From Wigglesworthia glossinidia endosymbiont of Glossina morsitans morsitans (Yale colony) (lineage in GTDB: Bacteria > Pseudomonadota > Gammaproteobacteria > Enterobacterales > Enterobacteriaceae): a DNA stretch of 32,000 bases. Shown here piece after piece: positions 1-32,000 of this stretch (position 1 is the stretch's first letter; every line of letters starts with the position of its first letter). The stretch lies in the NCBI RefSeq assembly GCF_000247565.1, contig NC_016893.1, forward strand, positions 90,001 through 122,000. Direction: 5' to 3'. The notes beneath the pieces are model-generated. The model was not told where the DNA came from, made no database searches, and worked only from the letters and a program-made list of their open reading frames with translations. Both the position numbers and the translations under genes were made by a program.

Positions 1-272
1 TCAAAGAAATAAAGTTTAGACCCAATACTGATATAGGAGACTATCAAGTTAAACTACGTAAGTTAACATCTTTTTTAAACAATGGAGATAAAGTTAAAAT
101 TACTTTACGATTTCGCGGAAGAGAAATTATACATCAAGAAATCGGAATTAATATGCTTAATCGAATTTGTCAAGATTTAAAAGAATTAGCAATCATTGAA
201 TCATTTCCAAAAAAAATCGAAGGTAGACAGATGGTATTAATATTAATTCCAAAAAAAATTAAACGTTCTTAA
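1..272 (+). CDS. infC: Translation initiation factor IF-3, C-terminal part (5' end lies outside the window)
   Basis: The frame is open from nt 3 to TAA at 270-272. It translates to [89 protein letters not shown], colinear with the E. coli IF3 C-domain ([19 protein letters not shown]...ITLRFRGRE...IEGRQM). It is followed by rpmI-rplT as in the enterobacterial operon. It is absent from the ORF track because no start lies in the window. Confidence 0.9.
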
Positions 273-327
273 AAAATACAACATTGATGCTGGCATCGTT
301 TAATTTTATTTAAAATAGGAATATATT

Positions 328-525
328 GTGTTAAAAATCAAAACTATACGTAGCGTTGCAAAACGTTTTAAAAAAACTAACTCTAATAGACTAAAATATA
401 AAAAATCAAATTTACGTCATATTTTAACAAAAAAGTCTTCTCAACGTAAAAGAAATTTACGCATTACCTCTTTTACAAATATAGGAGAAAAAAAAATAAT
501 TTTTCGTTGTTTACCATACAAATAA
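328..525 (+). CDS. rpmI: 50S ribosomal protein L35
   Basis: The 65-aa product LKIKTIRSVAKRFKKT...NLRHILTKK...CLPYK matches E. coli L35 (PKIKTVRGAAKRFKKT...LRHILTKK...CLPYA). The start is GTG at 328, with AGGA at 317-320. Position between infC and rplT is as expected. Confidence 0.95.
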   Translation: MLKIKTIRSVAKRFKKTNSNRLKYKKSNLRHILTKKSSQRKRNLRITSFTNIGEKKIIFRCLPYK

Positions 526-569
526 ACTTAATATATAATTTTTAATTATACGCAAACTTAGGAGTTACA

Positions 570-923
570 ATGACTCGCGTAAAACGTGGAGTAACAGCTC
601 ATGCTCGTCATAAAAAAATACTAAAAAAATCAAAAGGATATTACGGAGCACGGTCAAGATCTTACCGAAGTGCATTTCAAGCATTTATTAAATCAGGACA
701 ATACGCTTATCGTGATCGTAAAAATAAAAAACGAACACTACGTCGATTATGGATTTGTAGAATTAACGCATGTGCTAGAAAACATGGAATATCATATAGC
801 TTATTTATGCATAAGATTAAGCAGCTATCTATCTATCTCGATAGAAAAATGCTATCCGAAATTGCTATATACGACGAAAAAGCATTTACAAACTTATACG
901 AAAAAATTAAAAATTTATCTTAA
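570..923 (+). CDS. rplT: 50S ribosomal protein L20
   Basis: The 117-aa product [30 protein letters not shown]...[13 protein letters not shown] is nearly colinear with E. coli L20. A strong SD (TAGGAG) sits at 559-564. Confidence 0.97.
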
Positions 924-1060
924 ATATTTACAAAATAAACATTTATTAAATAATTAACTATTAAACATTTAGAAATATTATATTTTAAAAAATTTTCTTA
1001 TTTTTATTGGATAATTGCATATAATACATATAAACTTTATTAATATAAAAGCATATAAAT

Positions 1061-2062
1061 ATGTCTTATCATGTAAATATTTTGAATATAACATTTTTAA
1101 TTAATACAGCTCAAAATAAAATAAAAAAATGTAATAATATTAAAAAATTAGAACTAATTAAAACATATTGGATTGGGAAATCTGGATTTTTTTCAAAAAA
1201 AAATATTATACTGAATAAATTAATACCATATTCAAATATTATTAAAAATAATATAATTAAATATGCTAGTCTAAAAATTAAAAATATTTATTTAGAGAAA
1301 AAAGAAAAATTAGAAAATAAAAAAATTAGATCAAAAATATCAAAAGATAAAATAGATGTTTCTTTACCGGGGAAAAAATCAGAATTAGGAACTTTACATC
1401 CAATTTCAAAAATAATTTTATATGCAGAAAATTTTTTTCAATCCTTAGGGTTTTCTATCATTTTGGGAAATGAAATAGAAAGTAGTTTTTATAATTTTGA
1501 TGCTTTAAATGTTCCAAAAAATCATCCTTCTCGCACTAAAAAAGATACTTTTTGGATCGACAAAAACTGTTTATTACGCACCCAAACTTCTAGCGTGCAA
1601 ATTCGTGTGATGCAATCTCAAAATCCACCATTAAAAATTATATCTTCTGGACGTGTTTATAGAAATGATCATGATAAAACACATACTCCAATGTTTCATC
1701 AAATGGAAGGATTAATTATTGACTACGACGTAAATTTATCAAATTTAAAATCAATATTATACAATTTTTGTTATTATTTACTTGGTGAAAATATTAAAAT
1801 ACGCTTTCGTCCTACATATTTTCCTTTTACACAACCTTCTGCTGAAATAGACATTATGAACCAATATGGTAAATGGATAGAAATATTAGGATGCGGTTTA
1901 GTGCATCCTAATGTATTAAATAACATCAATATAAATTCTAATAAGTATTCCGGTTTAGCATTTGGCATTGGGATTGAAAGATTAGCAATGCTATATTATA
2001 GATTATCTGATGTGCGATTATTATTTATGAATAATTTAAGTTTTTTAAAACAATTCAAATAA
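1061..2062 (+). CDS. pheS: Phenylalanine--tRNA ligase alpha subunit
   Basis: 333 aa. Class II aaRS motifs are present: LLRTQTSSVQIR, GRVYRNDHDKTHTPMFHQMEGL, FRPTYFPFTQPSAE, GIGIERLAML, and the C-terminal FLKQFK is identical to E. coli. Confidence 0.97.
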   Translation: MSYHVNILNITFLINTAQNKIKKCNNIKKLELIKTYWIGKSGFFSKKNIILNKLIPYSNIIKNNIIKYASLKIKNIYLEKKEKLENKKIRSKISKDKIDVSLPGKKSELGTLHPISKIILYAENFFQSLGFSIILGNEIESSFYNFDALNVPKNHPSRTKKDTFWIDKNCLLRTQTSSVQIRVMQSQNPPLKIISSGRVYRNDHDKTHTPMFHQMEGLIIDYDVNLSNLKSILYNFCYYLLGENIKIRFRPTYFPFTQPSAEIDIMNQYGKWIEILGCGLVHPNVLNNININSNKYSGLAFGIGIERLAMLYYRLSDVRLLFMNNLSFLKQFK

Positions 2063-2070
2063 GGTTATAT

Positions 2071-4482
2071 ATGAAATGTAGTCTATCTTGGTTAAAAGAA
2101 TGGATACAACATAAAAATATAAAATTAAATACAATTATTAATAAAATACAAAAAATAGGACTTGAAATAGATAAAATTTCTCCAATTCTCACTCAATTCT
2201 CTGGCATTAAAATCGGAGAGGTAATTTCCTGTAAAATACATCCCAACAATAAATCATTCAATTTATATTCAATAAATATTGGCAATACGCATACTGTAAA
2301 AATTGTTTCACAATTTAAAAAAAATTTATTACATAAAAAAGTTGCTATCGCTTTGAACGGTGCAAAAATAAAAAAAGATACAATTGTTAAAAACAAAATT
2401 ATATTTGGTAAACAATCAGAAGGTATAATATGCTCGTATGAAGATTTAAAAATTTTTGGAATACAAAAAAAATCTCAAAACATAGTTGTATTTCCTCAAA
2501 CTGCGCCAGTTGGAAAAGATGTAAAAAAATATTTTTTATTAAATGACACGATTTTAGATATTAGTATTACTCCTAATCGCTTTGATTGTCTAAATTTACT
2601 TGGATTATCTAGAGCGATTAAATCACAAGCTAATAATATGTTATTAAAAAAAAAATATTTTAAGCCAATATTACCGACAAATAATATTAAAATTAAAACT
2701 AATATATTTGCTCCAGAAGCATGTCCTAAGTATTTAAGTAGAACAATTACAGATATTAATTTAAACGTAAATACACCAGTATGGATATCAGAAAGATTAA
2801 AAAGATCCGGATATATACCAAAAAATGTTCTTATAGATATTATTTATTATGTTTTTATTGAAACAGGACAACCAATAAAAATATTTGATATGCATAAATC
2901 TTCTTGTAATACAACTATTCGCTATACAAATCAGAATGAACACATAAACGTATCGCAAGAAAAAAAAATATTTTTAGATAAAAATACTCTCGTAATTTCT
3001 AATGAAAATAAAATTTTAGAAATAGCCGGTTTAATTATTAGCAATGACGTAAAAATTAATATAAATACTACAGATATTCTTATATCTGCTGCCTTTTATA
3101 ATGGAAAATTTATTTATGATTTATCAAAAAAATATAACATTCAGTCTGAATTTACAGAAAAATATATAAAAAATATGGTAGATCCAAATATACAATTTCA
3201 AGCTATCGAACGCACTACAGAGCTTATCATAAAATGCTGCCATGGAAGTCCAGGAAAAATAAATTATGTGACTTTCGAGAATTTTTTACCACAAAATAAA
3301 AAAATTAACTTGCGGAAAAATAGAATTAAAAAAGTTTTAGGATTTTTTATTAAGAAATATAAAGTTGAAGAAATATTATATTCATTAAAATATCAACTCA
3401 AACATAAAAAAAATCAATGGAGTGTTATTCCACCTAGTTGGCGTGTATTTAACGTATCTAATGAAATTGATGTAATAAACGATATAGCATGTTTTTATGA
3501 ATTTGAAAAAATTCCATTACAACCAGATATCTCTGGGTTTAATGTACAAAAAAAAATTTTTAAAAATGTTACTTTGTATCCATTAAAGCAATTTTTAGTA
3601 AGTCGTGGATATCAAGAAGTTATAACATATACTTTTGTAGATCCAAAAATTCAAAAAATTTTATATCCAAAAAGATCTGCTATACCAATTATTAATCCAA
3701 TTTCACATGATATGTCTGTTTTAAGATTGTCTTTATGGACTAATTTTATTAAAACTATTTTATATAATCAAAGCAGACAAGTTCATGAAATACGTATCTT
3801 TGAAAGTGGATTTTGTTTTATTCCAAATAAAAAATACACATTTGGTATACATCAAAAATTTGTTATTTCTGGAGCTATATCTGAAAATTCTGTTATGCAT
3901 TGGAAATTAAAAGAAAAATTAGATTTTTATGATGTAAAAGGTGATATAGAAGCTTTAATAGGAATATACAATAATTTAGAATTTTTGAAATTTATATCCT
4001 TTAAAAATTCTATTTTACATCCTGGAAAAAGTGCAAAAATCTTTATTAAAGATAAATGTGTTGGTTTAATTGGAGAAATTAATCCGTTTTTAAAAAAATT
4101 TTTTAAATTAAAAAATAAAATTTTTTTGTTCGAATTATCATGGAAATTAATATCTAATAACTATGTACCAAAAATTCAAAATGTTTCTGATTTTCCATAT
4201 AATCAAAGAGATATTTCCATCATAGTTTCGCATAATATTCCAGCAATGGAGATTATTCGAGCCTGTAAAAATAAAGTTAAAAATAAATTAATTAATATCG
4301 GAATATTTGATTTATATCAAGGAAATAAAATTAAGTATGGATTTAAAAGTATTTCGATACGATTAACTTTACAAGATCAATATACTATGACAAACAAAGA
4401 AATTAATATGATTATAGAAAAATGTATACAAATATTAAAGAATAAATTTAATGCTGAAATTAGACATATTTCTGAAGTTTAA
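2071..4482 (+). CDS. pheT: Phenylalanine--tRNA ligase beta subunit
   Basis: 803 aa (about 795 in E. coli). The N-terminus MKCSLSWLKEW resembles E. coli MKFSELWLREW. It starts 8 nt after pheS, and the pheST pairing is conserved. Confidence 0.95.
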   Translation: MKCSLSWLKEWIQHKNIKLNTIINKIQKIGLEIDKISPILTQFSGIKIGEVISCKIHPNNKSFNLYSINIGNTHTVKIVSQFKKNLLHKKVAIALNGAKIKKDTIVKNKIIFGKQSEGIICSYEDLKIFGIQKKSQNIVVFPQTAPVGKDVKKYFLLNDTILDISITPNRFDCLNLLGLSRAIKSQANNMLLKKKYFKPILPTNNIKIKTNIFAPEACPKYLSRTITDINLNVNTPVWISERLKRSGYIPKNVLIDIIYYVFIETGQPIKIFDMHKSSCNTTIRYTNQNEHINVSQEKKIFLDKNTLVISNENKILEIAGLIISNDVKININTTDILISAAFYNGKFIYDLSKKYNIQSEFTEKYIKNMVDPNIQFQAIERTTELIIKCCHGSPGKINYVTFENFLPQNKKINLRKNRIKKVLGFFIKKYKVEEILYSLKYQLKHKKNQWSVIPPSWRVFNVSNEIDVINDIACFYEFEKIPLQPDISGFNVQKKIFKNVTLYPLKQFLVSRGYQEVITYTFVDPKIQKILYPKRSAIPIINPISHDMSVLRLSLWTNFIKTILYNQSRQVHEIRIFESGFCFIPNKKYTFGIHQKFVISGAISENSVMHWKLKEKLDFYDVKGDIEALIGIYNNLEFLKFISFKNSILHPGKSAKIFIKDKCVGLIGEINPFLKKFFKLKNKIFLFELSWKLISNNYVPKIQNVSDFPYNQRDISIIVSHNIPAMEIIRACKNKVKNKLINIGIFDLYQGNKIKYGFKSISIRLTLQDQYTMTNKEINMIIEKCIQILKNKFNAEIRHISEV

Positions 4483-4602
4483 GATTTTTAGCAAACTATT
4501 TTTAAAAATGTTTAAAAAATTTTATTTATATGTTTTATAATTAGATATAATATACGGATTAACAATAAATTTTAATTATTTTATTTATTTTTTTTACATA
4601 CT

Positions 4603-4642
4603 AATAATAAATAATAACGCGTATTATTTATTATTTTTTTTT
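4603..4642 (+). terminator. Candidate intrinsic terminator for pheST: a 14-bp all-A/T perfect inverted repeat followed by T9, overlapping the 3' end of convergent pyrC
   Basis: The left arm aataataaataata (4603-4616) and right arm tattatttattatt (4622-4635) are exact reverse complements, with loop acgcg. The right arm runs into a T9 tract (4634-4642) on the + strand. The stem contains no G-C pairs, so stability is low. Confidence 0.3.
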
Positions 4643-5673
4643 AGCTTAGTAGTCCATTTTAATTTTTTATTAAAAAATAAAGGAACAATAAAATTTTTGT
4701 TATTTGTTTTTAATAAAAATTTTTTTTTCGGTATATGTAAAAATTTAAATAAACTAATTTTTTCTTTATTAAGAGGTAGATTATAAAAACGTGCTCCATT
4801 AATAGAACAAAACGCTTCTAATTTATCTAAAACGTTAAGATTATCAAAAACAGTCGCATACATTTCTAGAGCAATAGGTGCATTAAATATTCCAGCGTAT
4901 CCTAGTTTGCATTCTTTATCAGTGATAAAGTGCGGCGCACTGTCTGTTCCAAGAAAAAAACGTTTACAATTTCCCGATATTGCTGAATGCAATGCAGACT
5001 GGTGCTTTTTATTTTTTAATATAGGTGCACAATACAAATGAGGATTAATTTTATTAGATAACATATCATTATAATTAAACATCAGATGATGTGGGGTAAT
5101 AGTTGCTCCTAAGTATTTTTTTTCTGATATTACATAATCCACTGATTCTTTCGTAGAAATGTGTTCAAGAACGACTTTTAATTGTGGAAAAAATCGACGT
5201 ATTGGTTTCATAATATTTTCAATAAATCTTGATTCTCGATCAAATATATCAATGTTTTTATTATATATTTCTCCATGAATAAGCAAAATCATACCAATTT
5301 TTTGCATTATTTCTAATACTGGAAAAATTTTTTTTATATTATTAATTCCATGATTCGAATTAGTTGTAGTATGGGATAAATACATTTTTGCAGCAATAAA
5401 TATTTTTTCTAAAAATCCTTGAGCAATCATATTTTTATTACAATTTTCTGTTAAATAACAAGTCATAAGAGGTTCAAATTTATGATTTTTTGGTATTTCT
5501 GAATAGATATTTTGTTTGTATTTATATGCTTGTGATAAGTTCGTAATAGGAACAGATAAATTTGGCATAATTACGGCTCTTTGAAAAATACGACTTGTAT
5601 ATGGTAAAACAATTTTTAAAACATCTTTTTCTCTTAAATGTACATGAAAATCATCTGGTTTTATAATAGTCAA
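4624..5673 (-). CDS. pyrC: Dihydroorotase (class II)
   Basis: 349 aa. PDDFHVHLR matches E. coli PDDWHLHLR. Also present are MPNL, LMTCYLT, AAKMY, GTDSAPH, and FNAP..LE.YATVF. The track start at 5673 is a TTG codon, so the true start is uncertain (see findings). Confidence 0.92.
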   Translation of the reverse strand: MTIIKPDDFHVHLREKDVLKIVLPYTSRIFQRAVIMPNLSVPITNLSQAYKYKQNIYSEIPKNHKFEPLMTCYLTENCNKNMIAQGFLEKIFIAAKMYLSHTTTNSNHGINNIKKIFPVLEIMQKIGMILLIHGEIYNKNIDIFDRESRFIENIMKPIRRFFPQLKVVLEHISTKESVDYVISEKKYLGATITPHHLMFNYNDMLSNKINPHLYCAPILKNKKHQSALHSAISGNCKRFFLGTDSAPHFITDKECKLGYAGIFNAPIALEMYATVFDNLNVLDKLEAFCSINGARFYNLPLNKEKISLFKFLHIPKKKFLLKTNNKNFIVPLFFNKKLKWTTKLKKNNK

Positions 5674-5687
5674 AATATCTTGATTCG

Positions 5688-5700
5688 TTTTTTTTTTTTT
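5688..5700 (-). repeat. A13 homopolymer (T13 on + strand) immediately 5' of the pyrC coding frame
   Basis: Counted directly: t5688-t5700, flanked by g5687 and g5701. It lies between an out-of-frame ATG (5723-5721) and the TTG at 5673. Confidence 0.95.
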
Positions 5701-5895
5701 GAAATAAAGTTTTTTTTAATCATATTTATGATGCCATTTTGTATTTTTTTATATTCCAACAAGTATTTTACTAAATCAAAATTATTTATTATTTGAAGTA
5801 CAAATAATCATTATATTTTACAAAAAATATATAAAATAAAATTTTTTTTATGTATTATTTTGTTTTTTTAAAATCTCAGAAATATTTGAATTGTG

Positions 5896-8208
5896 CTAAG
5901 ATTTTTTTATTAAAAAGTTATTTTGTCGATATTTAGATGTTTTCTTTCTATTTAACAATCTCAAATATTTAGGAATACGACGAGATCGACTTGTTAATAT
6001 TAATTTGTTTTGTTTTTTTTTGTGTAGATTTTGATTAGTATTTGGTAGTATCTTATCAGATATGTTTAAATTATTTCGTATTAAATTATTTAACATTTTT
6101 TTATTAAAACTATCATGATTATTATGAATTTTATACTCTTTATTATTAATATAATTATTTACTTTACAAGTATAATTTAAAATATTATTATTTTCTTTAT
6201 TTTTTTTTAAAATATCTTTACATACTTCTAATGAATTATTAGTGCAATTTTTAAATTTTTTTTCACGTTCTTTAGAAAATATTTTAGATATAATAGAATT
6301 GTTAAAATGTTTATTAAAAAAACATTCAAGATCTATACATTTAAATTGATTAAAATAATTTAAAACATCATATATTAAATATATGTTATTATTTTTTGAA
6401 TTTAACTCAGTTAAATGATTAAAAAAAATAGTATCATTTTTTTTGAAAAAATTTTTCTGATTTTTTAAAATATAGATTAATGACTTGATGCTATAAATTA
6501 AACTTTTTAATAAATTTTGAGAATACATAATATTACTAAATGATAATAATTTTTTATTTGGAATTTTTTTAGCATGTATTATTTTATTATTCGTAAAATT
6601 ATTTGTTGTATTAGAAGTATCATGGAATTTTATTTCACGTGCACTTTTTTCATAAAAGCAATCTCTATCAGTCTGAGACATATTAGATGCATATAATTTA
6701 GATATTAAATAACTTGGAATGTGTGCTTCATCGCCCGCTTTTACTCTGAAAACTAAATAATGTGGCGTTTGTATACGATCGTTCGGAATAATTATAGCTC
6801 GTACGCCTTTATTACGTTTTTCAATTGCAATCACCGTTTCTCGTTTTTCATTTAACAAATATGATGCAATATTCACTGGGACGATAGCATACACTTCACT
6901 TGTATTATCTTTAATAGATTCTTCTTCAATTAATCGCAAAATAGATAAAGATAGCGATTCGTTATCTCGAATAGTTCCAGTACCACTGCATCTTGGACAA
7001 GCGTAATGACTTGATTCTCTTAAAGATGGACTAATACGTTGCCTAGAAAGCTCTAATAAACCAAATCGAGAAATATGACCTACTTGAATTTTTGCACGAT
7101 CCTGTTTAACAGATTCTTTTAATACACGTTCTACTTCTCTTTGATGTTTTGTAGGCAACATATCGATAAAATCAATTACAATTAAACCACCTAAATCACG
7201 TAATCGCAATTGTCTGACAATTTCTTTTACTGCTTCTAAATTAGTGTTTAAAGCTGTTTCTGAAATATCTCCGCCGCGTGTAGATCGTGAAGAATTAATA
7301 TCAATTGAAGTTAATGCTTCTGTGGTATCTATGAAAATAGATCCTCCAGAAGGCAATTTTACTTCTCTTTGAAAAGCAGATTCAATTTGAGATTCAATTT
7401 GATAATGACTGAATAAAGGCACTTCCCCATTATATAATTTGATTTTTTTCATAAAATCTGGACGACCTAAAGACATTATATAATTTTTTGCTATATTTAA
7501 AATTTTAGGATTATCGATCAATATTTCTCCGATATCAGCACGTAAATAATCACGAAAAGCACGAACAATCACATCATTATCGCTATAAATTAAACATGGT
7601 GCTAATTTATTTTGAGCATCTTTTTTAATTTGTTCCCAATATTTTAAACGTAACGATAAGTCATCTGTAAGTTCTTTAATAGATTTTCCTAATCCGGCAG
7701 TACGTATGATTAAACTCATACCTTCTGGTACAATTAATGATGATAATATTTCTTTAAGTTCTAATCGATCTTCGCCTTCTATATGACGTGAAATACCGCC
7801 AGAATGTGGAGTATTTGGCATAAGCACTAAATAGCTACCCGCAAGACTAATGAATGTAGTCAATGCGGCACCTTTGTTGCCACGTGCTTCCTTTGATATT
7901 TGTATAACAATTTCTTGTCCTTCTTTTAAATGATCTTTAATATTTGAACGTTTACAAGTTACATTTTGATTACTAAAATATTCGAAAGAAATTTCTTTAA
8001 ATGGTAGAAATCCGTGACGTTCTGATCCGTAGTCTATAAATGCTGCTTCTAAACTAGGTTCAATACGTGTAATTTTACCTTTATAAATATTTGATTTTTT
8101 TTGTATATAACTTAAATTTTCAATATCTAAGTCATATAATTTTTGTCCATCTACTAAAGCAATTCTTAGCTCTTCTTGTTGAGTGGCATTAATTAACATT
8201 CTTTTCAT
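5896..8208 (-). CDS. rne: Ribonuclease E (conserved catalytic N-terminal half, non-conserved N/K-rich C-terminal region)
   Basis: 770 aa. The start MKRMLINATQQEELRIALVDGQKLYDLDIE is near-identical to E. coli. The S1 domain (IYKGKITRIEPSLEAAFIDYG), the IDINS and VIDFIDM catalytic region, and the Zn-link CPRCSGTG are all present. It is divergent from rluC as in E. coli. Confidence 0.95.
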   Translation of the reverse strand: MKRMLINATQQEELRIALVDGQKLYDLDIENLSYIQKKSNIYKGKITRIEPSLEAAFIDYGSERHGFLPFKEISFEYFSNQNVTCKRSNIKDHLKEGQEIVIQISKEARGNKGAALTTFISLAGSYLVLMPNTPHSGGISRHIEGEDRLELKEILSSLIVPEGMSLIIRTAGLGKSIKELTDDLSLRLKYWEQIKKDAQNKLAPCLIYSDNDVIVRAFRDYLRADIGEILIDNPKILNIAKNYIMSLGRPDFMKKIKLYNGEVPLFSHYQIESQIESAFQREVKLPSGGSIFIDTTEALTSIDINSSRSTRGGDISETALNTNLEAVKEIVRQLRLRDLGGLIVIDFIDMLPTKHQREVERVLKESVKQDRAKIQVGHISRFGLLELSRQRISPSLRESSHYACPRCSGTGTIRDNESLSLSILRLIEEESIKDNTSEVYAIVPVNIASYLLNEKRETVIAIEKRNKGVRAIIIPNDRIQTPHYLVFRVKAGDEAHIPSYLISKLYASNMSQTDRDCFYEKSAREIKFHDTSNTTNNFTNNKIIHAKKIPNKKLLSFSNIMYSQNLLKSLIYSIKSLIYILKNQKNFFKKNDTIFFNHLTELNSKNNNIYLIYDVLNYFNQFKCIDLECFFNKHFNNSIISKIFSKEREKKFKNCTNNSLEVCKDILKKNKENNNILNYTCKVNNYINNKEYKIHNNHDSFNKKMLNNLIRNNLNISDKILPNTNQNLHKKKQNKLILTSRSRRIPKYLRLLNRKKTSKYRQNNFLIKKS

Positions 8209-8526
8209 TATACTATACTCATTTTATACACCGATGATTGTTGAATTAGATAATATAAAAATATTTTCACTATTACATCATATTATCATTTTATTATAAT
8301 TGTATTGAATATTAAAATTTTAGTTTTTTAATAAAGTTAATGATTATTAAATTATTAAAAATTAATACTAATTTTATAAAAAAGTACATATATAAGTTTT
8401 TATTATAAGTAATTAAATTTTTAACATTTTATTTTTAATCAAGTACATATTTTTATATTAATTAAATATAATTTATAATTTTTTCATATATCTTATAAAG
8501 ATTATTATAAAAATAATTTAAAAAAA

Positions 8527-9516
8527 ATGAAAATTTTTAAATCTTTAGTTCAATTTATAAAAATATCAAAAAATGAATCTTCTCAACGTATCGATAATTT
8601 TTTAAAAAAAAAATTAAAAAATATTTCAAAAAATAATATTTACAAAATTTTACGAAAAGGAGAAGTACGTGTTAATAAAAAAAGAGTGAAACCTAAATAT
8701 AAAATAAAAACTCAAGATTTGATTCGAATTCCTCCACTAAAATATTTTCATGTTGTTAAACAACAACTTACTTGTGAATCATATGTTCATTTCAATGTGC
8801 AAGCTTCTATATTATATGAAGATAAATATTTGTTAATTTTGAATAAACCTAGTGGTATAGCAGTACATAAAGGCAGTGGTATAAGTTCTGGAATTATTGA
8901 AAAATTACGTAATGTATATCCGAAAAACTCTTTTTTAGAATTAGTGCATCGTTTAGATCGAGGAACTTCAGGAATATTATTAATTGCAAAAAAACGTTCT
9001 ATTTTATGTAATTTACATAAACAACTTCGAGAAGGTAAAATATATAAAGATTATTTGATATTAGTACATGGCAGATGTAATTTTAAAAATAAAACAGTAT
9101 CTGCTCCATTAAAAAAAAAATTATATTTAAATAAAAATTTAAATTTTAGAAAACAGAAAGTTTTAATTGATAAAAATGGAAAATTGGCAAAAACAAAATT
9201 TAATGTAATTGAAAAATTTCAAAACATGACTTTACTGAAAGTTATTACTGAAACTGGTCGTATGCATCAAATTCGCGTGCATGCCCAGCATATTCATCAT
9301 CCAATTGTATGCGATGATTTATACGGAAACTTAAAAAAAAAAGAAACTATATTAATAAATAAAGAAATTAATCGTATATTTTTACATGCTTTTAACATAC
9401 GTTTTCAACATCCAAATACATTAAAAAATTTACATATAACTGCTCCATTAGATAAAATATTAATAAAATATCTTAAAAAATTAAGAAATAGTGCGAATCT
9501 AAAAAATTTAGCTTAA
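8527..9516 (+). CDS. rluC: 23S rRNA pseudouridine synthase C (RluA family)
   Basis: 329 aa. An S4-like N-terminus (QRIDNFL...IYKILRKGEVRVNKKRVKP) is present, as are the catalytic motif HRLDRGTSG and TGRMHQIRVH. Synteny next to rne is conserved. Confidence 0.9.
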   Translation: MKIFKSLVQFIKISKNESSQRIDNFLKKKLKNISKNNIYKILRKGEVRVNKKRVKPKYKIKTQDLIRIPPLKYFHVVKQQLTCESYVHFNVQASILYEDKYLLILNKPSGIAVHKGSGISSGIIEKLRNVYPKNSFLELVHRLDRGTSGILLIAKKRSILCNLHKQLREGKIYKDYLILVHGRCNFKNKTVSAPLKKKLYLNKNLNFRKQKVLIDKNGKLAKTKFNVIEKFQNMTLLKVITETGRMHQIRVHAQHIHHPIVCDDLYGNLKKKETILINKEINRIFLHAFNIRFQHPNTLKNLHITAPLDKILIKYLKKLRNSANLKNLA

Positions 9517-9727
9517 ATTAATTTATCAAATTAAATTTAATAATATATTTTATTTATGTTTTTTATGAATTTTTAATATATTTGCAAAGATAATTAGTAA
9601 AAAATTTATTTTGAATTAAACAAAAAATCAATTCATAATGAATTTAAATCTTGCATAAATAAAATTTAATCGTTATTTTATGAACTATACAATATTTTAA
9701 GAAAAATTTTATTATAAGAAGGAAAAG

Positions 9728-9925
9728 ATGGCTGTTCAAAAAAATAAACCTACAAGATCAAAACGAGGAATGCGTCGATCACATGATAAATTAAAAATAC
9801 CTCAACTATCTATTGATCAGATATCAGGAGAAACACACATACGTCATTCTTTAACAAAAGAAGGATTTTATCGCGGAAAAAATATTTTTAATATGAAAAA
9901 AAAAAATAAAAATCAGATCAAATAA
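9728..9925 (+). CDS. rpmF: 50S ribosomal protein L32 (with an approx. 8-aa K/N-rich C-terminal extension)
   Basis: [20 protein letters not shown] matches E. coli [20 protein letters not shown]. An SD (AAGGAAA) lies upstream. The tail [11 protein letters not shown] runs through an A11 tract (9896-9906). Confidence 0.95.
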
Positions 9926-10195
9926 AAATTTATATAAGTAGTTTTTAAAATTCTAAATTTTTATATGATATGATATATTTACTTAAATTAATCAAAAATT
10001 TTTTATCCATCAGAATATACTACTAATATTAAATTTTTTTAATATACAACATGCATACTCATGTTAACTCAACAATAAAAAAGATTGAATTAAGATAATT
10101 CAATAAAAATATAATAGATAAAAACTTTATTATAAATGAAAAATAGCTAATTTATATTAAATATATTTTTAACAAATTGGATATTAATAAATTAA

Positions 10196-11152
10196 ATGAA
10201 TACTTTTGCGATGATTTTCCCCGGTCAAGGTTGTCAAAAAATTGGCATGTTAAAACCATTTAAAGAATTTTCTATTATTAAAAATATATTTAATGAAAGC
10301 TCAGAAATTTTGAAATATGATTTATGGAAAATAATTGAAAATGGACCATATGAAATTTTAAATAAAACCGAAATTACACAACCGGCTATATTGACTACGT
10401 CTTTTGCAATTTGGAAAATTTGGAAAAATTTTTCTGGAGAAAATCCTCAATTTATGGCAGGACATAGTTTAGGAGAATATTCGGCATTAGTATGTGCAAA
10501 TGGATTATCATTTTCGGATGCCGTCAAAATTGTTGCTTTACGCGGAAAATTCATGCAAGAATTAGCTAACAATCAAGCATGCGCTACGTCTGCAATTATT
10601 GGATTATCAAGTAAAATAATTCATCAAATTTGCAAACAATTTTCAAATTCTGAAACTGTGTCTATTGCAAATTTTAATTCTCCTAATCAGGTAGTAATAT
10701 CTGGTTATAAAAGTTCCGTTATTCAAGTGATGAACACTTGTCAAGACTATGGAGCAAAGTACATAAAAATTCTTCCTATAAATATTCCTTCTCATTCATA
10801 TTTAATGAAACCTGCAGCTAAAAAATTATCAAAGTTTTTAGATACAATAAAATTTTTTCAACCTAAAATACCAGTAATTAGTAGTATTGACACTAAAATA
10901 CAAAATAATCCAAAAAAAATTAAAAAAACACTTATTCGTCAAATTTATAGCCCAATTTTATGGAATAAAACTATACAGTATTTAATTAATCAAAAAATAT
11001 ACTCTTTTTTAGAAGTAGGTCCAGGCAACATATTATCTAAATTAATTAAAGATTTTTTGCATATTACAGATTTATACGGAGAATCTTTAAATCATCCAAG
11101 ATCTATAATACAACAAATTAAAAAATATAAAAAACTTGTTTATGCAATTTGA
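10196..11152 (+). CDS. fabD: Malonyl-CoA:ACP transacylase
   Basis: 318 aa. FAMIFPGQGCQKIGM matches E. coli FAFVFPGQGSQTVGM. The active-site motif GHSLGEYSALVCA is present, along with NFNSPNQVVISG and PSH. The 3' end overlaps fabG by 17 nt. Confidence 0.95.
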   Translation: MNTFAMIFPGQGCQKIGMLKPFKEFSIIKNIFNESSEILKYDLWKIIENGPYEILNKTEITQPAILTTSFAIWKIWKNFSGENPQFMAGHSLGEYSALVCANGLSFSDAVKIVALRGKFMQELANNQACATSAIIGLSSKIIHQICKQFSNSETVSIANFNSPNQVVISGYKSSVIQVMNTCQDYGAKYIKILPINIPSHSYLMKPAAKKLSKFLDTIKFFQPKIPVISSIDTKIQNNPKKIKKTLIRQIYSPILWNKTIQYLINQKIYSFLEVGPGNILSKLIKDFLHITDLYGESLNHPRSIIQQIKKYKKLVYAI

Positions 11153-11876
11153 AAAAAAAATTTCGTTAGTTACCGGAGCAAATCGAGGAATAGGAAAAGC
11201 TATTGCAAAAAAATTGCTTGAAAAAAATGTAATAGTAATTGGCACTGCAACACAACCAGAAGGTGTAAAAAAAATTAGCAAATACTTACACGGCCAAGGA
11301 TTAGGAATACAATTAAATATATGTGATTCAATTTCAATTAAATTATGTTTAGAAAAAATAAAAAAAAATTTTGGTTTAATAAATATCCTTATTAACAATG
11401 CAGGTATTACACAAGATAACTTATTAATTAAAATGAAAGAAAATCAATGGGATTCTGTGATAAATACAAATTTAACAGGAACATATAGAATATCTAAAGA
11501 AGTTATACCAGGAATGTTAAAAAAAAATTACGGAAGAATTGTAAATATTGGATCTGTCTCTGGATTTGTAGGAAATCCTGGTCAAACAAATTACTCTGCA
11601 TCTAAATTTGGTTTAATAGGTTTTACACATTCATTATCTAGAGAAGTAGCTAAAAGAGGAATTACAGTGAATATGATATGTCCGGGATTTATTGACACCG
11701 ATATGACACGTATATTATCCGAAAAGCATAAAGAAAAAATTTTATCTTTTATTCCTATTAATCGATTTGGCTCGACAAAAGATGTTGCACATGCCGCCAT
11801 ATTTCTTGCTTCTGACGAAGCTTCTTATATTACAGGAGAAACAATACATGTTAATGGCGGAATGTACATGAAATAA
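11136..11876 (+). CDS. fabG: 3-oxoacyl-ACP reductase
   Basis: 246 aa. SDR motifs TGANRGIGKAIA, NNAG, and YSASKFG (YxxxK) are present, and the C-terminus ITGETIHVNGGMYM is nearly identical to E. coli. The second ATG at 11142 (MQFEKKISL versus E. coli MNFEGKIAL) is an equally good start. Confidence 0.95.
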   Translation: MFMQFEKKISLVTGANRGIGKAIAKKLLEKNVIVIGTATQPEGVKKISKYLHGQGLGIQLNICDSISIKLCLEKIKKNFGLINILINNAGITQDNLLIKMKENQWDSVINTNLTGTYRISKEVIPGMLKKNYGRIVNIGSVSGFVGNPGQTNYSASKFGLIGFTHSLSREVAKRGITVNMICPGFIDTDMTRILSEKHKEKILSFIPINRFGSTKDVAHAAIFLASDEASYITGETIHVNGGMYMK

Positions 11877-11909
11877 TACACATTCGATTTTTTAATAAAT
11901 TTTACTAAG

Positions 11910-11938
11910 TTGCATCTTTTTTTAAAGTTTTATAAACT
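11910..11938 (+). promoter_or_regulatory. Possible sigma70-type promoter for acpP (TTGCAT-17 nt-TAAACT)
   Basis: TTGCAT is at 11910-11915 and TAAACT at 11933-11938 with a 17-nt spacer, about 40 nt upstream of the acpP ATG, which has an AGGA SD. Hexamer matches arise easily in DNA this AT-rich. Confidence 0.2.
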
Positions 11939-11979
11939 AAAAACTTTCGCATAAGCGAATTTGGCAGGAAATTTAAAAT

Positions 11980-12219
11980 ATGAGTACTATTGAAGAAAGC
12001 GTTAAATCTATTATTGCCGAACAATTAGGTGTAAAAAAAGAAGAAGTAATAAACAGTGCATCTTTCGTAGATGATCTAGGAGCAGATTCTTTGGATACAG
12101 TCGAGTTGGTTATGGCATTAGAAGAAGAGTTTGATACTGAAATCCCAGATGAAGAAGCAGAAAAAATCACTACAGTGCAAGCTGCTATTGATTTTATTAA
12201 AGAAAGTAAAAAATCATAA
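11980..12219 (+). CDS. acpP: Acyl carrier protein
   Basis: 79 aa. The sequence [23 protein letters not shown]...[42 protein letters not shown] is almost identical to E. coli AcpP, including the DSL phosphopantetheine site. Confidence 0.98.
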
Positions 12220-12225
12220 AGTTAA

Positions 12226-12253
12226 TTGGCGATCTACAGATCGCCAATAATTT
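12226..12253 (+). terminator. GC-containing perfect hairpin downstream of acpP (terminator-like)
   Basis: ttggcgatc (12226-12234), loop taca, then gatcgccaa (12239-12247) form a perfect 9-bp stem with 5 G-C pairs, 7 nt after the acpP stop. It is followed by taattt, which is only a weak U tract. The element is conspicuous in an AT-rich spacer. Confidence 0.5.
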
Positions 12254-12405
12254 AAAATAAAATTTTTTAATTTTAAAAAAATGAATTTTTAATTAATCTC
12301 TATAAAAATATATATTTAATCTACTTGATAAATACTATTATTTTAAACAAAAATTTATTATCATATTAACTATTAAATCTTAATTAAATTATAAAAAAGC
12401 ATCTA

Positions 12406-13209
12406 ATGCGATCTTGGATTAATGGAATTGAAACAGATCAAATTTCTATAAGTAACAGAAGTTTGCAATTTGGAGACGGTTTTTTTACAACATTTATATG
12501 CCGAAATGGACGTATTGAATTTTTAAAAAATCATTTTCACAGATTACTTTTAGCAGAAAAAAAACTTTTTTTTAACAAAATTAATTTTTCCGCCTTACAT
12601 AAAGAAGTTAAATTTGCATCTAAATGCGTATCACATGGAATTATTAAAATTATAATTATACGAGGAAATTCTATACGAGGATATAAAGCAAAACAATGTA
12701 TAGAACCAATACGCATTATCATATTAACAAAAAATAATCTAAATTTTAAAAAAATCAAAAAAAATGGAGCTCATCTATATTATAGTCCTATTAAAATCTC
12801 CAGAAATTTATTATTATCCGGTATTAAGCACAATAACAAAATCGAACAAGTTCTTGCTTCAATACATTTAGAGAATATGCATAAAGATGAAGCAATCATT
12901 TTAGATAATAAAGGATTTATAGTAGAATGTTGTACATGCAATATTTTCTGGAGAATAAAAAATTTCGTATTTACTCCAAATTTGAAATATTGTGGAGTTC
13001 CTGGAATAATTAGAAAAAAAATAATTAATTTGTTACCGAAACTTGGATATAAAATAATTGTTTCTTTTTTTAAAAGACAACATTTATTTTCTGCAGAAGA
13101 AGTTTTTATTACTAACTCTATATTTTCTATTATTCCCGTAAAATTAATTGAAAATAAACATTTTCTCGATCGTACTACATTTAAAAAAATACGTTATTTT
13201 TTTTGGTAA
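12406..13209 (+). CDS. pabC: Aminodeoxychorismate lyase
   Basis: 267 aa (269 in E. coli). INGIETDQISISNRSLQFGDGFFTT resembles INGHKQESLAVSDRATQFGDGCFTT. GIKHNNKIEQVLA resembles GIKHLNRLEQVLI, and ECCTCNIFW resembles ECCAANLFW. Its position between acpP and mltG is as in E. coli. Confidence 0.88.
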   Translation: MRSWINGIETDQISISNRSLQFGDGFFTTFICRNGRIEFLKNHFHRLLLAEKKLFFNKINFSALHKEVKFASKCVSHGIIKIIIIRGNSIRGYKAKQCIEPIRIIILTKNNLNFKKIKKNGAHLYYSPIKISRNLLLSGIKHNNKIEQVLASIHLENMHKDEAIILDNKGFIVECCTCNIFWRIKNFVFTPNLKYCGVPGIIRKKIINLLPKLGYKIIVSFFKRQHLFSAEEVFITNSIFSIIPVKLIENKHFLDRTTFKKIRYFFW

Positions 13210-13222
13210 AATAAACTTGTAT

Positions 13223-14256
13223 ATGCAAATTATATATAAAATAAAAAAACAAAAAATATTTTTTATATATTTGTTTTTGATAATTTTTATTTTTTTTTTA
13301 AGATACATGTTTTTTCTATAGAACCTTTAAACATTAGCAAAGAAACCTTAATTACTATACCAAAAGGAAGCACTATATTTTATTTAAAAAAATTTATGGA
13401 AAAAAAAAATATTAAAAATAATTTATATTTGCTACCTTTTTTAATTAAAATTAATCCTAGTCTAAAGAATATTAAATCTGGAACATATGCTTTATATCCA
13501 GGAATGAATATGAAAGATGCCTTTAATATGTTTGTATCAGGCAAAGAAAAACAATTTTCTATTCGATTTATTGAAGGTTCAACTTTAAAAGATTGCTTAA
13601 AAATTTTAAAAAATTCTCCGTATATACAGCAAGATATAGATTTCAATAATTTACACAACTTATCAAAACAATTAGGTGAAAAATCCGATATATTGTTAGA
13701 AGGGAATCTTTATCCAGATACATATTTACACACTAAAAACACTAAAGCAAGTGAAATACTAAAACGTGCAAAAAATAATATGAAAAAAATTTTAGAAAAA
13801 ATTTGGGATACACGAGATCAAAATTTACCGTACGATTCACCTCAATCGCTATTAATCATGGCATCTATTATTGAAAAAGAATCGCCATTAAAACAAGAAC
13901 GTTTTCTAATTTCTTCTGTATTTGTTAATCGATTAAATAACAAAATGAAATTGCAATCAGATCCTACTGTAGAATATGGATTAAAACTTCTAAAACCTAA
14001 TAAAAAAATGACTTATAAAGATCTCAAAATACCTACTCCTTATAATACATACATTATTTCTGGATTACCAAAAACAGCAATATCTATGCCTAGTTTTGAA
14101 TCAATCAAAGCAGCTGCACATCCAGAAAAAAGTAATTATTTTTATTTTGTTTCTACTGGATACGGCAATCATATTTTTAATCATGATTTTGATAGCCATA
14201 AAAAAGCAGTGAAAAATTATCGCAAATGGAAAAAGGAAATAAATAGTGCACGGTAA
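13223..14256 (+). CDS. mltG: Endolytic murein transglycosylase MltG/YceG, reading frame interrupted at a T10 tract (a -1 shift or an 11th U is needed to join the two parts)
   Basis: The track ORF 13396-14256 (286 aa) matches the E. coli MltG body ([31 protein letters not shown]...[20 protein letters not shown]). That same frame stays open and homologous back to 13240 ([25 protein letters not shown] versus E. coli [25 protein letters not shown]) but contains no ATG, GTG or TTG. The ATG at 13223, 13 nt after pabC, opens a different frame encoding a TM-like helix, [25 protein letters not shown]. That frame stops at 13319-13321. The two frames meet in T10 (13290-13299), and the joined product would be 344 aa versus 340 in E. 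coli. Confidence 0.85.
13290..13299 (+). repeat. T10 homopolymer at the mltG frame junction (U UUU UUA in the upstream frame)
   Basis: Counted directly: a13289, t13290-t13299, a13300. The upstream-frame codons are ttt (13295-97) and tta (13298-13300). Confidence 0.95.
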
Positions 14257-14947
14257 ATTTATTGTTATCGAAGGATTAGAAGGCTCCGGAAAAACTAATG
14301 CTATTTCGAAAGTAGTAAATATATTAAATCTACAAGGAATAAAAAACGTAATTTTTACAAGAGAGCCAGGAGGAACTCCACTTGCAGAAGCTTTACGAAC
14401 ATTGATTAAAGAAGGTGTAGGTTATGAGCCAATTACTAACCATGCTGAATTATTAATGTTATATGCTGCCCGTATACAATTAGTAGAACGCATAATTAAA
14501 CCAGCTTTAAGCCAAGGCTCTTGGGTAGTTGGAGATCGACATGACCTATCTTCTTTAGCGTATCAAGGAGGAGGAAGGTGTATAAACGAAAAATTGTTAA
14601 AAACTTTAAGAGATGCTTTTTTAGGAGATTTTTATCCGGATTTTACTTTATATTTAGATATACCACCTGTAATGGGATTAGCTAGAATTAGGGCACGTGC
14701 TACAGTTAGAGCGCAAATCAGAGAAAAAATGCACAAAATAAAAAGAGCACACTCACATGATATAAAAAATGAATTAGATAGAATAGAAGTAGAACCTATC
14801 TCATTTTTTGATAGAACAAGAGCGCGTTATTTAGAATTAGCTAAAAAAAATAAGAATATTGTTACTATTGATGCTAGTCAGTCTTTAGAACAAGTAAATT
14901 TAGAAATAAAAGAAAAATTATTAAATTGGTTAAAAATTCAAAATTAA
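14246..14947 (+). CDS. tmk: Thymidylate kinase (with an approx. 23-aa insertion in the LID region)
   Basis: 233 aa (213 in E. coli). It starts at GTG and overlaps the mltG stop by 11 nt, with AAGGA at 14233-14237. Conserved motifs include [12 protein letters not shown] (P-loop), [40 protein letters not shown], and [12 protein letters not shown]. Confidence 0.95.
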
Positions 14948-14951
14948 TATT

Positions 14952-15929
14952 ATGCTATATCCATGGTTAAAAATACCATATCAAGAAATTATATCATGTC
15001 TTAAATTTAATACTTCTTGCACGGTATTACTGCAAAGCAACTCAGGATGCGGAATAAAAAAATTGTATTGTGCAATAATTAAACAAATATTTTGCAAATG
15101 CAAAAAAGATACGATTCATTATAATTTTTGTTTAAATTGTCAATTATTATCTGAAAATCGTCATCCAGATCTTTATGACTTCTCTAAGTATGCTATTTTA
15201 AATAAACAAATTGGAATAGATATCATACGAGAAATTTGCGAAAAAATTTTTTATCCTCCATATTATGGAGATGTAAAAATAATATTAATTCAAAATTTAG
15301 AACTTTTAACTAATCAAGCTATGCATGCATTACTGAAAACAATAGAAGAACCGTCAAAAAAAACATATTTTATATTAGGATGTAAAAAAATTAATTATAT
15401 TTTGCCAACAATTCTTAGCAGAAGTAAAATATGGAATATTTTTATTAAAACAAGCGATAGTTTGCAGTGGTTAAATGATCAAGGATACACAGAACTAAAG
15501 AAAACTAAAATTATTTTAAATCTCTGTTATGGAGCGCCAATTTTTGCTAAAAAAATGTTATCTTCTAATTTTTGGGAGATAAGAAAAAAAATGATATTAA
15601 TTCTAAAAAAAATTTTTCTAAAGCAGGCTTCTTTTTTTCATTTGTTTGAAAGTTGTCAAAAAATTGAAATATTTTTTATATTTATAAATTCTTTTATTAT
15701 AGATACTATAAGATACAAAAGTAACATTTTTTTGAATATTATTAACATTGACTGTATTAAAATTGTAGAATATATGTCTAAAATTTGTTCTATATGTTTT
15801 TTATATCAACAATGGGATTTTTGGTTAAATTTTAAAAAATTAAATTCAGAAATTTCAGGAATTAACAAAGAAATTTTTTTAATAAAAACTATATTAGCTT
15901 GGAATAATTTAATTCAGGATATTAAATAA
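14952..15929 (+). CDS. holB: DNA polymerase III delta' subunit
   Basis: 325 aa (334 in E. coli). YPWLKIPYQEI resembles YPWLRPDFEKL. A Cys cluster (CKCKKDTIHYNFCLNCQLL) parallels the Zn module, HPDLY is present, ALLKTIEEP resembles ALLKTLEEP, and TILSRS resembles TLRSRC. It follows tmk as in E. coli. Confidence 0.85.
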   Translation: MLYPWLKIPYQEIISCLKFNTSCTVLLQSNSGCGIKKLYCAIIKQIFCKCKKDTIHYNFCLNCQLLSENRHPDLYDFSKYAILNKQIGIDIIREICEKIFYPPYYGDVKIILIQNLELLTNQAMHALLKTIEEPSKKTYFILGCKKINYILPTILSRSKIWNIFIKTSDSLQWLNDQGYTELKKTKIILNLCYGAPIFAKKMLSSNFWEIRKKMILILKKIFLKQASFFHLFESCQKIEIFFIFINSFIIDTIRYKSNIFLNIINIDCIKIVEYMSKICSICFLYQQWDFWLNFKKLNSEISGINKEIFLIKTILAWNNLIQDIK

Positions 15930-16724
15930 GTGCTTTTAATTGATTCTCATTGTCATTTAGATTTTTTGAGCAATACTCGTAAAAATATTAAAAATATTGT
16001 ATTACAAGCAGAAAAAAATCATGTTAATCAGATTTTATCTGTATGTATTTCCGTTTCGCAATTTTCTAATATGATTAGTTTACTTAATAAAATTCCAAAT
16101 GTTTTACTTTCGTTTGGAATACATCCACTTTATATTGAAAAATCATATGATAAAAAATTACTGCATAATTTTGCAACTAGAAATGATGTAGTAGCAATCG
16201 GAGAATCAGGATTAGATTATAGCAAAATTGGATATAATTCAGAAATACAAAAAAAAGTTTTTCTTGATCATATTGAAATTAGTAAGATAGTTAAAAAACC
16301 TCTTATTATTCATTCAAGGAATGCGACTCATGATATGATTAAAATTTTATCTAATGTAAATTGTGAAATTTCCGGATGTATCATGCATTGTTTTACAGAA
16401 AATATACAAATAGCAAAAATTTTTTTAGACTTAGGATGTTATATTTCATTTTCTGGAATTGTTACTTTTAAAAATGCAAAAATAATACAAGATTGCGCAA
16501 GATATGTACCTGATGATCGTATATTAATAGAAACAGATTCACCATATTTATCTCCCGAACCATATAGAGGAAAAAAAAATCAACCATCTTATTTAATTCA
16601 TATTGCAAAATATATTGCAAATTTAAGAAATACAACTTTAAAAAATTTTTCAAAAAGTATAGTAAAAAATTTTCAAAAATTATTCCCAAAACACTCCAGT
16701 AAAAATAAAAAAAATATTCAATAA
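15930..16724 (+). CDS. ycfH: TatD-family metal-dependent hydrolase/DNase YcfH
   Basis: 264 aa. LLIDSHCHLD matches E. coli FLVDSHCHLD. Also conserved are GESGLDY, IIHSR, HCFTE, YISFSGIVTFKNA, and ETDSPYL.PEP.RGKKNQP. The GTG start directly abuts the holB TAA. Confidence 0.9.
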   Translation: MLLIDSHCHLDFLSNTRKNIKNIVLQAEKNHVNQILSVCISVSQFSNMISLLNKIPNVLLSFGIHPLYIEKSYDKKLLHNFATRNDVVAIGESGLDYSKIGYNSEIQKKVFLDHIEISKIVKKPLIIHSRNATHDMIKILSNVNCEISGCIMHCFTENIQIAKIFLDLGCYISFSGIVTFKNAKIIQDCARYVPDDRILIETDSPYLSPEPYRGKKNQPSYLIHIAKYIANLRNTTLKNFSKSIVKNFQKLFPKHSSKNKKNIQ

Positions 16725-16743
16725 ATATCAAGGAAAATATATT

Positions 16744-17088
16744 TTGAAAGAAAATATTTTTATAAAGATTTTGCAAAAAAAATCACCCGCAAATATTATA
16801 TATCAAGATAATTACGTGACTGCTTTTCGAGATAAAAATCCTCAAGCACCAATACACGTTATTATAATAACTAATATACTTATACCTACTGTAAATGATG
16901 TAAAAGATCAACATGCATTAATGCTCGGTCATTTGTTTCTTGCAGCTTCTAAAATAGCTGTAAAAGAAAAAATTAATAAAAGTGGTTATCGTCTAATAAT
17001 TAATTGTAACAAAGATGGTGGCCAAGAAATTTATCATTTACATATGCATTTATTAGGAGGTAAAAATCTTGGAAAATTATTATATTGA
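16744..17088 (+). CDS. hinT: HIT-family purine nucleoside phosphoramidase
   Basis: 114 aa. IFIKILQKK.PANIIYQDNYVTAFRDKNPQAP.H..II.NILIPTVNDV is colinear with E. coli HinT, and the histidine triad HLHMHLLGG is present. The start is TTG, with AAGGA 9 nt upstream. Confidence 0.9.
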   Translation: MKENIFIKILQKKSPANIIYQDNYVTAFRDKNPQAPIHVIIITNILIPTVNDVKDQHALMLGHLFLAASKIAVKEKINKSGYRLIINCNKDGGQEIYHLHMHLLGGKNLGKLLY

Positions 17089-17233
17089 TACGAACAAAAA
17101 TGAAATTTAACATTAACATAAAAATATAAATAATAACTAATTTACTGCAAGAGAAAACATATATTATAAATAAATTTATAGAAATTATTGCTGATAACTA
17201 ATAATATATTCTAAAAAAATTGGAAAATACACA

Positions 17234-18532
17234 ATGTTACAAAAAATTATTATAGTTGGCGGAGGAGCTGGCGGTTTAGAATTAGCTACAAAATTAGGAA
17301 ATAAATTAGGAAAAAAAAAATTAGCCAGTATTATTTTAGTCGATTTTAATTACATTCATGTATGGAAACCTTTATTGCATAAAGTTGCCGTAGGCTCTTT
17401 AAATGAAGGCAATAACTGTACTAGCTATATCGCACACGCTAAAAATCATTATTTTAAATTTTGTTTAGGAAAAATGATTGGAATTAATCGTATTAAAAAA
17501 ACAATTATACTTAATGAATTAATCAATCAAGATGGAACAATTATTGTTCCTAAAAGAGAATTGAACTATGATATTTTAGTAATTGCAATTGGTAGCAAAT
17601 CAAATCATTTTGCAGTACCTGGAGTAAAAAAATACTGTAATTTTATTGATGATATTTTTCAAGCTAAAAAATTTTATAAAAAGATGTTTAATTTATTTTT
17701 AAAAATTTCTATGAACAACAATCTTCTTACAGAAGAGTATAATATTGCAATTGTCGGGGGAGGAGCAACTGGAGTAGAATTATCGGCAGAGTTATGTAAT
17801 GCAGTCGATGAATTGCATCGATACGGCTTTCAAGGTTTAAAAAAAAACGTTCTTCATGTAACATTAATTGAAACAGGACCTAGAATTTTACCTGCTTTAC
17901 CAACTAGAATTTCTCATAGAGTACATTTAGAATTAAAAAAAATTGGTGTAAAAATTTTTAATAATACTACAATTGTAAAATGCAACGAAACTAGTTTGCT
18001 TACTAAAAATGGAGAAAAGATTAAATCTGAACTTATGGTATGGTCGGCTGGAGTTAAAGCACAAAAATTCCAAGAAAAATATTTTGATTTAGAAACAAAT
18101 CATATTCATCAAATATTAGTTAAAGATACATTGCAAACTACTTTAGACGAAAAAATATTTGCAATAGGTGACTGTGCATCTTGTTTATTAAAAAATGGCA
18201 TCTATGTACCTCCGAGAGCTCAAGCAGCACATCAAATGGCAACATGTACTTATTTTAATATTTTATCATTAATAAAAAATAAAAAATTAAAAAGCTATAT
18301 CTATAAGGATTATGGATCACTTATATCGTTATCTAAATTTAAAACAATAGGAAATTTTATGGATCATATAACTAATAATTCAATTTTAATTGAAGGCATG
18401 ATTGCAAAATTAGCGTATCTTTTATTATATCGTATGCATCAAATTTCTTTACATGGATCTATAAAAACAGGATTTATGATACTTTCTACAGGAATTGAAC
18501 GCATTATTCAACCTCGTTTTAAATTACATTGA
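17234..18532 (+). CDS. ndh: Type II NADH:quinone oxidoreductase (NDH-2)
   Basis: 432 aa. IIIVGGGAGGLELAT and IAIVGGGATGVELSAEL are the two dinucleotide-binding folds. Also present are WKPLLH, IGDCAS, and PPRAQAAHQMA, and the C-terminus RPRFKLH resembles E. coli RPRLKLH. Confidence 0.93.
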   Translation: MLQKIIIVGGGAGGLELATKLGNKLGKKKLASIILVDFNYIHVWKPLLHKVAVGSLNEGNNCTSYIAHAKNHYFKFCLGKMIGINRIKKTIILNELINQDGTIIVPKRELNYDILVIAIGSKSNHFAVPGVKKYCNFIDDIFQAKKFYKKMFNLFLKISMNNNLLTEEYNIAIVGGGATGVELSAELCNAVDELHRYGFQGLKKNVLHVTLIETGPRILPALPTRISHRVHLELKKIGVKIFNNTTIVKCNETSLLTKNGEKIKSELMVWSAGVKAQKFQEKYFDLETNHIHQILVKDTLQTTLDEKIFAIGDCASCLLKNGIYVPPRAQAAHQMATCTYFNILSLIKNKKLKSYIYKDYGSLISLSKFKTIGNFMDHITNNSILIEGMIAKLAYLLLYRMHQISLHGSIKTGFMILSTGIERIIQPRFKLH

Positions 18533-18554
18533 TTATTTTAATTTATTTTTTTAA

Positions 18555-20615
18555 TCAAGATATAGAAATTAAAAAATTTTTTACATAATTTATTCTTTCT
18601 AGATAACTATTTGTATAAAAATTTATTTTTAACTTTGTGCTCGTTTTAAAACTATAAATTTTAGAATTCTGCAATATTGTTATTAATTTTTTATAATTTA
18701 TAGTATTTTTTTCATGAAATTCGATCGTACCTCCTTGAGAATTCAAATTAATTTTTTTGATTCCTAACAAATAAGACTGTTTTCTAATTTTCGCAATTTC
18801 GATTAAATTTAATGCAAATTCTGGAATAGTACCAAAATTATGCAACAATTGATTTTTTATAATATGAATTTTTTCAATATTACTACTAAAAATTTTTTTA
18901 TAAAAATTTAAACGTGTTGATACGTCTGAAATATAAGATTCTGGTAAAAAAGCTGGAACATTTAAATCTACTTCTGTAAAATTATTTTTGATATTTTCTA
19001 AAGAAATTTCTTTACCAGATTTTATTGCATTTACGGCATTATATAATAATTCATGATATAATGAAATTCCTATAGAATTTATTTGACCACTTTGTTTAGA
19101 TCCTAACAATTCTCCGGAACCTCTAATTTCTAAATCATTTATTGCTAGTGAAAATCCTGATCCTAAAGTATCTATTTTAGAAATTGCCTCTAATCTTTTT
19201 TTAGAATTTTCTTTCAAAGAACATTTTGGAGATATCAAAAAATATGCATATGCTTGACGAAATGACCTTCCTACTCTTCCGCGTAATTGATTTAACTGGG
19301 CAAGACCAAATTGATCGGCGCATTCAATAATAATGGTATTAGCATTTGCTATATCAATTCCAGTTTCAATGATTGTAGTACATACTAATACGTCAAAATT
19401 ATTTTTTTGAAAATTTTTCATAATTCTTTTAAGCGATTTTTTACACATCTTTGAATGTAAAATTTCAATACGCGCTATAGGTATTAATTTTTTTAAAAGT
19501 TCTAATTTTTTATTAATCGTTTGAATATTGTTATGTAAGTAATATATTTGTCCTTTTCTAGATAATTCTTTTTCGATAGCTTTTTTAATTATTGATTTAT
19601 TATATTCGTAAATAAATGTTTTTATTGCAAGTCGATGTTTTGGAGGTGTAGAGATAATTGACAAATCTCTCAAACTATTCAAAGCCATATTTAAAGTTCT
19701 CGGGATAGGAGTAGCTGTTAGTGCTAAAATATCGATGCCTGAACGTAATACATTAATGCATTCTTTTTGAGACACACCAAATCGATGTTCTTCATCAATA
19801 ATCAATAATCCCAAGTCATGCCAAATAACATCTTTCTGTAATATACGATGTGTACCAATTACAATATGAAAATTACCTTTTAAAATTAAATTTAGAACAT
19901 TCTTTTGTTCTCGAATATTTAAAAAACGTGATAACATTGCAATTTTTATTGGCCATTTTTTGAATCTTAAACTAAAATTTTTAAAATGTTGTTGTGCCAA
20001 TAACGTTGTTGGAGTAAGTAAAGCTACTTGTTTTTTGTTTTCTACAGCTACAAAAGCAGCGCGCATAGCAATTTCTGTTTTTCCAAAACCTACATCGCCG
20101 CATATTAAACGATTCATAATCGTATTTTTTTGCATATCATACAAAACTGCATCAATAGCTTTTTGTTGATCATACGTAAGTTCAAAATTACAATCACGAC
20201 AAAATTCTTGGTATTTAAAAATATTATTTCTAAACTCAAATCCTTTTTTAGATAATCGTTCTGATATATTATCTAATAATTCAGCTGCTAAATCTTTAAT
20301 TTTATATATTGTTTTTTTTCTAGTTTTTTTCCATGTATCCGATCCAAGTTTGTGTAAAGTAATATTTTCTGTATTTAAATGACATGGAAGATATTTATTT
20401 ATTAAATGCATAGATGTAAGCGGGACGTATAAAATATCATTTTTTAAATATTTAATCATTAAATATTCATTTTCTATATCTCCTGTTTTTATTAGTTTAG
20501 TTCCTATGTATTTACCAATGCCATGTTCAAAATGAACAACAAAATCTCCTACCTTTAAAAGTATTTCGAATTTTTTTTTGGAGTTATAAAAAAAATCATT
20601 TATTTTTTTGTTCAT
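18555..20615 (-). CDS. mfd: Transcription-repair coupling factor, N-terminally truncated form (RID + translocase + D7 only)
   Basis: 686 aa versus 1148 in E. coli. The protein begins at the RNAP-interaction region (GDFVVHFEHGIGKY versus GQPVVHLEHGVGRY). The helicase motifs GDVGFGKTE, DEEHRFG, LTATPIPRTL, and QLRGRVGRS are all present. The C-terminal D7-like region is also present. Confidence 0.93.
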   Translation of the reverse strand: MNKKINDFFYNSKKKFEILLKVGDFVVHFEHGIGKYIGTKLIKTGDIENEYLMIKYLKNDILYVPLTSMHLINKYLPCHLNTENITLHKLGSDTWKKTRKKTIYKIKDLAAELLDNISERLSKKGFEFRNNIFKYQEFCRDCNFELTYDQQKAIDAVLYDMQKNTIMNRLICGDVGFGKTEIAMRAAFVAVENKKQVALLTPTTLLAQQHFKNFSLRFKKWPIKIAMLSRFLNIREQKNVLNLILKGNFHIVIGTHRILQKDVIWHDLGLLIIDEEHRFGVSQKECINVLRSGIDILALTATPIPRTLNMALNSLRDLSIISTPPKHRLAIKTFIYEYNKSIIKKAIEKELSRKGQIYYLHNNIQTINKKLELLKKLIPIARIEILHSKMCKKSLKRIMKNFQKNNFDVLVCTTIIETGIDIANANTIIIECADQFGLAQLNQLRGRVGRSFRQAYAYFLISPKCSLKENSKKRLEAISKIDTLGSGFSLAINDLEIRGSGELLGSKQSGQINSIGISLYHELLYNAVNAIKSGKEISLENIKNNFTEVDLNVPAFLPESYISDVSTRLNFYKKIFSSNIEKIHIIKNQLLHNFGTIPEFALNLIEIAKIRKQSYLLGIKKINLNSQGGTIEFHEKNTINYKKLITILQNSKIYSFKTSTKLKINFYTNSYLERINYVKNFLISIS

Positions 20616-20875
20616 TGTATTAATATAATTTTTAATTAAATGTAATTTATTTACAATATCTATGTATCTTAATTAAAATAAGTTTACATAAATATTGAAT
20701 GCATATATTTTATAATAATTATTTAACTTGCTCTATTACAAAAATTTTTTATCTAAAAAAATTTAATTTTATACTGAAATTAATTCACAAAAAATTTGGT
20801 ACTAAATATACATATTTAAAATATAATATTATATGTACTTAACTATAAGTATGTTAAATTTGATAAATACATAAA

Positions 20876-22078
20876 ATGTATCAACCAGCTTTCTTGTATA
20901 TTGGAATAAGATATATCTTAAAAAATGCATTCAATCAATACAATAAATTATCTTCTTGGATATCATTAGTCGGTATAACAATAGGAATATTTACATTAAT
21001 ATTAGTTACTTCTATTATGAATGGATTTGAAAAAAATTTAGCACAACACATACTAAAATATATTCCACATGCAATTTTGAAGAACGAAAATAATATAAAT
21101 TTTAATAAAAATTTGGTTTTATCGAATAATAAAGAATGTTCAAATATTCGAAATTTTTCTTCATTTATTTCGACTAACGTTATTATTCAAAGTGAATACG
21201 GACTAATTAACGGAACAATTTCTAATATAGAATCCATAGAAAAAAATTTATCTTTATTAAATATTAATAATAAAGTTATTAATCGTTTAATACCGGGACA
21301 ATATAAAATTATTATAGGTTACGAACTTTCTAAAATTCTTAATGTTCATATTAATGATCGAATACGATTAATTTTTCCAGAAAAAAGTAATTTTACAATT
21401 GTTGGTTTAATACCTACACAAAGAATTTTTACTGTATTTGATATATTTTATACTAATAGTGAAATGGATAAAAATCAATTATTTATCCATTCAAAAGAAC
21501 TTAAAAAAGTTATGCGTTATCCTGAAAAACATATTGATGGATGGCGATTATGGCTACAAGATCCATTAAAAATTAATACGAATAGTATAAAATCTTGTTT
21601 TATCAGTCATTATTCATATCAAGATTGGCGTGATTATAAATCAGAAATTTTTCGTGCATTAAAAATGGAAAAAAATGTTACTTTAGTATTTTTAAGTTTA
21701 ATTGCTATTATATCTATATGTAACGTTTGCATTGCACTTTCAGTAGAAATTACTTATAAAAAACAAGAAATTGCTATTTTTAAAACACAAGGTTGTAAAA
21801 AATATGAAATATTTTTAATCTTTATATTGTATGGTATAATTAATGGAGTATTAGGTATTTTTTTTGGAAATATAACAGGCATAATATGTGCTTATTATTT
21901 AAATAATATTTTATCAGCATTAGATATATTTAATAAAATTTTTTTACCAGTAAAAATTCAAGCAATTAATATTATTTATATAGACCTTATTTTTATTATT
22001 TTTGTTATTTTATCTACTTTGTACCCTTCTTATTATGCTATGAAAATTCAACCTGCAAAAACTTTAAAATATGAATAA
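20876..22078 (+). CDS. lolC: Lipoprotein-releasing ABC transporter permease LolC
   Basis: 400 aa (399 in E. coli). MYQPAFLYIGIRY matches MYQPVALFIGLRY. Also conserved are MNGFEKNL, GWRLWLQDPLK, QDWRD, and the C-terminus STLYPSYYAMKIQPAKTLKYE. Confidence 0.92.
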   Translation: MYQPAFLYIGIRYILKNAFNQYNKLSSWISLVGITIGIFTLILVTSIMNGFEKNLAQHILKYIPHAILKNENNINFNKNLVLSNNKECSNIRNFSSFISTNVIIQSEYGLINGTISNIESIEKNLSLLNINNKVINRLIPGQYKIIIGYELSKILNVHINDRIRLIFPEKSNFTIVGLIPTQRIFTVFDIFYTNSEMDKNQLFIHSKELKKVMRYPEKHIDGWRLWLQDPLKINTNSIKSCFISHYSYQDWRDYKSEIFRALKMEKNVTLVFLSLIAIISICNVCIALSVEITYKKQEIAIFKTQGCKKYEIFLIFILYGIINGVLGIFFGNITGIICAYYLNNILSALDIFNKIFLPVKIQAINIIYIDLIFIIFVILSTLYPSYYAMKIQPAKTLKYE

Positions 22079-22751
22079 AATACCAATTTTAAGTTGTGTA
22101 AATGTTACTAAAATATACAAAAATAAACTTATAATACTTAACAATATAAACTTATCTATTCAAAGATCAGAAACAATCGCTATTGTTGGTCGATCAGGAT
22201 CAGGAAAAAGTACGTTATTATACATATTAAGTGGATTAGACAATCCTACAAAAGGAGATGTTTTTTTTGAAGGCAAATCAATATATCGTTTATCTTCTTC
22301 ACAAAGCGCTGATTTAAGAAATAAAAGTTTTGGATTTATTTATCAATTTCATCATTTGCTTCCAGATTTTAATGTTTTAGAAAATGTTTTAATGCCTGCT
22401 TTAATAGGGAAATTTAACATTAAAAATGCAAAAAAATCTGCATACGAAATTTTAGAACAATTAGGTTTACAAAAACGTGTGCATTATAAACCACATGAAC
22501 TTTCTGGAGGAGAAAAACAAAGAGTAGCTATTGCAAGAGCTTTAATTAACAATCCAAAAATAATTTTTGCAGATGAACCTACTGGAAATTTAGATCAAAT
22601 TTCTGCAAAAAAATTTTTTGCTTTATTAAATACTATAAATTTATATAAAAGTACTACTTTTTTGGTTGTTACACATTGTTTGAATTTTTCAAAAAAATTA
22701 AAAAAAGTGTTAGAGATAAAAAATGGTATTTTATATAAAAAAGATTTCTAA
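22071..22751 (+). CDS. lolD: Lipoprotein-releasing ABC transporter ATPase LolD
   Basis: 226 aa. Walker A (GRSGSGKST), the signature LSGGEKQRVAIARAL, and Walker B (IIFADEPTGNLD) are present. It overlaps lolC by 8 nt. Confidence 0.94.
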   Translation: MNKIPILSCVNVTKIYKNKLIILNNINLSIQRSETIAIVGRSGSGKSTLLYILSGLDNPTKGDVFFEGKSIYRLSSSQSADLRNKSFGFIYQFHHLLPDFNVLENVLMPALIGKFNIKNAKKSAYEILEQLGLQKRVHYKPHELSGGEKQRVAIARALINNPKIIFADEPTGNLDQISAKKFFALLNTINLYKSTTFLVVTHCLNFSKKLKKVLEIKNGILYKKDF

Positions 22752-24018
22752 ATTTTTTTTAGATTTACTCCCATTGTCATTAAAAATTGCACTAAATTTT
22801 CAAATAGGTTGGAAAAAAGAAAAAATAACTGCTTTTATTTCAAATATGTTAATCATCGGAATTACATTAAACATTATTATTAGTATTTTATCGATTAGTA
22901 TAATTAACGGTTTTGAACATGCACTAAAAAATAAAATTTTAAATATAGTACCGCACTTAGAAATTAGTTTTTTAAGCAAATTTTCTATAAAAAATTGGAA
23001 ATTTTTAAAAACGAAAATTTTAAACTTCCCTGACGTTATAGCAATTTCTCCATATTTAAATTTTGTTGGATTAATTGAAAATAAAATCGCATTCCATGTC
23101 CTATATATTCATGCTATTGATACTCAATATGAAACAAAATTTCAAAAAAATGTAAAATATTTTTATAAAGATCAATCAAACATCTTATTACAGCTAGATA
23201 AAATAAATAATTCTATTATCATCGGAGCAGGAATAGCAAAAAAATTTAATTTAAAAATAGGAGATAAATTATCAATTTTTCCTGCTAATATAAATAAAAA
23301 AAATAATTTTGTTTTTCCTCAATCACTTAATTTTAAAATAGTTAACATAATAAAATTTAATAGTCAATTAGATCATGACTTTGCTATTATCTCGTTATTT
23401 CATGCTCAAAAATTACTTAATAGAACAAATGAAATTGACGGTGTTAACATTAAAGTAAAAAACATGTTTAAGTTAAATAATGTAATAAAAGAATTTTTTT
23501 TAATCAATAATCCAAATTTTTTTCAAATTAATACTTGGATGTTAAAATACGGTTATATATATCAAGATATACAGACAGTTCGTGCAATTATATATTTATG
23601 TGTATTTTTAGTTTCTGTTATTTTTTCTTCTAGTATAATCTCTATGTTAACTGCAATTATGAAAAGAAAAATTTTTGATGTTGCTATTTTATTTTCTTTA
23701 GGAGCTAAAAATAGACTAATTTATAGTGTATTTTTATGGTATGGGGGAATATATATTATTTTTGGTAGTTTTTGGGGAATTTTAATAGGTTTGTTTATAT
23801 CGCATTATTTTAATGTAATTATAAAAAAAATTGAAAATTTATTCAATGTTCAATTTTTATCTTCAAATATATATTTCGTAGATTCTATACCAATTCAAAT
23901 TGTTGCTTTTGATATATTTTTGATTATATTATTTATTTTTATATTATTTATGATATCTAGCATATATTCTATATTCAAAATGATGCGTAAAAGTTCTAAT
24001 AAATTTATATTATCTTAA
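22723..24018 (+). CDS. lolE: Lipoprotein-releasing ABC transporter permease LolE (start uncertain)
   Basis: 431 aa from the ATG at 22723, which overlaps lolD by 29 nt. Homology to E. coli LolE begins at LLPLSLKIAL (E. coli MAMPLSLLIGL), so the TTG at 22774 is an alternative start. Conserved motifs include INGFEHAL, SPYLNF.GL.E, QLDH.FA, GYIYQDIQ..RAI.YL, and LGAK. Confidence 0.88.
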   Translation: MVFYIKKISKFFLDLLPLSLKIALNFQIGWKKEKITAFISNMLIIGITLNIIISILSISIINGFEHALKNKILNIVPHLEISFLSKFSIKNWKFLKTKILNFPDVIAISPYLNFVGLIENKIAFHVLYIHAIDTQYETKFQKNVKYFYKDQSNILLQLDKINNSIIIGAGIAKKFNLKIGDKLSIFPANINKKNNFVFPQSLNFKIVNIIKFNSQLDHDFAIISLFHAQKLLNRTNEIDGVNIKVKNMFKLNNVIKEFFLINNPNFFQINTWMLKYGYIYQDIQTVRAIIYLCVFLVSVIFSSSIISMLTAIMKRKIFDVAILFSLGAKNRLIYSVFLWYGGIYIIFGSFWGILIGLFISHYFNVIIKKIENLFNVQFLSSNIYFVDSIPIQIVAFDIFLIILFIFILFMISSIYSIFKMMRKSSNKFILS

Positions 24019-24066
24019 AAAATTTTAAAAATTAATTTTAAGATTTAAATTTGTAAGATTTCAAAA

Positions 24067-25449
24067 TTATTTAATATATTTTTTAAATTGACGTATAAGC
24101 TGCGTCGACAATCCAATGTACTTATCAGGAGTAATATTTTGCAAAATCTTTTTATCTGTTTCAGAAATATTTAATGTTTTAATAAATAATTTAATATTAA
24201 TTTCGTTTATTTCGTGTTTTTTAAAAAAATTTTTTACTAATTCATAAGAGTTTTTTATTTTATTACGACGCATTAAAATTTGTATAGGTTCTGATAAAAC
24301 TTCCCAGTGGTTATTTAAATCGTTCTTTATTTTTGAAGTATTTATTTCTAATTTTGAAAAACCATATAACATTTTTTGGTAAGCAATAAATGAATAGCTT
24401 ATAGCAACTCCTATGTTTCTTAATATAGTAGAATCTGTTAAATCTCTTTGTAATCTTGAAATTGGAAGTTTCTTAGATAAAAAGTTTAAAATAGCATTAG
24501 AAAGTTCTAAATTACCTTCTGAGTTTTCAAAATCAATAGGATTTACTTTATGTGGCATAACAGAAGAGCCAATTTCGTTAACATGAAATTTTTTTTTAAA
24601 ATAGTTTCTTGAAACGTATGTCCAAATATCTTGATTAAAACCAATTAAAATGCTATTAAAATGAGATATGCAATTTAAAATTTCTACAATATAATCATGT
24701 GGTTCAATTTGAGTCGTAAACACATTAGGTACAATATCAAAATTAGAAATAAATTTTTTGCTAAAATTAACCCAATCGAAGTTTGGATAAGCAATATTAT
24801 GAGCATTATAATTTCCTACTGTACCATTGAATTTTCCAAGAATTTTGATTTTTTTAAGTTTTTGGTACTGTTGAGTCATTCTATAATAAAAATTTAACAT
24901 TTCTTTTCCAAATGTAGACGGAGTAGCCGGTTGCCCATGAGTACGCGATAGTATTGAGATAGAATCATATTTCATTGAAAATAAGTAAATAGTACGAACA
25001 ATTTTCTTCCAAATTGGCAAAATAAATTTTTTCCTAGCACGGGATAAAATTAATCCATAGGCGAGATTATTAATATCTTCAGATGTACAAGCAAAGTGTA
25101 TAAATTCTGATTTTTCTTTTAAACTGATTAATAAAGAAAATTTTTCTTTTAAAAAATATTCTAAAGATTTAATGTCATGTTTTGTTTTAAATTCAATTTC
25201 TTTAATACGTTCAGCATCTTTAAAACTAAAATTGCTTATAATATTTTTTATAAATCTTTTTTCTATATTATTTAAAGGTTGTAATTCTAATATTTCATCG
25301 CATTCAGCAAGTGATTCAAACCATTTAATTTCTATTTTTAATCGAAATTTTAAAAGTGCAAATTCGCTAAATATAGATCGTAAAGGAACCGTATAATTAT
25401 AATATCTACCTTCAATAGGAGAAATTGCAGTTAGTGAAGAAATATGCAT
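24067..25449 (-). CDS. purB: Adenylosuccinate lyase
   Basis: 460 aa. SSLTAISPIEGRY matches E. coli SSLTAVSPVDGRY. Also conserved are FIHFACTSEDINNL, SRTHGQPATPSTFGKE, GSSVMPHKVNPIDFENSEGN, and LQRDLTDST.LRN. Confidence 0.96.
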   Translation of the reverse strand: MHISSLTAISPIEGRYYNYTVPLRSIFSEFALLKFRLKIEIKWFESLAECDEILELQPLNNIEKRFIKNIISNFSFKDAERIKEIEFKTKHDIKSLEYFLKEKFSLLISLKEKSEFIHFACTSEDINNLAYGLILSRARKKFILPIWKKIVRTIYLFSMKYDSISILSRTHGQPATPSTFGKEMLNFYYRMTQQYQKLKKIKILGKFNGTVGNYNAHNIAYPNFDWVNFSKKFISNFDIVPNVFTTQIEPHDYIVEILNCISHFNSILIGFNQDIWTYVSRNYFKKKFHVNEIGSSVMPHKVNPIDFENSEGNLELSNAILNFLSKKLPISRLQRDLTDSTILRNIGVAISYSFIAYQKMLYGFSKLEINTSKIKNDLNNHWEVLSEPIQILMRRNKIKNSYELVKNFFKKHEINEINIKLFIKTLNISETDKKILQNITPDKYIGLSTQLIRQFKKYIK

Positions 25450-25565
25450 ATTTAAGCTCTTTAATAAAATTAAAAAATAGAAAAATTATACAAATAAGTG
25501 GTCAATATCTGTTATTTTTTATTTATTTATCAATTATAATATAAAATATATATTTGATATAACTT

Positions 25566-26684
25566 TTATTTTGATTTATTTAATAAATCGTGTAGTAACG
25601 TTCTGCTATGTATTATGCCGCCTCCTAAACAGCGATTTTTCAAATAAAAAACTGCAGATTGACCTGGAGTCACTGCAAATATAGGTTGATCAAAAATAAC
25701 TTTCAAATATTTTTTTGATTTTGGTTTTTTAATCAAACAACCTGTATTTTCTTGACGATATCTAGTTTTTATTGTGCATTTAAGTTCACTGTTTAATGGC
25801 ATTTGATCAATCCAATGCGGGTAAATAACAATTATGCTCACTGAAAGTAATGCAAGATGATTTCTACCTTGAACAACAATTAAGCTATTTTTTTTTACAT
25901 CTTTATCTGCTACGTACCATGGATCTGCACATGTATTATATGTGCTATTTATATTTATCCCTTTTCTCTGGCCTATTGTGTAATATATCAAACCAGGATG
26001 ATATCCTATTTTTTTATTTTTTATAGAAGTAATTATACCTGGGCTTGCAAGCAAATAATTTTTAATAAATTTTTTAAAATTTCGTTTTCCTATAAAACAA
26101 ATACCTGTTGAATCTTTCTTATTAGCAGTAATTAAATTTAGTTGAGAAGCAATATGTCTTACTTGTAATTTAATGAAATTTCCTACAGGGAAAAGACATT
26201 TAGAAATTTCTTGATGTTTAATTTGATGCAAAAAATAACTTTGATCTTTATTCATATCTATTCCAGAAAATAAATAACTTTTTCCTCGAAAATCCACACG
26301 TCTTGCGTAATGACCAGTTGCAATATAATCTGCTTGCATTTCTTCGAATGCAAAATTTAAAAAAACTTTGAATTTAATTTCTTTGTTACATAGTATGTCT
26401 GGATTCGGAGTCTTACCTAGTTGATATTCTTTAAGAAATATTTTAAAAACTTTATCCCAGTATTGTTTTGAAAAATTTAATACAGTCAAATTAATTCCTA
26501 TTTGCTCACATAAACACTGTGCATCTTGCAAATCCTGTTTAATAGAACAATAACTTTTACAATTATTTTCTTCCCAATTTTTCATGAATACACCTTCTAC
26601 ATGATAACCATTTTTTTTTAATAACCATGCAGATACAGACGAATCTACTCCTCCTGAAATACCAATTACTACTTTTTTTTTCAT
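25566..26684 (-). CDS. mnmA: tRNA 2-thiouridine(34) synthase
   Basis: 372 aa. The PP-loop [13 protein letters not shown] is present, along with [46 protein letters not shown], and TPGQSAVFY. It lies next to purB as in E. coli, with hflD missing between them. Confidence 0.96.
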
Positions 26685-27100
26685 TTTTAAATGCTCTATA
26701 AAATAAATTTTTTTATTTATAAAAATTTATCATTTTTTTTATAAATTAAATGTTTTAAAAAAAAATAAAACGTGCAATGATGCAATGAATAATTATTTAA
26801 TTAATTTAATTTTTATATAAATAAAAAAAAATATCAAATTTTATTAAAATTATAAATATAGAAGTTTTATGTAAATATTATATTGTATATTTTCTTATAT
26901 TTGAATATCATAAATTGATTAAAAAAGTTTAAATTTAAAATATTAAAATAAAAATTTTCAAAAATGATACATTTTTTCAAAAAACCACTTAAAATTTAAA
27001 TGTCTCATTATCTTAAATTAAAATAAAAATAATTTTCAAAATAATTTTTTAGCAAATTTTATATTTCATATTGCTATTTTCATTGAAAGAGGCTTACTGT

Positions 27101-27985
27101 ATGATGCGTATTATTCTTTTTATATTAACTAATTTATCAGTTATGATAATATTTGGAATTATATTATCTATTACTGGTATTAAATCCTCTAGTATATTAG
27201 GGCTAATGATTATGTCGGGTCTCTTCGGATTCGGAGGATCAATAGTATCTTTATTATTATCAAAAACTATGGCTATACACGCGGTAAACGCTCAAATTAT
27301 TAAAAATGCTTCTAATGAAACTGAAAAATGGTTATTAAATACGATACGCTTACAAGCAAATCAGATGTCTATTGGCATTCCAGATATAGCTATATACGAA
27401 GCTGCCGATATTAATGCATTTGCTACAGGAGCAAAAAAAAATTCTGCATTAATCGCGGTTAGTACCGGATTATTAAATAATATGGATCGTAAAGAAGCGG
27501 AAGCTGTAATAGCGCATGAAATTAGTCATATCGCAAATGGGGATATGATTACAATGACATTGTTACAAGGTATAGTGAATACGTTTGTAATATTTTTATC
27601 TCGTATTATTGCTCGATTAATATTAAATATTTCTTCTGCAAATAGAGATGAAGAAGATACTTATGCGTATGATAATTCTTGGATGTATATATGTATATCT
27701 ATGGTATTAGAATTAATTTTCGGTATTTTAGCAAGCACAATTACATTATGGTTTTCTAGAAAAAGAGAGTTTTATGCAGATGCAGGATCTGCTAGATTAG
27801 TAGGCAAAAAAAATATGATTGCAGCTTTAAAAAGAATACAAACAACTTGTGAACCAAAAGTTGGTAAAGAAATTTTAGCATTTTGTATTCATGGAAAAAG
27901 TTCTTTAAATGAAATTTTCATGTCTCATCCTCCTATAGAAAAACGTATACATGCATTAGTAATGGAACATTACATTAATAAATAA
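27101..27985 (+). CDS. htpX: Membrane zinc metalloprotease HtpX
   Basis: I place the start at ATG 27101 ([15 protein letters not shown], matching E. coli MMRIALFLLTNLAVM) rather than the track's TTG at 27071. AAGAGG lies at 27086-27091. The [11 protein letters not shown] (HExxH) motif, REF.ADAGSA, and MSHPP..KRI are present. The product is 294 aa versus 293 in E. coli. Confidence 0.95.
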
Positions 27986-28156
27986 AACTAATTTTCATTA
28001 AAATTTTTATAAAAAATTTTTATTAAATAATTATTCAAAATTTATTTAAAAAATTAGTTAAATTTATTATTGATTTTGATATAAAATTAAAATAAAAAAA
28101 TTATAAATTAATGCACACATATTTTATGTTTAATTTATTATGATTCGCTATTCCAA

Positions 28157-28197
28157 GAGGGTATCTCTATATTTGATTATCAGTATAAGATACTCTC
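28157..28197. other. Imperfect hairpin in the htpX-yoaE spacer (function unknown)
   Basis: gagggtatct (28157-28166) pairs with agatactctc (28188-28197) over 10 bp if one G-U pair is allowed. The stem can extend by tata/tata after a 1-nt bulge. No adjacent U tract is present on either strand. It sits in the only GC-containing patch of a 400-bp spacer. Confidence 0.3.
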
Positions 28198-28385
28198 AAA
28201 ATAAAAATAAAAAAAATAATCGAATTTTTACTTAATCAATCCTTTTATTCACATTTACTTTCAATATCGTAATTAAATCTATTTAATTGAAATTAAAATA
28301 TTTATAACAATAAATATTTGATTATAAATTTTTTTAAAAAAATTATTACAGAATATTTAAAAATAACATTAATTGGAGTAATTAC

Positions 28386-29648
28386 ATGGAATTTTTAACA
28401 GATCCCTCATCTTGGGCCGGATTGTTAACTTTGATTATATTAGAGATAGTTTTAGGAATTGATAATTTAATATTCATTGCTATTTTATCTAATAAATTAC
28501 CTCCACAACATCGCGAACGTGCACGCTTAATAGGTTTAAGTATAGCGTTAATTATACGAATAGGATTGTTATCTTTAATTTCTTGGATAGTTACATTAAC
28601 TAAACCATTAATAACAATAATGAACATTATGTTTTCTGGATGTGATTTAATTTTAATATTTGGAGGATTATTTTTAATATTTAAATCCGTGACTGAATTA
28701 CATGAAAGACTTGAACATAAAGAAAATAAAATTCAAGAAAATCGCGGTTATACTAGTTTTTGGATTATGGTAGTACAAATTGTAGTATTAGATGCAATAT
28801 TTTCATTAGATGCAATCATGACTGCAGTAGGAATGGTAAATAATTTATATATCATGATTATTGCAGTCATATTCTCTGTAGTTATTATGTTAATTGCAGC
28901 ACCAACTTTAATTCAATTTATGAATAAACATAAGACCGTAGTAGTGTTGTGTTTAAGTTTTTTATTAATAGTAGGATTTAGCTTAATTTCTGAAGGATTT
29001 AAGTATCATATTCCTAAAGGATATATGTATACTGCAATTAGTTTTTCAATATTAATTGAATTTTTTAATCATATTTCACATCGTAATTTAATAAAAAATC
29101 AATCATTAAAGCCTATGAGAGAACGTGCTGCCGAAACAATAGTACGATTAATGGGGGGGTATATAGACGATCCAATAATAGATAAAAATCTCTCAGATAC
29201 TGAAAAATTGACGAATCTTGCATCTGATGAACGTAGTATGGTTGCTAATATGTTATCATTATTTACACGTTCATTATATAGTATAATGACATTACGAAAA
29301 GAAATTGTTTGGATTAATCTACAAGAACCAATTAAAAAAATTAAAGAACGTGTTTTTAATCAATCGCATAAAATGATTCCTGTATGCAATGAAACGTTAG
29401 ATCAAATTATTGGGATAATACATATCACGGAGTTAATTTCTATAGATAGCATAAAACAGTTGAAACGTGTATCTAAAAGTAATGTCATTGCTACAGTACA
29501 AATAACATGCAACATATTGCAATTAATTAAAAAATTACAACATCCCAGCGGGAAAATTGTTTTTGTTTTAGATAAATCAAATAAAATTCGCGGTTTAATA
29601 ACTCGTGTAGATATTTTAAAAGCTATTTTAAGTGAATTTTCCAGTTAA
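28386..29648 (+). CDS. yoaE: TerC-family integral membrane protein with a CBS pair (YoaE-like), lacking the C-terminal CorC/HlyC domain
   Basis: 420 aa (about 518 in E. coli YoaE as I recall it). MEFLTDPSSWAGLLTLIILEIVLGIDNLIFIAIL..KLPP is nearly identical to the E. coli YoaE N-terminus. Also conserved are TELHERLE, VVVLCLSFLL, and HIPKGY.Y. A CBS-pair region follows, and the protein ends at ...DILKAILSEFSS. A GGAG SD lies at 28374-28377. Confidence 0.85.
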   Translation: MEFLTDPSSWAGLLTLIILEIVLGIDNLIFIAILSNKLPPQHRERARLIGLSIALIIRIGLLSLISWIVTLTKPLITIMNIMFSGCDLILIFGGLFLIFKSVTELHERLEHKENKIQENRGYTSFWIMVVQIVVLDAIFSLDAIMTAVGMVNNLYIMIIAVIFSVVIMLIAAPTLIQFMNKHKTVVVLCLSFLLIVGFSLISEGFKYHIPKGYMYTAISFSILIEFFNHISHRNLIKNQSLKPMRERAAETIVRLMGGYIDDPIIDKNLSDTEKLTNLASDERSMVANMLSLFTRSLYSIMTLRKEIVWINLQEPIKKIKERVFNQSHKMIPVCNETLDQIIGIIHITELISIDSIKQLKRVSKSNVIATVQITCNILQLIKKLQHPSGKIVFVLDKSNKIRGLITRVDILKAILSEFSS

Positions 29649-29654
29649 ATAATA

Positions 29655-31034
29655 TTAAGATGTTTTTAAAAAATTTAATAATGGGGGTAACAATGATGAA
29701 GATTTTAAAATAACTTCTTGATATTCCTCATCTAAATTACTATCATATACAATTCCACTTCCAACAGAACAAAATAACTGTTTTTCTGATGCAATTAAAG
29801 TACGAATAACTATATTAGTATTCATAGAGTTACAGCAGCTAATATAACCAATACTACCACACCATGCATTTCTTCTATTAGGTTCTAATTTTTCAATAAT
29901 ATGCATTGCGCTAATTTTAGGAGCGCCCGTAATTGACCCACCTGGAAAACAAGACTGAAGCAAATCTAGTGGAGAATATGCACAACTTAATTGCCCTATA
30001 ACAGTACTTACCATATGATGTGCTATAGAAAAAGTTTTTATTTTAAATAAATCAATAACTGATACGGTTCCAATTTGCGCTACTTTTCCGATATCATTAC
30101 GTAATAAATCTACTATCATGAGATTTTCTGCTTGATTTTTTATTGAATTTGATAACTGAAGTATATTTTGTTGATTTTTTTGAATATTTTTAGATTTTGA
30201 AATTGTCCCTTTAATTGGACAACTGGTAATAAAATTATTTTTTAAATTTAAAAAACATTCTGGAGAAAAACTTAATATACTATGTTTTTTTAATTTAATA
30301 AATGCAGAAAATGGTGCGCAGTTATAATTTAACAAATAACAAAAAATTTTCCATTCATCTCCACGATAATATGCTTGATATCTTTTCCCTAAACATATTT
30401 GATAACAATTTCCATTTAAAATATGTTGCTTAATTTTATAAAAATTTTTTTTGTATGCTTTATAATTCATATTTGTATTCCAATTTGTATATAATTGAAA
30501 CATATTGGAAGTATTTTGTTTTTTAATTAACAATTTTTGAAAAATTTTAATAACATTTTTTTTATGCGTAATTAAAGTAGTACGACACAAAATATGGTCT
30601 ACAATTACTGCCCAATAATAGATACCTATTGCCATATCTGGTACAGATATATCTCTTCTAGAGATGTTAGGAATTAAAAATAAACGTTTAGACAAATCGT
30701 ATCCAAACAACCCTAGTGCTCCACCTTGAAAAGGTAAATTGCTATCGTATGAAGCATGCATTCCAGAATGTTGCAGATATTGTTTTACAAGAAAAAATGG
30801 ATTTTCGGTACTTATACTAAATTTATTGCAATCATATTGTTTAATATAAGTATATTTATTTTGGGTAATTAACGTGATATCAGGATAAGCTACTAAAATA
30901 TCAAAACGATTTATTTTTGTATGTTTTTCTCCAGAATACAAGAGCATAGACCATGGTCGATGAGAAATGTAAGAAAATAGCTCTAATGAAATTTTAGGAG
31001 AATATGATAATAAATATTTTTTTGGATATTTCAT
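29655..31034 (-). CDS. pabB: Aminodeoxychorismate synthase component I
   Basis: 459 aa (453 in E. coli). LPFQGGALGLFGYDL, PDMAIGIYYWA.IVDH, APFSAF, RPIKGT-like PIKGT, AENLMIVDLLRNDIG, FPGGSITGAPK, and RRNAWCGSIGY are all colinear with E. coli PabB. Confidence 0.92.
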   Translation of the reverse strand: MKYPKKYLLSYSPKISLELFSYISHRPWSMLLYSGEKHTKINRFDILVAYPDITLITQNKYTYIKQYDCNKFSISTENPFFLVKQYLQHSGMHASYDSNLPFQGGALGLFGYDLSKRLFLIPNISRRDISVPDMAIGIYYWAVIVDHILCRTTLITHKKNVIKIFQKLLIKKQNTSNMFQLYTNWNTNMNYKAYKKNFYKIKQHILNGNCYQICLGKRYQAYYRGDEWKIFCYLLNYNCAPFSAFIKLKKHSILSFSPECFLNLKNNFITSCPIKGTISKSKNIQKNQQNILQLSNSIKNQAENLMIVDLLRNDIGKVAQIGTVSVIDLFKIKTFSIAHHMVSTVIGQLSCAYSPLDLLQSCFPGGSITGAPKISAMHIIEKLEPNRRNAWCGSIGYISCCNSMNTNIVIRTLIASEKQLFCSVGSGIVYDSNLDEEYQEVILKSSSLLPPLLNFLKTS

Positions 31035-31336
31035 AATATATTAATATATAATATTAAAAATAATTACATAGTATATCATATTGATGATATATTTAAATTA
31101 ATAAATAAAAAAACGTTATTATATTAATTTTTAAATAAATAAATACAACTTTATATCTTCCATATACTTATTGCATTTAAATTAATGTAAAAATTATTAA
31201 ATTGTTATAAATTTATCATTTATTTTAAAACAACTTCATTAATATAAAAATTTATTATTTTATATAATCAAAAATTAGGTATATTAATTTATTTAGATTA
31301 AAAAAAATTTTAAATGTAATCTAATTCGGAGAATAT

Positions 31337-32000
31337 ATGAAAATTTTTTGGAAATTTATTTTTGATCCCTTCATATGGTTATGGAATATATTAAATTTTA
31401 CTCGAAAGTTAATTTTAAATATATTATTAATATGCATATTTACTGTATGTATTATATTTTATTTTCAAATATATCTTACTCCTCCTGATTCTAAACAAGG
31501 AGCTTTAGTACTTGATTTAGTTGGCACAATTGTAGATAAACCAACAGTGCATAATCGATTTAAACAAATTAGTCGTGAAATATTAGGCGCGCCTAATGCA
31601 CGACTATATGAAAATTCTTTATTTGATATAATATATGCTATTCGTCAAGCTAAAAATGATAAAAATATTACCGGATTAGTATTGTCTTTAAAAGATTTTA
31701 CAGGTTCAGATCAAACATCTTTAGAATATATTGGAAAAGTTTTAATTGAATTTAAAAGTTCTGGAAAACCAATATATTCAATTAGTGACAATTATACTCA
31801 AGTACAGTACTTTTTGGCTAGTTATGCAAATAAAATTTATCTTACTCCTCAAGGTACAGTAGATTTGCATGGATTAGCAACAAACAATTTTTACTATAAA
31901 ACATTTTTAAAAAATTTAAAAATTAATACATATGTTTTTAGAGTGGGTACATATAAATCTGCAGTGGAACCAGTAATTAGAGATAGTATGTCAGATGCTG
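31337..32000 (+). CDS. sppA: Signal peptide peptidase A (protease IV), N-terminal part (3' end lies outside the window)
   Basis: The ATG is at 31337, with GGAG at 31328-31331, and the frame is open to the window end. The product MKIFWKFIF...WNILNFTRKLILN...GALVLDLVGTIVDKP...ENSLFDIIYAIRQAKNDKNITGLVL...SGKPIYSISDNY...YFLASYANKIYLTPQG.VDLHG...YVFRVGTYKSAVEP is colinear with E. coli SppA. It is absent from the ORF track because no stop lies in the window. Confidence 0.9.
   Translation, partial: MKIFWKFIFDPFIWLWNILNFTRKLILNILLICIFTVCIIFYFQIYLTPPDSKQGALVLDLVGTIVDKPTVHNRFKQISREILGAPNARLYENSLFDIIYAIRQAKNDKNITGLVLSLKDFTGSDQTSLEYIGKVLIEFKSSGKPIYSISDNYTQVQYFLASYANKIYLTPQGTVDLHGLATNNFYYKTFLKNLKINTYVFRVGTYKSAVEPVIRDSMSDA

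Follow-up and report, generated by a model that had tools for sequence, protein, structure and literature searches.

The mltG locus of Wigglesworthia poses the question of whether, and by what route, a full-length MltG can be made from a gene whose membrane anchor and enzyme body are encoded in different reading frames. We examined this locus in the window, which is the whole 32-kb stretch of DNA analyzed and comes from Wigglesworthia glossinidia, the symbiont of the tsetse fly Glossina morsitans, and compared it with the same locus in related symbionts. In the window, mltG is split between two frames at a run of 10 T residues (T10). We consider it most likely that the gene is not dead. Our preferred reading, at a probability of about 0.6, is that T11 became T10 by a homopolymer frameshift and that this change may be tolerated through transcriptional slippage, by analogy with Buchnera and Blochmannia.

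A gene split between anchor and enzyme body

The gene order pabC-mltG-tmk-holB-tatD was present at all loci compared, and the window has the enterobacterial synteny pabC-mltG-tmk-holB (Table 1). The pabC product is 100% identical to P0124, which comes from a W. glossinidia morsitans genome. The pabC stop codon lies at 13207 to 13209, and translation confirmed the original prediction that an mltG ATG follows at 13223, after a gap of 13 nt, and that its frame (frame 0) ends at 13319 to 13321. The membrane-anchor segment that begins at this ATG has 26 codons. The -1 frame is open from 13240 to the stop at 14254 to 14256, and reading its codons from 13240 showed that 13396 is the first ATG, GTG, or TTG, as had been stated. 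The run between the two segments is exactly T10, and every coordinate given in the original prediction was confirmed. Adding one T gave a 1,035-nt ORF of 344 codons, the length predicted for a transcript with one extra U, and an intact 344-aa product is encoded by the relative L004. A/T runs of at least 10 are frequent (9 in the 32-kb window, at 24% GC). A search of the entire window for further splits at A/T runs that could be mended by adding or removing one base returned only two artefactual joins.

Table 1. Features of the mltG locus in window coordinates
Feature	Position	Strand	Description
pabC (aminodeoxychorismate lyase)	12406..13209	+	Upstream neighbor of mltG; Pfam Aminotran_4, E = 2.5e-37
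mltG 5' segment, frame 0	13223..13299	+	By translation: ATG, Lys-rich KIKKQK, then hydrophobic signal-anchor
ATA start codon	13267..13269	+	Start in RefSeq WP_081469461.1, 329 aa (P0001); noncanonical, no TM anchor; hydropathy 1.01
T10 homopolymer	13290..13299	+	Frame-change site; one T fewer than the in-frame T11 of intact relatives
T TTT TTA heptamer	13294..13300	+	-1-slip phase in frame 0; codons TTT (13295) and TTA (13298)
mltG body, -1 frame	13300..14256	+	Linker/LysM-like region and YceG catalytic domain; IIEKE motif kept; dN/dS 0.09 to 0.16
ATA start codon	13303..13305	+	Start in RefSeq WP_236607862.1, 317 aa, MHVFSIEPL... (P0121); hydropathy 0.65
TAG ending frame 0 without a shift	13319..13321	+	Yields a 32-aa hydrophobic peptide; identical TAG in the G. 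palpalis gambiensis symbiont (L002)
ATG start codon	13396..13398	+	First canonical -1-frame start; original GenBank AFA40959.1, 286 aa
A10 run within mltG, in frame	13400..13409	+	Also prone to slippage; retained in L004 and L002
tmk	14246..14947	+	Downstream neighbor; Pfam Thymidylate_kin; 11-nt overlap with the mltG stop

The fused protein matched Pfam YceG (PF02618) with an E value of 3.6e-76 and 256.7 bits (gathering cutoff, 32.4), and its residues 44 to 331 covered profile positions 1 to 274 of 275. The domain starts near 13351, upstream of ATG 13396. Therefore, MltG homology continues across the gap, in agreement with the original prediction. The E. coli YceG structure (PDB 2r1f) was matched with an E value of 4.4e-67, and the MASIIEKE block was aligned in both sequences. 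In E. coli MltG the catalytic glutamate is E218, in the IIEKE(T/S) motif (PMC8135044); this motif, with its glutamate, is present in the window gene, where the E218 numbering was mapped by hand. At the fused N terminus, the best 19-residue Kyte-Doolittle mean is 2.63. This anchor is not continuous with the enzyme body in the genomic sequence and becomes so only after one T is added.

Tract length and selection among the lineages

The intact state of the gene is seen in two relatives, in both of which the anchor is continuous with the MltG body. W. brevipalpis (L003) has T11 at 3089 to 3099; its gene, of 348 aa, is intact, and the TM segment is in frame. L004 (Logan SRR14633898), the closest relative of the window at about 7% nucleotide divergence, has T11 at 3068 to 3078 and an intact 344-aa product with the junction IFIFFFK, exactly as predicted. 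Its protein (P0123) reads IFIFFFKMHIF at the point where the junction had been predicted. The G. palpalis gambiensis symbiont (L002), by contrast, has T10 at 3018 to 3027 with the identical two frames, and a 325-aa call was found on three contigs; these data are from Illumina sequencing at more than 1,400x coverage, assembled with SPAdes (PMC10868223). The G. pallidipes symbiont (L010) reads A-T10-A, with the frame inferred across 27 nt that are missing between L007 and L010. Thus, the comparison of tract length and frame in relatives, which the original prediction had proposed as a check, found T10 in the symbionts of morsitans, palpalis, and pallidipes (the last with an inferred frame) and an in-frame T11 in L004 and W. 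brevipalpis. The fused protein, scanned against genome contigs, matched no Wigglesworthia genome and nothing beyond one unrelated locus of Paceibacterota, and a metagenome contig scan with the conserved 27-mer beside the tract gave no matches.

The tree from mltG and tmk is (((window, L004), pallidipes), palpalis), brevipalpis. On this tree, one old loss of a T plus one reversion (two steps) needs fewer changes than three separate losses. Shared ancestry of T10 is therefore the more parsimonious reading, and recurrence is possible. The comparison indicates that the ancestral tract is T11 and that the T10 of the window is a one-base loss. Homopolymer length shifts fast, so three recent and independent losses are conceivable, and a low dN/dS would then be less telling.

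The frame 0 N terminus aligns with the in-frame MltG N termini of L004 and W. brevipalpis, and across the lineages only the frame 0 upstream segment has TM character, its L002 version being ISFIYAWILTLIFF. In the window, as in L004 and L002, 67 nt separate the ATG from the tract. The upstream ATG, this spacing, and the TM character are retained in every lineage from which the segment was recovered. In the -1 frame upstream of the tract, L002 reads MDININFFF, and the sequence there is not conserved between lineages.

The dN/dS of mltG is 0.09 to 0.17, similar to that of the neighboring genes, which range from 0 (acpP) to 0.41. Between T10 lineages it is 0.116 to 0.164, at a dS of 0.57 to 0.69, and the T10 lineages have neither stops nor out-of-frame indels in 318 codons. 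The branch to the window (0.093) compares with 0.081 for the intact L004 branch. When two T10 lineages are compared over codons 27 to 58, which reach from the tract to ATG 13396, dN/dS is 0.20 (Fisher p = 0.004). This constraint implies that translation must start upstream of 13396. The 26 upstream codons have a dN/dS of about 0.7 between distant lineages and of 0.7 to 1.0 between intact ones, values that are uninformative, given the shortness of the segment and the too weak constraint on TM segments. The other rates indicate that mltG is under purifying selection, without decay.

Possible routes from the split gene to MltG

We suggest the following scenario. The T deletion would detach the N-terminal signal-anchor from the periplasmic YceG body. 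RNA polymerase would slip on the 10-A template run and produce a minority of U11 transcripts and some U8 transcripts. Normal translation of the U11 form would give membrane-anchored, full-length MltG of 344 aa, and the U8 form would give full-length MltG with one Phe fewer. An unstimulated -1 ribosomal slip on U UUU UUA may add a little more, with the junction ...IFIFFL-KIHVF..., and the unshifted product would be the short hydrophobic peptide. Slippage probably occurs in Wigglesworthia and probably serves as the rescue route, as judged from the Buchnera and Blochmannia experiments. Rio et al. raise the slippage idea for other WGM genes, and yceG is not mentioned in the main text of that paper (PMC3280448). 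However, Baranov et al. found A/T runs to be equally frequent in coding and noncoding Wigglesworthia DNA and took this to suggest that slippage may not occur there (PMC1088944), which counts against this scenario. Five Logan contigs break at the mltG tract. We considered whether these breaks reflect a mixture of T10 and T11 reads from slippage and rejected it, since L010 and L012 terminate on their 3' side at A7 runs and other contigs end in ordinary sequence; the breaks at the tract are therefore probably technical.

Among its three possibilities, which were the right ones to consider, the original prediction listed an essential cell-wall gene that depends on slippage or on programmed ribosomal frameshifting. 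Slippage stands as the best reading, given the recurrent T10 and the low dN/dS, whereas the other two elements are not supported. E. coli MltG is nonessential (PMC8135044), and in the more distant and more reduced symbiont L008, mltG is missing from its place between pabC and tmk. Loss of mltG therefore appears tolerable.

That dispensability, together with the absence of the gene from L008, also favors a young or tolerated pseudogene, in which T10 would be real, no useful full-length protein would be made, and the ORF would be intact because the loss is recent or decay is slow. Homopolymer indels are frequent enough to make three independent recent losses conceivable, and Rio et al. describe ongoing minor gene degradation, with one or two indel frameshifts in 6 of 11 WGM pseudogenes (PMC3280448). 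However, T10 is found in three of five lineages with the 318 codons undamaged, and dN/dS between them is 0.12 to 0.16 at a dS of about 0.6 to 0.7. Nor is the window branch more relaxed than the intact L004 branch, and the upstream ATG, spacing, and TM character persist wherever the segment was recovered. We find a pseudogene unlikely on this evidence. There is a rather small chance that the window genome contains a sequencing or assembly error and that the true tract is T11 in an ordinary gene. This genome is one Sanger assembly at 9.4x, made after multiple-displacement amplification and with Ex-Taq PCR templates, and its nearest relative has T11. Independent same-strain contigs do not cross the tract: L005 and L006, from a Tmk look-up, are 100% identical to the window, and L005 starts exactly with the first tract T, whereas L006 starts further downstream; L015, from an AcpP look-up, ends before pabC. 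In the look-up for independent assemblies of the window strain, the exact PabC product was not on record. Therefore, T10 in the window strain itself rests on the one Sanger assembly. However, the palpalis symbiont (deep Illumina data, three contigs) and the pallidipes symbiont also have T10, which shows that T10 genuinely occurs at this position. For the finished genome, an accuracy of fewer than 1 error per 10,000 bases was stated, and a collection of 15 billion proteins contained neither a T11 nor a T8 form of the WGM protein.

MltG might instead be made without its anchor or from another start, at ATG 13396 or at ATA 13267 or 13303. Exactly these products are annotated in GenBank and RefSeq, and in L002 the -1 frame has a chance ATG, 27 nt before the Lys codon just past the tract. 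However, the annotated starts are mutually inconsistent, and none of the three gives a TM-like N terminus (best 19-residue Kyte-Doolittle mean of at most 1.01, versus 2.63 for the fused protein). MltG is an inner-membrane enzyme (PMC8135044), and its catalytic domain must therefore reach the periplasm. Starting at ATG 13396 would also discard the conserved, constrained codons 27 to 58 and the first 15 or so YceG profile positions, and the -1-frame sequence before the tract is unconserved. The original prediction, which had listed this product, named as a refutation of its split-gene reading the case that the TM-encoding frame is not conserved in relatives and that their MltG begins where 13396 lies in the window. 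The relatives instead keep the TM segment in frame, which supports that reading. We give an anchorless MltG very little weight. A programmed -1 ribosomal frameshift on U UUU UUA as the main route to full-length MltG is very unlikely. As predicted, frame 0 has the heptamer in the right phase, the heptamer corresponds to the U6A motif described for HIV-1 (PMC5737442), and T10 plus A is kept in three lineages. However, T10 followed by A creates this heptamer automatically, and every T10 holds an X XXY YYZ in every phase, so the heptamer adds nothing beyond the tract. Stimulators were sought and not found: the downstream RNA fold is weaker than that of shuffled sequences (z = +1.34 over 100 nt and +0.47 over 50 nt), the four-lineage consensus fold has -0.97 kcal/mol and no covariation, an Rfam search gave no match, and the 30 nt upstream contain no GGAG or AGGA as a Shine-Dalgarno-like stimulator. 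Heptamers that lack stimulators rise in E. coli to no more than 2 to 10 times a background of about 0.055% (PMC4066793). Because the two T11 lineages read straight through, the shift is no conserved form of recoding. Without a stimulatory structure or universality, programmed frameshifting is unsupported, and the weight that had been placed on an HIV-like signal falls away.

A bolder version of the slippage reading is that T10 was selected as a throttle on MltG dosage. The tract would then be ancient, predating the Morsitans-Palpalis split, and T10/T11 toggling toward L004 would act as a heritable switch of the level of cell-wall remodelling. For tens of millions of years, only the few transcripts that slipped would have yielded anchored MltG. 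Excess MltG is lethal in E. coli without PBP1B (PMC8135044), and a limit of this kind could therefore be of advantage to a reduced symbiont that has kept few synthases. We see a slim chance that this is correct.

Significance and comparison with known systems

The existing mltG annotations, of 286, 317, and 329 aa, conflict with one another; two begin at ATA, and all three omit the membrane anchor. A fitting annotation would be a 344-codon mltG coding sequence with a homopolymer frameshift, as is done in Blochmannia. The Wigglesworthia genome papers raise slippage rescue only in general terms, and the mltG case is unannotated. The T10/T11 pair of the window and L004, with the two further T10 lineages, offers a natural experiment on the cost of a frameshift to its protein and on the selection that acts on it. 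The peptidoglycan of Wigglesworthia is important for the immunity and the vector competence of tsetse. Therefore, the dosage of MltG, a glycan-strand terminase, may bear on the host.

E. coli MltG/YceG (PDB 2r1f) is described by Yunck et al. (2016) as an inner-membrane endolytic murein transglycosylase (PMC8135044). The Wigglesworthia gene shares with it the YceG domain, the IIEKE motif, and the pabC-mltG-tmk-holB synteny and, once the frames are joined, an N-terminal Lys-rich stretch followed by a hydrophobic anchor. Unlike the E. coli gene, its coding sequence is broken by a -1 frame change, and its TM segment is very rich in Phe and Ile because of AT bias. Programmed -1 sites are exemplified by U UUU UUA in HIV-1 gag-pol and by A AAA AAG in E. 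coli dnaX. The mltG tract resembles them in having a phased X XXY YYZ heptamer and two ORFs in a -1 relation. However, it has no downstream stem-loop or pseudoknot and no Shine-Dalgarno-like element, its shift is not conserved in the T11 relatives, and a single useful product, not two, would be expected from it.

In free-living bacteria, Shigella mxiE is a case of rescue by transcriptional slippage. Others are tssM of Citrobacter rodentium (PMC4256274) and IS elements (PMC1088944). In all of these, as in mltG, an A/T run interrupts the gene, and their full-length protein comes from indel-bearing transcripts. They are experimentally proven and sometimes have two functional lengths, whereas for mltG the rescue is a proposal and no second functional product is evident.

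The closest parallels lie in Buchnera and Blochmannia. Conserved frameshifts in Blochmannia were reportedly noted by Wernegreen et al. in 2010. Tamas et al. (2008) are cited for slippage rescue of Buchnera aphidicola cell-wall genes and a Blochmannia his gene, and slippage at long A/T runs in the frameshifted genes is said to correct 12 to 50% of transcripts (PMC5009743). Williams and Wernegreen described Blochmannia genes that are intact apart from conserved frameshifts in homopolymers (PMC3017870). Unlike these cases, mltG lies in Wigglesworthia, where slippage is a proposed process; the coding strand carries poly(T) rather than poly(A), and the split is masked by the database annotations. 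The break also falls between the signal-anchor and the enzyme body, so that the unshifted product would be both truncated and mislocalised. As in Buchnera and Blochmannia, however, the genome is AT rich and reduced, and a single-base indel lies in an A/T run of at least 10, within the length (about 9 to 10 or more) of the endosymbiont slippage class. The gene is otherwise intact and appears to be under purifying selection, the frameshift occurs in several host-restricted lineages (here by either ancestry or recurrence), and, as in Buchnera, it affects a cell-wall gene. If this reading is true, the pattern of slippage-rescued frameshifts reaches from the symbionts of aphids and ants to that of tsetse.

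The split mltG frame and its database records

The window has a GC content of 22-26%, and the gene order around mltG is fabD-fabG-acpP-pabC-mltG-tmk-holB-tatD-hinT. The encoded MltG body matches, at 100% identity, proteins that carry the name 'endolytic transglycosylase MltG [Wigglesworthia glossinidia]'. The original prediction was that mltG is split at a T10 run that is also a slippery heptamer. Translation and the Pfam YceG match confirmed the split, the frame coordinates, the missing early start and the phasing of the heptamer. From 13240 on, the -1 frame has no ATG, GTG or TTG codon before 13396. The YceG domain covers residues 44 to 331 of the joined protein, and it therefore starts upstream of the first canonical start. 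However, the heptamer is present in any T10, in every phase, and runs of at least 10 nt are common, with 7 A-runs and 2 T-runs in the 32 kb.

Features of the mltG region in window coordinates
Feature	Position	Strand	Remark
pabC end	13209	+	next ATG at 13223
mltG frame-0 ORF	ATG 13223 to TAG 13319-13321	+	by translation
mltG -1 frame	open from 13240, rest of MltG to 14256	+	by translation
T10 homopolymer	13290-13299	+	exact run; frames overlap across it
T TTT TTA heptamer	13294-13300		
YceG domain start	near 13351		Pfam
WP_081469461.1	start ATA 13267-13269		329 aa
WP_236607862.1	start ATA 13303-13305		317 aa
AFA40959.1	start ATG 13396-13398		286 aa; 'putative aminodeoxychorismate lyase'
A10 run in mltG	13400-13409		in frame (ATG GAA AAA AAA AAT), 100 nt past T10
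mltG/tmk overlap	14246-14256		11 nt, from tmk GTG start
T13 run	5688-5700		longest homopolymer of window; spacer between minus-strand ORFs 4624-5673 and 5896-8208

This one locus is recorded three ways, two of them starting at ATA and none including the membrane anchor. Annotation pipelines have bypassed the frameshift without flagging it. The E. coli enzyme sits in the inner membrane and has E218 as its catalytic residue (PMC8135044); the IIEKE motif is conserved in the window MltG. Rio et al. 2012 used the pseudogene label only for genes truncated by at least 50% (PMC3280448); with 286 of about 340 residues left, mltG would fall outside it. Our literature search found no paper connecting Wigglesworthia with yceG or mltG.

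Tract length and selection in Wigglesworthia lineages

W. brevipalpis (BA000021) has T11 and an intact mltG of 348 aa, reading ...ILYLLILIPIFFFRLFIFERESL... in a single frame. The closest relative of the window, L004 (Logan SRR14633898, a 155-kb contig, ~7% nucleotide difference), also has T11, and the N terminus of its intact 344-aa protein (P0123) is exactly the fusion N terminus that had been predicted. The window, part of the Sanger-sequenced genome of W. glossinidia morsitans (WGM), has T10, as does the G. palpalis gambiensis symbiont (L002; SRR21669497, Illumina at >1,400x, SPAdes assembly, PMC10868223). The latter is split in the same way: its upstream ORF (MTILYKTKKQKISFIYAWILTLIFFLKYMFFL) ends at the same TAG, the body lies in the -1 frame, and the resulting 325-aa call occurs on three contigs. 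The G. pallidipes symbiont (L009-L012, four Logan runs), assigned via a Tmk equal to a 'Glossina pallidipes' UniRef entry, has T10 as well, L010 reading TA-T10-AAAATACAT. Its upstream ORF start lies on L007 (MQTVYKVNKQKI...), with a 27-nt gap in the recovered sequence between L007 and L010. We infer the frame seen in the other T10 lineages, because the other three lineages all have 67 nt from the ATG to the tract.

Distances from mltG and tmk give the tree (((window, L004), pallidipes), palpalis), brevipalpis, with tract states, in that order, of T10, T11, T10, T10 and T11. Two steps are enough if the ancestor of the Morsitans- and Palpalis-group symbionts lost one T and L004 regained it; with independent losses, three are needed. 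Parsimony carries little weight here, since such runs mutate quickly. Under either history, T10 is a genuine, repeatedly seen state of the tract. The distribution of T10 and T11 over the five lineages is informative. The A10 run is conserved as A10 in L004 and L002.

The 5' ends of five Logan contigs (L005 and L009-L012), which come from five runs and two host species, fall at or within the T tract (window 13288-13292 equivalents), and on the 3' side L010 and L012 terminate at A7 runs. These ends probably reflect de Bruijn-graph breakage at homopolymers in very AT-rich sequence at low coverage, but may reflect read-level heterogeneity in tract length.

Nei-Gojobori dN/dS values for mltG were 0.086 (window-L004), 0.116 (window-pallidipes), 0.149 (window-palpalis) and 0.164 (pallidipes-palpalis), at dS of 0.37-0.69. 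Values for tmk were 0.04-0.11, and for the remaining neighbors from 0 (acpP) up to 0.41. When palpalis served as outgroup, dN/dS was 0.093 on the window branch and 0.081 on that of intact L004. The 318 post-tract codons contain no stops or out-of-frame indels in any T10 lineage, all indels being in frame. Judged by sequence, mltG is not decaying. Between the two T10 lineages with complete sequence, codons 27 to 58, from the tract to ATG 13396, had a dN/dS of 0.20 (Fisher p = 0.004), which argues against translation from 13396. In every lineage, the frame-0 stretch before the tract is Lys-rich and then hydrophobic, whereas the -1 frame has no such conservation. The best 19-residue Kyte-Doolittle mean was 2.63 for the fused window protein, 1.92 for the fused palpalis protein, and at most 1.01 for the annotated N termini.

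Neighboring genes and symbiont DNA in host assemblies

Overlap or abutment of mltG and tmk also occurs in L004, L002 and W. brevipalpis, which suggests translational coupling inside the pabC-mltG-tmk-holB cluster. The gene pabC (12406-13209) occurs in the window and in L004, L002 and L007; W. brevipalpis lacks it and has mltG immediately after acpP (L003:2888-3001). Rio et al. 2012 (PMC3280448) reported folate and chorismate genes specific to WGM, and the distribution of pabC fits their finding. The more distant locus L008 (Logan SRR32934261) keeps fabH-fabD-fabG-acpP-pabC-tmk-holB-tatD, with a 47% identical PabC and a 164-nt spacer alone at the expected mltG place (L008:3813-3977).

Two Wigglesworthia sequences are filed in UniRef as tsetse fly genes (P0251/P0249), indicating symbiont DNA within host genome assemblies. 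A0A1B0C4W8, the 559-aa 'Acyl carrier protein, mitochondrial' of G. palpalis gambiensis, is an AcpP, MltG body and Tmk chimera, and A0A1A9Z192 is filed as 'dTMP kinase' of G. pallidipes.

Probable rescue of the frameshift and its alternatives

The original prediction was right in outline, a split mltG with a fusion product, but gave too much weight to essentiality and to programmed -1 ribosomal frameshifting as the source of full-length MltG. Shuffled sequences fold at least as well as the 50 and 100 nt 3' of the tract (z = +0.47 and +1.34), and the consensus fold of four lineages reaches -0.97 kcal/mol with no covariation. An Rfam search gave no match, no Shine-Dalgarno-like element precedes the heptamer, and two lineages with T11 read through in one frame. 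A heptamer that lacks a stimulator achieves in E. coli no more than 2 to 10 times a ~0.055% background (PMC4066793).

The T10 gene is possibly a young pseudogene: E. coli can do without MltG (PMC8135044), and the more distant reduced symbiont L008 lacks mltG between pabC and tmk. An assembly error could be suspected, since the WGM genome came from MDA and Ex-Taq PCR templates at 9.4x Sanger coverage and independent contigs of the same strain end at the tract, but is less likely because T10 is present in two other lineages. An anchorless MltG as the functional product is disfavored both by topology, the enzyme being an inner-membrane one and the annotated N termini having no anchor, and by the constraint on codons 27 to 58.

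Transcriptional slippage at A/T runs of at least 9 nt is well documented. Given this, the cases in other endosymbionts and the evidence against programmed frameshifting, we favor slippage rescue of mltG, at a probability of roughly 60%. RNA polymerase slippage on T10 would yield U11 (or U8) transcripts as the main route, and ribosomal slippage without a stimulator would contribute little full-length MltG. The junction residue would be Phe by the transcriptional route and Leu by the ribosomal one. If the polymerase slips on 10-mers, the A10 run would ruin part of the rescued transcripts. Baranov et al. found A/T runs equally frequent in coding and noncoding Wigglesworthia DNA and suggested that slippage might not occur there (PMC1088944), which points against this rescue.

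Slippage corrects 12-50% of the transcripts from cell-wall genes of Buchnera and from one Blochmannia gene (PMC5009743), and intact Blochmannia genes with conserved homopolymer frameshifts are treated as functional (PMC3017870). By analogy with these, mltG is probably a new, unannotated case of the same phenomenon, an endosymbiont homopolymer frameshift rescued by polymerase slippage.
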